This document shows positions 1 through 64,000 of a DNA stretch of 64,000 bases, piece after piece (the first letter of the stretch is position 1; the number at the start of each line of letters is the position of its first letter). Position numbers and translations under genes: made by a program. The notes under the pieces were generated by a model, which worked only from the letters and a program-made list of their open reading frames with translations, was not told the origin of the DNA and ran no database searches. The stretch is from Escherichia phage N4: the sequence record NC_008720.1. One strand, written 5' to 3'.

Positions 1-521
1 CTGAAGAGAAGACTCGTATGCTATCTGCCAATACCACCCACTCTATTGATGGCCTGGTAGTACGTGAGCTGGTTCGTCGTTGTGACTATGACAAGAACCA
101 GATTGAATACATCAAGGCTCTTTGCAATGGTGAAGCTGAATATAAGGCTTCTGAAAAGAACTATGGCAAAGCAATGGAACTGTGGGGTTACTATGAGAAG
201 ACAGGGTTCCTGACTGCTCGTATCTTTGATTATCTGGATTCTGAAACTATTAAATTAGTAAATACTCAGGACATTCTAGACCTGATTGAATCCATGCCTA
301 AGAAGCCATTCCATGTACTCACTGTACATGACTGCTTCCGTTGCCTGCCTAACTATGGCAATGACATTCGTCGTCAGTACAACAACCTGTTAGCTACTAT
401 TGCTAAAGGTGACTTACTATCTTTCATTATGAGCCAGGTTATAGGCCAAGAAGTTACTATTGGCAAACTAGACCCGACTCTATGGGAAGATGTATTAGAA
501 ACCGAATACGCTCTATCTTAA
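1..521 (+). CDS. Phage RNA polymerase II large subunit (N4 gp16-like), 3' portion only; 5' end is upstream of the window
   Basis: ORF open to the window edge (in frame from nt 3), stop TAA 519-521. C-terminal ...VLTVHDCF... (Asp codon 330-332) resembles motif C (HDSF) of T7-like single-subunit RNAPs. Followed by an Ig-domain protein as in N4. Confidence 0.6.
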   Translation, partial: EEKTRMLSANTTHSIDGLVVRELVRRCDYDKNQIEYIKALCNGEAEYKASEKNYGKAMELWGYYEKTGFLTARIFDYLDSETIKLVNTQDILDLIESMPKKPFHVLTVHDCFRCLPNYGNDIRRQYNNLLATIAKGDLLSFIMSQVIGQEVTIGKLDPTLWEDVLETEYALS

Positions 522-526
522 TAACT

Positions 527-560
527 AAGGCTATCCCTACGGGGGTAGCCTTTATTTTTT
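527..560 (+). terminator. Rho-independent terminator
   Basis: Hairpin AAGGCTAtCCC/GGGGTAGCCTT with one bulge, followed by TTATTTTTTT, directly after the stop at 521. Confidence 0.6.
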
Positions 561-605
561 TAGTAAATCATAATGGATAGGCATTTAACCTATGAGGAAA
601 TTAAA

Positions 606-1445
606 ATGCCTGTTCTTAAAGTGATGTTTCATAAAGACACCAACGTAGCTACTGTACTGGATGCCAGTGGTAGCCTTAGTGATGGTTCCGTTGAGGTGGG
701 TACTTTCCATCATCCTGATGAAACGTATCCTGATAGTGTAACTATCTATCATGGTGTACGTGACCTGCTGTATAAACGCAGTGCTAAAGACCCATCTCAA
801 ACTGCTTCTTACCCAAATAACATTATCAATATGCAAGTTATCAGTATTGATATGAAGGCAACTCCTCGCCTGATTTTGGGTACTGCATTGCCTCGTGTAA
901 TCTCTACTATTGAAGGTAAAGATGTAACCTGGCATGTAGATGTTGCTGGTGGTAAAGCACCATTGACTTACAAGTGGCAATTTAAAGCTAATACTGTAGG
1001 TGCTGCTTTCGCTGATATTGATTCCGGAGAGAATCCTACAGCTAAAACTGCAACTCTTATTAATCATGCAGTAACTGCTGAATCTGCTGGTACTTATAAA
1101 GTCATCGTTACTGATGCCAACGGTACTACTATCGAGAGTTCTTCTCTGCTGGTTGTAGGAGTTCAGGAACCACCTGAAGTAGCTTCTATTGTTGCTTATC
1201 CAAGTCCACTGGCTCTATCAGTAGCTGATGATATTACCGATGGTAAAACAGTTAAGTTTTCTTCCCTGCCTGCTGGCTCTTTGATTGGCACTCTGTCCAT
1301 TAAGACCCAGCCTGACAGTGGTAAAGCTACTGCTGAGATTAGTGGTAATGTACTGACAGTTAAACCTGTAGCCGCAGGTGACACTACTGTAGTGGTCACC
1401 AACGGAACCAAGGAAGTAACTGTTACGGTTAATGTTACAGAGTAA
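606..1445 (+). CDS. Ig-like domain protein, putative capsid decoration protein (N4 gp17-like)
   Basis: Track ORF 573-1445; start moved to ATG 606, which has SD GAGGAA 9 nt upstream. Beta-rich Ig-like segment (GKDVTWHVDVAGGKAPLTYKWQF...AGTYKVIVTDANGTTIESSSLLVV). First gene after RNAPII, as for the N4 decoration protein (recalled). Confidence 0.5.
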   Translation: MPVLKVMFHKDTNVATVLDASGSLSDGSVEVGTFHHPDETYPDSVTIYHGVRDLLYKRSAKDPSQTASYPNNIINMQVISIDMKATPRLILGTALPRVISTIEGKDVTWHVDVAGGKAPLTYKWQFKANTVGAAFADIDSGENPTAKTATLINHAVTAESAGTYKVIVTDANGTTIESSSLLVVGVQEPPEVASIVAYPSPLALSVADDITDGKTVKFSSLPAGSLIGTLSIKTQPDSGKATAEISGNVLTVKPVAAGDTTVVVTNGTKEVTVTVNVTE

Positions 1446-1466
1446 TGTGATTGTTTTTATGAATGT

Positions 1467-1489
1467 AGCCCTCCTTGTGAGGGCTTTTT
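1467..1489 (+). terminator. Rho-independent terminator
   Basis: AGCCCTC-cttgt-GAGGGCT followed by TTTTT. Confidence 0.6.
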
Positions 1490-1514
1490 AGTATCTATAG
1501 GAGAGTAAATAATT

Positions 1515-1829
1515 ATGGCTAATAAGAACCGTCTTCGTGTATGGCATATCCCTCAAGTACCCGGCAAAGCCTTCTATGTTGAAGTAGATTCAGTAGAAGA
1601 AGGTGTACGTATCATTGATATACTAGCCAACTATGACCTATTCCAGTATGAGAACAATATCAAAGGTGATTACTGCAATGTCTCTGGTTTACAGATGTAT
1701 GATGAACATATCACTGATGATGAAATGGAAGAGATGGGTCTGACTGACCGTTGGGTAGACTGGTACTATGAAGATGACCAGAACTTTTTTGATAACCCGA
1801 AAGAGTATTTGAATAATCTCAAGAAGTAA
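1515..1829 (+). CDS. Hypothetical protein (104 aa, acidic C-terminus)
   Basis: ATG 1515 preceded by SD AGGAGAG; bracketed by terminators. Confidence 0.5.
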   Translation: MANKNRLRVWHIPQVPGKAFYVEVDSVEEGVRIIDILANYDLFQYENNIKGDYCNVSGLQMYDEHITDDEMEEMGLTDRWVDWYYEDDQNFFDNPKEYLNNLKK

Positions 1830-1869
1830 TTTCTTGGGGTTAACGACCCTTATTAATTCCTTATCCTTT

Positions 1870-1892
1870 GCCCTCCTATGGAGGGCTTTTTT
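1870..1892 (+). terminator. Rho-independent terminator
   Basis: GCCCTCC-tat-GGAGGGC followed by TTTTTT. Lies inside the track ORF 1868-2110, whose 5' end (a TTG start) is therefore unlikely to be coding. Confidence 0.6.
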
Positions 1893-1903
1893 ACGGAGTA
1901 CAA

Positions 1904-2110
1904 ATGTTTAAGTTCTTAGACCTTATCTGGGCAGTCATTTTGCTGGTTGCTACAGGCTTTGTATATGGCTTCTTGCTCCCATCAATGGTGTCTGCTTTAG
2001 ACAGCATCATTGTTGTTATGGGCTTGATAGTCTGTATTGTGTGGCCTCTTATCGTAGGCCGTATCGTTTATCTTACAGTTAAGAAAAGGATGAGAAGAAA
2101 ACATGTATAA
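1904..2110 (+). CDS. Small membrane protein (68 aa, two predicted TM helices)
   Basis: ATG 1904 with GGAG 6 nt upstream, downstream of the terminator. Two hydrophobic stretches; 3' end overlaps the next gene by 8 nt. Confidence 0.45.
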   Translation: MFKFLDLIWAVILLVATGFVYGFLLPSMVSALDSIIVVMGLIVCIVWPLIVGRIVYLTVKKRMRRKHV

Positions 2111-2939
2111 GTACATTGCAGTAGCAATTGCAGGGCTAATCATTGCTCTAAGTTTAACGAGCTGCTATGACCGAGTTGAACCAGGTAATGTAGGTATTAT
2201 CGTTAACCGTCTCGGTGAAGATAAAGGCGTGGAAAATGAGGTTAAAGGTGTAGGCCGTTACTGGCTCACTTGGAATGAAGAACTTTATACATTCCCGACC
2301 TTTAAGCAGATGAAGACCTATGATGGTCTGTTCTACTTCCAACTGTCTGATGGTACTCAGATAGGCCACCAGATGGCTATCAGCTATAAAGTAAATCCTA
2401 CTAAGGTAACTAATATCTTCCAGACGTATCATAAGGGAGTTAATGAAATTACCGAACAGGATTTACGCCAACGTATTGCTGATGTACTTAACAGGCAGGG
2501 TAACCTGATTAACACCGATACATTTATTGATGGTGGTAAATCTAAGTTACTGGATAGTGTCACGGACACAATCCGTAAAGAGATGGAACCAGTGGGGATT
2601 GATATTATTGCTATCTCCTGGATTGGTGCTCCTGAATACCCTGATAACGTTAAACGTGCCATTAATGCCAAAGTAGAAGCTACTCAGAAAACTCTGCAAC
2701 GTGAGCAAGAGATTCAGCAACGCGTAGCTGAAGCTAATATGGAACGTGAACAAGCTAAGGGTGTAGCAGATGCTATTCTGATTAAGGCTAAAGCAGAGGC
2801 TGATGCTATTCGTTTACGTGGTGAAGCACTCACCGAGAACCCAAATGTAATGCAACTGGAAGCCATTAATAAGTGGAATGGTACATTACCTACCACAATG
2901 ATTCCTGGGGCTACTACACCTTTCGTTAATGTGAAATAA
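2103..2939 (+). CDS. SPFH/band-7 (prohibitin-like) domain lipoprotein
   Basis: N-terminal signal with lipobox LTSC. Core VEPGNVGIIVNRLG... and an Ala/Glu-rich C-terminal helix (IKAKAEADAIRLRGEALTENPNVMQLEAINKW) typical of HflK/C-prohibitin proteins. Confidence 0.6.
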   Translation: MYKYIAVAIAGLIIALSLTSCYDRVEPGNVGIIVNRLGEDKGVENEVKGVGRYWLTWNEELYTFPTFKQMKTYDGLFYFQLSDGTQIGHQMAISYKVNPTKVTNIFQTYHKGVNEITEQDLRQRIADVLNRQGNLINTDTFIDGGKSKLLDSVTDTIRKEMEPVGIDIIAISWIGAPEYPDNVKRAINAKVEATQKTLQREQEIQQRVAEANMEREQAKGVADAILIKAKAEADAIRLRGEALTENPNVMQLEAINKWNGTLPTTMIPGATTPFVNVK

Positions 2940-2945
2940 CTAAGC

Positions 2946-2976
2946 AAACCCACCATTACGGTGGGTTTATTTTTTG
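2946..2976 (+). terminator. Rho-independent terminator
   Basis: AAACCCACC-attac-GGTGGGTTT followed by ATTTTTT. Confidence 0.6.
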
Positions 2977-3001
2977 AAGTTATCTAACACCGGGTATTCC
3001 T

Positions 3002-3226
3002 ATGAAAGTAAATGTTTTACGTCGTAAGAAAGTTCCTTTCTTTCAAATCAATTGTGGTTCATGTTTTCAACACGATGATGACTACTATATGAAGTGTAGT
3101 TATCAATCTAAAGAACACTTCTATGGTGTGAATTTACAAACAGGTCATCTGTTCACATTTGATAATAATGACTTTGTTTATCCTGTGACTTTAGAAGCAT
3201 GTATTCCTGACCCACTTAATAAATAG
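3002..3226 (+). CDS. Hypothetical protein (74 aa, Cys-containing)
   Basis: ORF-track ORF, stop 2 nt before the next gene; contains CGSC...C...C spacing that could be a zinc ribbon. Confidence 0.4.
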   Translation: MKVNVLRRKKVPFFQINCGSCFQHDDDYYMKCSYQSKEHFYGVNLQTGHLFTFDNNDFVYPVTLEACIPDPLNK

Positions 3227-3227
3227 T

Positions 3228-3584
3228 ATGGCTCAAGAAAAGAATCGTCGTCAGACACTTATCGAACGTATTCAGGCCAGAATCAAATTACAGGACTTAG
3301 GCTATACCGTTAATGGTCAGCCTAGTCTCTGTCACATCTGGACTGGTTCACATTCAGGTAATGGACGTGGTGGGCAATATGGCAGGATTTCCGTGAATGG
3401 AGTTACCTCTGCAACTCACATTATTGCCTATACCCATTATCATGGTTATATCCCCAATAAGATGCAAGTAGACCATCTCTGTAATAATCGTCTGTGCTGT
3501 AATCCTGAACATCTTGAATTGGTTACTCACCAAGAGAACCAGAGAAGAAGGGCTAAGCGTTCTAAATCTAAAGGAAATAAATAA
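3228..3584 (+). CDS. HNH homing endonuclease (HNH_3-type)
   Basis: CHIWTG...GYG-like segment, then VDHLCNNRLCCNPEHLELVTHQEN (about nt 3470-3540), a classic HNH_3 catalytic/zinc motif; basic C-terminal tail. Confidence 0.8.
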   Translation: MAQEKNRRQTLIERIQARIKLQDLGYTVNGQPSLCHIWTGSHSGNGRGGQYGRISVNGVTSATHIIAYTHYHGYIPNKMQVDHLCNNRLCCNPEHLELVTHQENQRRRAKRSKSKGNK

Positions 3585-3755
3585 ATGATTAAAAAACTTA
3601 TTTGTAAACTTATTGCAGCAATCTTAATTAGTATTATTGGTATTGCATGGGTAGTTTCTACTCCAGATAACGTTATGCAACAACTTTATTATGCTGTGTA
3701 TACATCAACCTCTTTTGTTTGGGTTTATGTAATGTACCGTATTTGCAGCGACTAA
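3585..3755 (+). CDS. Small hydrophobic protein (56 aa), not in the ORF track
   Basis: ATG 3585 overlaps the HNH stop (TAAATG); SD AAGGAA 8 nt upstream; predicted membrane helix (LIAAILISIIGIAWVV). Confidence 0.35.
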   Translation: MIKKLICKLIAAILISIIGIAWVVSTPDNVMQQLYYAVYTSTSFVWVYVMYRICSD

Positions 3756-3784
3756 TACTTAATATAGCTTAACTGGAGAGTAAA

Positions 3785-4843
3785 ATGGCTAGTATTGATT
3801 CTATTGCCGTATGTAATCCACGGCAGGTACGTAAATTTGTTGAACACTGTATCCGTTCAGGATTGGTTCCATTTATCACTTCATCCCCTGGCATGGGTAA
3901 ATCTGCAATTGTTCATCAGATTGCAGAAGACTTTGGCCTGAAACTGATTGACCATCGTCTGTCTACTTCAGCACCAGAAGACCTGTCAGGTCTGCCTCGT
4001 TTTAAAGAGAATGGCCGTGCTGAATTTGCCCCATTTGATGAGCTATTCCCACTGGAAGGGGATGCTGTACCTGAAGGGTTTAATGGCTGGCTTCTCTTTC
4101 TCGATGAGTTTAACTCTGCTCGTAAAGAGATTCAGGCTGCTGCTTATAAACTGGTACTCGACCGCATGACTGGTCAAAAAAAACTGCATCCTTATGTAGC
4201 TATCATATGTGCTGGTAACAAAGCAACTGACCGTGCCATTACTAACAACCTGTCTACAGCTATGCAATCACGTCTTATTCATCTGGAAATGGAGACTGAT
4301 TTTGATGTCTTCATGGAAGATGTAGCGATTCCTAACAAATGGGATGAACGTGTAATTGCATTCCTGAATGCTAACCCAAATAAACTGAATGATTTTGAAC
4401 CAGACCATCAAGAGAAGACTTTTTGTTGTTCTCGTACATGGGAGTTCGTTAACAAGATTGTTTCCATTCTCCCGCCAGGACCAATTGATAGTGAAATGAC
4501 TCTGCTGTTAGCAGGCACTATCACTTCTGGTGTAGCAACATCATTCGTTCAGTTTACTCAGGTCTATAGCAACATGGTGTCTTTGAATGAGATTTTAGAT
4601 AATCCTAAGAAAGCTCGTATGCCTGAAGACAATAACCTGTTGTGGGCTGTAGTCACTTCACTAATTAACAATACTGACGAAGATAATCATTCGAAAATCT
4701 TTGATTATGTTGAACGTATGCCATTTACGTTCAAGGTTTTGTACTACCGTTCCGTAGGTAGTCTGGTTCCAGCTTTGGTTAAATTACCGAACTGGCGTGT
4801 TGCTGCAATCACATTATCTAAATACGTTCATGGTTCCAATTAA
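3785..4843 (+). CDS. AAA+ ATPase, MoxR-like
   Basis: Walker A SSPGMGKS (nt 3887-3904), Walker B LLFLDEFN, SD GGAGAG; paired with the downstream vWA protein as in MoxR-VWA systems. Confidence 0.75.
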   Translation: MASIDSIAVCNPRQVRKFVEHCIRSGLVPFITSSPGMGKSAIVHQIAEDFGLKLIDHRLSTSAPEDLSGLPRFKENGRAEFAPFDELFPLEGDAVPEGFNGWLLFLDEFNSARKEIQAAAYKLVLDRMTGQKKLHPYVAIICAGNKATDRAITNNLSTAMQSRLIHLEMETDFDVFMEDVAIPNKWDERVIAFLNANPNKLNDFEPDHQEKTFCCSRTWEFVNKIVSILPPGPIDSEMTLLLAGTITSGVATSFVQFTQVYSNMVSLNEILDNPKKARMPEDNNLLWAVVTSLINNTDEDNHSKIFDYVERMPFTFKVLYYRSVGSLVPALVKLPNWRVAAITLSKYVHGSN

Positions 4844-5010
4844 CAAAAAGGGAGTTACAGACCTCCTGTATGTTGCTGGCTTTAACGGTAAAGAAATTAC
4901 CGTATATGCCCCAAGTCTGGCTGCTGCTAAACAAAAGGCAGTTGAATACTTTCGTCCAAAGAAACGTGTAGCCCATACCATTTGGGTTCATCTCGCAGAG
5001 GAAAACTGAT

Positions 5011-6153
5011 ATGTCCATAACAGATGCTCAATTAACCCGTGAATATGACAGATGTCAGGCTAAAGCCTTTATGGGCAAAACTGCTGCATTCTTTGGTTCA
5101 CTGTTATGTTCTCTGAAGTTCCGTTGGGTAAAAGATGGCTGTGATACAGCACAAACCGATGGTGAGCATCTCGAATGGAATCCTGATTGGTTTGAGAGTC
5201 TATTACCTGAATCTCGTGTAACAGTACTCATGCATGAACTATGGCATGTCGGCTTACTGCATTCTGTTCGTATGGGTTCTCGTGACCCAGAAGTATGGAA
5301 TTATGCCTGTGATATTTATATCAACAATCAGCTTATTCAGGATGGCCACAGCTTTATAGGAATCGAAAATTGCTGGAAAGACCCTAAGTATGCTGGTTGG
5401 GCTGAAGAACAAATCTATGATGACCTCATGAGCAAACAGATACGTCCTCCTAAAGCATTTGGTGCTTTTGGGACTGGCTCAGGTGGTGACATGAAACCTT
5501 CCACTTCGAAGGCTAGTCAGGTGAATATTGTCAATAATGTAGTAAGAGCCATGCACCAACAGAAACTATCTGGTGGTTCTTTGCCTGGGGTATTACCTGG
5601 AAAAATGGAAGAAGTTATTACTCAATTCCTGAAACCAGTAGTACCGTGGCAGGTTTTACTTGAACGCTTCTTCAATGACCTGCAAGAAACTTACTACTCA
5701 TGGCAACGGCCTAATCGTAGATACCCTGATATGTACCTACCATCTCCTATGGATGATGACGGTAGACTGGAACATCTGGCTTATTTCCTTGATACATCTG
5801 GCTCCATTAAACCTAAAGATGCCTTACGCTTTAGCTCTGAAGTGGCCTATGTAAAAGAGAAATATCAGCCTCAGAAGATGACTCTAGTTCAGTTCACTAC
5901 AGAGATTGTAGATGAACAAGTCATTGAAGATGGTGACAAGTTTACTGATGTCACTATCAAAGGACGGGGTGGTACTAGTCTGGTTCCTGTACGTGAATGG
6001 ATTATTAAGCATAAGCCTACTGCTGCCATTATCTTTACTGACTTAGAAGTCAGGCCGATGGAACCATTGCCATTTGACATTCCTGTCATATGGGTAGTTA
6101 TTCGTAACCCTGGTGCACAAGTTCCATTTGGGAAAGTTATTAACATTACATGA
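5011..6153 (+). CDS. vWA-domain protein with N-terminal HExxH metallopeptidase-like motif
   Basis: HELWH (nt 5233-5247) and MIDAS-like DTSGS (nt 5791-5805); immediately downstream of the MoxR-like ATPase. Confidence 0.7.
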   Translation: MSITDAQLTREYDRCQAKAFMGKTAAFFGSLLCSLKFRWVKDGCDTAQTDGEHLEWNPDWFESLLPESRVTVLMHELWHVGLLHSVRMGSRDPEVWNYACDIYINNQLIQDGHSFIGIENCWKDPKYAGWAEEQIYDDLMSKQIRPPKAFGAFGTGSGGDMKPSTSKASQVNIVNNVVRAMHQQKLSGGSLPGVLPGKMEEVITQFLKPVVPWQVLLERFFNDLQETYYSWQRPNRRYPDMYLPSPMDDDGRLEHLAYFLDTSGSIKPKDALRFSSEVAYVKEKYQPQKMTLVQFTTEIVDEQVIEDGDKFTDVTIKGRGGTSLVPVREWIIKHKPTAAIIFTDLEVRPMEPLPFDIPVIWVVIRNPGAQVPFGKVINIT

Positions 6154-6159
6154 GGTTTT

Positions 6160-6666
6160 ATGGTTGTTAATGGAAAACTATTGTTAGATGCTATGCCCAT
6201 TAAGGGCATGGTCAACAGTAAACTCAGTTCAGGTGAGACTACATTTGGACTGGGAGAAGCTGGTTATGACATCCGTATTAAACAGGATGTTACCTTCTAC
6301 CGGTTTCTTGGTTTGATTCCCTGCATCAAGATTAAGGATGAAGGAAAGACCAAGTGGAAGTTTGGTACTTTCACATTAGCTTCTGCAATGGAACGTTTCA
6401 ATGTACCTGCTGGCCTAGTAGGTATTGTCCACGACAAATCTACATGGGCAAGGCGTACATTATCTGTATTCAATACTGTTATTGAACCAGGATGGTCTGG
6501 CTATCTGACTTTAGAACTGGTTTATCACGGTCGTAAAAAACTTCATATCCCTGCTGGTTCAGGTATTGCTCAGGTCATCTTCCATGAGACAGTAGAGAAT
6601 ACTGCCTACAATGGGCGATACCAGAACCAGCCTAATCAACCCGTAGCTGCTAAGTCAGCTCGTTAA
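6160..6666 (+). CDS. dCTP deaminase family protein (dUTPase superfamily)
   Basis: GYDIR and ...RRTLSVFNTVIEPGWSGYLTLEL, matching the PGWSG signature region of dCTP deaminase/dUTPase-fold enzymes. Confidence 0.75.
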   Translation: MVVNGKLLLDAMPIKGMVNSKLSSGETTFGLGEAGYDIRIKQDVTFYRFLGLIPCIKIKDEGKTKWKFGTFTLASAMERFNVPAGLVGIVHDKSTWARRTLSVFNTVIEPGWSGYLTLELVYHGRKKLHIPAGSGIAQVIFHETVENTAYNGRYQNQPNQPVAAKSAR

Positions 6667-6679
6667 TTAAGGAAATATC

Positions 6680-6880
6680 ATGTCTATCTTTACTACTAAG
6701 GTTAATGGTCAAAAAGTTACTGTTGTTGCTCGTAACGTAGCTTACGTTACTGAAAACAGTGAAGGCCGTGGTGTAATTACTTTTACTAACGGCGATTCCA
6801 TTGACACCCAGGTAGGTTATGACTCTATCCGTCGTAACGTAGCTAAAGCACTTGATGGTGCTAAAGACGCCGCAGAGTAA
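6680..6880 (+). CDS. Hypothetical protein (66 aa)
   Basis: SD AAGGAA before ATG 6680; terminator downstream. Confidence 0.45.
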   Translation: MSIFTTKVNGQKVTVVARNVAYVTENSEGRGVITFTNGDSIDTQVGYDSIRRNVAKALDGAKDAAE

Positions 6881-6955
6881 GGTGTTTACAGTAATGGGGT
6901 TATATAGTAGCCCCATTTATGGAAATTCCTTTCTCCATTGCTTAGTCCCAACTAT

Positions 6956-6978
6956 GCCCACTTTATGTGGGCTTTTTT
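6956..6978 (+). terminator. Rho-independent terminator
   Basis: GCCCAC-tttat-GTGGGC followed by TTTTTT. Confidence 0.6.
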
Positions 6979-6993
6979 AATTAGAGACTATGT

Positions 6994-7236
6994 ATGAGCA
7001 AATTAGGTATACACGTTTACATAGATGAAGCCGAGAAGATATACCCCTATACATTATTTAGTTCCAGTGATTTACTTCAGATGAAGGTAAACTCCATTAT
7101 CGTAAACTACTGGTATAACGATAAGAATTGGGATTACTGGGCTGCACGACAGAAGAGTAAGAACAAGAAAGATATATTCAAAAGCAAATCAACTCCACAC
7201 ATGTTTCCTTGGTATCACAGAAACCGGAGATATTGA
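6994..7236 (+). CDS. Hypothetical protein (80 aa)
   Basis: ORF-track ORF; stop overlaps the next start (TGATG). Confidence 0.4.
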   Translation: MSKLGIHVYIDEAEKIYPYTLFSSSDLLQMKVNSIIVNYWYNDKNWDYWAARQKSKNKKDIFKSKSTPHMFPWYHRNRRY

Positions 7237-7697
7237 TGACAAGAATACCATTTTTAAAACCCAGAAAACGAACACCAAAGCTGTATCAAAAGACTACAGA
7301 AGACGGTTTAGCCTTGAACCAGAAAGCTATTAAGGCTGTTAGTATACTGGTTCAAGGTAAACAGGATGCTGTTGCTTTACGTCTTGTTGTTGAGCAAATC
7401 TTAGTTGCTCTGACACTGGCTCAGGTAGCTAAACAAGAAGGTAAACAAGAAACCTGTAAAACAGCATTAGGTGCTTTGTACTGGTTGTATAAAGACCTTG
7501 CTGACAACTTTGAAATGTCTATGGATAAGTGGCAGGGTATTTCTTGTGTACTTGCTCTTAGAGAAGGACAGGAATTACTGTCTACTCTACCAAAAGCAGA
7601 ATTTAAACTAGCCTACACTGGAGCACATAAGATTGTTCTTGGTTCCAGTAAGGACATCTTTAACCACCTTAAGCTATTCAAGGCTTTCTATGATTAA
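7236..7697 (+). CDS. Hypothetical protein (153 aa)
   Basis: Track ORF 7209-7697; start moved to ATG 7236 (GGAGA 7 nt upstream, TGATG overlap). Confidence 0.45.
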   Translation: MTRIPFLKPRKRTPKLYQKTTEDGLALNQKAIKAVSILVQGKQDAVALRLVVEQILVALTLAQVAKQEGKQETCKTALGALYWLYKDLADNFEMSMDKWQGISCVLALREGQELLSTLPKAEFKLAYTGAHKIVLGSSKDIFNHLKLFKAFYD

Positions 7698-8631
7698 TGC
7701 AAAAATCCTCGCTGATAGTATTACTCTTTCTGGTGACCGCCTGGTAACAATGGAACTGGTTTATCCACGCTTCATTCATTCAGAATTTATGACTCACCGA
7801 GCACTTAATCGTAATGCTTCCAGTAGTCGTGCTATTCCTACCCAACGCCTTATTGAGCAAGTTCGTAATGAACCAGTAATGCCGGTACATTGGGGTAAGA
7901 ACCAGAAAGGAATGCAGGCAAGTGAAGAACTCACTCCTATGGAAATTAAAGATGCTGAGTTCATTTGGGAAAATGCTGCCTCTGCCGCTGCTGTGTATGC
8001 TGAACAACTTCGTCGTGGACAAGTACATAAGCAGATTGTTAATCGTATTCTGGAACCATTCACGCATATCCGTGTAGTAGTGACAGCTACTCAATGGAAT
8101 AACTTCTTTGGTTTACGCATTCATCCTGATGCTCAACCAGAGATTTGTGAATTGGCTACTAAGATGAAGGAACAGTATGACCAATCAAAACCCCGTACCC
8201 TGTTGGCTGGGGAATGGCATTTGCCGTACATTACTAATAGTGATTATCTCGATGCTTATGATTATTGCAAACATCAACGAATTACTCGTGATGAACCAAG
8301 TAGTGATGAGATTAATTGCCTGTTAGTAAAAATCTCTGCTGCTCGTTGTGCCCGTGCTTCCTATAACAACTTTAAAGGTACTCCTTCTACTATCGAAGAA
8401 GACCTGCGTTTGTTCTCTAAATTGGTTGAAAGTAAGCCTGTTCACGCAAGTCCTACCGAACATCAAGCAACTCCTCAACATGTAATGAGTAAAGGCTTAA
8501 ATGAGCCTACTGACCCATCTACATGGGAAGATGGCATTAGCCACATGGACAGAGATTTACGTCTATACTCAGGTAATCTGTGTGGCTGGATTCAATTCCG
8601 TAAGCTGCTTGCAGATGAATGCATCCACTAA
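7690..8631 (+). CDS. thyX: Flavin-dependent thymidylate synthase
   Basis: Track ORF 7633-8631; start moved to ATG 7690. ThyX-type signature ...FIHSEFMTHRALNRNASSSRAIP (about nt 7792-7835). Confidence 0.75.
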   Translation: MINAKILADSITLSGDRLVTMELVYPRFIHSEFMTHRALNRNASSSRAIPTQRLIEQVRNEPVMPVHWGKNQKGMQASEELTPMEIKDAEFIWENAASAAAVYAEQLRRGQVHKQIVNRILEPFTHIRVVVTATQWNNFFGLRIHPDAQPEICELATKMKEQYDQSKPRTLLAGEWHLPYITNSDYLDAYDYCKHQRITRDEPSSDEINCLLVKISAARCARASYNNFKGTPSTIEEDLRLFSKLVESKPVHASPTEHQATPQHVMSKGLNEPTDPSTWEDGISHMDRDLRLYSGNLCGWIQFRKLLADECIH

Positions 8632-8676
8632 GTAGGTCTTTTGTGGGTGTAGACCACTCATAATAAACTCCGCTAT

Positions 8677-8704
8677 TTGCCTCCTACATGGAGGCAATTT
8701 TTTT
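8677..8704 (+). terminator. Rho-independent terminator
   Basis: TTGCCTCC-tacat-GGAGGCAA followed by TTTTTTT. Confidence 0.6.
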
Positions 8705-8728
8705 GATTCCATGTACATAGGAGGCCAT

Positions 8729-8962
8729 ATGGCTAAACCACGTAAATTCCGTATTAAGGATAAGCCTGTAATGGGTAGTGCTGCTGGTCAGTCACATGAG
8801 AAAGGAGACATTGTTTATGAATGCCTTCAGTATGATTACGGCGTTGCTCATGATGACACTCGTGCTACTGGTGTCCCACATACCTCAGTAACTCTTGAGA
8901 AAGATGGTAGCTACCCATTCTTCACTGTTCCTACTCATAACCTGGAAGAAATTCATGATTGA
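8729..8962 (+). CDS. Hypothetical protein (77 aa)
   Basis: Track ORF 8711-8962; start moved to ATG 8729 with strong SD AGGAGG. Confidence 0.45.
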   Translation: MAKPRKFRIKDKPVMGSAAGQSHEKGDIVYECLQYDYGVAHDDTRATGVPHTSVTLEKDGSYPFFTVPTHNLEEIHD

Positions 8963-9281
8963 CCCAAATATCATCCATGCCAAAACAGGCGAATCCCATA
9001 AGCTGTCTGAATATTCCAAAGTAGAAGATATTGCAGTTTGTCCTGCAAATATTGCTTCTCTTTGCATCTGTATTGCAGAGCTATCTAAAGAACGCCAACT
9101 ATGGCTATCTCCTAATAAAACAATGGTTCAGGCAGGTCTGGCAGAAGTACAACGTATGCTGGATGAATGGTCTGAAGACCAGATGTTCATTGATGGCAAT
9201 GCAGAAGCAATAACCGATGACATGGCCTCTGATATGGCTGTGTTTGTATTACAAGCAATGGCTGAAAAGCGTAGTAGTTAA
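8955..9281 (+). CDS. Hypothetical protein (108 aa)
   Basis: Track ORF 8895-9281; start moved to ATG 8955, overlapping the upstream stop (ATGATTGA). Confidence 0.4.
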   Translation: MIDPNIIHAKTGESHKLSEYSKVEDIAVCPANIASLCICIAELSKERQLWLSPNKTMVQAGLAEVQRMLDEWSEDQMFIDGNAEAITDDMASDMAVFVLQAMAEKRSS

Positions 9282-9306
9282 TTAATAATTTACTGGAGAA
9301 AATTCG

Positions 9307-11832
9307 ATGCAAGTAGCTGACTCTACTGAACTGACCACATCAGCAACGTTGGGTGCTCAAGATGCTATGGCCTTCGGTATTTCTGAAGACCCAGCATTCT
9401 TCCAAATACTCAGTGCTAACCTCTATTCTAATCAGAAACTGGCAATGGTACGTGAGACATTGTGCAATAGCTGGGATGCTCATATTGAGGGGAATAAAAC
9501 AGATATTCCTATCCATGTAACCATTGATAAAGATGGTTTCCTTATCTTCCGTGACTATGGTTCTGGTATTCCTAAAGATAAGATTCAAGAGGTCTATGGG
9601 GTATATGGTGCATCTACCAAGAAAGCTAATACTGCTTCCACTGGTGGCTTTGGCTTAGGATGTAAATCCCCTATGGCCTATACAGACAGTTTTACTGTCA
9701 CATCTATGTGTGACGGAACCAAGACTGTCTATCACATTGCTAAATCTTCTGTTGAGACTAACGGTAAACCAGGGATTATTCCTATCGTTAGCGTACCTAC
9801 TGAAGAATCTGGGCTTGAAGTTAAAATTCAGCTTCAGTCAGAAGATATTTTAGAAATTGATTCATATATTCGAGCCATTGTATTACATGGTGAGATTAAA
9901 TGTATTTACTGCAATCAGTATACAGGACCAAATACAGTAGAATTACTGCCTGTACTGGGTATGTCTTTTGAACCAGGTAGCTATAACCTAGACCATAGCA
10001 CATGGCATAAATATTACATGGGCGGTCATTCAATATTTATCCGTTATGGTAATGTTATGTATCCTGCTTTGGATACTCCTGCTACGCATGAAGCATTAAA
10101 ACTGGTTAAACAGTTTATGCAGGTTATTAACTGTAGCCGTATCGTTGTTCAAGCTGCTCCATCATCACTAGCTGTAGCACCTAGCCGTGAAACATTGTCA
10201 TCTCAAAAAATGACCGAAGACGGTATCGTAAATTTGGCTGTAGCTTTAGTAGATAAAATGGAAGCAGATATTAAAGCCCGTCTTCCAAATGCTATTGAGT
10301 ATATTGGGAAAGCTATTAAAGAATATAGCCCTCACCGTTTTGAGGTAAATAGTTATTTGCCTTACACCAATTTAGTGCCTGATGTTATTGTCAGTCGTTA
10401 TATGTCTTCTACTTTATTCAGTAAGCAATATGCTCACCTGTGTAAGAAATGGGGAAATATGGAGATTGACCGTCAACTTGAACATCCTGCACTGGCTCAT
10501 TTCTCTGGTTCTCAAAAAGCCCATCTCCGTAAGCATTTAAAGAGGGCTAAGGATTTACGTAATTACAGGGAATTAACTAAAGTATTTACTGATATGGCTA
10601 TTAAGCCAATGTTCAAAACCTTTGCTAAATTGGGGATTACTAAAGGTATTTCCCTATTTCATTATCAATATGGTGTTGAACTGTGGCGTAATAATATTGT
10701 TAATAGTGTCCGTAGAATACACTCATTAAACTTCATGACTTATAGTTCTAAGAAGTGCCGTGTATTTGTTACCCCACGTATTACCAATATTGAAGATAGT
10801 CTGGCTGGGTATCCCGAATTTGATAATCTTTCTACTGAGACACTGGTGAAATATAACTCAATCATTGTCAAAGTTGGAACCAAGAAAGGTGAAGCAGAAG
10901 CTATGGCCAATCTGCTCACTAAAGCAGGATACGAAGTCATTAATATGGCTGAATATCATGAATGGGATTGTATAGCTCGTAGACGTAAAGAGGAACAAGA
11001 GGCTAAATTAGCCATTTCCAAATTACAAGCTAAGAAAGCTACTAATAAGAAAAAGGTTAGTCCTAACCGTCTTATTAGTATGAATATCCTTGAAATACCA
11101 AAAGAGCATCGTAGCTATTCGAGTGAGGTATGCGGTTCTCACTACGCTTCCCGTTCTCATGACCGAATGGTTGATGTAGATACTCCCCAGTATTACATCA
11201 TGCAGGAAGATATTAATAACTACACAGGAAGACTTGGTATTCTTTCTATGTGGCAATTAACTCCTGCTACCATTAAAGATGTGACTGTTGTTTGTCGTAA
11301 TAAAATTGAACGTAATAAAGCTATTAAGCGAGGTGCTGTTCATTTGGATGAATGGACTGCTCCGTATATTGCTTCGGTTCTTACATCCAAACAATTCATT
11401 AAGTATGTCACTAAAGAACGTCAGAAAACGTTAAGTGATATTGGTATTTACTCCAAACACCTCAGATTACTGAGAGAACTGGATATTACATACGCCCCAT
11501 TGAAAGGTCTGCGTTATGACCCAGAACTGGAGAATGCTTATCTCTTCTTACAAAGTAGTAGCTATCCTAAGCTACGTGCATTGTTAGGGAAGGGGCTGAT
11601 TACTGAAGAACAGTATCACTTCCTTAGTGATGTTGATGTGCATTGCAAGACTTTCAGTAAGTACTCGGAACTTCGTAGGATACCGAAGATGTTCCTCGAT
11701 ATTGATGCTGGGGGTTATATGTTGGCTGCATGTACTGTAGACACATTGCTTCGTGAAATCGAACAATTCCCTGAATCAATCCCTGCAATCAAACTGCTTG
11801 TAAAAGCTGCTCTTAAACGGAATACAGACTGA
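9307..11832 (+). CDS. rIIA: rIIA-like protein with N-terminal GHKL-type ATPase domain
   Basis: GHKL N-box-like CNSWDAHIEG (about nt 9463-9489) and G1-box-like FRDYGSGIP (nt 9550-9573); 841 aa; followed by a coupled large ORF (ATGA overlap) as in rIIA-rIIB pairs. Confidence 0.55.
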   Translation: MQVADSTELTTSATLGAQDAMAFGISEDPAFFQILSANLYSNQKLAMVRETLCNSWDAHIEGNKTDIPIHVTIDKDGFLIFRDYGSGIPKDKIQEVYGVYGASTKKANTASTGGFGLGCKSPMAYTDSFTVTSMCDGTKTVYHIAKSSVETNGKPGIIPIVSVPTEESGLEVKIQLQSEDILEIDSYIRAIVLHGEIKCIYCNQYTGPNTVELLPVLGMSFEPGSYNLDHSTWHKYYMGGHSIFIRYGNVMYPALDTPATHEALKLVKQFMQVINCSRIVVQAAPSSLAVAPSRETLSSQKMTEDGIVNLAVALVDKMEADIKARLPNAIEYIGKAIKEYSPHRFEVNSYLPYTNLVPDVIVSRYMSSTLFSKQYAHLCKKWGNMEIDRQLEHPALAHFSGSQKAHLRKHLKRAKDLRNYRELTKVFTDMAIKPMFKTFAKLGITKGISLFHYQYGVELWRNNIVNSVRRIHSLNFMTYSSKKCRVFVTPRITNIEDSLAGYPEFDNLSTETLVKYNSIIVKVGTKKGEAEAMANLLTKAGYEVINMAEYHEWDCIARRRKEEQEAKLAISKLQAKKATNKKKVSPNRLISMNILEIPKEHRSYSSEVCGSHYASRSHDRMVDVDTPQYYIMQEDINNYTGRLGILSMWQLTPATIKDVTVVCRNKIERNKAIKRGAVHLDEWTAPYIASVLTSKQFIKYVTKERQKTLSDIGIYSKHLRLLRELDITYAPLKGLRYDPELENAYLFLQSSSYPKLRALLGKGLITEEQYHFLSDVDVHCKTFSKYSELRRIPKMFLDIDAGGYMLAACTVDTLLREIEQFPESIPAIKLLVKAALKRNTD

Positions 11833-13922
11833 TGAAACGAAATTATCTCGCCATTATTGCCCTGTCAGTAGACAGCCGTAACCTCACCTTATGGCAACCA
11901 GATGGTTCTACTATGGTCATCCCCCAAGGGGATGCCCGTGTACCTCGTATTGTTGCTGAAGCAAAAGAAAAGAATCTTACCCCAGGTAAGATTATTGAAG
12001 TGGATGTCACTATCGAAGCTCAGATTCGTCAAGAGTTTCTAGACGCTGAACGTGATACAGGTGGCTTTGTTAAATTCTTCCGTATTACCAAGAAGAAGCT
12101 GCAAGAGTTCTTTTTGGGGGAAGAGGAAGAACAAGTCCCTCATGTATCACCTGTAGAGTTAGGTGCTAAACCAACTGCTTTCAATGCTTTTATTGCTAAT
12201 GCTGTAGGCAAAACTCTTGCTGTACAACATGCATCATTAAAAGCACCTGAACCAGAAATGACAGTTACTCATGAGCGTTTTTACGGTAACTATGCTGTAT
12301 GGATTACAGATGTAGACCCACGGAATCATCGTATTGAGGTTATTCATGTTATCCGTGAAATCTCAGGAAGAACCAGTGAATATGTCAATAACCTGCTGGC
12401 TCAACCAACTCCATTCAAAGTGTTTGATTGGCTCACAGAGACTCAGGCTAAAGAATTTGTAAGACGTCTGAATAACACTCAGGGTGTTATCTCTGTCTAT
12501 AACAAACTGGAAGACGGTATTCCTGCTAAGGTTGCCGTGAAAGCTACAGAGCCAACCAATAAAGAAAAGCTGGAAGCTGCATCATCTAAGCTGAAAGCTA
12601 TGGGTGCTGTCGCTACTGATGCTTACGAGTTTCATACTGACTTGAATGAGAATGAAGAGACTATTGTAGCTGTAGTAAATGATAAGGTGGTTCCTGATGT
12701 TCAGAACCTACATCGTCATATCCGTCAATCTGCAAATTTGAAAGACTATAAAGGCTTTACTAAGTTTCTTGAACGCCTGTCTACTGTAATTGATAAACGT
12801 CGTCACTCTGTTGAAGACCTGATGAAGTTTATGGAAAAAGGTGACCTGCCAATTGCAGATGATGGCTCCATTGTTATCTTCAAACGTCTGGAAAGCAAAG
12901 ACAATCCTGAACATCTTAAAGATGTAATGGATGATGTATTTGTTGATTGCCATTCTAAGAAGATTGAGCAATGCGTTGGTATGCGTGTAATGGTTAGAGA
13001 AAGCCTTGTAGACCAGAACCGTCGTAAAGACTGTTCTCATGGTTTGCACGTAGCTTCTCTGCAATACATTCGTAATTTCTCAGGCAACGTAACCATTATT
13101 GGTAAAGTTGCTCCAGAGGATGTATTTGCAGTACCAGAATACGATGTTACTAAGATGCGTGTATCTGCTTATCACATCATTACCAAGCTACCTGACGCTA
13201 TTCGTGACCATGTTAATAATGGCAATCCAATCTCCACCATTGAGGGTGGTACGGAAATTCTGAACATGGTTCTCAGTGGTAATCACCCTGAACCTTCTCG
13301 TCAGGTACTGGTTGGTGGTCATTATGGAACCAATCTGACTTATTCAGAACTCACCCGTAATTATCTGGATGATGTGGAAGACATCGTTATTCCAGATGAA
13401 CCAGTAATTAAGAAAACTGCCTTGAATATGGAAGAGAGCTTTACGGCAACTAATCCTAAAGCCGAACCAGTGAAGGCAACGGATGTTAAACCTATTAAGA
13501 AGACTAAGATGGAAATTCTTAAAGACCTTTGGAACCAGTTCCTGAAAGCAGAGACTTCTAATGAAGCTATTACGCTGGCTGATGAAATCATTGCTGCTAA
13601 GGGCAAATGTAAGAAGTCATGGGCTTCTTTAGGCTTCAGTGGTGACATGGTTCAGAAACTGATTGATGCTCGTGCTAATAAGCCTAAGCCAGAAAAAGCA
13701 GTCAAACAGGATAAAACTGTTGCACCTAAGAAAACTACAGTCACTCGTAGTCGGAATGCTGATGTTATTCGTAGTTATCTGAATGACAAAGGTATGTCTG
13801 ATTACTGTAAAGCTCATGCCATTCACGATGTGAAACGTGCTGCTAAGAAGTCTTATGCTGCACTGGGTCTGACTCCTGAAGAATGCAGCCAAATTGATAA
13901 ACTGAAGCATCATCTGAAGTAA
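11832..13922 (+). CDS. rIIB: rIIB-like protein (putative)
   Basis: 696-aa ORF translationally coupled to the rIIA-like gene; assigned by position and size only. Confidence 0.4.
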   Translation: MKRNYLAIIALSVDSRNLTLWQPDGSTMVIPQGDARVPRIVAEAKEKNLTPGKIIEVDVTIEAQIRQEFLDAERDTGGFVKFFRITKKKLQEFFLGEEEEQVPHVSPVELGAKPTAFNAFIANAVGKTLAVQHASLKAPEPEMTVTHERFYGNYAVWITDVDPRNHRIEVIHVIREISGRTSEYVNNLLAQPTPFKVFDWLTETQAKEFVRRLNNTQGVISVYNKLEDGIPAKVAVKATEPTNKEKLEAASSKLKAMGAVATDAYEFHTDLNENEETIVAVVNDKVVPDVQNLHRHIRQSANLKDYKGFTKFLERLSTVIDKRRHSVEDLMKFMEKGDLPIADDGSIVIFKRLESKDNPEHLKDVMDDVFVDCHSKKIEQCVGMRVMVRESLVDQNRRKDCSHGLHVASLQYIRNFSGNVTIIGKVAPEDVFAVPEYDVTKMRVSAYHIITKLPDAIRDHVNNGNPISTIEGGTEILNMVLSGNHPEPSRQVLVGGHYGTNLTYSELTRNYLDDVEDIVIPDEPVIKKTALNMEESFTATNPKAEPVKATDVKPIKKTKMEILKDLWNQFLKAETSNEAITLADEIIAAKGKCKKSWASLGFSGDMVQKLIDARANKPKPEKAVKQDKTVAPKKTTVTRSRNADVIRSYLNDKGMSDYCKAHAIHDVKRAAKKSYAALGLTPEECSQIDKLKHHLK

Positions 13923-13989
13923 GTAGGTTAACTATTCAAGTAGCTCCAGTTGAAATATACTGGAGCTATCTTTGAAGAGGATACATACT

Positions 13990-14385
13990 ATGGCCAAAGT
14001 TTATCGTGCTAACCGTAAAGCCTATGATGACGATATTATTCGTATGAATGCAGTCGGTTTATCATTGGGAACCATTGCTAAAACATTAGGTGTTCACCCC
14101 ACTACAGTTACCTTACGATTACGCTCTCTTGGTATTGAACCAGCCGACACACGTCGAACATTTATGGAGAACGTATTAGCACCATTACCTACTCACGTAG
14201 CTGATTGGTTATCGGAACAAGTAGGACCAAAGTATGAGATTCGACAATACGTTCGAGACTTATTACTGGAAGCCTACAATAATCGTCATAATCATAAGGA
14301 AACTGCCCATGAACGATTCCTCAAAAGATACGTTGGTACAAACCCAGAACTGGTTTCTGAAGGCAGTACCCAACCCAACGAGTAA
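13990..14385 (+). CDS. Helix-turn-helix DNA-binding protein
   Basis: Track ORF 13972-14385; start moved to ATG 13990. HTH-like GLSLGTIAKTLGVHPTTVTLRLRSLGI. Confidence 0.5.
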   Translation: MAKVYRANRKAYDDDIIRMNAVGLSLGTIAKTLGVHPTTVTLRLRSLGIEPADTRRTFMENVLAPLPTHVADWLSEQVGPKYEIRQYVRDLLLEAYNNRHNHKETAHERFLKRYVGTNPELVSEGSTQPNE

Positions 14386-14761
14386 AAACATTAGTACCCA
14401 GATTGGTTGCCATCTGGAAGAAGTAGCAGAAATGCTAGAAGCAATATGCAGCGTCTATAAGGAAGACGATAAGAAAATAGCTTATCTGAGAGAAGCCATT
14501 GTTCATGTAGCAGACCTCATTAAACAAAATGGGGGTATTGCTGTGAAAGACCCAAATGATCTTTTAGATAGTATTGCTGACCAGATTGTTACAGCAACTG
14601 GCGTCGGTACTTTCTTGGGTATGAACGTACCTGGAGCACTCACTGAAGTGAACCGTTCTAATTATTCAAAATTTGAAGACGGTGAGCCTGTTTTCAATGA
14701 GAATAAGAAAGTAATGAAAGGTAAGGATTATACTCCGCCTGATTTAACCCCATTCATTTAA
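14309..14761 (+). CDS. Putative all-alpha NTP pyrophosphohydrolase (MazG-like); start uncertain
   Basis: Track ORF 14234-14761; first ATG with an SD (AAGGAAA) is 14309, which overlaps the HTH gene by 77 nt out of frame. EExxE...E...D pattern (HLEEVAEMLEA...REAIVHVAD). Confidence 0.35.
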   Translation: MNDSSKDTLVQTQNWFLKAVPNPTSKNISTQIGCHLEEVAEMLEAICSVYKEDDKKIAYLREAIVHVADLIKQNGGIAVKDPNDLLDSIADQIVTATGVGTFLGMNVPGALTEVNRSNYSKFEDGEPVFNENKKVMKGKDYTPPDLTPFI

Positions 14762-14765
14762 AAGA

Positions 14766-14788
14766 GCCGCCCATATAGGGCGGTTTTT
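14766..14788 (+). terminator. Rho-independent terminator
   Basis: CCGCCC-atata-GGGCGG followed by TTTTT. Confidence 0.6.
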
Positions 14789-14803
14789 GTATCTGGAGAA
14801 CTC

Positions 14804-16123
14804 ATGTATAAAAGTACTACTAAGCTGCCACTAAATCCTGGTCAAGAGGCAGCGGCAGAAGGTTTCTTCGACTTTCTGCTCGACCCCAATGCTTCTGAAC
14901 TTCGTATTAGTGGACCTGGTGGTACAGGCAAGACATTTACAATGGCTCATATGATTGACGAGATTATGCCTCGTTATCATGAGACATGCAGTCTGATGGG
15001 AATCCCTGCTCTCTATAACGAAGTTATTATGACTGCTACTACTAATAAGGCAGCAGAAGTATTAGCCCGTGCAACAGGACGTCCTACGTCTACCTATCAT
15101 TCCTTTCAAGGTCTGACAGTACGGAATAACCTGAAGACTGGAGAAGCAGACCTGATTCCATCTAAGTCCTTCAGTATCAAAAAGAATAAGGTCATCTTTA
15201 TTGATGAAGCATCAATGATTGACCGTAAACTGAAGAAGTTTATTAACGAAGGTACTCACCAAAGTAAGATTGTTTACTTGGGTGATAAATGCCAATTGTT
15301 GCCTGTAAAGGAAACTTCTTCCCCTGTCTACAATGACAGTAGCATTAAAGAGTTTATGCTGACCCAGCAGATGCGTACTGATGTCCCTGAACTCCATGCA
15401 CTGCATGAACAGCTTCGTGGAACCATTGAAGGTAAGCACGGATTCCTGCCTATTAAAGCAGTTCCGGGTATTATCGACTGGATTGAAGATGGTGATGAAA
15501 TGAGAAAAGAAGTCGAGGGTCATTTCATGACTAAGACTGACACTCGTATTGTTGCCTACACCAACCAACAGGTTGTTAACTATAACACCTTCATTCGAGC
15601 CATGAATGGATTCCACGGGGAGTTCTGTATTGGTGAAGAGTTAGTAAGTAACTCTGCTATTCAGATTGGTGCTGGTGACCGCCTCAGTATTGAACAGGAA
15701 TGCCAAATTGTTGACCAGGATTCTGCTACTCGTAAGATTCTGATTGATTCCTCTGGTATCGAATTAGAAGTACGTGATTGCACTCTGGATACTGGTTATG
15801 GTGGTGTCTTTGAAGGTATCCCTATTCCGGTAGATATGGATTATTTCATTCGTTTGCAAAAGTACTATGCACACCAAAAGAACTGGGAACGTCATTTCTA
15901 TTTGAAAGAAACATTCCCTGAACTTCGGGCATTACATGCTTCTACTGTGCATAAGTCGCAAGGTTCTACCTACGACACCATCTTTATTGATGCTACTGAT
16001 TTATCTACTTGCCGTCAGCCTGATGTAGTAGCACGTCTGCTTTATGTAGCAGTATCTCGTGCTCGTCATCGTGTTGTGTTCTATGGCTCTTTGGCAGAGA
16101 AATTTGGTGGTCTGGTTCGCTAA
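14804..16123 (+). CDS. SF1 DNA helicase, Dda/RecD-like
   Basis: Walker A GPGGTGKTF (nt 14912-14935), Walker B IFIDEASMI, HKSQGSTYD, and motif VI YVAVSRARHRVVFY. Confidence 0.85.
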   Translation: MYKSTTKLPLNPGQEAAAEGFFDFLLDPNASELRISGPGGTGKTFTMAHMIDEIMPRYHETCSLMGIPALYNEVIMTATTNKAAEVLARATGRPTSTYHSFQGLTVRNNLKTGEADLIPSKSFSIKKNKVIFIDEASMIDRKLKKFINEGTHQSKIVYLGDKCQLLPVKETSSPVYNDSSIKEFMLTQQMRTDVPELHALHEQLRGTIEGKHGFLPIKAVPGIIDWIEDGDEMRKEVEGHFMTKTDTRIVAYTNQQVVNYNTFIRAMNGFHGEFCIGEELVSNSAIQIGAGDRLSIEQECQIVDQDSATRKILIDSSGIELEVRDCTLDTGYGGVFEGIPIPVDMDYFIRLQKYYAHQKNWERHFYLKETFPELRALHASTVHKSQGSTYDTIFIDATDLSTCRQPDVVARLLYVAVSRARHRVVFYGSLAEKFGGLVR

Positions 16124-16132
16124 GGAGAACTT

Positions 16133-16660
16133 ATGCAACTGGGTGAAAAACAAATCCGTGAAATGACTAATAGTAGTGAACTGGTTCAGGAATTATTCTT
16201 AGCCGAGTTACGTCGGCTAGATAAAGTGCTGGATAGTATCATTACACGTAATGGGGAAACATTCGCTGTATATAACTCAACAGGATTCCTGTATTTAGGG
16301 GAGTTCTATTCGAGTTCTCGTTCATCACAACAACCCCCTTCTGGTCATCGTCTGGCTCTGGCTAATCACCTACTGGATGGTATGCGGGAGTATCTGGAAC
16401 AAGCAGGTAAACTTCTGCTAGAAGTCCATATGGTAAATCAGATGGTCTTTCGTCTGGTTCAGGGCTGTAAGACTTATCAAGACGTTCGTGATGCATTGCC
16501 AGAATGCCTCATTGCTATGGATAAACAGGGTCATCTGAAATCCTTACAGAGAACCAGAAAGGCAGCATTTACTCTGGATAATGATGCTATGGCTCTCCGT
16601 CAGTATGAGAAAATCTTGCCGATTATCGAATACTATGCGGGAACCCATCTTATCTTTTGA
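16133..16660 (+). CDS. Hypothetical protein (175 aa)
   Basis: ORF-track ORF between the helicase and polymerase genes. Confidence 0.45.
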   Translation: MQLGEKQIREMTNSSELVQELFLAELRRLDKVLDSIITRNGETFAVYNSTGFLYLGEFYSSSRSSQQPPSGHRLALANHLLDGMREYLEQAGKLLLEVHMVNQMVFRLVQGCKTYQDVRDALPECLIAMDKQGHLKSLQRTRKAAFTLDNDAMALRQYEKILPIIEYYAGTHLIF

Positions 16661-16667
16661 GGTCTGT

Positions 16668-19247
16668 ATGCGTCACATTACATTCAACAATGAGGGTATC
16701 TACCCTATTGCTATCCTTGCTACAACGTTACGTAAGGATGATATTGTCAAAGCATACATGGAACCCTGGGATGTAGATAAAGATTCAGTAATGATTCTTG
16801 AACTTCATACAGCCCCAGGGAAAAAGAAAACTCCTGCTAAAGAGATGCAGGAGTTTATTACCCAAGAATTAGTGCCAGCATTCGAAGCAGCACAAACTCA
16901 GTATATCATCTGTGGTGATTCTGAATATTACAAACAGCTAACCAAACAAGGTAAAGCTGATGCCAATATTGGCTATGTAATGGATTGTGCTTATGGGAAC
17001 CAGAAAGTTATTTACGTTCCCAATTACAGACAAATCTTTTATGACCCAGATAAGGTAAAGACTAAGATTGCTTTATCCATGCAGGCTCTGATTGATTATG
17101 TCTCTGGTTCTTATGTTGAACCAGGAACTAAGATTATCCACTATGCTGATTATCCATTAACTCCAGAAGCTATATCTAAGTGGTTGGATAAGTTACTGGA
17201 GATGAATGTTCCATTAGCAGTAGATATAGAAACCTTCAGTCTGAAGCATTATGACTGTGGTATAGGCACTATTACATTCTGTTGGAACAAGCACGAAGGG
17301 ATAGCATTCCCTGTGGATTACGAACCAATTGAGGGAGCTACCGAAGCTCCTTATGGTAGACAGGTTCACAACATGCTTGTTCGCTCTATGCTCAGAGACT
17401 TTTTTATTAAGTATCTGAACAGGCAGATGTATCACAATATTGCCTTTGACGTATATGCACTCATTTACCAGTTATTTATGACAGACCTTCTGGATACGGA
17501 AGGATTGTTGCATGGCATGAGTATCATGCTAAGAAACTGGGATTGCACTAAGTTAATTACCTATCTGGCTACTAATTCTTGTGCTGGTAATAAGCTAAGT
17601 CTTAAAGACCAAGCTCAGGAATATGCTGGTAACTATGCTCAGGAAGAAATCAATGACATTACCAGAATCCCATTAGCAGAGTTGTTGGAATACAACTTAG
17701 TGGATGGATTGTGTACCTGGTATGTCTATGAAAAGCATTGGGATACTCTAGTTAATGACCAACAGTTAGATGTTTATACAAACATCTTTAAACCTGCATG
17801 TGAAGATATTATTCAAATGCAGTTAACTGGGATGCCTATCAATATGAAGACAGTATTGGGGGTAGAAGAGGCATTAACCCAAGACTATAACAATGCGTTA
17901 AAAACAATTGCTGACAGTAAAGTAATCAAAGATTTTACCCGTCTTCTTAATGAAGAATGGGTAGAAAAACAGAACCAGATTCTGAAGAAGAAACGAGTAA
18001 CTTTAGCTGATGCTAAAGAGCAGTTTAATCCAAACTCAGGTGTTCAATTACAGAAGCTACTTTTTGAGTTTCTGGAGTTACCTGTACTGGGTCTGACTGC
18101 AAGTAAACTACCTGCTACTGGTAGTGGCATACTCAAGTCTTTGAAGAACCATACCCAAGATACCAGTATTCTGGAAATTCTTGACGCTCTGATTGATTAC
18201 AAAGCTGTAGATAAAATTCTGACAGCATTCATCCCAGCATTAAAAAATGCCAGACAAGGACCAGATGGTTGGCATTATCTCTTTGGTAACCTGAACTTAG
18301 GTGGAACTGTATCAGGTCGTCTATCCAGTAGCGAACCAAACCTACAGAACCTACCTTCTGGTTCCAGGTATGCCAAGATAATTAAGAAATGCTTTGAAGC
18401 CCCTCCTGGATGGATATTCTGTGGGCTAGACTTTGCTTCTCTCGAAGACCGTATATCTGCTTTAACAACCAAAGACCCTAATAAACTGAAGGTGTATACC
18501 GATGGTTACGATGGGCATAGTCTTCGTGCGTATGCTTACTTCGGTGAGATGATGCCTGACATTGAAGATACGGTAGAGTCTGTTAATTCTATTCAGGAGA
18601 AGTACAAAGCATATCGTCAGGATTCTAAAGCACCTACCTTTGCTCTTACCTATCAGGGCACGTACATCACTTTGATGAAGAACTGTGGTTTCCCTGAACA
18701 GAAAGCTCGAATGGTTGAGGAACGTTATCATACACTTTATAAGGTAAGTGATGACTGGGTTCAGGCTAAACTAGACCAAGCTGCAAAAGATGGTTATGTA
18801 ACCGTAGCATTTGGCCTGAGAGTCAGAACCCCCTTACTTCAACAAGTTATCCGTGGAACCAGTAAAACTCCTTATGAAGCTGAAGCTGAAGGACGTACTG
18901 CTGGTAATGCATTAGGCCAAAGTTGGTGTCTTCTGAATAACCGTGCTGGTTCAGAGTTCATGCGTAAGGTGCGGAATAGTAAGCATCGTCTTGATATTCG
19001 TCCAAGTACCCATATCCATGATGCTCAGTATTTCCTTATCCGTGATGATATGGATGTTGTGATATATACCAATACTCATTTGGTGAAAGCAGTACAATGG
19101 CAAGACCATCCTGATATTGCCCATCCAGATGTTCATTTGGGTGGGGAACTCTCCTTATTTTACCCAACGTGGGCTAACGAGATTGAAATTCCAAACTACG
19201 CTACGCCCGAACAAGTCCATGAAGCAATCCAAAAGGCATTTAAATGA
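16668..19247 (+). CDS. DNA polymerase, family A, with 3'-5' exonuclease domain
   Basis: Track ORF 16581-19247; start moved to ATG 16668 (GAGG 5 nt upstream, just after the upstream stop). Exo I LAVDIETF (nt 17219-17236), motif A DFASLEDR (18429-18452), motif B KAPTFALTYQG, motif C HIHDAQ (19010-19027). Confidence 0.9.
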   Translation: MRHITFNNEGIYPIAILATTLRKDDIVKAYMEPWDVDKDSVMILELHTAPGKKKTPAKEMQEFITQELVPAFEAAQTQYIICGDSEYYKQLTKQGKADANIGYVMDCAYGNQKVIYVPNYRQIFYDPDKVKTKIALSMQALIDYVSGSYVEPGTKIIHYADYPLTPEAISKWLDKLLEMNVPLAVDIETFSLKHYDCGIGTITFCWNKHEGIAFPVDYEPIEGATEAPYGRQVHNMLVRSMLRDFFIKYLNRQMYHNIAFDVYALIYQLFMTDLLDTEGLLHGMSIMLRNWDCTKLITYLATNSCAGNKLSLKDQAQEYAGNYAQEEINDITRIPLAELLEYNLVDGLCTWYVYEKHWDTLVNDQQLDVYTNIFKPACEDIIQMQLTGMPINMKTVLGVEEALTQDYNNALKTIADSKVIKDFTRLLNEEWVEKQNQILKKKRVTLADAKEQFNPNSGVQLQKLLFEFLELPVLGLTASKLPATGSGILKSLKNHTQDTSILEILDALIDYKAVDKILTAFIPALKNARQGPDGWHYLFGNLNLGGTVSGRLSSSEPNLQNLPSGSRYAKIIKKCFEAPPGWIFCGLDFASLEDRISALTTKDPNKLKVYTDGYDGHSLRAYAYFGEMMPDIEDTVESVNSIQEKYKAYRQDSKAPTFALTYQGTYITLMKNCGFPEQKARMVEERYHTLYKVSDDWVQAKLDQAAKDGYVTVAFGLRVRTPLLQQVIRGTSKTPYEAEAEGRTAGNALGQSWCLLNNRAGSEFMRKVRNSKHRLDIRPSTHIHDAQYFLIRDDMDVVIYTNTHLVKAVQWQDHPDIAHPDVHLGGELSLFYPTWANEIEIPNYATPEQVHEAIQKAFK

Positions 19248-19582
19248 CCAAACAAATTGAAGAGAAAAAGCATCACTGGTTAGTAGCAGCTCAACTGACT
19301 TTTGTTATTCCTGATAACAAAGATGGGCAGGAAGGTGCTGTTATTGTTCAGAACACTATGCTGCTTACTGAAGAGAAACAGGTAACTTTCCGTGACCTGG
19401 GACGTGCTCAGTCTGCTCTGTTTCAGAATCTGAATGACCGTTTTGGTCAAGTGGTAGATGTACGGGATATTGTATTCCTGAACGTTAGCTACCTGGGTCA
19501 TATGAGCCAGCCTGACTTCCAGCAAAATCTGGTAACTAAAGATACTGCTGCGAAGAAAGCTAAACTGAAAGCTGTGGAGTAA
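19244..19582 (+). CDS. Hypothetical protein (112 aa)
   Basis: ATGA overlap with the polymerase stop. Confidence 0.45.
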   Translation: MTKQIEEKKHHWLVAAQLTFVIPDNKDGQEGAVIVQNTMLLTEEKQVTFRDLGRAQSALFQNLNDRFGQVVDVRDIVFLNVSYLGHMSQPDFQQNLVTKDTAAKKAKLKAVE

Positions 19583-19584
19583 TC

Positions 19585-27478: not shown

Positions 27479-27850
27479 ATGAACCGTATTACTGAAGAAC
27501 ATATTGATAGCATCATTGAAGGTGTTTACTACTTCAATATGGCTAAAGCTGTAGAGAATGAAGCAGTTCTGATTCCTGAAGACCATTTAAAAGCATTAAG
27601 TACAACTACTGTTTGTGCACTGGTTCTTTCTAATGGATTCACTATTACTGGTAAATCTGCCTGTGTTGACCCTAACACCTTCAATGAGGAGTTAGGTAAG
27701 AAATATGCTTACGAACAGGCCGTTGATAAAGTATGGGAATTGGAAGGCTATCTGCTTAAGCAAAACCTGCATGAGAAAACTCAGAGCCAGGAAATGCTAA
27801 AAGGGTTCCTGCAAGATGACAACTGTGAAGGTGGGGGCTGTAAAATCTAA
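27479..27850 (+). CDS. Hypothetical protein (123 aa)
   Basis: SD AAGGAA 6 nt before ATG 27479; conserved-looking core ...TVCALVLSNGFTITGKSACVDPNTFNEELGKKYAYEQAVDKVWELEGY...; stop overlaps the next start (TAATG). Confidence 0.5.
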   Translation: MNRITEEHIDSIIEGVYYFNMAKAVENEAVLIPEDHLKALSTTTVCALVLSNGFTITGKSACVDPNTFNEELGKKYAYEQAVDKVWELEGYLLKQNLHEKTQSQEMLKGFLQDDNCEGGGCKI

Positions 27851-28332
27851 TGGAAATTAAAGTTCACTTTACTAATTACATCGGAACCAAATGTGTAAAT
27901 GGTTTCCCGATGAACAAAGCTGACTACTGCAAACTTCGTGGTTGGGATGTACCTGCTAATGAAGACCCGTTAGAAGAGGGTTACTTAGTAGAGTATCCCG
28001 ATTCTAAACCTAACCATGAACAATTCCGTGGCTACATTAGCTGGTCACCTAAAGCTGCATTTGAAGAAGCATACTGTGATGTAGACAAAGGCTGCACGTT
28101 TGGTCACGCAGTAGAGCTTATGAAATCAGGTTTTAGAATGTCCCGTAAAGGCTGGAATGGGAAAGGAATGTATATCACATTAGTATCCGGTGAAAACTGG
28201 GCTATGGATAAACATGAAAATACCGTATGCATGAAACAGGATTGGCTGGGTATTAAAACCGCTGACAATGAATTTATGCCCTGGGTTCCATCTCAATCAG
28301 ATGTATTAGCAGAAGATTGGGTATTAGCTTAG
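27850..28332 (+). CDS. DUF2829-like (Thoeris anti-defence Tad2-like) domain protein with about 80-aa N-terminal extension
   Basis: Residues 84-109 (nt 28099-28176) TFGHAVELMKSGFRMSRKGWNGKGMYI and C-terminal ...WVPSQSDVLAEDWVLA match my recollection of the DUF2829 signature. Not verified by any search. Confidence 0.45.
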   Translation: MEIKVHFTNYIGTKCVNGFPMNKADYCKLRGWDVPANEDPLEEGYLVEYPDSKPNHEQFRGYISWSPKAAFEEAYCDVDKGCTFGHAVELMKSGFRMSRKGWNGKGMYITLVSGENWAMDKHENTVCMKQDWLGIKTADNEFMPWVPSQSDVLAEDWVLA

Positions 28333-28343
28333 TAGAAATTAAA

Positions 28344-28361
28344 GCCCCTCATTAGAGGGGC
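28344..28361. terminator. Bidirectional terminator hairpin between convergent genes
   Basis: GCCCCTC-atta-GAGGGGC; ATTTTTTAT follows on the plus strand and a T/A-rich tract follows on the minus strand. Sits between the plus-strand stop (28332) and the vRNAP stop (28370-28372). Confidence 0.55.
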
Positions 28362-28369
28362 ATTTTTTA

Positions 28370-31300
28370 TTAGTGAGTAAGGTTGAACCAAGGATTGAGG
28401 GTAGGTGCTCTTAATCCTTGTCCGAAGCCTAATGAGTAATCCAGTCTTCCTTCAGCCAGCATGGTTAGCATGTTGTCCTGAATTGGTAGACCTACGTTAC
28501 CAAACATGGTAGGAGCAGGTACTACTGTAGCAATCAGAGAATGTACTGGGTTGTTTCTAATCATGCTCATAGCAACTTTAATGGAACGAATTTTAAAGTT
28601 GTAGAACCACATCAGACCCATACTTTCCATATAGCCACGGAAACGACCAGGCAATCTGTCATAGTTAATAAACTCTTCAGTTACCTGACCTAATGCTTCA
28701 GAAGAAGATTTTTTCTTACGTTTCACTAAATCATCATAGATGATGGCTTTAGCAATAAAGTCTGAATACTCTACTGTTTTCTGGATACCCTGGAACAGAG
28801 CAGTGTCCTTAGCAATAAGAGCGTAACGGCCAGCATTACGTACTTTTTCTGGAAGTTTATTAGCAAGTTTTTCCATGTACTCATGAATCTTACCTTCAGC
28901 TACTAACAGGTCATCACGACTAATACCAGCATCAGCAATAGAAGAGAACTCACCTGCTTCAATCAAAGGCCAGATACTCATACGACGATGACTATCAGTA
29001 ATAGATTGAATCTCAGTTTTAAGTTTACGAACCAGATTAGGGTTACCTTCAGCAGCACGTAGCTCTGCTTCCGCATCAATCTGACGTAAACGAGATTTAA
29101 TATACTGATTAATCTCTGACGTCTTACGAGGAATGTTCACAGCAATATCTTTAACAGGAACACCACGTCCAATCATCTGGTAGATGTTAGCAAGGAAGTT
29201 AACTGCCGGTACTACAACAGATTTAACAACAATTACTGTCTTAGCGTCCTTCACTAAGTTCTGAATGGTATTTTCAGCATTCATTACTACATGATATGCC
29301 TTATTACCGAATGCACCGAGGAACATCTTCTTAACAGTATCAAGGGTGCTAGGTGACCAACGAGAGTTACCGGTCCACACATCACCAATAGATGCAGCAC
29401 GATAGCCAAGTGCATCATTCAGCATATCCCTACGAACCCATAACTCATCTTTACCGAAGAGTTCTTCGGCCTTATGACGAGTCTCAATGTTCATCAGGTT
29501 AATCGCATCAGCCAGTACTGGGTCATCAATTTTACCTAACAGGTTTACATATTGAGATTTATTAGCACTGGAGTCTTTAATGTCTTTCTCATACATAGCA
29601 TGTAATTGCTCAATGAGAATGTCATTAAAACGTTGTGCTTTAGCCTCTTCCACCTGACGACCACGCCATACACCAACCATCTTAGCAAAGTGATTGTCTT
29701 GGTTTAGGTGCTTCAACATATTAGGGTCAACGGATTGTTCATAAGCAACTACCTGACCTTTGCTGTTATAAATTGGCATCAGTGGTTCACGCCCACGCTC
29801 ACCTTTAGCCAGAGCTTTGGTAATACGCTCTACGGTTGGTTTGTCAGTAATACGCCCAGCAACCATAGTGCCTAACGTAAAGCCAGTACCAATATCCACA
29901 CCACCAGCAGTATTACGAACGTTCTGAAGAATACCCTGAGAGTAAGGGGCACGGGCAGCTACTGGGCTGAAGTAATAACCTTTAGAACCAGTACGGAAAC
30001 CAGTGCTCCCCTGATAAGTACCAATACGAGTAAAGGATTGGCTATTTAACTTAGCAAACTCTTTATCGTCAGCAATAATCAAATTCACACCTTGCTGGTT
30101 CTCTACAGGGATATAGCCTTTAAAGTGATTCAGCAGAGTACGGTTATCACCTTTAGCTTTACGCATCTCTTCAGTACGTTGACCAACCATATAAGCAATG
30201 GAGAACTCCATACCTTCCACTTCTGATTGAGCCAATTCTGACAAAAGGTCACGGTCAGACTTATTCATCAATTCCAGAGAGTACAAAGTAATGAGCTTAT
30301 CAATAGCAGCTACATCTGCCACAGGACCATTAGTAATACGTTCACCTAACAAACGACTAATAGCATGGGCATTACGAAGGAGGTTATTACCTACTTCCCC
30401 CATAATCATGTATTGAGCCAGTTGCTTAGATTTCTTCTGAACCAGATTCCAGTTTCTACCTGCTTGGTTCTGAATCTCTTTTTCCAGAGTAGAGATTTCA
30501 TCTTTCACTTTCTTGGATGAAGAGAGTAAATCTCTAATTTCAGCCATGCTCATAGTTTCACGTAGAACAGCTAAATCTGTTTTACCTAAACCAGTATGCA
30601 TTGCAGACCATTCGGTATCAGTCAATTTACGAGAGAACTTACCAGCAATGACTGTAGGTAAATGCTCACGGAATTGCTGACGGTCTTGAGAAATCTGGCT
30701 CTTAACCAATTTGATTAAGTCATAGACATTGGCATTAGTCTTAGTACGGCCAACAATGTCATTAACTAAGTCATGGAAAGGTTGCCATACTTTACCCTGG
30801 TTCATAGCAGTCATAACACCCTGAGCCACTATTTCACCCTGTTTTTCAGATGCAATAGCAGCAGTCAGTTTAGCCAGATGAGCAACACCTTTAGCAGCTA
30901 TATTAGAAGGGTTAGCAATTACCTTATCTGCCTTCTCAATAACAGTTTCAGATAACCGTTCAATGCTATCCGTTACGTACTGATTAGCACGGTCAATGAA
31001 GTTACCGGTAGGGGTTGCTACAGCATCATAGAAGGACTCTCGTTTCAAAGCAGCAGCCATGATTGTTTCTGACAAAGCATCAATACTGTCCTGAACATTA
31101 GTAGCTTTCTGGTCACCAGCCATACGACGGTTCAGAGATTCCATTACCTGAGTACCTGCATTGGTAAGCAGAGTATCTATATCATTCCCTAATTTCTTAT
31201 CTGCTTTAGGTACAGGCATTTCTTTAATGATTGAACGTAGTTCTTCATTAACCATAGCCAGACCCAGGAATGTAGGTAACAGACTGGTTCTACCTTTGGC

Positions 31301-34300
31301 ATCTACTTCAACCAGATTAGCACCAGAGATGGTGTCATATTTCTGTTGAGCATAGTAACGGTCAGCAGGGTTAGTACTATCAGGGTCAGCCATGAAATGC
31401 TCTACCGTAAGGTGTTTCATTACATGGGTATAAAGTTCCTGAGCACGAGCCATAGCATGTGGGTCAATCGCAGCTTCAGTTGCTAATGCAGCAGTAACCA
31501 TCTGGAATACAGACTGTTCCTGAGCAGTCATATTGAAGCCATGAGACTGAACATCACGAACCAGTCGAGTAGCACTCATTAATGCATTAGCCACATTGCC
31601 ACGACGTTCTACTTCTGTAACTGGGTCAGTACGAAGGTAATCAGTTACCAGTTTATCGAAAGTCTGGTTCAACTGAGACAGACGTTCATTATTACCATAT
31701 GCTTTGCTATGGAACAGTGTGCCATCTTTAGCTACTGCCTGAGTTGTAGGTTGGCTACGCATCAGAATTGCAGAGTTAAACAGCAGATTGGAGAACATAT
31801 CTTCTCCCAATGCAGGAGCTTGTTTACGTCCCCAAATCAATTTCTTAATAGCCTGATAAACATCTTTCACCATTTGAACCAGTGAAGATGTTCTCTTCTG
31901 TTTAGCAGCAAGAGCACGGTTAGCTAACCCCCAAGCCATAAACTCATTAAGAGCAGCAGCTTTAGAGATAGCTGGGTCAACAAATCCATTACTCAAATGA
32001 CCTTCGATAGTTGCAATAGCATCAGCATATGCTTCTCTCATTTCTGGAGAATCTTTGGAAATATCCAGAGAACGGAACTGTTCCATCAGACCTTCAAGGT
32101 TCTCAATAGCCTGCTTAGAAGTAGGGCTTACTTCATTACCCTGATAGAAGGAATAAACTTCCTCGAAGGTAGAGGCATGAACCAGTTCATGAATGAGGGT
32201 TTCCATAGATGGGCTAACCAGATAAATGGTCTTATCATCGAAGTTAGTCCAGCCATAAATATTACCTGCCTGAGCTTCTTCCATTTCCTGAGAAGTCAAT
32301 TCAGTAACATTCTTCTGACGAGCATACTCTGCAACCTGAGTAGGTGTACCGTAGATAATCTTATAGTCTTTAGCTGCCAGTGATTTCTGAATCTCCGCAA
32401 GAGTAGCTGCCTGAGTAGATGGCAGATTACTAATCTTAGCCAGATTACGAATAGCAGTAGCAGACAGGATACGAACACCAGATGCCTTATGCTCACGGCC
32501 TACCATACCAAAGTCTGGATTCACTGGTTCTTTTTCAGAAACAGTTTCTTCTTTGACTTCAGCCCTAGCCTTAGCGACTTTTTGTTTACGGGCTTCTAAC
32601 TCTTCACGGAAAAGTTTATTCAGTTCATCAGCCTGTTGTTCAGGGGTCATATTGCTGAGGTCAATCTTACCGTTGTTCTGATAAGGAGCACCTACAGCAG
32701 CCATCTGGTCAATGGACAGATTTACCTTATCCAGCACCTTATGACGAATATCTACACCCAGTGCAATATTACGTAAGTTACGTTCAATCAGAGATGCAGC
32801 GTTAGCAATATCATCTACAGTAGCATTCTCACGTTGGTCATATTCCAGAGCAGATTTACCAATTGCTTCCAATGCTTCAGGGGACAGCTTGCTGAAATCT
32901 ACATTCTTCATGAACTTAGCATATGATTCATAAACATTCTTAATAGGGTTACCCTGCCAAGAAGTGTAAACAGCTTCATTAGCTTTACGACTGGCATCAG
33001 TGATGTCATTCAAACCAATGTTCATACCATCAAAGATTTTGAGGGTATTCTTTGGTGCACCTTTCATAGTGGAAAGAGTTTGCATCATCATGCCATCACC
33101 AGTACCAATAGTCATAAATGGAATACCTGCTACACCGGCCTGTGCTGGAGCATAGATACTCATTGGTACACGCATACGGTCATCAAGGTTAGTAGCTAAT
33201 ACCTGATTTGCTACTTCTGCATTTTCTGAACCAGCAATGTAGAAAGTCTGAGAACCAGTCTCAATCATAGGGGCTAAGTTATTCAGAGAAGCCTGAATAT
33301 CATTCAGTTCTTTCTGAGTAAGGAAATCACCTTTCTTCCATGTTGGGTCTTTAGCCTTCTCTGCCAGCTTCTCTTGTACTCGCTGTTTGAACATATCTTC
33401 CAGCACTACAGATTGAATCTGAGTAGCTTTCTGTAATTGTTCAGTAGAGTACACCAGACTTTCACCTACAGTCTGAGTAATACCATTACGTAGTGGTTCT
33501 ACAAAGAAGTGCAGCATATTTTCCTGAAGTGCCTTCAGTTGCTCGCCCTTAATGGTATAGGTCTTAGGATTGATTTTTCCTTTGGCTCCTGTACCTGTGG
33601 ATTGTAGTTCCAGTACACCTTTACGTTTAACAGGAACAGTAGAAGTCAGTGTTTCCATATCTTTCAGGAAACGGGCAAGAAGTTCTTCAGCATGTGCTTC
33701 TGAAGCAGCTTGCTTACCAAACATTGCCATAGCAGCAGAGATATTTGGGTCTTTAGCACGAGCTTTCAGTACATCAGACATACGCTCATAGATGGCATCA
33801 GTAACAGAACTAACCAGCTTACCTGCAATACCACGAGCACCAGAACCATAGATGGTAATAGTCAGTGGGTTCTTAGCAATACCACGTTTAAGTTCTAAAG
33901 CACCATTCTCACCAAGATTAATATCCGGTAAAAACAAATCCATCAGAGAAAGAAGACTGTCTATCTGAGACTGAATAGGCATATTAGAGGCATAGTTACT
34001 ACGTAACTTACCCAACGATTCCATCAAAGCATTAGTGGATGCTTGATATAAATCATTATTGTCAGCAGTAGAGCGATGCTCATTCATGGTCTTATTTGGA
34101 GAACCAATGAACAAGCCCCCTTTGGCAATATTACGAATCCAGTCAGGAGTAAACAGACCGCCTGTCATTAGCATCATGGCATTGATTGGACCATTAGTAA
34201 CACCATCTGCTTCTACATACAGTGGAGTTACAAATGCAGATTTATCCTCTGCTACTAAGTAACGGGAATACTCCATAAGAGCCATCAATGCTACGAATGA

Positions 34301-37300
34301 CTTCCTATCTCCTAATGCTGTATTCAGAACATCAACTGCGTTTTCTGGTAAGGAACCAGTGGTATTAAACTCAACCATCATATCAATGGCTGGTTTCAGA
34401 TTACCTTCCAGTAATTTAGTCAACTCGTCAGACATAACCTCACGAGTCATAGTATGGACTTTAATGTCCAATGCCTGAGCCAGACCTAACTGGAATGCAG
34501 AGAAGTCTTCATTGTTCTGGTTCGATAAATCCAAAGTAGCTTTAGTAGGTAAGATGGCCTCACGAACCAGTTTGGCTGATTGAGGATTGTATTTACCTAA
34601 CATCTGCATACGACCAACACGGGTCATATTGTATGCATAGTGAATAGGTACAGTAGAGATGTCTTCGCTCTGTGCTCTTACCTGCTCAATGACGGAGAAC
34701 AGTTGGTTGTAAGAGTCCTCTACTGAACGGTTCTTACCTTCCAGAGATTTAGCATGGTTATCATTAAGTAACTCTTTATTCAGAGTACCAGCACCCATCA
34801 GTTCGAGAATACGGTCTTTACCTAACGTCTCATAGAATTGAACCATTGGGGTGTGTACATAGAACTCTGTAGCCTGCTCTGCTTTCAATGCAGCCTTCTG
34901 TTCTGGAGTATTACGAACAGCAGGGTTACGAAGCTGAGTATTAGCTACAGGAGGAATGTCATCACCAAAGAACATCTTCTCTGTAGGATTCACTAAAACA
35001 GCTTCTTCAATAGCAGTAGGGAAGCTATTAATTGGGTCGAAGGAATCCAGTTCAGTAATGGTGTACAGACCAATAGTCTTCTTGTTATCTGGGTCAATTT
35101 CTGACATATCCACGATGTTCTCTACAACATCAGTAGACTCTACAAATGCAGCCAGAATTTCAGCAGCCATTGCTGTAGGGATGCCTTTGGTATAGCCCAA
35201 TGGAGCATTTGGATTACGAGATAATCCCCAGTAAGACTCAATTTTCTGAGCCAGGGAACTAACTGCTTCAGTGAGTGTCATACCAGTATCAAATTGCTCT
35301 ACTAAACCTTCTGGCAGCAGAGCTTGGTCAATACCAGTAATAGCAGCAACATCTTTTGCATCTTTGATAGCAGTATTGCTGGTAGCAGTAAGTCTCCATT
35401 GAAGACCTGCTAATACAGCAGTCTGTAGCAATTGTTCGTTGTACTTAAAGGTATCCCCATCCTGCTCAACAATGTTAAGTAACTTACCACCTACCCAACG
35501 GTTGGCTTCTGTACCTTGAGCAAAACGTTTACCAACATCCTTAGTGTTAAGGAACTTAGCCAGACGGGAGCGAAGAATATCAGCAATACCTTCCCCATGT
35601 TCCATGAGTTCTTTGTATCGCTTAATAACTTCCCCATTAAAAGCAGGGTTAGCAGTTTCTTTCTCAGTAAAGAGTTCATAACGAGCACGAGAAGACAGAG
35701 CTTGGGCTACATCTTTTAGAGGTGCTTCTGAACCAACAGTACGGGATTTCTGTTCTTCTGGTAAGGTAAAGGACAATTTGAAATAGTTCTTAATACCCTC
35801 TGCTTTAGAATCAGCAGTACCTACCAATGAAGGGTAAACAGCATCAATACCTTCTTTTAATTCTTCTGTAACTGTACTTTCTTTTGTAGAAGTTTCAGTT
35901 TCTTTAACAGATTCAGTAGGTTGCTTGATGTTGTCCTCATTAGTAAGGTTAACATCCTGTTTTTCAGACTGGTTCACAGGTTCTTTTATAGCCTGTGGGC
36001 TAGACTCTTTAGTAGTAGGTTCTGTTTTAACAGATTCACTAACAGGAGTCTTAGTCTGTACAGTAGATGTAACTGGTTCCTGTTTTGTAACAGGAGTTTC
36101 TTTAACCTGATTCACGGAGTCAGCTTTCGGTTGAGAAGAAGCAACGTCTCGATTGCCTTGACGGAATGCCTTGACCACCTCAGCAGCAGGAGCGTTAAGA
36201 CGTGAATCCAATGGAGTAACTTTTATATGACTGACCTTCAGTTCCGGGTAAGCCGAAGCGAGGGCATTAGCAATATCCGCTACCGTTTTCGCTTCAAGAG
36301 CAACTTGCTGGGCAAATTTAACCGACTTAGTGTCATAGGGATTGACCCCCAATCCGGTACGGCTACGAACCCATTCTCTGTCAGCAGTAAGAGCTTGGTA
36401 GTGGACAGACTTATTCTTATCCGCATTCCCCGTAACAAGATGCTCATTCAACGCTCCAACCTTATTCTGCATGTGCTGGGCGAACTGCATAAAGTCGTTC
36501 AGGTAAGCGGAGGCCAACTCGAAATTACCAGAGTTATACGCAGACCGAATCCTATTCGCATGTTGCAACGCAGAGTATTGTCCTTCCTGAGTTCTGCTCT
36601 CATCCGTTTTAATCTGTTTACTCACAATGTCTTGAGGACGTAATCCAAGACGGGCAGCTTCTGCATCATATTCCCGTGCCCCCTTCAGGATTGCAGCAGC
36701 ATTCTGGAGGGCAGCAATCTGGCGATTATTCAGTTTAATACGACCATCAGCAGCATGTTTAAGAACAACATTTACAGACTCTGGATTGAGCTTTTCAGGG
36801 GCTACTTCAGCAGCTAATGCTACGTTCTGCATTTCCTGTGGACTGGATTCTTCAGTCACATTCAAAGAACCATTCTGAGCAGATTCATTAATCATTCGAT
36901 TAATAACATTCAGTGCACCAATTACTTTTGGTGTGTTCTGAATATTAGCTGTCAGATTCGTATAACGGTTGAGTAACTCAATAGCCGGAGAATCTTTAGG
37001 AATGCTATCCAGTGCAGCAGGGTCACGGTTAATGAACTGCTCAAACTCTGAAACAGCATCATACATATAAGATGCAGCTTCCATCAGTGCTTGAGGATTA
37101 GATTCATCTAATGTGTTAACTAAGTCTGCTAACTTCTGAATAACCTGTACTTGGTCAGTAGAACCAGCTACAGCATTACGAATATGCTCTGGTGCTTCCT
37201 GATAATTTTCAGGATTAAAACGAGTAGCATTCATTAAGTCAGAAACATACTGGTGTGCTGCAACTTTCTGTTCTGGAGTAGCATCAGTTGCTTCAACAGC

Positions 37301-45712: not shown

Positions 45713-46918
45713 TTACAGCGGAGCTACAGTTTTAATAAGAGCCAGACGTTCTGGGCGTTTAACCAGAATACCGTAGTACCATTTGATGCTGGAGAAGCCA
45801 GTTTCACCATATGGGTCATTACGGTCAGCAGTTTCTTTACCAGGCATCTTAGTCATAACGGTAAATTTAAGTGATTTACCATCAGTCTGGAAGCCAATGG
45901 AGGTAAAGGAATCATCACCTACTACCAGCATTGGGTAAACGTCATAGTGCTCTTGGCCAGATACCATAGAGGTACGGTAACCAGGGTTAGCTCCAGTAGC
46001 CTGTGCACCAGCACCTGCCCAGTGCAGCATCTCTGGAACCTGAATGATACGGAACTTATCAATAGAACCGACTTCACCATTCATGATAGTACCTGCATCA
46101 GCATAGTGCTGAGTTTCGATAAAGGCTTTATTACCGAACAGGTCTTTCATTGCTTTCAGTTCTGGAACCAGTTCAGAACCTACATACATAACACGAGTAG
46201 CACCGATGACTTTAGTATCAATCATACGGGAACCAGTGATGATGGTAGTCTGAGTAGGAGTACGGTTCTCCGTCAGAATCTGGTCAAGACGCATCAGGTT
46301 CTTATAAGAAACAACAGACGGGGTAGAACCTTCACCAGTGATGGTGGCATCAGAAGTAGCAGCACCAGCATACAGAACAGTACCGGCAGCAGCCAGCAGG
46401 TCTTTTTGCAGTACAGCTTCAGTAATCTGAGTAGCACCATTCATCAGTTCACGGGACAGATGTTCCATCAGGCCATCATCAGAATCGAAGTCAATTGATT
46501 CCTGAGTGAACTCATAGAAGAAGCCAAACTTGTGAATAGAACCTTCACGAGCAATACGAGTAAAACCAACACGGTTAACTCGACCACCGTTTTCAGTCAG
46601 TAGAGGCAGTTTGGAAGTAATGTTACCGATGTCTTTGCTGGAACCATACAGGTTACCGTTAACGATGGTAGCACCACTTGCATCAATACCCTGGTCATTG
46701 ATGTTACGGTCATCCAGCAGAGGAACATATTCATACACCTTGATGGTCTTACCGTAATGCTTCGGCATGTTAGTTACAGAGGCCAGTGGCATGAAGTACT
46801 GCTCTTTACGGGCAGTGATGATTGCTTTCTTCAGCCAGAAGAAGGTTTGCATCTGGTCAGAGTTAGCACCATCAATACTAGATTTCTGACCGTCAGTAGG
46901 AGCGTTATAGTTCAACAT
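45713..46918 (-). CDS. Major capsid protein (N4 gp56-like)
   Basis: 401 aa; ATG 46918 with SD AAGGAA. Assigned by size, strong RBS and position downstream of a scaffold-like gene and portal; HK97 fold not verifiable by eye. Confidence 0.7.
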
Positions 46919-46929
46919 GTCTCAATTCC

Positions 46930-48147
46930 TTATAGGCCGTTCAGCCGAGGTAGTTTCATAAAGTCCTCGTCACTCATTGCAAGAGGATTAACAAGGACTT
47001 CTGTCTTACGCGGTGTAACCCGTGATGGGGATGCCGCTGCTGCCTGTTGAGTATTAGTGATTTCAGACTTAGGCGTTGCAACACGAGTTGCTACTGGCTG
47101 AACCACTGGCTTAGGTTGTTCAACAGGTTTCTGCTTAATCAAATCGTTAAAACCACCATTAGCAGCAAGGTAGTTACCGACTTGATTATAAGCATCCAGG
47201 AATGCTGTACCGATTGGGATTTGGCCTAAGATTTTGAGTCGTTCAATTTCAGAAACAATACGGTCGTAAATACCGTTAGCTTTCTGTTCAACGATGGTAT
47301 TAACCAGACCACGGTTTTCCAGCAATGCCTGTTTGCTGTGGTCATCCCACGTAGTCGAAATTAACTGAAGAGTAGCTTGTCCTTCTGGAGTGGATTTAGC
47401 ATCTTCCAGTTCGGTTGCAAATGCTGCTTCAGCATCTGACACACGGTGATTACCAGCTTGGTATTTAACTTCCTCTTCTGGATTAATATCCAGAACATCA
47501 ATACCAGATTCTTTAATCAACTTCTTAATAGCATCAGGATTCCCTTTAACTAAGTCGATAGCATAAGAGAGTTGCCCTTCATCTAATAATCCGTTGTTTT
47601 CTAACATCAGGAGATACTTACGATACGGCTGAATCTCCTGCATTTTACGGGTATAGTTAGCTCCCATTTGCATCAAGCTAATGACCTCTTCAGGACTCTG
47701 AGGAGTAATCATTTTGCCGTTAGCTTTAAACGGAGCCATTATCCGTTCATAACCAGCCTTATAGTCGAAGTCAGTTTTCTGGTCTGATACCTGCTTGTCT
47801 TCTTCTACTTTTGCTTGGCCTTGCTCAGTAGTAGAAGATGCATTATCAGTAGCAGGCTTACTGTTGCTGTCAACCTTATTTGGGTCAACTGTAGCACTAT
47901 CATTACCAGTTGTGAATGCATCTGAATTGCTTTCTGATTCAGAAGTATTTTCTACTTCAGTTGGTTCAGTAGTTACTTCTGTTTCATCAGTTTGTTCAAC
48001 TTCAACAATTGGGTCTGGTTGTGCAGGAGTATTATTTTCTACCGGTTCCGGGTTGTTCTGAATGCTTGTTGGACCAGGCATGTTCAGAATCTCTTCATCC
48101 GACATTTTAAAAATGTCGGAAGCTGTTTTTGCAGCTTCCGTAGTCAT
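46930..48147 (-). CDS. Putative scaffolding protein (N4 gp57 position), 405 aa
   Basis: ATG 48147 with SD GGAG; highly acidic low-complexity N-terminal third (Glu/Thr/Ser/Asp-rich); immediately upstream of the capsid gene. Confidence 0.4.
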   Translation of the reverse strand: MTTEAAKTASDIFKMSDEEILNMPGPTSIQNNPEPVENNTPAQPDPIVEVEQTDETEVTTEPTEVENTSESESNSDAFTTGNDSATVDPNKVDSNSKPATDNASSTTEQGQAKVEEDKQVSDQKTDFDYKAGYERIMAPFKANGKMITPQSPEEVISLMQMGANYTRKMQEIQPYRKYLLMLENNGLLDEGQLSYAIDLVKGNPDAIKKLIKESGIDVLDINPEEEVKYQAGNHRVSDAEAAFATELEDAKSTPEGQATLQLISTTWDDHSKQALLENRGLVNTIVEQKANGIYDRIVSEIERLKILGQIPIGTAFLDAYNQVGNYLAANGGFNDLIKQKPVEQPKPVVQPVATRVATPKSEITNTQQAAAASPSRVTPRKTEVLVNPLAMSDEDFMKLPRLNGL

Positions 48148-48172
48148 GGGAGTATCTCCGAGTTAGGATTAA

Positions 48173-48520
48173 TTAAACTTCTTCAGGTTCACCACGAGCA
48201 ACATCCAATGCATTCTCAATATCTGATTGGACACCTACCAGTGTTTCTGCTTTCTGAAGAGTAATTTCCAGATAACGTTTTAAACAACCAGCAGCTTGAG
48301 CCATAGCAAGAGCATCAGCACGTTGACGGTCTTCAAGCAATGGGTCACAGGATTCTTGTACATAACGAGCACAGTCTACAGTACAGAATTGCTCAAGAAT
48401 TACTTTACGGAAAAGGGAATTACCCATCAGCTTACGAACATCTTCTGCATAAGCACGGGCAGCTTTAATACCCTTCAGTTGGTGTTCCAGTCCTTCAATT
48501 TCTTTTTCTTTGCTGTACAT
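48173..48520 (-). CDS. Hypothetical protein (115 aa)
   Basis: ATG 48520; between portal and scaffold-like genes. Confidence 0.45.
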   Translation of the reverse strand: MYSKEKEIEGLEHQLKGIKAARAYAEDVRKLMGNSLFRKVILEQFCTVDCARYVQESCDPLLEDRQRADALAMAQAAGCLKRYLEITLQKAETLVGVQSDIENALDVARGEPEEV

Positions 48521-48522
48521 AA

Positions 48523-51306
<2,784 letters not shown>

Positions 51307-51326
<20 letters not shown>

Positions 51327-51933
51327 TACACCTCTCCAGAGGGACATTACCAATACGGTTAGCAATCCATCCTGTAGTGTACTCAGGCATATTAAGAGAT
51401 AAATAGTAGTTTAACTGTTTACCATCCAGAGACTTCAAAATGAGCTTACAGGCTTCTACTTTGCCTCGTTTATTCTGAAGGCTCTTATATGCACTTAGAG
51501 TTCCAGAACCGACTTTACCATCAACTTGTATTTTAGGGTAGTCTTTGCCATTTCTGGAGAAAGCATTAAGAGATTCTTGTAACCAACGAGATGGTCTTGC
51601 AGGTCCAGTATTAACACCAGCATCTACTAGTTTTTCTGTTACCGCTGGTGATACATCTGCAAACTTAACAAAGCCAGGCTTCAAGATGTAATCGTTGTAA
51701 TAAATACTTGATGCCATTTCCTGAGTTAAATTCTTCATTGAACCATCCCAGTTATACATCGACTCTAGTTCTTGCTTATGCTTTTGAGCAACCTGAATAG
51801 TTACACCATGATTAGTTTCACCTCCTGGGTCTTTGGGGTCATTAACGTATCCACCCTCAACAGCAAATACAGCAGCAATGATTGCTGCAATAACTCCCCC
51901 AACACCACCAACTTTCTTCTTACTTATTGCCAC
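51307..51933 (-). CDS. Endolysin, GH108-family N-acetylmuramidase with N-terminal signal-anchor (SAR-like)
   Basis: GTG start at 51933 with strong SD AAGGAGG. N-terminal hydrophobic VGGVGGVIAAIIAAVFAV, then GH108 signature EGGYVNDPKDPGGETNHGVT (about nt 51808-51861). Confidence 0.75.
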
Positions 51934-52153
51934 ACCAATCCTCCTTTGGTTTCAAACGAACCAGTCGGCAAATAATATTCAGCACAAAGAGCGCTATAGC
52001 AATGTTATTGCCATGTGGAATATCTTTGAGGATATGTTGGGGTAATGCAGAGAAAGAACTGGATAAGACATCCACACAAGAGAAGAACAATATTGCTAAT
52101 GTGCTAATCTGAATAGATGCCCATTTCCAACAACGTTTCCAATTAGGAACCAT
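51920..52153 (-). CDS. Candidate holin (77 aa, two TM helices)
   Basis: Track ORF 51920-52249; internal ATG 52153 chosen to avoid overlap with the upstream gene. Hydrophobic ISTLAILFFSCVDVL and IAIALFVLNIICRLV; basic C-terminus; directly upstream of the endolysin. Weak RBS. Confidence 0.35.
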   Translation of the reverse strand: MVPNWKRCWKWASIQISTLAILFFSCVDVLSSSFSALPQHILKDIPHGNNIAIALFVLNIICRLVRLKPKEDWCGNK

Positions 52154-52167
52154 TTCCACATGTTTGG

Positions 52168-52500
52168 TTAACTTGCGAACCATGCAAAAATCTCCCGTCT
52201 GGCAGCAGCCAGTATACCAATAATGATACCTGCTCCAGCCCATACCCATTTACCAAACAATCCAGCACCAACAACTTTGTGTTTGATGGTAATGAACTCT
52301 TCAATAGTAGGGGCAGACTCAGCCAGAGACTTTTCTACATTCTCTAGTCGAGTGTCCATCTTATTAATAGACAGTTGAAGGTTACGTACAGCATCATCTA
52401 AATCTTGCCGAGATTTAGCATCACGGGCATTATTTTCGAAGAGTGTCTTCATACGTTCCTCCATTCGAGCTAGGAGCACCTCTACGGATTCATGACTCAT
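52168..52500 (-). CDS. Membrane-anchored coiled-coil protein (110 aa), possible lysis-associated protein
   Basis: ATG 52500; charged helical N-terminus and single C-terminal TM segment (GAGLFGKWVWAGAGIIIGILAAA). Confidence 0.4.
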   Translation of the reverse strand: MSHESVEVLLARMEERMKTLFENNARDAKSRQDLDDAVRNLQLSINKMDTRLENVEKSLAESAPTIEEFITIKHKVVGAGLFGKWVWAGAGIIIGILAAARREIFAWFAS

Positions 52501-52603
52501 GCTAAATCCTTATTGAAAAAGCCGGGTATCCCCGGCTCTGTTAGTCCTAATGAACAGAGAGTGTGTTTATACACCCGTCAAATAGTACCGATATTTACTA
52601 GTA

Positions 52604-53860
<1,257 letters not shown>

Positions 53861-53889
53861 TTAATACCCCCATTGCTGGGGGTTCCTTG

Positions 53890-60463
<6,574 letters not shown>

Positions 60464-62056
60464 TCACACGATATATGAAGAGAGTGGGTTAACACTTCCA
60501 GTATCATCACCATCATCCCACAATGGGTCACCTGATGTATTAACTGGAACCATACCTGCTTGTGGTTTCCACGGGTTCAGGTAGCCAAGCATTGAAATGG
60601 TATCAATACAGTCATCCTTACCTTTAAGACCATTGATAGTGGCTAAACGAATTTGCCCCATAAAGAGTGTCATGATTGGGCTATCTTTCATCTCAGCAGG
60701 AAAATACATCTTACCAGCTTTGAACCAGGGAACCACGAGGTTAAACCTTGATAGCTTACTGGTTACAGGATGAATACCCGGTTGGCCTCCACGACTGGAT
60801 GCAAAGTTAAAGAATACATTACGGTTAAGCATTTCCTTCTGAAGAAGAGAAATAAAACCACCTTGCTGTCCAGTAGTTTCTACACCAACTTGTTGTGGTT
60901 GGTATTCCTGAACCAGACGGAATAAGTCATCAAAGTTCTTATCCATAGTTTGACGGCAAGCAATACCATCTACCCAGAACCAGTCACCGTTAGAACCATA
61001 TGCCCATACTGATATTACAGAGTAGTCAGATACCTGCTTCTCACTAGTAGCAAAGTCAGTAGTGATATAAAAGTTATAACAAGAACGCAGACGTAATAGC
61101 TGTGTACGGGAATACCATTTAATCTCTGAATCCTGAATCAAACGCTCATCTTCAGAACTGATACGTAACATCAATTCCTGATAGAAGGATGCCAGCTTAC
61201 CTGTCTTCAATGCCATCTGGTATTGGTCATTGATGTAGTCATAAGAGAAACGGTCTTCCCAAGCACCTTGAAATTCTTCTCGCGTACAGGGGAATTTCTC
61301 GCATACAGGCCATACGTTGACATCCCATGCACCAGATTCAACTGCTTCAATAAGAATATCTTCCTTATTAAAGGGAGTACCATTAAAGATTACCTTACGT
61401 CTTGTTGGGTCAAGAGCATGGTTCACGCCCTTATATACTGTGTCTTTAATAGCTTCCATTGATGTGCGTGAGCGAGCATCATCATCACTAACTAAGTCAT
61501 CCAGTACGCAAAGAACGGGACGTTTACCAAAAATCTTAGTACCACGAAGACCTGTCTTAGCACCAAACATCTTCACACCAAGACGGTGACCTTCAGCATT
61601 TACAAACTCAAGGTAGTTATCCGTGAAGGTAGCTTTAGGAATCCATTGTTGCAGAAATGGTGAATTGTTGTATCGAAACTCAATGTTCTTACGGGCAGAC
61701 TTAACACCGTTATCCATAGAGTCAGATACATAAATCATTCCCTCTACTTTACCCAAGCTAGGTAGATGCCCAAACACTGCTAAGAACAAAGTAAAGTATT
61801 CCATGAACAAAGTTGTCTTTGCTGCGCCACGGAAACATAAGTTAGCAATGTACTGGTTCTTACTGGTTATCTTATCCAGCATCTTTAAGTGAACAGGAGG
61901 GGTTTTGTTTGATTCCCCCTCCTTACCATTAACCAGCTTAATAAAGTTAGCAAAGGTCAGTGCAAACTCGGTTGGTATATACGTAGGGGTATTCAGAACG
62001 GAATAGTCCACTTGGTCTAGCCATTCATCCAACTCCTGTTTAATTAGTTCAGACAT
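60464..62056 (-). CDS. Terminase large subunit
   Basis: Track ORF 60464-62098; start moved to ATG 62056 (SD GAGGA 7 nt upstream; ATGTCTGA overlap with the upstream stop). Walker A-like CFRGAAKTT (about nt 61810-61845); 530 aa. Confidence 0.8.
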   Translation of the reverse strand: MSELIKQELDEWLDQVDYSVLNTPTYIPTEFALTFANFIKLVNGKEGESNKTPPVHLKMLDKITSKNQYIANLCFRGAAKTTLFMEYFTLFLAVFGHLPSLGKVEGMIYVSDSMDNGVKSARKNIEFRYNNSPFLQQWIPKATFTDNYLEFVNAEGHRLGVKMFGAKTGLRGTKIFGKRPVLCVLDDLVSDDDARSRTSMEAIKDTVYKGVNHALDPTRRKVIFNGTPFNKEDILIEAVESGAWDVNVWPVCEKFPCTREEFQGAWEDRFSYDYINDQYQMALKTGKLASFYQELMLRISSEDERLIQDSEIKWYSRTQLLRLRSCYNFYITTDFATSEKQVSDYSVISVWAYGSNGDWFWVDGIACRQTMDKNFDDLFRLVQEYQPQQVGVETTGQQGGFISLLQKEMLNRNVFFNFASSRGGQPGIHPVTSKLSRFNLVVPWFKAGKMYFPAEMKDSPIMTLFMGQIRLATINGLKGKDDCIDTISMLGYLNPWKPQAGMVPVNTSGDPLWDDGDDTGSVNPLSSYIV

Positions 62057-62741
62057 CAATAATATCCTCGTCTTCTCGAACCAGTGTGGAACCTGCAATT
62101 ACTTTAGTAGGTGTACCAGCTTCAATAGCTGCTTTCTGAGCTTCAGCCAACTGGGTTAGTGTGTTCTTAAGTTCAGTCAATCCAGAATTTTCTCTCAAAT
62201 CCAGATTGATATTAGTAACAGCATCCTTCGGTTTCTGGAGGTGAGTAAGGATAGAGTTGGCAGCATCACACTGTACCTTCTCACTGGTAGCATTCTTCAT
62301 GAGCCATGCCTGATGGTTCAATGCTTCCTGAAACAAATCCTGATTAACAATCCATACTGGAATCAATGATTGTTCCATAATGAGGTTTACTAACTTACCT
62401 CTATGGTAAGCAGACACATAAGCAGAGATGTCCTTCTCACTGGTTCCCCTTGCTACTAATTCAGCTTGTCTGTTGGGGAATGTTTTGAAGTAAGCATCTT
62501 TATTGCTATACCCCATGTGTTTGTAAGTAACATATTGAACAGCATTAAGATAATCCTGGGTCTTAAATTTCCCATCCTTCATCACCCCAGCATAAGTCAC
62601 AAAGTTATTTCTAATTTGCTCTGCTGCTGTCTGGTCTTGGGTCACATTGTTAATCATGTCTACCAGTTGGTCAGTAACACTGCTTTTAAACTGGGGAGGC
62701 AATGCAGAAACAATGTCTTTCTTAGTCAGTAGTGTGCTCAT
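62049..62741 (-). CDS. First late-operon gene; possible terminase small subunit (230 aa)
   Basis: ATG 62741 with SD AGGAAG; directly upstream of and coupled to the large terminase gene. Function inferred from position only. Confidence 0.4.
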   Translation of the reverse strand: MSTLLTKKDIVSALPPQFKSSVTDQLVDMINNVTQDQTAAEQIRNNFVTYAGVMKDGKFKTQDYLNAVQYVTYKHMGYSNKDAYFKTFPNRQAELVARGTSEKDISAYVSAYHRGKLVNLIMEQSLIPVWIVNQDLFQEALNHQAWLMKNATSEKVQCDAANSILTHLQKPKDAVTNINLDLRENSGLTELKNTLTQLAEAQKAAIEAGTPTKVIAGSTLVREDEDIIDV

Positions 62742-62868
62742 AGTCTTCCTACAAATTATCTAGAGTGAAGAGGATTCTTTTCTTGGGGTTAGCACCCCTT
62801 GCAGAAACCTATACATAGATTTAGACTTTAGACTTTCTTTAGTCTCCTTACAATAGTAAGACAGAGAC

Positions 62869-63210
62869 ATGGGGAGCCTATTGCCCAAAGGAACCAGTAA
62901 CATGAGACTATTCTATAGTTTTGACGGTAATGACCAATGGAATGAGATAGACTTCAGTAAGATAGGTGGAGCTATCCCAGTTGGAGGGGCTATACCAGGT
63001 GACCATATCTTATGTCACGATGAGGAGTCTTTCCATTACATCTCAGGCATGATGTTAATCAATAACGTCACTGGATTTACTGTCCATAAACCTGCACCAG
63101 TGCGTGTCATTACCAAGCCTATCGAGGGTCTTGCATTCTTTACAAGAATACCTCAAAGTATCTCTATCAAACGACAGCGTGACGCCATCGAGATAACCGT
63201 GGTTGCTTGA
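62869..63210 (+). CDS. Hypothetical protein (113 aa)
   Basis: ATG 62869 on the opposite strand from the late operon (divergent intergenic region 62742-62868); weak RBS. Confidence 0.4.
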   Translation: MGSLLPKGTSNMRLFYSFDGNDQWNEIDFSKIGGAIPVGGAIPGDHILCHDEESFHYISGMMLINNVTGFTVHKPAPVRVITKPIEGLAFFTRIPQSISIKRQRDAIEITVVA

Positions 63211-63373
63211 TAAGCCATTGCCCGCCCAGGAGTTGGTGGCGGGAAACAGGGAACTGTTTGAATAACCACTTCAGCTACATTCACCCATCTCCAAGACGCC
63301 TTTGTTATCTGCCATTGGGTGATGAGTAGTATCAGAGAGAACTGATTTAACAAACACACTCGGTATAGGAATT

Positions 63374-63396
63374 GGGAGCCAAATGGCTCCCTTTTT
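63374..63396 (+). terminator. Rho-independent terminator
   Basis: GGGAGCC-aaat-GGCTCCC followed by TTTTTCTTTT. Confidence 0.55.
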
Positions 63397-63420
63397 CTTT
63401 TATGAACCAAGGAGTTCTAT

Positions 63421-63786
63421 ATGAATATTCGTCCTAATGAAATCTATGGTATCAACCTAGAATACACTACAAACAAACCTGCTCTATTTCACTGTGGTTC
63501 CACCAATCTATTCCATGCTATGTGTGGTAATACCAAACCTCTTTACTTACCCGAATCGGATGATACCCATGCTCTACTAGGTAACTGGTTCTTAGAAGGT
63601 AAAGACATTAGTACCATTCTTCTTGAACCAAGGAAGAAAGTAGCAATACCTACTAATGCATGGAATAACGAAGTCATTTACTTCCTAGCACCAAAAGGCT
63701 TTGAACCAGTGATAGAACAGAATCACTTTAATCATGCAGTTACTTTCTACTTCAGAGAGACTTCAAAGATACCTGCTTATAAATAA
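63421..63786 (+). CDS. Hypothetical protein (121 aa)
   Basis: Strong SD AAGGAG before ATG 63421. Confidence 0.5.
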   Translation: MNIRPNEIYGINLEYTTNKPALFHCGSTNLFHAMCGNTKPLYLPESDDTHALLGNWFLEGKDISTILLEPRKKVAIPTNAWNNEVIYFLAPKGFEPVIEQNHFNHAVTFYFRETSKIPAYK

Positions 63787-64000
63787 GGAAAGCTATGTGG
63801 TATATAACAGTTAAAGGTTTATCCGAACCAGTGATGATAGATAGCCTGGCCTTCGTAGAAGTAGGTCATCCTATTCTTATAGAAGGTAAGTTGTATGAAG
63901 TTGTTAGTATTTATAAGAGATAAATAGGAAGTCTATTAGATAGATACCCTATAATTTTTTCTTAGTGAAAATAGTCATAGTTACTTGTGAGTTCAGTATT

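Follow-up and report, generated by a model that had tools for sequence, protein, structure and literature searches.

A conserved gene pair for a hairpin miniprotein and an SPFH lipoprotein in coliphage N4 and other bacteriophages

Described SPFH systems and the N4 locus

High-resolution views of cages built of SPFH proteins (prohibitin, HflK/C, stomatin, flotillin, erlin) are recent, and the contents of these cages are still debated. The nearest solved relative of gp20, the SPFH lipoprotein of Escherichia phage N4, is prohibitin (PHB1/PHB2) [profile, 4e-11; fold 8rrh, 1.2e-13], the two having in common an SPFH domain, a long coiled-coil helix and a C-terminal tail. Prohibitin resides in an energy-transducing membrane, the mitochondrial inner membrane, with its domain on the non-cytoplasmic side, the side which is also predicted for gp20. 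The identity is, however, 16–17%, and whereas prohibitin has two paralogous subunits and is anchored by a TM helix at the N-terminus, gp20 possesses a cleavable lipoprotein signal, a single paralogue and a 2-TM partner (gp19) specified by a separate gene.

Escherichia coli HflK/HflC, with its historical tie to phage lysogeny, is a periplasm-facing inner-membrane SPFH cage which gp20 resembles by fold (7vhq, 7wi3, 9cz2) and profile [about 6e-8]. Against the HflK/HflC equivalog models (NCBIfam TIGR01932/TIGR01933) the pair gave only a sub-threshold HflC match, gp20 scoring 20.7 bits versus the 134.4 demanded, and no hflK match. Unlike HflK/HflC, the N4 locus has one SPFH gene, and a lipobox signal peptide stands in place of the TM anchor.

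In the SPFH-NfeD operons (QmcA-YbbJ, YqiK-YqiJ and archaeal PH1511-PH1510) an SPFH gene is accompanied by the gene for a small integral-membrane partner which sits under or inside the cage, and QmcA is both a fold and a profile match to gp20 (8z5g). In N4 the gp19 and gp20 genes are likewise adjacent and co-oriented. Gp19 is, however, a hairpin of the 60–80-residue class lacking the NfeD/OB-fold (PF01957 was absent at E≤0.1 in the Pfam search, and 68 residues are too few for one), and QmcA faces the cytoplasm whereas gp20 is predicted to be exported. The family of partners that has the P-x-L-I-S-x-x-D-T loop seems to be confined to phage SPFH lipoproteins.

Among phages a comparison can be made with MbpV-MbpS of Kayvirus (phage K/812). 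MbpS is a gp20 homologue of about 25–30% identity, and a small membrane-protein gene lies upstream of mbpS with a stop/start overlap. In contrast to the N4 pair, MbpS has an uncleaved TM anchor, MbpV combines a single TM helix with a charged coiled coil and falls outside the gp19 family, and the genes lie inside a lysis cassette. T4 Imm and Sp, T5 Llp, Cor and P22 SieA are also small phage envelope factors, either inner-membrane proteins or periplasmic proteins or lipoproteins, made early in infection, but the analogy, if any, is one of function only: they have no SPFH domain and show no sequence or profile similarity to the pair. Their families were not among the Pfam and PHROG matches, which were confined to Band_7, phrog_200 and phrog_1130, and the PADLOC models gave no match at E≤0.1.

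Literature searches on the function of phage SPFH proteins or of N4 gp19/gp20 yielded annotations and speculation, in papers as late as 2026, and no functional study, and the reports of CRISPRi-ART, transposon-mutagenesis and E. coli phage-resistance screens held nothing on gp19/gp20, or on hflK/hflC/ftsH for N4. Phage P1 Upl/Plp were considered as equivalents and rejected, Plp (125 aa) matching gp20 by BLASTP at E=55 and Upl matching the miniprotein profile with an hhalign probability of 0.1%. P1-like elements carry the module at the upl/plp locus and P1 itself is without it; the “non-essential” CRISPRi result for P1 (PMC10695390) concerns Plp and Upl, which are unrelated in sequence to the pair.

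The window analysed is a stretch of 64,000 nucleotides of the N4 genome (NC_008720.1), the relevant features of which are collected in Table 1. The pair occupies an early/middle-strand gene block between the RNAPII genes and that for dCTP deaminase, its neighbours being a decoration protein, gp18, gp21, an HNH protein, gp23 and an ATPase. The preliminary description had a 68-residue double-TM miniprotein overlapping the start of a lipoprotein, and this is what we find: both ORFs are present, two hydrophobic segments are evident in the first, and its stop and the start of the second share eight nucleotides (2103–2110, ATGTATAA).

The gp19 frame is also open from an in-frame TTG at 1868. That description considered the ATG at 1904 the more credible start, and the evidence supports it as the true one, since the extension is encoded by a terminator hairpin, a GGAG lies 5 nt before it, the 68-residue (207-nt) version is annotated in two records of close relatives, and in alignment the homologues of other phages begin at the equivalent Met. 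The hairpin (GCCCTCC-TAT-GGAGGGC followed by T6; 7-bp stem with six GC pairs; MFE -13.6 kcal/mol, z -2.1) closes the upstream gp18 unit and sits within the spurious extension; a terminator is annotated at this site in the relatives AL25 and Jura. A second hairpin [-14.3 kcal/mol, z -4.2; 0 of 200 shuffles equally good], annotated as a terminator in relatives, ends the two-gene unit. A sigma-70 scan, which does not cover the N4 middle promoters, gave one promoter-like site (1789–1817) upstream of the first terminator, at chance frequency. The miniprotein gene is absent from some public annotations.

Table 1. Positions in the window of the N4 gene pair and its associated elements
Feature	Position	Strand	Basis or remark
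Intrinsic-terminator-like hairpin and T6	1870..1892	+	Stem 1870–1886, loop TAT
GGAG ribosome-binding site	1895..1898	+	5 nt before ATG-1904, read from sequence
gp19, 68-aa helical-hairpin membrane protein	1904..2110	+	phrog_1130, E=1.4e-20; two hydrophobic segments
Conserved inter-helix motif of gp19, aa 26–40, PSMVSALDSIIVVMG	1979..2023	+	Column counts, alignment
gp20, 278-aa SPFH/band-7 lipoprotein precursor	2103..2939	+	Pfam, PHROGs, AF2 model, Foldseek
Signal peptide with lipobox L18-T19-S20-C21, then Tyr22-Asp23	2103..2165	+	Sequence
SPFH domain, aa 24–210	2172..2732	+	PF01145 envelope; strands and helices of model
Long coiled-coil helices, aa 181–245 and 247–257	2643..2873	+	Model; weak prohibitin-2 coiled-coil alignment
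Conserved C-terminal tail	2871..2936	+	K-W-[ND]-G-x-[LT]-P...P-F-[IV]-x-[IV]-K; low model confidence
Intrinsic-terminator-like hairpin and T-run	2946..2975 (stem-loop 2946–2968)	+	Ends two-gene unit

The SPFH lipoprotein gp20 and its miniprotein partner

Gp20 was identified as possessing the pfam motif PF01145 [Band_7; 1.2e-23; 84.5 bits, cut-off 23.6] together with a lipobox (LTSC), so that the earlier claim of an SPFH lipoprotein holds, the similarity in profile searches being strong. The same motif is carried by all 120 of the gp20 homologues listed, and among the PHROGs the protein falls to phrog_200 [3.3e-94]. By sequence alone gp20 gave weak matches to the prohibitin coiled coil in the PDB; a profile and a fold search were needed to go further. 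The family profile found prohibitin [4e-11], HflK/C [6e-8] and then QmcA, and the best Foldseek matches to the predicted structure were full-length cage subunits (prohibitin, HflK/C, erlin, stomatin) at about 1e-13. Based upon motif, profile and modelled fold, gp20 is a bona fide SPFH protein. The gene is often mislabelled “serine protease.”

The AF2 model (mean pLDDT 79.9) has strands at residues 22–97 and 166–178, and helices at 99–161, 181–245 (65 residues) and 247–257, the coiled-coil helices resembling the wall of the SPFH cages. The C-terminal tail, which would be expected to close a cage, is modelled at a pLDDT of about 46–57; W258, G260 and P263 in it are invariant in the family.

The N-terminus of gp20 (MYKYIAVAIAGLIIALSLTSC) is composed of a basic n-region, a hydrophobic h-region and a lipobox (judged by [LVI][ASTVI][GAS]C), the codon for Cys21 lying at 2163–2165, and three residues only separate the predicted lipid anchor from the first SPFH strand. 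The Cys of the lipobox hardly varies across the family (≥90% conserved), and most of the 104 loci that we compared have a lipobox. Prohibitin, HflK/C and erlin are extracytoplasmic, which agrees with gp20 being an exported lipoprotein.

As to which membrane receives it, Asp and Tyr at position +2 are inner-membrane retention residues in E. coli, under a sorting rule reportedly set out by Seydel et al. in 1999. Of the 104 loci, 64 have Asp and 10 have Tyr at this position; other lineages of enterobacterial phages have Glu (rV5-like), Asn (Erwinia phages) or Ser. Since the residue is not uniform, some members might be located in the outer membrane. In Ruegeria phage RpAliso, in one further locus (L094) and in Kayvirus MbpS the lipobox is replaced by an uncleaved TM anchor, which indicates an inner-membrane location.

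Gp19 has TM segments at about residues 7–25 and 35–57 and a basic C-tail, KKRMRRKHV. PHROGs places the family to which it belongs (phrog_1130) in the category “moron / host takeover”; neither Pfam nor NCBIfam has a family model for it, and it comprises 858 clusters at 50% identity. What is new here is that this uncurated family possesses a conserved inter-helix motif, the consensus being P-x-[LM]-[IV]-S-x-x-[DSN]-[TS]-x-x-V-x-x-G. Among 91 distinct homologues P is found in 89, S in 85, D/S/N in 88, V in 79 and G in 86. The C-tail of the family carries 3.2 K+R per about 10 residues and the inter-helix loop is roughly neutral. Otherwise these miniproteins diverge fast, the median identity of the whole protein being 24% versus 63% for the SPFH protein. 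When their profile was run against 1.84 billion representatives the best 150 matches were all stand-alone proteins of 47–133 residues.

Linkage and distribution of the gene pair

Of 104 loci, 102 have the miniprotein gene upstream of the SPFH gene and co-oriented with it; the set is highly redundant and reduces to nine clusters at 50% identity, seven of them with the miniprotein. In 71 of the loci the two genes overlap by four nucleotides (ATGA). Approached from the other side, an SPFH gene followed that for the miniprotein in all nine of the miniprotein relatives sampled, at 12 of the 13 places. The linkage of the two genes in both directions is likewise new here. Once the two proteins occur as a natural in-frame fusion (P0074), which is topologically consistent with the arrangement proposed below. 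The identity matrices of the miniprotein and the SPFH protein are correlated (r=0.62; Mantel, 0 of 2000), but such a correlation is weak evidence of contact since adjacent genes are co-inherited anyway. In nature the SPFH gene has been lost from one locus (L101) and truncated in another (L104), and in a third (L074) it is the miniprotein that is truncated. Neither the breadth and two-way linkage of the module nor the motif of the miniprotein had been picked up in the preliminary description.

Carriers of the pair include N4-like, lambdoid/Stx, P1-like, rV5-like, FelixO1-like and jumbo phages as well as Pseudomonas, Burkholderia, alphaproteobacterial and crAss-like phages, most of them obligately lytic. 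Of 50,697 phage records, 700 contain the SPFH lipoprotein module, as do, on prophages and phage-plasmids, about 10% of the complete genomes of E. coli. Gp20 is 55–65% identical to its homologues in lambdoid, P1-like and jumbo enterobacterial phages and 25–41% identical to those in phages of other hosts. The presence of the module varies within one genus (PMC8540360). Being accessory, and swapped among unrelated phages of the same hosts, it points to a target in the host envelope rather than to virion assembly.

A candidate membrane cage and its possible roles

We lean, if not strongly, to the view that gp19 and gp20 form a translationally coupled, periplasm-facing SPFH cage of the inner membrane with its own hairpin partner, a reading which rests upon the modelled fold and upon sequence features. 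Gp20 would be exported, lipid-modified at Cys21 and retained at the inner membrane, on its periplasmic side. Oligomerisation would proceed by way of the long helices and the C-terminal tail, giving a ring or cage which fences off a patch of membrane, much as in the case of prohibitin, HflK/C, erlin and stomatin. Gp19 would be an N-in/C-in helical hairpin, the conserved periplasmic turn of which (P26...S30..D33-S34...G40) docks to gp20; it would thus supply the TM component which HflK/C and prohibitin have in cis and which other SPFH operons obtain from NfeD partners. Such a cage might corral inner-membrane proteins, gp19 among them and probably also a client from the host, for instance FtsH, altering the access or turnover of membrane proteins, or membrane integrity, during infection. 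Taken alone, the cage-plus-hairpin architecture seems to us reasonably probable; each single biological role that we could assign to the module is, at best, unlikely.

By analogy with T4 Imm, which is small and has two TM segments, and T4 Sp, which is periplasmic and membrane-anchored, a gp19/gp20 assembly might block genome entry by a secondary phage at the inner membrane of the infected or lysogenic cell. The pair is apparently located in the envelope and made before the late genes, it is accessory and horizontally mobile, it is widespread in E. coli through prophages and phage-plasmids, and the PHROGs category of gp19 would suit such a role. It also adjoins gp18, which matches Pfam GP17 [“superinfection exclusion,” 1.5e-56], but a terminator parts gp18 from the pair, and while gp18 accompanies the pair within N4-like phages (Moo19 included) we have not seen it beside the pair elsewhere. 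The lack of likeness to known exclusion proteins in Pfam, PHROGs or PADLOC also counts against superinfection exclusion. Moreover the carriers, among them phages of Gram-positive bacteria and of Bacteroides, differ in receptors and injection routes, which speaks against a block specific to one receptor or conduit. In Stx/lambdoid prophages the pair is part of the leftward early operon, where it is flanked by the immunity region and xis/int, and a search around the Stx copy for a sigma-70 promoter or terminator of its own gave nothing above chance, so that this copy is probably silent in the lysogen. Exclusion is a role that we regard as unlikely.

A second possibility, which we consider rather improbable, is that the phage cage mimics HflK/C, enclosing or titrating host FtsH and so shifting the turnover of its substrates: CII/CIII-type regulators in the case of temperate carriers, and sigma-32, LpxC and membrane proteins in that of lytic ones. 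The nearest solved relatives by fold and profile, HflK/C and prohibitin, are partners of FtsH-type (AAA) proteases and have the extracytoplasmic orientation predicted for gp20. The early-left region, in which the Stx/lambdoid pair is found, is also where the lambda FtsH inhibitor cIII is located. The same idea has been raised by others (PMC8540360). Yet gp20 falls below the HflC equivalog cut-off and has no TM helix, and with one SPFH paralogue rather than two, binding of FtsH cannot be inferred by homology. That most carriers are obligately lytic also weighs against this role, and hflK, hflC and ftsH go unmentioned in the text of the paper on the genome-wide N4 host-factor screen.

Lysis by N4 is known to come very late and to release a huge burst. 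The pair might delay or schedule lysis, the SPFH cage either sequestering a holin-like or pore-forming gp19 or stabilising the energised membrane. Gp19 has the shape of a class II holin (small, two TM helices, charged C-terminus), a shape which is generic and not specific to holins; its match to Pfam Phage_holin_3_6 is insignificant [0.038; 14.5 bits, cut-off 28.4]. In Kayvirus, mbpS and mbpV directly follow the holin and endolysin genes, and the mbpV product has been called holin-like (PMC7150955), but MbpV lies outside the gp19 family, and the pair has neighbours other than lysis genes in N4 and in most of the remaining carriers. The miniprotein is, furthermore, kept without the SPFH gene in a natural variant (L101). 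We hold a role in lysis timing to be quite improbable.

Very improbable, finally, is the absence of any joint function, with gp20 an outer-membrane or secreted lipoprotein (engaged for example in lysogenic conversion or virulence) and gp19 an unrelated co-transcribed peptide, for although Glu, Asn or Ser at +2 would route an E. coli lipoprotein to the outer membrane, the prophage-encoded, HflK/C-like PM0222 of Pasteurella multocida, whether or not homologous to gp20, is reported to occur in outer-membrane vesicles and to be a virulence factor (PMC9872710), and an SPFH lipoprotein has been detected by mass spectrometry of phage preparations (PMC10892097, and likewise in the annotation of one record), this reading can hardly explain the two-way linkage, the stop/start overlap across distant phages, the natural fusion or a conserved, presumably periplasm-facing motif in an otherwise fast-diverging miniprotein, and the TM-anchored homologues must be in the inner or cytoplasmic membrane.

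Returning to the cage and hairpin, phages appear to carry a compact, lipid-anchored version of the SPFH protein together with a dedicated TM partner of 60–80 residues. It is conceivable, though we would not expect it, that this is a self-contained, phage-specific device for some general step in the takeover of the cytoplasmic membrane, conserved over a range which takes in N4, lambdoid and jumbo phages as well as the crAss-like ones that infect Bacteroides. It might cage a phage-made pore or hairpin, a host protease or the site of DNA entry, and so keep the cell energised and closed to competitors until lysis. If that were true, miniproteins with the P-x-L-I-S-x-x-D-T loop would make up a class of SPFH partners which is new and separate from NfeD. 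The carriers include well-known and therapeutic phages, namely N4, relatives of phage K, Pseudomonas phages of the PAK_P type and the Stx phages. A two-gene module of non-essential appearance in a genetically tractable phage (N4, or AlfredRasser of the BASEL collection, a relative at 98.7%) offers a handle both on bacterial SPFH cages and on how phages remodel the inner membrane.

Organization of the gp19–gp20 locus

The preliminary description had proposed a two-TM miniprotein coupled to an SPFH lipoprotein; its descriptive reading was right, and all elements of the observation were confirmed. Both ORFs are present, gp19 starting at ATG-1904 and gp20 at ATG-2103. Gp19 (68 aa) possesses two hydrophobic stretches and the tail KKRMRRKHV, and the start of gp20 overlaps its last codons by 8 nt (ATGTATAA). 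The choice of ATG-1904 over TTG-1868 stands, since the TTG version would be translated through the terminator-like hairpin at 1870. ATG-1904 is preceded by GGAG 5 nt upstream, an equivalent Met begins the homologs in other phages, and the 68-aa version is used in the two annotated relatives examined. Gp20 has a basic n-region, a hydrophobic h-region and a standard lipobox (L-T-S-C), with the Cys21 codon at 2163–2165.

This region shows 98.3–98.8% identity to fourteen Enquatrovirus (N4-like) coliphages. Annotated relatives label the two ORFs as similar to N4 gp19 and gp20, and gp20 has an identical (100%) copy on an IMG/VR contig (window position 2103 being contig 8256). The gene order is gp17, gp18, gp19–gp20, gp21, gp22, gp23, ATPase, metalloprotease-like protein and dCTP deaminase, and the pair shares its strand with the RNAPII genes.

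Features of the gp17–gp23 region of phage N4
Feature	Coordinates	Strand	Remarks
gp17	573–1445		Decoration protein
Terminator-like hairpin	1467–1485	+	Stem nearly the same as that at 1870–1886
gp18	1515–1829	+	Pfam GP17 'superinfection exclusion gene product 17' (strong, E=1.5e-56); also phrog_1510
Terminator-like hairpin	1870–1886	+	GCCCTCC-TAT-GGAGGGC, then T6; -13.6 kcal/mol
gp19	1904–2110	+	Two-TM miniprotein
gp20	2103–2939	+	SPFH lipoprotein, 278 aa
Terminator-like hairpin	2946–2975 (stem-loop 2946–2968)	+	3' of gp20; stronger than that at 1870
gp21	3002–3226		Weak zf-UBP-like match (E about 1e-3)
gp22	3228–3584		HNH endonuclease; directly 5' of gp23
gp23	3585–3755	+	Hydrophobic and, at 56 aa, likewise very small; phrog_23946 (E=4e-37)

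The three hairpins split the block into the units gp17, gp18 and gp19–20. The first two have a near-common stem (GCCCTCC...GAGGGC plus a T-run), and the 1870 hairpin carries a terminator annotation in relatives. Since the hairpins at 1870 and 2946 flank the pair, gp19–gp20 is a two-gene unit bracketed by terminators. Its first start codon is only 11 nt from the T-run of the 1870 terminator; transcription of the pair must therefore either read through this terminator or start at a promoter 5' of it. Gp18 lies directly 5' of the pair and forms its own terminator-bracketed unit. A gp18-type neighbor likewise adjoins the pair in phage Moo19, and among the loci examined none was seen beside it outside the N4-like phages.

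Gp20 and its relatives

Gp20 is a genuine member of the SPFH superfamily, its nearest relatives being prohibitin and HflK/C, and this identity is already in public annotations. A profile search located Pfam Band_7 at residues 24–210 (E=1.2e-23; 84.5 bits versus a cut-off of 23.6), as had been anticipated, and PHROGs assigned the protein to phrog_200 'lipoprotein' (E=3.3e-94). The AF2 model (input alignment of 27 sequences; mean pLDDT 79.9) consists of an SPFH beta/alpha core, a 65-residue helix (181–245), a further helix (247–257) and a poorly modelled C-terminal tail. Over approximately its full length Foldseek matched this model in the PDB to subunits of the human prohibitin complex, E. coli HflK/C, erlin1/2 and stomatin (E 1e-13 to 1e-10), with flotillin, QmcA and the major vault protein further down. 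With a family profile prohibitin was again best (4e-11), followed by HflK and HflC (6e-8 to 2e-7), QmcA and erlin. Orthology to HflK/C was rejected (HflC model: 20.7 bits versus a cut-off of 134.4). Positions that are invariant or nearly so in the family include the Cys of the lipobox and, near the C terminus, a K-W-[ND]-G-x-[LT]-P...P-F motif, situated where the cage of other SPFH proteins is presumably capped.

Asp, Tyr and Trp at the +2 position retain lipoproteins in the inner membrane of E. coli. Over 104 loci this residue is Asp in 64 and Tyr in 10 (N4 itself has Tyr-Asp), with Trp in some N4-like relatives; it is not uniform, being Glu, Asn or Ser in other lineages. Homologs lacking a lipobox (Ruegeria RpAliso, loci L094 and L097, and those of Kayvirus) carry an uncleaved hydrophobic anchor instead, and would therefore be restricted to the cytoplasmic membrane, where an alpha-helical hairpin partner belongs as well. 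These features suggest an inner-membrane location for gp20. With the first SPFH strand beginning only three residues after Cys21, the domain would have to lie flat on a membrane surface.

Relatives of gp20 were found by tblastn in 700 of 50,697 phage records. They occur in N4-like phages of Escherichia, Shigella, Klebsiella and Erwinia, in Stx-converting and other lambdoid phages, P1-like phage-plasmids, rV5-like and FelixO1-like myoviruses, jumbo phages and crAss-like phages, and in phages of Pseudomonas, Burkholderia, Rhizobium, Ruegeria and Caulobacter; 275 of the records are from Staphylococcus, with the Kayvirus homolog MbpS. Of 5,426 complete E. coli genomes, 536 contain a sequence closely related to the Stx-phage copy (at least 80% nucleotide identity in most cases), which occupies 419 chromosomal and 199 plasmid places. 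Identity to N4 gp20 is 55–65% in lambdoid, P1-like and jumbo enterobacterial phages and only 25–41% in phages of other hosts, the separate rV5-like and Erwinia FelixO1-like lineages showing 47% and 33%, respectively. Identity thus partly follows host and not phage taxonomy, a pattern that suggests horizontal exchange and a role directed at the host.

To our knowledge the SPFH lipoprotein has not been counted among the virion proteins of N4. Homologs were detected by LC-MS/MS in preparations of Klebsiella jumbo phage fENko-Kae01 (ENKO_388, locus L009) and Vi01-like phage Sajous1 (gp200; PMC10892097), which could be membrane carry-over or genuine abundance.

The miniprotein and its linkage to the SPFH gene

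The miniprotein is a conserved partner of the SPFH gene and not an incidental ORF. Inspection of the ORF immediately 5' of the SPFH gene, in 17 phages of diverse kinds, repeatedly gave a 60–100-aa protein whose two TM segments flank a stretch of similar sequence; in 4MG, PUTH1 and phiEa104 it lies two genes upstream. A profile built from upstream ORFs of diverse phages located it upstream, on the same strand, at 102 of 104 SPFH-gene loci, the commonest junction being a 4-nt ATGA overlap (71 loci). These loci are redundant, forming 9 clusters (single linkage, 50% SPFH identity), 7 of which have the miniprotein. The two exceptional loci, Kayvirus and phiCbK-like, have a different small membrane protein in that position, also with a stop/start overlap. 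Searched against 1.84 billion representative proteins, the profile matched 858 clusters (50% identity), the top 150 matches all being stand-alone proteins of 47–133 aa; no Pfam family was found for them. Conversely, an SPFH lipoprotein gene lies downstream in all nine miniprotein relatives with fetchable context, and at 12 of 13 places, the exception being L101, which is a sister of L102 but has its SPFH gene deleted.

Over 91 distinct pairs median identity is 24% for the miniprotein versus 63% for the SPFH protein, and the two identity matrices correlate (r=0.62; Mantel 0/2000). The miniprotein has retained its arrangement of two helices together with the motif P(89/91)-x-[LM](85)-[IV](78)-S(85)-x-x-[DSN](88)-[TS](77)-x-x-V(79)-x-x-G(86). 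Its C-tail averages 3.2 Lys+Arg per about 10 residues and the turn joining its helices is close to neutral in charge; the positive-inside rule would place both ends in the cytoplasm and the conserved turn in the periplasm, the predicted side of gp20 also. P0074 (347 aa, 8 member sequences, on a 94-kb P1-like contig), an in-frame fusion of miniprotein and SPFH precursor (...KLINEK joined to TLISAAIIFGSLCLTGCDRVEPG...), fits this topology, and may be a real fusion or a frameshift artefact in the 20-nt overlap. This near-obligate, translationally coupled pairing with a specific, motif-bearing miniprotein family across very distant phages appears to be undescribed.

Unannotated miniprotein genes are present in Stx2a phage Stx2_95 (LC567838; L005, 2256–2444; 4-nt overlap with the SPFH start) and crAss cr128_1 (NC_055885; L015, 1254–1457; 11-nt overlap). 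In phage K17alpha62 the matching stretch sits under a 'tail length tape measure protein', and small adjoining ORFs of PUTH1 are called 'putative capsid protein' and 'CysA'. Wrong labels are also frequent for the SPFH lipoprotein, such as 'serine protease' (OLB145, AL25, Stx2_95), 'putative transposase' (Hafnia phage SPARTY) or 'transferase' (EspYZU08). Metagenome contigs L101 and L102 (about 2000–3100) have identical neighbors, L102 with both genes and L101 with the miniprotein followed by a 219-nt gap. Truncated versions occur elsewhere: a Band_7 gene of 136 aa in L104 and a miniprotein of 35 aa in L074.

Possible roles of the module

The pair is a variant of the theme of an SPFH protein with a membrane partner. 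HflK/C and prohibitin have their transmembrane element in cis, whereas here it would be the separate gp19 hairpin; in other SPFH operons NfeD proteins supply it, a place that gp19 would take in the phage pair. An SPFH-NfeD operon proper was rejected, gp19 having no NfeD domain, and gp19 is not recognisable as a holin. Best supported is a model in which the phage makes an SPFH cage that sits on the inner membrane and faces the periplasm: gp20 would form the wall of this cage, gp19 its transmembrane element, and the stop/start overlap would hold the two at a fixed ratio.

The roles we considered are ranked in the order given here. First stands a general role in corralling proteins of the inner membrane, a host client among them, any specific client being an unlikely guess. 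Exclusion of superinfecting genomes by the cage is about as doubtful, or slightly more so; neither protein matched PADLOC models or known exclusion proteins (PADLOC, Pfam, PHROGs). Modulation of FtsH is less probable again. Control of lysis timing, which we consider improbable, is favored by Staphylococcus phage 812 (L016, 1–2220), where the Kayvirus SPFH gene and small upstream membrane-protein gene directly follow holin and endolysin, but Kayvirus is the only context seen joining the module to lysis genes. That gp19 and gp20 have unrelated functions is very improbable.

The literature searched on the function of phage SPFH proteins holds annotations and speculation only. Kayvirus MbpS has been proposed as a possible aid to Sec-dependent export (PMC7150955), and a lysogeny link via HflK/C has been considered possible, although obligately lytic phages carry the SPFH gene too (PMC8540360). 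An HflK/C-like protein of a Pasteurella prophage, which may or may not be a homolog of gp20, was reported as a virulence factor (PMC9872710). P1 upl and plp, considered as candidates for the same genes, proved unrelated to gp19 and gp20 on sequence comparison, and the P1 essentiality data are therefore not applicable. In P1 (L111, NC_005856; 9473–10042) plp ('putative lipoprotein') overlaps a tRNA-Thr gene and is accompanied by upl ('upstream of plp'); the same tRNA/ban region holds the SPFH module instead in P1-like Ro157c2YLVW, PhiR41_1 and about 95-kb E. coli plasmids.

The module is patchy within genera (PMC8540360), natural variants without the SPFH gene or an intact miniprotein exist, and it looks accessory. 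Since the Stx-prophage copy sits in the early-left operon, where no promoter or terminator of its own was found, and the N4 pair in the early/middle-strand block, the action of the module probably belongs to lytic development and not to the prophage state. The evidence so far points to no unexpected mechanism for this module, which is widespread.

Follow-up and report, generated by a model that had tools for sequence, protein, structure and literature searches.

The closest described relatives of the two genes analysed here are gp24 (AAA+ ATPase, YP_950502) and gp25 (vWFA protein, YP_950503) of phage N4, which are middle-phase genes in N4 (PMC4193335) and core genes among N4-like phages, the Schitoviridae (PMC4193335, PMC2784036, PMC7650795). 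Published tables list gp24 as "unknown," as "putative ATPase, AAA superfamily," or as "AAA+ ATPase" and gp25 as "vWFA domain" or simply "gp25" (PMC4193335, PMC2784036, PMC7650795). The gp25 peptidase is absent from these tables and is found only in some GenBank records, as "putative metalloprotease" (AL25) or "metallopeptidase" (Pollock). In the literature on gp24, gp25, DUF2201, COG3864, and MoxR with Schitoviridae, we found no experiment or functional study, and the CRISPRi-ART paper contains no N4 data. The same architecture of a MoxR AAA+ ATPase, a vWA domain, and an N-terminal metallopeptidase was described in group 2.2 jumbo phages by Iyer, Anantharaman, Krishnan, Burroughs, and Aravind in 2021; that work treats the pair as a jumbo-phage feature for virion assembly and covers neither N4-like phages of 70 kb nor the relatives on plasmids and in bacteria that are presented here (PMC7824862). 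The idea of such a pair is therefore not new, since gp24 and gp25 are published core genes and the architecture has been described in jumbo phages (PMC7824862; PMC2784036).

Several more distant systems share parts of this architecture. In the bacterial MoxR-vWA remodellers CbbQ-CbbO and NorQ-NorD, the CbbO and NorD proteins lack a peptidase domain and switch on their enzymes without cleavage, and the sequence similarity of these systems to gp24 and gp25 is at the level of the fold only. In eukaryotic Midasin (Rea1), six AAA modules and a C-terminal MIDAS domain are joined in one chain of 5000 residues; the protein contains no peptidase and acts in ribosome assembly. The vWA-MoxR-VMAP ternary conflict systems described by Kaur, Burroughs, Iyer, and Aravind in 2020 share the MoxR and vWA core and sometimes have a peptidase, HEAT-repeat, pentapeptide-repeat, or Band7 partner (PMC7159879). 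The peptidase of these systems mostly resembles trypsin or caspases and is in many cases inactive, unlike the zincin of gp25. We found no VMAP protein around gp24 and gp25 in the window (the whole 64,000-nucleotide stretch of DNA that was analysed) and no recurrent third gene of this kind in 80 bacterial loci, which have LRV/HEAT-repeat proteins instead; one bacterial ATPase gave a bpMoxR match, which was below threshold. In outline, FtsH resembles what we propose below, since its AAA+ motor likewise works with an active site of the zincin type. It combines a classical-clade AAA domain and an M41 protease in one membrane-anchored chain and threads its substrate through the ring into a protease chamber, whereas here the protease would sit on a separate adaptor with a MIDAS grip.

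Within the window, the two plus-strand ORFs that had been predicted at 3785 to 6153 lie exactly at those coordinates (Table 1). They are homologues of gp24 and gp25, effectively the same genes as those of N4, with no substantive difference. The window comes from an Enquatrovirus and is about 98% identical in nucleotide sequence to OLB145 and PMBT57, the same genes carry the labels gp24 and gp25 in these 98%-identical genomes, and the gp25-like ORF has 99% identity to the Enquatrovirus gp25 cluster. The order gp23-gp24-small ORF-gp25-dCTP deaminase is common to the window and its Enquatrovirus relatives, so that the neighbours of the pair are gp23 (56 amino acids [aa]), a 59-aa ORF, and dCTP deaminase. 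The original prediction had placed the pair in a nucleotide-metabolism and replication module, and dCTP deaminase, ThyX, an HNH endonuclease, and rIIA/B are indeed found around it. Terminator-like hairpins bracket gp21 to gp27, and gp24 and gp25 are members of one transcription unit. Neither gp24, gp25, nor the small ORF had a match in NCBIfam or PADLOC, and the proteins of the pair matched no known defence or anti-defence model. Searches of PADLOC-DB with the bacterial and plasmid homologues gave only weak, P-loop-level matches of the ATPases to IetA.

Table 1. Sequence features at the gp24-gp25 locus (window coordinates)
Feature	Position	Strand	Evidence or remark
Terminator-like hairpin, end of preceding unit and upstream boundary of the gp21-gp27 transcription unit	2946..2968	+	Agrees with terminators annotated in Jura and AL25
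gp24-like MoxR-class AAA+ ATPase, 352 aa	3785..4843	+	
Walker A (P-loop) SSPGMGKS, K39/S40	3881..3904	+	Translation checked; K39 and S40 invariant in 27 homologues
Conserved IDHRLSTSAPEDLSGLP segment, residues 55-71, MoxR/midasin-type insert after helix 2	3947..3997	+	Nearly invariant in 27 schitovirus homologues
Walker B D107-E108 (LFLDE)	4103..4108	+	27 close and 12 distant homologues aligned
Sensor-1 Asn145 (AGN)	4217..4219	+	Invariant in 27 close and 12 distant homologues
Arg163, candidate arginine finger (...SR...)	4271..4273	+	Invariant in 27 close and 12 distant homologues
Arg217 in (S/C)PR(S/T)W motif, candidate sensor-2 arginine of lid domain	4433..4435	+	Invariant in 27 close and 12 distant homologues; visible in alignment with bacterial partners
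Small ORF between gp24 and gp25, 59 aa	4830..5009	+	phrog_19202, E 1.5e-33
gp25-like zincin-peptidase and vWA/MIDAS protein, 380 aa	5011..6153	+	Pfam DUF2201_N E 3e-87, DUF2201 E 1e-46; phrog_1314 E 1e-135
DUF2201_N region, residues 10-245, with zincin core at residues ~20-145	5038..5745	+	Pfam; profile of residues 20-145
HELWH, residues 75-79 (H75, E76, H79)	5233..5247	+	Unchanged in every homologue compared
H84, candidate third zinc ligand (HExxHxxxxH)	5260..5262	+	Invariant in alignments; Asp in one representative
D101 in invariant N-x-A-x-D-x-x-x-N motif	5311..5313	+	Invariant in alignments; putative metal ligand or support
VWA-like domain, residues 256-380	5776..6150	+	
MIDAS motif D261-T-S263-G-S265 (DTSGS, residues 261-265)	5791..5805	+	Invariant in alignments
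MIDAS Thr322 (GGT)	5974..5976	+	Invariant in alignments
MIDAS Asp344 (FTD)	6040..6042	+	Invariant in alignments
Terminator-like hairpin, downstream boundary of the unit with gp24, gp25, and dCTP deaminase	6956..6972	+	Agrees with terminators annotated in Jura and AL25

The small ORF overlaps the gp24 stop codon, has its own stop 1 nt 5' of the gp25 ATG, and is annotated as "hypothetical protein" in the PMBT57, AL25, and Jura records. What occupies this position differs by lineage (42 aa in EE36phi1, 172 aa in MAG4, nothing in IME11), and the small ORF showed no relationship to the middle proteins of the plasmid loci. We considered it as a conserved third component and dropped it because unrelated ORFs, or none, are found there in other schitoviruses; it is probably accessory.

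A gp24 family profile built from distant homologues matched Midasin in the PDB at an E value of 2.7e-26, with the next AAA group far behind at 2e-11, while single-sequence PDB searches returned nothing meaningful and matched spurious hydrolases. Across its full length, gp24 has 25 to 31% identity to the ATPases encoded 5' of plasmid and bacterial DUF2201 genes, and four bacterial homologues are named "MoxR family ATPase" by PGAP. The single gp24 sequence falls just under the Pfam gathering scores (20.4 versus 22 for AAA_5 and 20.9 versus 21.2 for AAA); its bacterial orthologues clear the AAA_5 threshold at 33 to 47 bits. In fold searches, the gp24 structure model was nearest to CbbQ, dynein AAA modules, NorQ, and Midasin, all neighbours within the MoxR/midasin/dynein clade, and the helix-2 and pre-sensor-1 β-hairpin inserts are present. 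These data support the assignment of gp24 to the MoxR/midasin/dynein (AAA_5) clade and, with the caveat of the Pfam scores, the original prediction of a MoxR-type AAA+ ATPase.

The catalytic positions of this ATPase are well preserved. None of Walker A, D107-E108, N145, R163, and R217 varies among 27 close homologues from schitoviruses. Across 12 distant homologues the same residues, including K39, do not vary either, apart from S40 and E108, for which conservation is at least 90%. The IDHRLSTSAPEDLSGLP segment aligns with the "Rinlse.tD..DLfG" segments of midasin and is kept in the bacterial MoxR partners, and Arg163, the candidate arginine finger, aligns with midasin "nRF." MoxR proteins carry a "GASPR" motif, and by analogy with it Arg217 may be the sensor-2 arginine. 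A Burkholderia plasmid ATPase has D-D in place of the Walker B D-E, so fast ATP hydrolysis need not hold for every member of the family.

The original prediction also described a vWA partner with HELWH upstream of its MIDAS motif and guessed at a DUF2201-type metallopeptidase, and both descriptions fit gp25. The protein scored far above the Pfam gathering thresholds for DUF2201_N and then, C-terminal to it, DUF2201 (293.1 bits versus 23.2 and 158.1 versus 26.4, respectively). When a profile of residues 20 to 145 built from distant homologues was searched against the PDB, all 14 matches were zincin metallopeptidases and the list held no non-peptidase; the matches included selecase/MJ1213 (E value of 3e-5), the M48 peptidase 3c37 (1.9e-4), BepA (0.02), and HtpX (0.035), as well as projannalysin and Ste24. 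A profile made from schitoviruses only had no PDB match. The alignments with M48 peptidases (HtpX, BepA, and Ste24) and minigluzincins (selecase, projannalysin, and proabylysin) cover a β-strand, a helix, and HExxH, at E values of 3e-5 to 0.5, and gp25 homologues had sub-threshold Pfam matches to Peptidase_M48 and Peptidase_M78. In contrast to these peptidases, gp25 lacks membrane segments and carries a fused vWA domain, and where gluzincins typically have a downstream Glu ligand it has HExxHxxxxH plus NxAxD instead. In the AF2 model, three β-strands precede the HExxH helix (residues 66 to 81), an order compatible with a zincin fold; in fold searches with the whole gp25 model, vWA domains filled both result lists.

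A protein with the composition of gp25 would contain HExxH by chance about 0.01 times, but the decisive evidence is conservation. The 27 schitoviruses show no change at H75, E76, H79, H84, D101, or any of the five MIDAS residues, and the HExxHxxxxH, NxAxD, and MIDAS residues are kept in 16 distant gp25 homologues from phages, plasmids, and bacteria. We regard H75 and H79 as two putative zinc ligands, E76 as the putative catalytic Glu, and H84 as a candidate third ligand. Taken together, the profile matches and conserved residues support a zincin-type N-terminal domain that is related to M48 peptidases and minigluzincins and would be proteolytic. The zincin core is followed by a helical linker of lower confidence with a conserved RPNRR motif (model confidence is low for residues 150 to 250) and then by the C-terminal half of the protein, for which fold searches of the model returned an α/β Rossmann-like vWA fold whose nearest structural relatives include the vWA domains of NorD and BchD.

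We also found the two genes paired, and in a constant order, well beyond the N4-like phages, as expected of the MoxR-VWA architecture that had been proposed for them. The ATPase gene lies directly 5' of the gp25 homologue in IME11, RaK2, S-TIM61, Atu_ph07, CRJP21, and several Vibrio schitoviruses, and one small ORF separates them in EE36phi1 and MAG4. The order of ATPase and then peptidase-vWA gene is also seen on Burkholderia, Cupriavidus, and Rhodovastum plasmids and in Synechocystis, Thermus, Nostoc, and Miltoncostaea. Among the 70 bacterial loci with enough upstream DNA, 62 have the ATPase gene upstream on the same strand. In all, the order recurs in Schitoviridae, jumbo phages, cyanophages, plasmids, and at least five bacterial phyla, and the module is present on 76 plasmid records, 30 of them conjugative. 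Vequintavirus and Deifobo have the two genes 3 to 4 kb apart; the Vequintavirus "anti-sigma factor" gene 5' of the gp25 homologue was considered as the ATPase partner and rejected, and the MoxR-like gene of these phages is some 4 kb distant. Matches to gp25 were found in about 14,000 protein clusters (at 50% identity). A homologue search seeded with a cyanophage protein was saturated by marine cyanophages and did not reach bacteria.

The identities of gp24 and gp25 to their homologues are 62 and 60% in IME11, 40 and 29% in MAG4, 31 and 27% in EE36phi1, and 31 and 27% in S-TIM61, respectively, so the divergence of one gene tracks that of the other lineage by lineage. Across schitovirus genera, identity is 50 to 60%. 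More distant gp25 matches, in the jumbo phages RaK2, UE-S1, CRJP21, 7t3, and Atu_ph07, have E values of 1e-11 to 1e-19 and a gp24-like ATPase gene next to them, and the RaK2 record itself carries the annotation "similar to N4 Gp24." The neighbours of bacterial gp25 relatives are often LRV/HEAT-repeat or pentapeptide-repeat proteins; the pair on Burkholderia-type conjugative plasmids is accompanied by a conserved protein of some 300 aa.

The computation shows directly which domains the proteins have, that their catalytic and MIDAS residues are intact, that the gene order is conserved, and that both genes belong to one transcription unit. The best overall explanation for these results, and one that we consider probable, is that gp24 and gp25 form a two-part, ATP-driven machine that remodels and cleaves a target protein, which is the ATPase-protease interpretation of the original prediction and is supported by these data. 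The molecular mechanism, which we regard as likely, would be as follows. As a MoxR-class AAA+ ATPase, gp24 is expected to form a hexameric ring, and gp25 would be its dedicated adaptor, as CbbO, NorD, or the midasin MIDAS domain is for its own ATPase. A metal ion held by the MIDAS of the gp25 vWA domain would grip an acidic residue of the target protein, ATP hydrolysis by the gp24 ring would pull on or loosen the gripped target, and the N-terminal zincin domain, with its HExxHxxxxH motif, would cut the exposed chain. The physical interaction of gp24 with gp25 is proposed by analogy with CbbQO and NorQD, and the 6:1 complex, the peptidase activity, and the coupling between the parts are likewise predicted features of this model.

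A different role has been published for the same architecture. Iyer et al. proposed for the group 2.2 jumbo phages that the MoxR-vWA proteins help to fold or assemble structural proteins, which the fused peptidase would then trim, making the pair a virion-assembly chaperone and maturation protease (PMC7824862). There is precedent for a virion role in the MoxR (p618) and vWA (p892) proteins of Acidianus two-tailed virus (PMC7824862; PMC7159879), and gp24 and gp25 are core genes alongside the structural core. In RaK2, genes for virion structural proteins are found immediately upstream of the pair, S-TIM61 has Hsp20 upstream and a virion structural protein downstream, and in roseophages a "second structural module" adjoins the gp24 and gp25 homologues (PMC4193335). 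PHROGs also did not recognise a canonical prohead protease in the window's portal-to-capsid genes, but many podoviruses need no head protease, so this absence is too weak to favour maturation, and a Schitoviridae structure paper has nothing on capsid processing. On the other hand, homologous modules are present on conjugative and non-mobilisable plasmids and on bacterial chromosomes, which make no virions, and the chromosomal loci contained no virion genes. In the window, moreover, the pair belongs to a plus-strand middle-gene unit with dCTP deaminase and ThyX, and the late structural block is far away on the minus strand. We thus consider the virion role unlikely, though it deserves to be taken seriously.

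It is considerably less probable that the pair is a chaperone for metal-cofactor insertion or enzyme activation that acts without proteolysis, like NorQ-NorD, CoxD-CoxE, CbbQ-CbbO, or the chelatase pairs, and remodels a phage metalloenzyme or nucleotide-metabolism enzyme, for example in the dNTP-synthesis module, with HExxH binding or delivering the metal. The closest structural relatives of both proteins are such remodellers, and four separate lineages (Enquatrovirus plus Gamaleyavirus, EE36phi1, RaK2, and S-TIM61) have a thymidylate synthase or dCTP/dCMP deaminase gene at most about 3 kb downstream. However, the putative catalytic Glu of HExxH does not vary, true peptidases (M48 and selecase) are homologues of the domain, and such neighbouring genes are missing in Litunavirus, pVa5, plasmids, and bacterial loci, for which reason thymidylate synthase was also rejected as an obligatory neighbour. 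Neither ThyX nor dCTP deaminase is known to need an inserted metal centre. Finally, although gp24 scores under the Pfam thresholds, phage genomes are densely packed, a small ORF separates the genes, and they are not adjacent in Vequintavirus and Deifobo, the recurrence of their order and strand in phages, plasmids, and bacterial phyla and their parallel divergence make it very improbable that the genes encode two independent proteins, a generic AAA+ ATPase and a peptidase or adhesion-like protein that acts alone, which are neighbours without functional coupling.

If the pair is a remodelling protease, as we favour, we lean toward a target that is a host protein, or a non-virion protein encoded by the element, met while replication is being established, rather than a virion protein, because the module is found on plasmids and chromosomes and lies here among replication and nucleotide-metabolism genes and not in the late structural block. 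The virion structural genes or Hsp20 beside the pair in RaK2, S-TIM61, and the roseophages count against this leaning. The strict core-gene status of the pair and its 50 to 60% identity across genera would also be atypical of genes directed against the host or its defences and agree with a housekeeping function in the phage cycle. A role in establishment or host takeover is therefore suggested only tentatively. In a bolder version, which we regard as doubtful, the phage pair would be the minimal form of a widespread family of split AAA+ proteases borne by mobile elements and bacteria, each a MoxR ring with a zincin-vWA adaptor, and would cut a conserved host protein chosen via the MIDAS to establish replication or disarm the host. 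Were this so, the published assignment to virion assembly would be mistaken, and the three-part bacterial form with an LRV/HEAT-repeat protein would be a new conflict system.

This computational analysis confirms the annotation of the pair, connects the phage genes with relatives on plasmids and in bacteria, and makes an exclusively virion-related role less convincing. The two genes belong to a set of about 14 that are common to all N4-like phages, and they have no reported function. Since N4-like phages are candidates for therapy against Pseudomonas, Klebsiella, Achromobacter, and E. coli, the lack of an explanation for one of their core functions is a genuine gap. If gp24 and gp25 are an ATP-driven, MIDAS-aimed protease, they would represent a further AAA+ protease design beside FtsH, Lon, and Clp, and their substrate would reveal how N4-like phages mature or take over the cell.

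We found both ORFs, on the + strand, exactly where the original prediction had placed them, as homologues of gp24 and gp25 of phage N4, by which names related Enquatrovirus records mark both genes. The region has 98% nucleotide identity to Escherichia phages OLB145, PMBT57, vB_Eco_Jura, AL25, and others, all members of Enquatrovirus (Schitoviridae). A small ORF between the two shares 14 nt with the end of gp24 and ends 1 nt short of the gp25 ATG, an arrangement suggestive of translational coupling. Its slot holds an unrelated 42-aa product in EE36phi1 and an unrelated 172-aa product in MAG4, and is empty in IME11. The flanking genes encode an SPFH/Band-7 lipoprotein (gp20), an HNH endonuclease (gp22), dCTP deaminase (gp26), ThyX (gp30), rIIA, and rIIB; the deaminase and ThyX agree with the predicted location in a nucleotide-metabolism and replication module.

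Coordinates of features in the window and in comparison loci (L handles)
Feature	Location	Strand	Detail
gp20	2103-2939	+	SPFH/Band-7 (Pfam E 1e-23); N-terminal lipoprotein-type signal (…LSLTSC)
Terminator-like hairpin, one end of gp21-gp27 unit	2946-2968		Position of annotated terminator in related genomes
gp22	3228-3584	+	Intact HNH_3 homing-type endonuclease (Pfam E 9e-20)
gp24-like ORF	3785-4843	+	352 aa
Small ORF between gp24 and gp25	4830-5009	+	59 aa; phrog_19202 at E 1.5e-33
gp25-like ORF	5011-6153	+	380 aa
Terminator-like hairpin, other end of gp21-gp27 unit	6956-6972		Position of annotated terminator in related genomes
Thymidylate synthase/deaminase, window	6160-6666, 7633-8631
Thymidylate synthase/deaminase, other phages	L003 6698-7627; L005 6133-6804; L010 5562-6984; L012 4155-7085
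Virion RNA polymerase ORF	28370-38890	-	3506 aa; begins late block
gp57 homologue	46930-48147	-	Between portal and major capsid protein
"Anti-sigma factor," Escherichia phage MaxTheCat	L004 2424-3401		325 aa
Three-gene plasmid module, Burkholderia	L007 3889-7158
Three-gene plasmid module, Rhodovastum	L008 3946-7176
Three-gene plasmid module, Cupriavidus	L009 3939-7161
LRV protein with MoxR and DUF2201 pair, examples	L070 976-2727; L015 3033-3923

Several neighboring features were also noted. Band-7 domains have been listed as partners in vWA-MoxR conflict systems (PMC7159879); gp20 is set apart from gp24 by a terminator and three genes, and its label as a "serine protease" in one relative is unsupported by its domain content. 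gp22 lies in the same unit as gp24, two genes upstream. In phage Jura, the gp22 homologue is marked as a pseudogene and another HNH gene separates RNAP1 from RNAP2, which suggests turnover of mobile endonucleases in this region.

The gp24 product matches phrog_1297 ("ATPase") at an E value of 2e-136. Among 27 aligned schitovirus homologues, the Walker A sequence SSPGMGKS, the Walker B residues D107-E108, N145, R163, R217 in a (C/S)PR(T/S)W motif, and the segment IDHRLSTSAPEDLSGLP are invariant or nearly so. A family profile built from 12 distant phage, plasmid, and bacterial members matched Midasin at an E value of 2.7e-26, with the next AAA group at just 2e-11. This result, together with homology to genes named "MoxR family ATPase" by PGAP, bears out the predicted MoxR type. 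gp24 also aligns over its full length with plasmid and bacterial DUF2201-linked ATPases, at 25 to 31% identity; against a small database, the E values were 1e-28 to 1e-36.

The partner had been predicted to combine a metallopeptidase-like HExxH motif with a vWA domain, and Pfam agrees: residues 10 to 245 of gp25 match DUF2201_N, a "putative metallopeptidase domain" (E, 3e-87), and residues 256 to 380 match DUF2201, a "VWA-like domain" (E, 1e-46). The Pfam check thus gave strong matches for gp25, but left gp24 just below the gathering scores of AAA (20.9 versus 21.2) and AAA_5 (20.4 versus 22). All 27 schitoviruses have identical peptidase residues (H75, E76, H79, H84, D101) and MIDAS residues (D261, S263, S265, T322, D344), and these positions are conserved as well in a set of 16 homologues, among them ones from jumbo phages, a cyanophage, plasmids, and bacteria; one representative has Asp, still a possible metal ligand, in place of H84.

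Fold-search lists for the whole gp25 model were occupied by vWA matches and hence silent on the N-terminal domain, so we searched the PDB with a separate profile of residues 20 to 145 from 14 distant homologues. All 14 matches were zincin metallopeptidases, led by MJ1213/selecase (3e-5), an M48 peptidase (1.9e-4), BepA (0.02), and an HtpX homologue (0.035), with weaker scores for projannalysin, Ste24, glutamyl aminopeptidase, and proabylysin. The alignments span the HExxH motif and the strands preceding the active-site helix; at the profile level, the alternative of a non-peptidase fold here does not hold. Homologues of gp25 also have Peptidase_M48 and Peptidase_M78 Pfam matches, which fall below threshold. 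Judged from its sequence, the HExxH region is a peptidase-type domain with intact catalytic residues. PHROGs and GenBank entries often misname the family (phrog_1314) "HNH endonuclease" or "homing endonuclease," as in RaK2, MAG4, pVa5, Deifobo, RiverRider, and others (including comparison loci L003, L011, and L013); Pfam detects no HNH domain in the family, and the label seems to have been propagated from early BLAST annotation.

A tblastn search detected gp25 homologues in 678 phage records and gp24 homologues in 830. An ATPase gene followed on the same strand by a peptidase-vWA gene, either adjacent or less than about 1.5 kb away, is found in Gamaleyavirus IME11, Litunavirus MAG4, and roseophage EE36phi1. 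The same order is present in several Vibrio schitoviruses, Acinetobacter phage Presley, Agrobacterium phage Atu_ph07, jumbo coliphage CRJP21, Klebsiella phage RaK2, and cyanophage S-TIM61. Homologues of the two genes lie 3 to 4 kb apart in Deifobo and Vequintavirus. The Vequintavirus "anti-sigma factor," whose gene in Escherichia phage MaxTheCat is immediately upstream of the gp25 homologue, was rejected as an ATPase partner: it is very acidic and has no similarity to gp24. The Vequintavirus MoxR-like ATPase is about 4 kb away on the opposite strand (JEP1 coordinates). In four separate phage lineages (Enquatrovirinae, a roseophage, RaK2, and a cyanomyovirus), the pair has a thymidylate synthase gene (ThyX or Td) less than about 3 kb downstream, frequently together with one for a dCTP/dCMP deaminase. 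Litunavirus, pVa5, plasmids, and bacteria have no thymidylate synthase in its vicinity; the proximity seen in the four lineages may merely represent common expression timing.

Outside phages, a gp25 homologue is found on 76 plasmid records, 30 of them predicted to be conjugative. Burkholderia, Cupriavidus, and Rhodovastum plasmids carry the ATPase gene, then one for a conserved product, about 300 aa long, that no Pfam model matches, then DUF2201. Carriers of this three-gene module are large plasmids, often conjugative; one copy adjoins type IV secretion genes, another adjoins a toprim/DUF3991 primase-like gene, a ParB-family gene, and a zeta toxin, and the Burkholderia plasmid ATPase has D-D rather than D-E at Walker B. 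On Synechocystis pSYSA and on Thermus oshimai, Nostoc, and Miltoncostaea plasmids, the gene just before DUF2201 is one that PGAP calls a "MoxR family ATPase." A bacterial scan limited to a single genome for each species yielded another 139 relatives of the cyanobacterial/Thermus clade; the 80 kept represent Cyanobacteria, Deinococcota, Chloroflexota, and Armatimonadota, some on multi-megabase chromosomes. Of the 70 loci whose upstream DNA extends to 1.3 kb or more, 62 have a MoxR homologue upstream, and 32 of the 58 with at least 3.5 kb also encode a leucine-rich-repeat-variant (LRV)/HEAT-repeat protein (Pfam LRV E, 4e-24), either before the ATPase or between it and DUF2201. An LRV protein often accompanies the pair in Cyanobacteria, Chloroflexota, and Thermaceae, and a pentapeptide-repeat protein follows it in 17 bacterial loci. 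We found no description of the LRV, MoxR, and DUF2201 ternary arrangement in the literature. From this distribution, the phage pair is thus a trimmed form of a module common in bacteria and on mobile elements.

The computed evidence comprises two enzymes intact by sequence, an intact MIDAS site, one gene order across very distant genomes, and one transcription unit here; in N4, the pair is expressed in the middle phase (PMC4193335). Intact motifs and the gene order kept in distant genomes support reading the pair, as predicted, as a putative MoxR-VWA-type remodelling or protease unit. From the solved MoxR-vWA systems CbbQ-CbbO, NorQ-NorD, and midasin, its closest structural relatives, we infer a probable molecular picture: gp24 would form a hexamer onto which a single gp25 docks, the gp25 MIDAS metal would bind an acidic residue of a client protein, and the client would be remodelled through ATP hydrolysis and then cut by the zincin domain of the same adaptor.

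For the biological role, we tentatively lean, slightly, to establishment or takeover over virion maturation, because of the non-virion relatives, the gene location, and the conflict contexts. Group 2.2 jumbo phages share this architecture, and virion assembly with processing was proposed for them by analogy to ATV, a two-tailed virus of archaea (Iyer et al. 2021, PMC7824862). Such a role in assembly and proteolytic maturation, which we consider rather unlikely here, would fit the structural genes and Hsp20 adjoining the pair in RaK2 and S-TIM61, the "second structural module" adjoining the roseophage homologues, and the lack of a recognisable head protease in the late region of the window, including its portal/major-capsid block, where no head-maturation protease family was recognised. 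A role confined to virions is countered by the relatives on plasmids and chromosomes that make none, by the position of the pair among replication and nucleotide-metabolism genes, and by bacterial contexts that hold conflict genes, toxin-antitoxin genes among them (pSYSA), and repeat proteins like those reported for vWA-MoxR conflict systems (PMC7159879). Strict core-gene conservation speaks most strongly against an anti-defence function, since it indicates a conserved client. A cofactor-chaperone role without proteolysis is very improbable.

Two features of the late region were seen in passing. The cumulative GC skew maximum near 28 kb marks the switch from + strand (early and middle) to - strand (late) coding, where the late block begins with the virion RNA polymerase ORF. 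PHROGs labels the gp57 homologue "tail length tape measure protein," which is odd in a short-tailed phage; a scaffolding protein is usual at that position.

Published listings have named gp24 a putative AAA ATPase and gp25 a vWFA protein since 2009, and later ones count both among the core genes of the family (PMC2784036, PMC4193335, PMC7650795); some GenBank records already name gp25 a metallopeptidase. The original finding is correct and its inference good, and at the level statable from sequence it was already known: both Pfam families exist, and the MoxR/vWA/metallopeptidase combination is published for jumbo phages (PMC7824862). The system matches no catalogued defence system and stands outside the VMAP ternary systems because it lacks the VMAP protein, and we found no experimental work on the pair in the literature. 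What is modestly new is that the gp25 N-terminal domain is explicitly tied to minigluzincins and M48 peptidases, that the gp24 ATPase family has a strong midasin-type signal, and that ternary relatives exist on plasmids and in bacteria, a point relevant to the function guessed in print.

Follow-up and report, generated by a model that had tools for sequence, protein, structure and literature searches.

A conserved 77-nt overlap between the gp35 and gp36 genes of coliphage N4

Organization of the gp35-gp36 locus

The stretch of DNA analysed here (the window) is 64,000 nt long and corresponds to positions 6154–70153 of the coliphage N4 genome; one of the compared loci (L015) was 100% identical to it. 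Two overlapping open reading frames within the window exactly match the N4 proteins gp35 (YP_950513.1) and gp36 (YP_950514.1). The gp35 gene spans positions 13990–14385 on the plus strand, as do all features given below (ATG at 13990, TAA at 14383–14385, 131 aa), and gp36 spans 14309–14761 (ATG at 14309, TAA at 14759–14761, 150 aa). A first-pass annotation made from the sequence had placed the second gene in the +1 frame relative to the first, with a 77-nt overlap, and its coordinates, frame and overlap length were all correct (14309 − 13990 = 319 = 1 mod 3). The dual-coding segment (14309–14385) comprises gp35 codons 107–131 plus the stop codon and, on the gp36 side, codons 1–25 plus two bases of the K26 codon. 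The gp35 stop (TAA) is built from the gp36 codons for residues 25–26 (AGT-AAA).

Our analysis confirmed that this overlap is genuine. It is also a known, ordinary feature, given that the N4 reference annotation already has it, and the G7C (gp35/gp36), Jura and AL25 records carry the same genes at the same relative coordinates with the same 77-nt overlap. What is added here beyond the existing annotation is support for the overlap being real, an account of its origin, and the differing annotation of the junction elsewhere.

Each gene has a candidate ribosome binding site of its own. The gp35 ATG is preceded, at a distance of 8 nt, by a Shine-Dalgarno-like AGAGGA (13976–13981, read from the sequence). 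For gp36 the Shine-Dalgarno sequence AAGGA (14296–14300) sits inside gp35 codons 103–104, with an 8-nt spacer to ATG 14309. A perfect 10-bp inverted repeat with an 8-nt loop (13941–13968; arms 13941–13950 and 13959–13968, 100% complementary) lies in the 67 nt that separate gp35 from rIIB (gp34), at the upstream edge of the gp35-gp36 unit. The G7C record has a stem_loop annotated at the equivalent place. Downstream, a GC-rich hairpin (GCCGCCC / ATATA / GGGCGG) followed by TTTTT (14766–14788) precedes the helicase gene (ATG at 14804). This hairpin is likely an intrinsic terminator that closes the unit, and terminators are annotated at its equivalent in the Jura, AL25, PhAPEC7 and Pokken records. 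One hairpin scan flagged the hairpin on the minus strand only.

Predicted identities of gp35 and gp36

The gp35 protein matched PHROG 6377 (E = 1.2e-71) and has a conserved core at residues about 9–100, a candidate helix-turn-helix (HTH) at about 13–46, and a C-terminal tail (107–131) encoded in the overlap. Matches to Pfam HTH_38, HTH_23 and HTH_30 (E = 0.001–0.008) and to an IS21 transposase N-terminal region (E = 4e-5) were all below cut-offs, and Foldseek returned generic HTH domains only (E > 0.2). In the AlphaFold2 (AF2) model, short helices at residues 13–22, 26–33 and 37–46 belong to a core with pLDDT 85–92, the helix at 106–115 is of low confidence, and residues 116–131 fall below a pLDDT of 50. 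These features are consistent with a small, putative HTH protein that may bind DNA.

The gp36 protein matched PHROG 671, ‘nucleotide pyrophosphohydrolase’ (E = 3.7e-33). Its EExxE metal-binding motif (E37, E38 and E41; 14417–14431) lies in a predicted helix (residues 25–44) and is invariant in 98 sequences, and a second acidic motif, in which D91 is invariant and D87 at least 90% conserved, lies in a helix spanning residues 82–102. The helical-bundle fold matches that of a solved superfamily member. The same arrangement, a helical bundle with EExxE and a downstream acidic motif, is found in Exig_1061 (PDB 3nl9), DR2231 (PDB 2yeu and 5hva) and MazG, but identity to these proteins is only 18–21%, and gp36 had no match to any Pfam family at E ≤ 1, including MazG (PF03819), MazG-like (PF12643) and PRA-PH (PF01503). 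Sub-threshold PRA-PH and MazG-like matches were all that a gp36 homologue (P0209) gave, and a search of NCBIfam yielded no match over cut-offs. A single-sequence phmmer search of the PDB found nothing significant, 3nl9 being found by profile search, and the top Foldseek matches in the PDB were DR2231 entries, albeit weak ones (E about 1). Together, the motifs and the modelled fold predict that gp36 is an all-alpha NTP pyrophosphohydrolase of the MazG/DR2231-like superfamily, with the corresponding enzymatic activity.

The gp36 start codon

The 5′ end of gp36 that lies within gp35 encodes a conserved part of the protein. The AF2 model of gp36 (pLDDT 96.7) places helix alpha-1 at residues 8–19 (14330–14365, wholly within gp35), with a pLDDT of 98 for residues 11–20. 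The Trp-Phe pair of this helix (W15-F16; 14351–14356) is invariant in alignment A1 and at least 90% conserved among 98 diverse sequences. The helix with its invariant Trp was present in 94/94 related loci, phages without an overlap included, with a start codon 6–16 codons upstream and often an in-frame stop just 7–17 codons 5′ of the Trp. Across these loci gp36 residues 1–25 align, and tblastn alignments extend to residues 1–14 in Rhizobium, Vibrio, Erwinia, Pseudomonas and other phages. The first helix thus appears, from conservation and the model, to be integral to the fold, and the overlapped sequence to be needed by gp36. Residues 7–18 correspond to the tryptic peptide DTLVQTQNWFLK, encoded entirely in the overlap, and the gp35 C-terminal peptide is YVGTNPELVSEGSTQPNE.

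The first-pass annotation had offered three readings of the junction, namely an unusually long genuine overlap, a non-ATG start just after the gp35 stop, and a frameshift joining the genes. A start 3′ of the gp35 stop (ATT at 14390 or 14402, CTG at 14414, or ATG at 14432) would render the overlap an annotation artefact in which the downstream gene is extended too far at its 5′ end. Long co-directional overlaps are most often in error in just this way: Pallejà et al. (PMC2478687) found no real co-directional overlap >60 bp among 338 prokaryotic genomes and attributed most long ones to mispredicted starts. Some gene callers do pick the ATG equivalent to 14432 (ST4, PMBT57, PhAPEC7). The non-ATG codons are indeed present in frame, but they encode I28, I32 and L36 and lack a Shine-Dalgarno sequence, and any start past 14385 would lose helix 1 and W15-F16. 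Beginning at ATG 14432 (14432–14434), which encodes Met42 directly 3′ of the EExxE motif, had been expected to cut through that motif; the damage would be greater, in that the invariant E37, E38 and E41 would be lost outright. Nor do relatives lacking the overlap start gp36 later. They begin at the same relative place, still 6–16 codons before the invariant Trp and with strong Shine-Dalgarno sequences (e.g. AAGGAG in Vibrio 1.090.B, AAGGA in RHEph24). The gene that differs in these phages is gp35, which stops sooner or is missing; gp36 is not shortened. Mimir124 and L027, in which an HNH endonuclease gene splits gp35 from gp36, likewise keep 10–14 residues before the Trp, and their gp36 starts right after the HNH stop. 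Such insertions are natural experiments parting the two genes. Together with purifying selection in the gp36 frame inside the overlap (below), these observations make a late start highly improbable.

Two other start codons, ATG 14234 (152-nt overlap, 175 aa) and TTG 14333 (53-nt overlap, 142 aa), lie inside gp35 in the open gp36 frame 5′ of W15. ATG 14309 had been described as the only candidate with a Shine-Dalgarno sequence; it does have AAGGA, but ATG 14234 is also preceded by AGGA, 7 nt upstream. The frame of the latter is nevertheless interrupted by stops before the conserved ATG in G7C-, ST4- and KP8-type phages, and across the region belonging to gp35 alone the gp36 frame has a pN/pS of 1.85, from which we consider this frame non-coding there. 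TTG 14333, which lacks a Shine-Dalgarno sequence, does not occur in G7C- and KP8-type relatives. Between W15 and the stop upstream of it, Mimir124 and KP8 offer no start codon other than the ATG equivalent to 14309, and the Shine-Dalgarno position of this ATG holds AAGG in KP8-type phages and a weaker GAG in G7C-type phages. A gp36 start elsewhere inside gp35 is therefore very unlikely.

Annotation of this junction varies among relatives. Records for ST4, PMBT57, PhAPEC7 and HN01 begin gp36 at Met42, such that the annotated protein is without the catalytic EExxE motif; judging from the conservation of that motif, these starts are most probably wrong. The Axy13 record fragments gp36, and the KP8 record annotates the junction differently from N4.

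Frame-specific selection within the overlap

We assessed selection in 17 distinct N4/G7C/KP8-type (Enquatrovirinae) sequences, which are related, so that the pN/pS ratios are pooled pairwise values and not phylogenetically independent tests. In the 5′ half of the overlap pN/pS was 0.61–0.62 in each frame, whereas in the 3′ half the gp36 frame had a value of 0.26 and the gp35 frame one of 1.32 (out-of-frame controls 1.4–1.85). Codon-position variability accordingly changes phase within the overlap, from that of gp35 to that of gp36: in the 3′ half, read in the gp36 frame, 12/13 third positions were variable, compared with 10/26 first and second positions (Fisher p = 0.0014). A comparison of both frames across related genomes, as proposed at first pass, thus found constraint on both in the 5′ half, but on the gp36 frame only in the 3′ half. 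Over the last ~13 codons gp36 appears to be under purifying selection while gp35 residues vary freely, and here the gp35 frame looks unselected. The overlap can hence be divided into a part constrained in both frames and a part in which gp35 is a passenger. Selection in the gp36 frame and the conserved first helix both support the long genuine overlap among the readings offered at first pass.

The gp35 frame was open across the overlap in 17/17 of the Enquatrovirinae sequences. An open frame is by itself unremarkable, because in about 9% of the window's long ORFs the −1 frame has no stop for 25 codons or more, counted from a start codon. Random synonymous recoding of gp36 with N4 codon usage left all 25 codons of the gp35 frame free of stops in only 3.4% of cases (P = 0.034), and in 0.4%–13% in the equivalent test on relatives. 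Stop avoidance in N4 is modest for the 3′ half alone (P(open) = 0.33). Codons ending in T make up 16% of gp36 codons 1–25 compared with 42.5% genome-wide, and the gp35 frame is probably held open by avoidance of such stop-creating codons in gp36.

Two frames open side by side over 77 nt might also suggest programmed ribosomal frameshifting that yields an HTH-pyrophosphohydrolase fusion, and in one distant homologue (P0164) the called ORF carries a GerE-like HTH ahead of its MazG-like domain. The heptamer AAACCCA at 14340, in X_XXY_YYZ phase for gp35, was considered as a slippery site and rejected because the direction is wrong and the site is not conserved: entering the gp36 frame requires +1 (or −2), a −1 slip at AAACCCA leads into the third frame and a stop after 5 codons, and the heptamer is missing in the 99%-identical Jura and all other relatives. 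The overlap RNA folds no better than shuffled sequence (z = −0.18) and had no Rfam match at threshold. A gp35-like segment was found in 0/270 gp36 homologues, many non-N4 phages have gp36 alone, and in several lineages a gap or an HNH gene separates gp35 from gp36. With no conserved slippery site, no RNA structure above background and no gp35-like segment in homologues, a frameshift joining the two genes is extremely improbable.

Distribution and origin of the overlap

N4-, G7C- and KP8-type phages, which represent three genera, all conserve the overlap at exactly 77 nt. It is 86 nt in one clade, and gp35 of the Enquatrovirinae has 131–134 aa (77- or 86-nt overlap). In several other Schitoviridae lineages gp35 has 101–110 aa and overlaps range from −9 to +17 nt. 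Overlaps of 80–269 nt occur in Pokken, HN01 and Achromobacter phages, and GC-rich Burkholderia and Achromobacter phages encode a gp35 of 141–195 aa with an overlap of 131–269 nt. A higher GC content results in fewer stop codons, and the longest overlaps (131–269 nt) are all at loci with 55%–58% GC; across lineages, overlap length was not significantly correlated with GC content (Spearman rho = 0.21, p = 0.31). We surveyed overlaps genome-wide using the annotation of Jura (99% identical to N4), where the longest same-strand overlap is 77 nt, followed by 38, 29 and 26 nt.

Within the overlap-encoded tail, gp35 residues 107–117 (HERFLKRYxG) are conserved in Enquatrovirinae, Achromobacter phages and Mimir124, and residues 118–131 show no conservation in the alignment. 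The gp35 of Mimir124, which lacks the overlap, retains the motif AHIRYLRAYGG. Because the C-terminal extension is missing from the 101–110-aa gp35 of other Schitoviridae, we conclude from these comparisons that the overlap probably arose through 3′ extension of gp35 into gp36 (overprinting). Stop avoidance and the Mimir124 motif suggest selective maintenance for part of this extension.

Proposed model

Very probably, gp35 and gp36 are separate proteins encoded in one transcript unit, with gp36 starting at ATG 14309, 77 nt before the end of gp35. Initiation of gp36 at this codon would be independent, via its own Shine-Dalgarno sequence (AAGGA) and an 8-nt spacer. The shared 77 nt would thus supply the gp36 start and first helix with its Trp-Phe pair, and also the gp35 C-terminal extension, the first ~12 codons being constrained in both frames and encoding, on the gp35 side, HERFLKRYxG.

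More tentatively, and with the balance leaning somewhat against it, the gp35 extension may be selectively maintained for a function of the HERFLKRYxG helix and the polar, acidic disordered tail, or for a role in the gp35:gp36 ratio. In the latter case, ribosomes translating gp35 would have to run across the start site of gp36 and stop well beyond it, and might set the gp35:gp36 ratio through translational coupling or occlusion.

A literature search turned up neither ribosome profiling, nor N-terminal proteomics, nor genetic work on N4 gp35/gp36, and the gene pair was not found in CRISPRi-ART, transposon and HIDEN-SEQ essentiality screens or in the literature on overlaps in N4-like phages. The value of the result is mainly in housekeeping, in that the N4 reference annotation of a long overlap is correct, and the gp35/gp36 overlap opens no new biological question. 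It does provide a clean, well-sampled phage case of an upstream 3′ end elongated into a conserved downstream 5′ region.

Comparison with known overlaps

The longest co-directional overlap accepted as real in cellular prokaryotes is 56 bp (PMC2478687). That overlap and the N4 one are alike in being retained in related genomes, where the ends of both proteins are conserved. At 77 nt, and with counterparts of up to 269 nt in Achromobacter N4-like phages, the N4 overlap exceeds this length and belongs to a phage; lineages with a gp35 of 101–110 aa allow its origin to be followed back to a 3′ extension of the upstream gene. If the extension is indeed maintained, no overlap accepted as real in cellular prokaryotes would match this conserved, functional co-directional one in length. 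In the model of Fonseca, Harris & Posada 2013 (PMC3887535), unidirectional overlaps come about when an upstream gene loses its stop codon and is elongated at its 3′ end. The N4 case resembles this model in that the upstream gene, gp35, is elongated relative to its orthologues while gp36 keeps its family-typical N-terminus. Unlike the model, in which selection is not needed, the N4 case shows stop avoidance, and HERFLKRYxG is kept in the non-overlapped gp35 of Mimir124.

Identity and context of the gp35/gp36 junction

Exact-sequence look-up matched the two proteins to phage N4 gp35 (YP_950513.1, 131 aa) and gp36 (YP_950514.1, 150 aa), in agreement with database protein P0001, so the junction belongs to the annotated N4 gp35/gp36 pair. 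Reading the sequence confirmed the coordinates, frame and overlap length proposed in the first-pass annotation: on the + strand, gp35 runs from ATG 13990 to TAA 14383–14385 and gp36 from ATG 14309 to TAA 14759–14761. The offset between starts is 319 nt, which places gp36 in the +1 frame, and the genes have 77 nt in common (14309–14385). They are flanked by an rIIB-like gene (ending at 13922) and a helicase gene (starting at 14804). A perfect 10-bp inverted repeat (hairpin, 8-nt loop) occupies 13941–13968 in the 67-nt rIIB-gp35 spacer, with a stem_loop annotated at the equivalent G7C site; it may serve as a terminator, processing site or stabiliser. Directly 3' of gp36 (14766–14788) come a GC-rich hairpin and a TTTTT run, where several relatives' records have a terminator. 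Because these hairpins bracket gp35 and gp36, the layout suggests a two-gene unit.

The region is 99% identical in vB_Eco_Jura and similar Enquatrovirus phages, and a 70,153-bp viral contig (L015) is 100% identical across the locus, the window corresponding to its positions 6154–70153. No other same-strand overlap annotated in the Jura genome is as long as these 77 nt (next: 38, 29 and 26 nt). The gp35/gp36 overlap is not new: the N4 reference annotation already has it, as do the records of G7C, Jura and AL25. The practical result is that several public records misannotate the junction. Those of ST4, PMBT57 and PhAPEC7 begin gp36 at Met42, without EExxE; HN01 truncates it to another internal Met, KP8 begins it at a GTG 57 nt downstream, and Axy13 has a 49-aa gp36 fragment beside a 195-aa gp35.

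Conserved start of gp36

gp36 matched PHROG 671 'nucleotide pyrophosphohydrolase' (E 3.7e-33) and no Pfam model, and an exhaustive search returned 1,573 relatives. In a 98-sequence alignment, E37, E38, E41 and D91 were invariant and W15, F16, P23 and D87 at least 90% conserved. The AlphaFold2 model built from this alignment (pLDDT 96.7) predicts helices at 8–19, 25–44, 51–74, 82–102 and 107–119; DR2231 held the top Foldseek ranks, with weak matches. Alignments by tblastn extend to residues 1–14 in phages of Rhizobium, Vibrio, Erwinia, Pseudomonas, Achromobacter and others, many of them not N4-like.

Across 94 loci (14 annotated phage records and 80 viral contigs), the W15-equivalent Trp was present in every one, with a start codon 6–16 codons 5' of it and, in many, an in-frame stop merely 7–17 codons 5' of it. 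The N4 W15 codon (14351–14353) lies upstream of the gp35 stop, and some overlap is therefore unavoidable; a non-ATG start after that stop, one option of the first-pass annotation, was rejected on these grounds. Among three possible N4 starts (14234, 14309 and 14333), only ATG 14309 is conserved, and its equivalent is the sole candidate in KP8 and Mimir124. In-frame stops close the frame from ATG 14234 in G7C- and KP8-type phages, and TTG 14333 lacks a Shine-Dalgarno sequence and is missing from the same relatives. ATG 14309 is preceded at 8 nt by AAGGA (14296–14300), as had been noted, but is not the only such ATG, since in-frame ATG 14234 has AGGA 7 nt upstream. A start at ATG 14432 would indeed harm the EExxE motif, by removing it rather than cutting through it: this ATG is Met42, directly after E37-E38-x-x-E41. 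In phages without the overlap, gp36 starts at the same relative site with a good Shine-Dalgarno sequence, e.g., Vibrio 1.090.B (AAGGAG) and RHEph24 (AAGGA). The refuting case named in the first-pass annotation, homologues that begin cleanly past the HTH stop, is thus not borne out: where the overlap is absent, gp35 is shortened or missing and the gp36 start has not moved downstream.

Elongation of gp35

gp35 falls in PHROG 6377, a family listed with no assigned function. All HTH matches were sub-threshold, and the fold search gave generic HTH domains only. The core spans residues 9–100 approximately (pLDDT 85–92) and includes an invariant PADTRRxFME; residues 116–131 fall below pLDDT 50. We compared 39 loci with a gp35 homologue. 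In several lineages (Ea9-2 and related contigs) gp35 is 101–110 aa, with an overlap of -9 to +17 nt. It is 131 aa (77 nt) in the N4, G7C and KP8 genera, 134 aa (86 nt) in one Enquatrovirinae clade, 121 aa (80 nt) in Pokken, 141 aa (131 nt) in HN01 and 167–195 aa (185–269 nt) in Achromobacter phages. gp36 is always +1 relative to gp35 in overlap-bearing lineages, and its family-typical N-terminus is retained throughout; the overlap therefore arose through gp35 elongation. The N4 gp35 stop, TAA, is built from gp36 codons S25-K26 (AGT-AAA). The equivalent codons are CAT-AAA at the KP8 stop and CAG-AAG in the 86-nt clade, where gp35 stops 9 nt further on. GC content was not a significant correlate of overlap length (rho 0.21, p 0.31), although the longest overlaps were in loci of 55–58% GC.

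In the Achromobacter N4-like phages (L010/L060, L032, L074), the gp35 frame is open 185–269 nt into gp36, giving tails of low complexity that are rich in Gly, Asp, Pro and Ser. This extension opens with the TAYERHLAKYGG motif, which is common to N4, where it reads TAHERFLKRYVG.

Frame-specific selection

Selection was assessed in 17 distinct Enquatrovirinae sequences whose overlap is 77 or 86 nt long. Where gp35 alone is encoded, entropy was highest at gp35 third positions (0.94 vs. 0.26 at first and 0.14 at second positions; pooled pN/pS 0.16 in the gp35 frame), and within the overlap the peak shifted to third positions of gp36 (0.81). Over the 3' half of the overlap, variation affected 12 of 13 third positions in gp36 vs. 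10 of 26 at first or second positions (Fisher p = 0.0014), and the gp35 phase had no third-position excess across the 17 sequences. In the comparison of both frames suggested in the first-pass annotation, pooled pN/pS was 0.61–0.62 for each in the 5' half, and 0.26 for gp36 and 1.32 for gp35 in the 3' half (wrong-frame controls 1.4–1.85). The first ~12 codons of the overlap therefore appear dual-constrained, and the last ~13 are under purifying selection on gp36 with passenger-like gp35 residues.

The gp35 frame is uninterrupted in the overlap of all 17 sequences. When gp36 is recoded at random with synonymous codons drawn at N4 frequencies, the gp35 frame stays open with a probability of 3.4% (0.4–13% in relatives). 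Codons ending in T, which give TAA, TAG or TGA across codon boundaries, make up 16% of gp36 codons 1–25 vs. 42.5% genome-wide. The 3' half taken alone has a modest N4 signal (P(open) = 0.33). Given that the sequences are related, the figures point to selection but fall short of proof. Together with conserved ATG 14309, purifying selection on the gp36 frame supports a genuine long overlap, which we consider very probable. gp36 would most likely initiate independently at its own Shine-Dalgarno sequence, with ribosomes finishing gp35 passing over it, a passage that may couple or occlude translation. A more tentative proposition, somewhat against the odds, is that selection acts on the gp35 extension itself or on the transit of ribosomes over the start of gp36.

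The first-pass annotation also raised a frameshift fusing gp35 to gp36, which was rejected. Such a join requires a +1 shift, whereas a slip at the sole heptamer phased X_XXY_YYZ for gp35 (AAACCCA, 14340–14346) would be -1 and lead into the third frame, with a stop after 5 codons. This heptamer is not conserved, being missing even in 99%-identical Jura, and is probably a chance occurrence. RNA folding around the overlap was no better than in shuffles (z -0.18), an Rfam scan of the overlap gave no match above threshold, and a gp35-like segment occurred in 0 of 270 gp36 homologues.

Insertions and mosaicism

Two Gamaleyavirus-type phages have HNH_3/AP2 endonuclease genes inserted precisely where gp35 meets gp36. 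In Mimir124, an HNH gene (L003 719–1198) separates a 118-aa gp35 that retains AHIRYLRAYGG from a full 150-aa gp36 starting 3 nt past the HNH stop. In the pSb-1-type contig L027, the HNH_3 ORF at this site (968–1492, E 9.4e-16) still overlaps gp35 and opens with the ancestral gp36 N-terminus MTSSSVCTLE, and has therefore captured the old gp36 initiation region; gp36 restarts past its stop with a new N-terminus, MSDIITQTKKWF. At both loci the shared information persists separately for each gene, as a copy or an equivalent, in line with a need for both frames. The call for database protein P0209, an HNH_3-AP2-MazG-like fusion, suggests that this insertion site recurs.

In the PMBT57 (L005 1110–1568) and BEU5-type records, from phages that are 98% identical to N4 elsewhere, gp36 is a mosaic: it follows N4 for the first ~40 residues, then drops to ~72% identity and differs in length by 3 aa. 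The pattern suggests a recombination breakpoint just past the EExxE motif.

Comparison with known systems

The distant gp36 homologue P0164 is called as a single 213-aa ORF with a GerE/LuxR-like HTH (sub-threshold, E 3.6e-4) before the MazG-like domain and an internal Met directly ahead of the WF helix; it may be a genuine HTH-MazG fusion or a pair of neighbouring genes in the same frame. The arrangement recalls the N4 adjacency of HTH and MazG, but P0164 shows no sequence homology to gp35. Long overlaps are a familiar feature of phage genomes. A survey covering 338 cellular genomes (phages not included) accepted holD/rimI, at 32–56 bp, as the longest co-directional overlap and put all those >60 bp down to annotation error (PMC2478687); the 77-nt N4 overlap is longer than this cellular example. 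Elongation of N4 gp35 corresponds to upstream-gene elongation, the commoner route to overlap as modelled by Fonseca et al. (PMC3887535).

Follow-up and report, generated by a model that had tools for sequence, protein, structure and literature searches.

What does the single giant gene in the middle of the window (the whole 64,000-nucleotide stretch of DNA that was analyzed) encode, and are the two aspartates near the center of its product those of a polymerase active site? The gene, gp50, is one uninterrupted open reading frame (ORF) on the minus strand, 28370..38872, of 10,503 nt including the TAA stop codon at 28370-28372; translation from the ATG at 38872 yields 3,500 amino acids with a mass of 382.5 kDa, as the initial annotation of a single 10.5-kb gene had it. 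A frame of 3,500 codons would stay open by chance with a probability of (61/64)^3500, about e^-168, and it is therefore not a chance ORF. Comparison with the orthologue in phage isolate 3HA13 gave 198 synonymous and 33 nonsynonymous codon differences, a clear sign of purifying selection. Two plus-strand ORFs lying antisense within the gene (31997-32383 and 36227-36643) were rejected, as they are annotated in no relative and oppose a gene under purifying selection. The features around the gene are as follows.

28344..28361, both strands: bidirectional intrinsic terminator GCCCCTC-ATTA-GAGGGGC, with T-runs on each strand; matched by the terminator scan on both strands
38880..38884, minus strand: Shine-Dalgarno sequence AGGAA, 7 nt upstream of ATG 38872; read from the sequence
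38936..38957, minus strand: hairpin and T-run, AAAAGCCC-TTCG-GGGCTTTTTT, a putative terminator; read from the sequence
38973-40907, minus strand: gp51, ejection protein
40918-41370, minus strand: gp52, ejection protein, 150 amino acids
41384-44041, minus strand: gp53, 885 amino acids

The ORF called by the program, 28370..38890, begins with a TTG codon, and if this were the true start, the protein would have 3,506 residues and every residue number would shift by 6. This is very improbable: TTG 38890 has no preceding Shine-Dalgarno sequence, the same 10,503-nt coding sequence is annotated in relatives, and the deposited 3,500-residue chains of the virion RNA polymerase (vRNAP) from phage N4 open with MSVFDRL, exactly the product made from ATG 38872. 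From this N terminus, together with the AGGAA lying 7 nt upstream, we place the start at ATG 38872. The gene sits directly downstream of gp53-gp52-gp51 on the late (leftward) strand, an order shared by AL25, 3HA13, G7C, and CMS1. The bidirectional terminator lies between gp50 and the convergent gp49 (27850-28332, plus strand), and AL25 and G7C have annotated terminators in the corresponding position. The second hairpin, within the 97-nt spacer from the gp51 stop codon (38973-38975) to the gp50 ATG, was missed by a consensus terminator scan and carries a terminator annotation in AL25.

To identify the protein, we searched it with phmmer against PDB chains of N4 gp50, a similarity search of the kind that the initial annotation had proposed. 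The score against 11gp_A was 7708.6, the same as the self-score of 7708.6, and the score equaled the self-score for the full-length N4 vRNAP chains 11GP, 9PNQ, and 9PNV. Single random substitutions cost 2.2 to 3.7 bits in this search, and a score equal to the self-score therefore means that the protein and N4 gp50 agree at every residue. At the protein level, no difference is detectable from the full-length N4 structures (9PNQ/9PNR/9PNT/9PNV/9PNW and 11GP/11GO/11FW), and the mini-vRNAP structures (2PO4, 3C2P, and 3Q0A) have the same domain limits and catalytic residues. The profile searches agree: PHROG 2206, "virion RNA polymerase," matched residues 25-3499 with an E value of 0, and four vRNAP-specific Pfam families matched well above the cut-off of 27 bits (PF21894, 326 bits; PF21769, 195; PF21867, 186; PF21624, 77.5). 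We conclude, with a probability of roughly 97%, that this is the gp50 gene of coliphage N4, or of a strain with an identical protein, and that it encodes the virion-encapsidated RNA polymerase. This identity and the catalytic assignment discussed below are already known and very well studied, and nothing in them is new. The N4 vRNAP has been studied since the 1970s, and its structures were solved from 2008 to 2025.

The window might instead come from an Enquatrovirus phage closely related to N4, with the gene a gp50 orthologue of the same function. The nucleotide comparison by itself leaves room for this: the best matches in the phage collection reached only 97.7 to 98.0%, and the whole window aligned as one block, at 98.15%, to bases 6155-70142 of Enquatrovirus N4 isolate 3HA13, in a collection that lacks the N4 reference (EF056009/NC_008720). 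We nonetheless consider such an origin improbable, as four proteins (gp50, 3,500 amino acids; gp51, residues 1-359; gp52, 150 amino acids; and gp53, 885 amino acids) score against N4 PDB chains exactly as they score against themselves, the chains for the gp51-gp53 neighbors being 9yft_FA, 9yf4_OA, and 11mn_A (gp51 residues 1-359). The nearest database relatives differ by 33 to 34 residues in gp50 alone, and we therefore favor N4 itself over a close relative. The span of the window also fits: we take it to be bases 6154-70153 of the 70,153-bp N4 genome. It is thus almost certain that the window is N4's own right-hand 64 kb, and the earlier placement in N4 or a very close relative is borne out both by gp50-gp53, which equal the N4 PDB chains, and by a window collinear with an N4 isolate end to end.

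The composition of gp50 is unusual in that none of its 3,500 residues is cysteine, compared with 0.95% in the other proteins of the window (P of ~3e-15 if residues are independent); 11 of 12 vRNAP homologues are likewise cysteine-free. Cysteine is absent from all three ejection proteins (gp50, gp51, and gp52). The domains of gp50, all on the minus strand, are arranged as follows.

36155..38872, minus strand: N-terminal domain, residues 1-906, Ala/Gly-rich (limits from PMC12633501)
35855..36154, minus strand: linker, residues 907-1006, low-complexity and rich in Thr/Ser/Glu/Lys/Pro (from the sequence)
32564..35881, minus strand: RNA polymerase domain (mini-vRNAP), residues 998-2103, T7-like single-subunit RNA polymerase (PDB alignments, Pfam)
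31748..32503, minus strand: C-terminal subdomain C1, residues 2124-2375, predicted to be zincin-like (anthrax-lethal-factor-like), with HELVH
28373..31747, minus strand: C-terminal subdomain C2, residues 2376-3500 (limits from PMC12633501)

Three segments of the N-terminal domain, near residues 115-140, 225-255, and 346-366, are moderately hydrophobic, and putative membrane-spanning helices have been placed in the literature at residues 224-278. Residues 907-1006 have been described as a flexible linker (PMC12633501); we found that 8 to 11% of its positions are substituted relative to close relatives, compared with at most 1.1% in the folded domains, and that none of its columns is invariant across the vRNAP family. 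The mini-vRNAP chains 2po4_A, 3c2p_A, and 3q0a_A align to residues 997/998-2101/2103, and the published limits are 998-2103 (PMC4496689). C2 is mostly helical, has a new fold, and inhibits the polymerase allosterically as an autoinhibitory element (PMC12633501). A permissive Pfam search of the N-terminal domain, C1, and C2 returned no family above the cut-off, and we set aside the subthreshold matches, such as FSH1, DUF6377, and MnmE_helical, as noise. C2 was the most conserved part of gp50 in 9 of 10 pairwise comparisons and holds 31 of the 70 family-invariant positions; its conservation equals or exceeds that of the polymerase domain.

The motifs of the polymerase domain are listed below.

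34610..34624, minus strand: TxxGR motif, T1417-R-V-G-R1421; R1421 (mini R424) is invariant in 12 vRNAPs and aligns with T7 R425
34172..34213, minus strand: motif A, EADGVTNGPINAMM, residues 1554-1567; E1554 is mini E557, and D1556 is mini D559, the catalytic Asp
33848..33874, minus strand: motif B core, KNPLTITIY; K1667 is mini K670, and Y1675 is mini Y678
33014..33037, minus strand: motif C, IFDGMNIG, residues 1946-1953; D1948 is mini D951, the catalytic Asp

Counted from ATG 38872, translation puts the two aspartates at residues 1556 and 1948, as first reported, with GAT codons at 34205-34207 and 33029-33031, respectively. Residues 1-1104 of the mini-vRNAP crystal chain 2PO4 (2po4_A) align to gp50 998-2101, an offset of +997, so that D1556 corresponds to mini D559 and D1948 to mini D951. 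The same alignment and the literature uphold the numbering of the initial annotation, in which the mini domain starts at residue 998, and pair the two aspartates with the catalytic residues. R424, D559, K670, Y678, and D951 are listed as catalytic (PMC2784036, crediting Kazmierczak et al. 2002), and all five are present in gp50, at 1421, 1556, 1667, 1675, and 1948.

We compared 12 vRNAPs from diverse Schitoviridae genera, among them G7C gp50 and those of Achromobacter Axy04, Pseudomonas Zuri, CMS1/DEV-like Litunavirus, roseophage EE36phi1, and Vibrio phi 1. Like gp50, these are giant single ORFs (3,240 to 3,785 amino acids), cysteine-free or nearly so, with the same order of N-terminal domain, RNA polymerase, C1 (with HExxH), and C2, and their genes adjoin gp51/gp52-like genes as in N4. 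Their linkers are not conserved, and identity to the N4 polymerase domain falls to about 17%, with only 29 of 1,095 positions invariant across the family. The catalytic R, E-x-D, K, and D are nevertheless kept throughout, as R1421, E1554, D1556, K1667, and D1948 are invariant in all 12; within motif A the invariant positions are E1554, D1556, G1557, T1559, and G1561. The equivalent of Y1675 is Tyr in 11 of the 12 and Phe in CMS1; Litunavirus and Shizishanvirus carry Phe at this position (Tyr678 in mini numbering). The motif C triplet is FDG in the N4-like members; in the Pseudomonas, Vibrio, and Pseudoalteromonas vRNAPs it is HDA, and the [IV]HDA of the distant vRNAPs resembles the IHDS of T7.

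The mini-vRNAP is described in the literature as a "highly-diverged member" of the T7-like single-subunit RNA polymerases, and crystal structures show a T7-like right-hand fold (PMC4496689, PMC12633501). The TxxGR/DxxGR, A, B, and C motifs of this family (phage, mitochondrial, and plastid) are common to gp50. Sequence similarity to T7 RNA polymerase is nonetheless very weak: the T7-type Pfam family, PF00940 (RNA_pol), had no match to gp50 at an E value of ≤0.01. When the vRNAP polymerase-domain profile was aligned to T7 RNA polymerase with hhalign, a local match of mini 410-624 to T7 411-583 (E = 0.0024) paired R424 with R425 and D559 with D537. Motif B was matched weakly (E = 0.47), with K670/K631 and Y678/Y639 paired; for motif C, the global alignment gave a wrong placement and the local alignments none, even when the search was restricted by region.

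It could be argued from this weak similarity, and from a low-confidence global hhalign alignment in which T7 D812 falls ~20 residues from D951, that the two aspartate segments resemble polymerase motifs by chance and that the catalytic residues lie elsewhere. The likelihood of this is close to negligible. D1556 and D1948 stay invariant in 12 vRNAPs despite the divergence of the polymerase domain, D559 aligns with T7 D537, and a local match immediately downstream of motif C, of mini 969-1001 to T7 833-866 (E = 0.0046), brings D951 to within 3 residues of T7 D812; the literature names D559 and D951 as catalytic and E557 as the motif A residue adjoining the catalytic aspartates, and published mutagenesis and crystal structures contradict a chance resemblance. 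D1556 and D1948 are thus the catalytic aspartates, and the motif C-like segment proposed earlier does hold one, as shown by family-wide invariance and the literature. Since hhalign recovered the TxxGR-motif A region and not motif C, the equivalence of D951 and T7 D812 rests on published mutagenesis, crystal structures, and invariance across the family and not on our alignment.

The N4 enzyme differs from T7 RNA polymerase in several further respects. Its polymerase domain is one part of a protein four times the size, and its plug and motif-B loop are specific to N4. It recognizes a DNA hairpin on a single-stranded template, requires gyrase and EcoSSB, and is packaged and injected, whereas T7 RNA polymerase is made after infection. 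Hairpin recognition is by W129, K267/K268, D901/R904, and K849/K850 (mini numbering; PMC4496689), all of which are present in gp50 at +997. We found no vRNAP promoters in the window: one pattern, GAAGCGNAGCTTC, gave 6 inexact matches compared with 2.7 expected, and a pattern from P1-P3 of a relative, GCTYCGCNNNTTWTGG, gave 2 matches compared with 2.4 expected. Hairpins of the P1-P3 type were seen in the left 4.6 kb of the relative.

Since the protein is identical, reports on the packaging and ejection of the N4 vRNAP apply here. gp50 would be a late gene, transcribed on the leftward late strand by the host's sigma-70 RNA polymerase under activation by N4SSB. Virions carry the enzyme and eject it into the host, where early transcription is rifampicin resistant (PMC12633501, PMC4496689). 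About four copies are carried per capsid, and each probably passes the tail as a partly unfolded, beads-on-a-string chain (PMC4496689, PMC12633501), after ejection of gp51, the outer-membrane pore, and gp52, the periplasmic tunnel (PMC12633501). The absence of cysteine may help gp50 to cross the oxidizing periplasm. Host gyrase supercoils the incoming left genome end, so that short DNA hairpins are extruded at the three early promoters, P1-P3, and are stabilized on the template strand by E. coli SSB; transcription of the early genes by vRNAP also helps to draw in DNA (PMC4496689, PMC12633501). The C-terminal domain dampens the polymerase allosterically: it forces the motif-B loop to enter the active site (PMC4496689, PMC12633501). 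In a review that cites unpublished data, the C-terminal domain is credited with encapsidation and the N-terminal domain with injection of the genome (PMC4496689).

The HELVH of C1 lies at residues 2228-2232 (32177-32191, minus strand), and H2228, E2229, and H2232, together with a downstream glutamate, E2310 (a predicted metal ligand), are invariant in 10 diverse homologues. A zincin-like, anthrax-lethal-factor-like fold was already predicted for C1 in 2017 (Iyer et al. 2017, PMC5512222), and its named relatives are metallopeptidase domains of the zincin-like type in "polyvalent proteins" of phages and plasmids, the ATLF fold, and Pro-Pro endopeptidases. No experimental report of zinc binding or peptidase activity of C1 was found in the literature consulted. 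A tentative and rather unlikely proposal is that C1 is an active metallopeptidase which, after ejection, cuts the gp50 linkers or a host or ejectosome protein, with C2 having an essential role beyond encapsidation. If this were true, self-cleavage by C1 would separate the C-terminal domain, which is autoinhibitory, from the polymerase domain; the fold assignment is published as a prediction, and neither the peptidase activity nor the link to autoinhibition has been published.

As an anchor, gp50 ties the window to N4, of which it is the right-hand 64 kb (bases ~6154 to the end), and fixes the strand of the late module and its numbering, so that a well-annotated model phage can serve as the reference for other findings in the window. 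What the gene encodes is biologically remarkable: a 383-kDa polymerase is squeezed through a 35-Å tail to begin infection.

The gp50 region, encoding the virion RNA polymerase (vRNAP), is a single unbroken minus-strand open reading frame, called mechanically as 28370..38890 from a TTG codon. TTG 38890 was rejected as the start, as it has no comparable Shine-Dalgarno sequence ahead of it and deposited N4 chains begin MSVFDRL; the real start is ATG 38872, with AGGAA at 38884-38880 (-), 7 nt ahead. From this ATG the gene spans 10,503 nt including the TAA stop and encodes 3,500 residues (382.5 kDa). ORF calling and translation bore out the initial annotation exactly, in its coordinates and length as well as its motif strings and residue numbering. 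Two elements flank the gene.

Elements flanking gp50
28344-28361, both strands: bidirectional terminator between gp50 and convergent gp49
38936-38957, minus strand: hairpin AAAAGCCC-TTCG-GGGCTTTTTT followed by a T-run, in the 97-nt spacer from the gp51 stop to the gp50 start

The hairpin is annotated as a terminator in the relative AL25 and was missed by a consensus scan of the window; no clear sigma-70 promoter was found after it, ahead of gp50. A possible role for the hairpin is to attenuate read-through into gp50. Across 27300-41000, sites resembling sigma-70 promoters show strong depletion (10, versus 29.2 ± 4.8 in dinucleotide-preserving shuffles). Four tRNA genes (Asn-GTT, Ser-TGA, Thr-TGT, and Pro-TGG) lie at 26298-26977 (+), between the replication module and gp48/gp49; AL25 carries an annotated fifth, "undetermined" tRNA between Thr and Pro, for which ARAGORN made no call in the window.

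A phmmer search of PDB sequences with gp50 returned 7 distinct chains, all titled virion (DNA-directed) RNA polymerase, among them the full-length 3,500-residue N4 vRNAP (11GP, 9PNQ, and 9PNV; also 9PNR/9PNT/9PNW) and crystal chains of mini-vRNAP, the polymerase domain alone (2PO4, 3C2P, and 3Q0A). The 9PN entries, 9PNQ among them, hold the coordinates from a 2025 cryo-EM study of N4 vRNAP. The score against 11gp_A, 7708.6 bits, is exactly the gp50 self-score, and since each of five single random substitutions cost 2.2-3.7 bits, the window protein is indistinguishable from N4 gp50. Assignment to the N4-type vRNAPs is further supported by four N4/vRNAP-specific Pfam domains, far over cut-off, and by PHROGs family 2206, "virion RNA polymerase," which covers residues 25-3499. 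Directly upstream on the same strand, gp51 (residues 1-359), gp52, and gp53 likewise equal their self-scores against N4 chains 11mn_A, 9yf4_OA, and 9yft_FA.

In a phage collection without N4 reference records, the closest DNA matches to the gene were 14 Enquatrovirus isolates (97.7-98.0%). Collinearity with an N4-type phage is complete: the whole window aligns with vB_EcoP_3HA13, classified as species Enquatrovirus N4, in one 64,010-column block at 98.15% (3HA13 bases 6155-70142, its right end). Because gp50 to gp53 score as themselves against N4 chains, whereas gp50 of 3HA13 and AL25 differs by 33 and 34 residues (codon differences from 3HA13: 198 synonymous, 33 non-synonymous), the window is, on its protein sequences, either N4 or a strain whose proteins are identical, in keeping with the origin in N4 or a very close relative proposed initially. 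It would then correspond to bases 6154-70153 of the 70,153-bp N4 genome. Misleading labels for the vRNAP orthologue occur in some database records: "DNA polymerase" (vB_EcoM_PD205), "gram positive anchor domain protein" (ECBP1), "hypothetical protein" (PMBT57), and three split hypothetical proteins (pSb-1, KF620435).

Domain limits were taken from the cryo-EM paper (PMC12633501).

Domains and motifs of gp50 (all minus strand)
36155-38872: N-terminal domain (NTD), residues 1-906
35855-36154: low-complexity linker, residues 907-1006
32564-35881: polymerase domain, residues 998-2103
34205-34207: GAT codon of D1556 in motif A, EADGVTNGPINAMM, from residue 1554 (translation)
33029-33031: GAT codon of D1948 in motif C, IFDGMNIG, from residue 1946 (translation)
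31748-32503: C1, residues 2124-2375
28373-31747: C2, residues 2376-3500

The mini domain had been placed from residue 998; residues 1-1104 of 2po4_A align with gp50 residues 998-2101, and the published limits are 998-2103 (PMC4496689), so mini numbers are full-length numbers minus 997. The aspartates at 1556 and 1948 are thus D559 and D951, which, with R424, K670, and Y678, are named as catalytic after Kazmierczak et al. 2002 in PMC2784036; gp50 carries all five in the expected contexts (R1421, K1667, Y1675, D1556, and D1948). E557 (E1554) adjoins the catalytic aspartates (PMC4496689). We aligned 12 vRNAPs: window gp50, 3HA13, and full-length genes from 10 further Schitoviridae (G7C, Achromobacter Axy04, Pseudomonas Zuri, Pseudomonas CMS1, Erwinia Rexella, Rhizobium RHph_X3_15, roseophage EE36phi1, Salmonella TR2, Vibrio phi 1, and Pseudoalteromonas pYD6-A). 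Polymerase-domain identity to N4 falls to ~17% and only 29/1,095 positions are invariant, including R1421, E1554, D1556, K1667, and D1948 as well as K1434 and R1437 (mini K437 and R440), contacts of the initiating nucleotide. The Tyr678 equivalent is Tyr in 11 sequences and Phe in CMS1. T7 Y639, its counterpart, governs discrimination between rNTPs and dNTPs. Phe (KKPLTAxMFGSN) occupies this position (window 33848-33850) in Litunavirus (CMS1 and YH30) and Shizishanvirus (phCDa).

A polymerase-domain profile matched T7 RNAP locally (mini 410-624/T7 411-583, E=0.0024), pairing R424-R425 and D559-D537, and global profile alignment also paired K670-K631 and Y678-Y639. Motif C was left unaligned with T7 RNAP; the closest that alignment came was a local match beside the motif (E=0.0046), which sets D951 no more than three residues from T7 D812. 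The T7-type family PF00940 did not match gp50. The D951-D812 link therefore rests on family invariance and on published mutagenesis and structures. Motif C of distant vRNAPs, [IV]HDA, is near the IHDS of T7 RNAP.

Against the 98% relatives, 8-11% of linker positions are substituted, compared with at most 1.1% in the folded domains. C2, described as a new fold (PMC12633501), shows higher conservation than the polymerase domain in 10/10 pairwise comparisons and accounts for 31 of the 70 positions invariant across the family. Both residues of the reported RNAP-C1 salt bridge (D2012 and R2279) are present, as is a C1 HExxH motif (HELVH, 2228-2232). There are no cysteines in the 4,294 residues of gp50, gp51, and gp52, versus 0.95% Cys in other window proteins; the major capsid protein (45713-46918), its neighbour (46930-48147), and a 290-aa product (573-1445) also have none.

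Since the protein is identical, the published N4 vRNAP mechanism holds for window gp50. About four copies are carried per capsid. They are the last to leave, following gp51 (outer-membrane complex) and gp52 (periplasmic tunnel), and probably travel as loosely linked subdomains fit for a tail channel ~35 Å wide; the NTD binds membranes (PMC12633501). At the far left of the genome, hairpin promoters P1-P3 are extruded through gyrase-driven supercoiling, EcoSSB melting the non-template hairpin and keeping the template hairpin, which the polymerase reads via W129, K267/K268, K849/K850, and D901/R904 (PMC4496689), all found in window gp50 at +997. The C-terminal domain, on the back of the polymerase, pushes the motif-B loop allosterically into the active site, so full-length vRNAP is less active than the isolated domain (PMC12633501). 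In 3HA13, three early-promoter hairpins (stem-TYC-stem then TTWTGG) are recognisable in the left 4.6 kb, at 91-103, 558-574, and 4547-4563. The window starts at the equivalent of 3HA13 base 6155, within the RNAPII large-subunit gene, to the right of all three, and holds no vRNAP promoter-hairpin sites above chance; the polymerase's own targets thus lie outside it.

The initial reading of gp50 is correct in both observation and interpretation. It concerns a textbook protein rather than a novel one and will not surprise a specialist; its use is in anchoring the window's identity.
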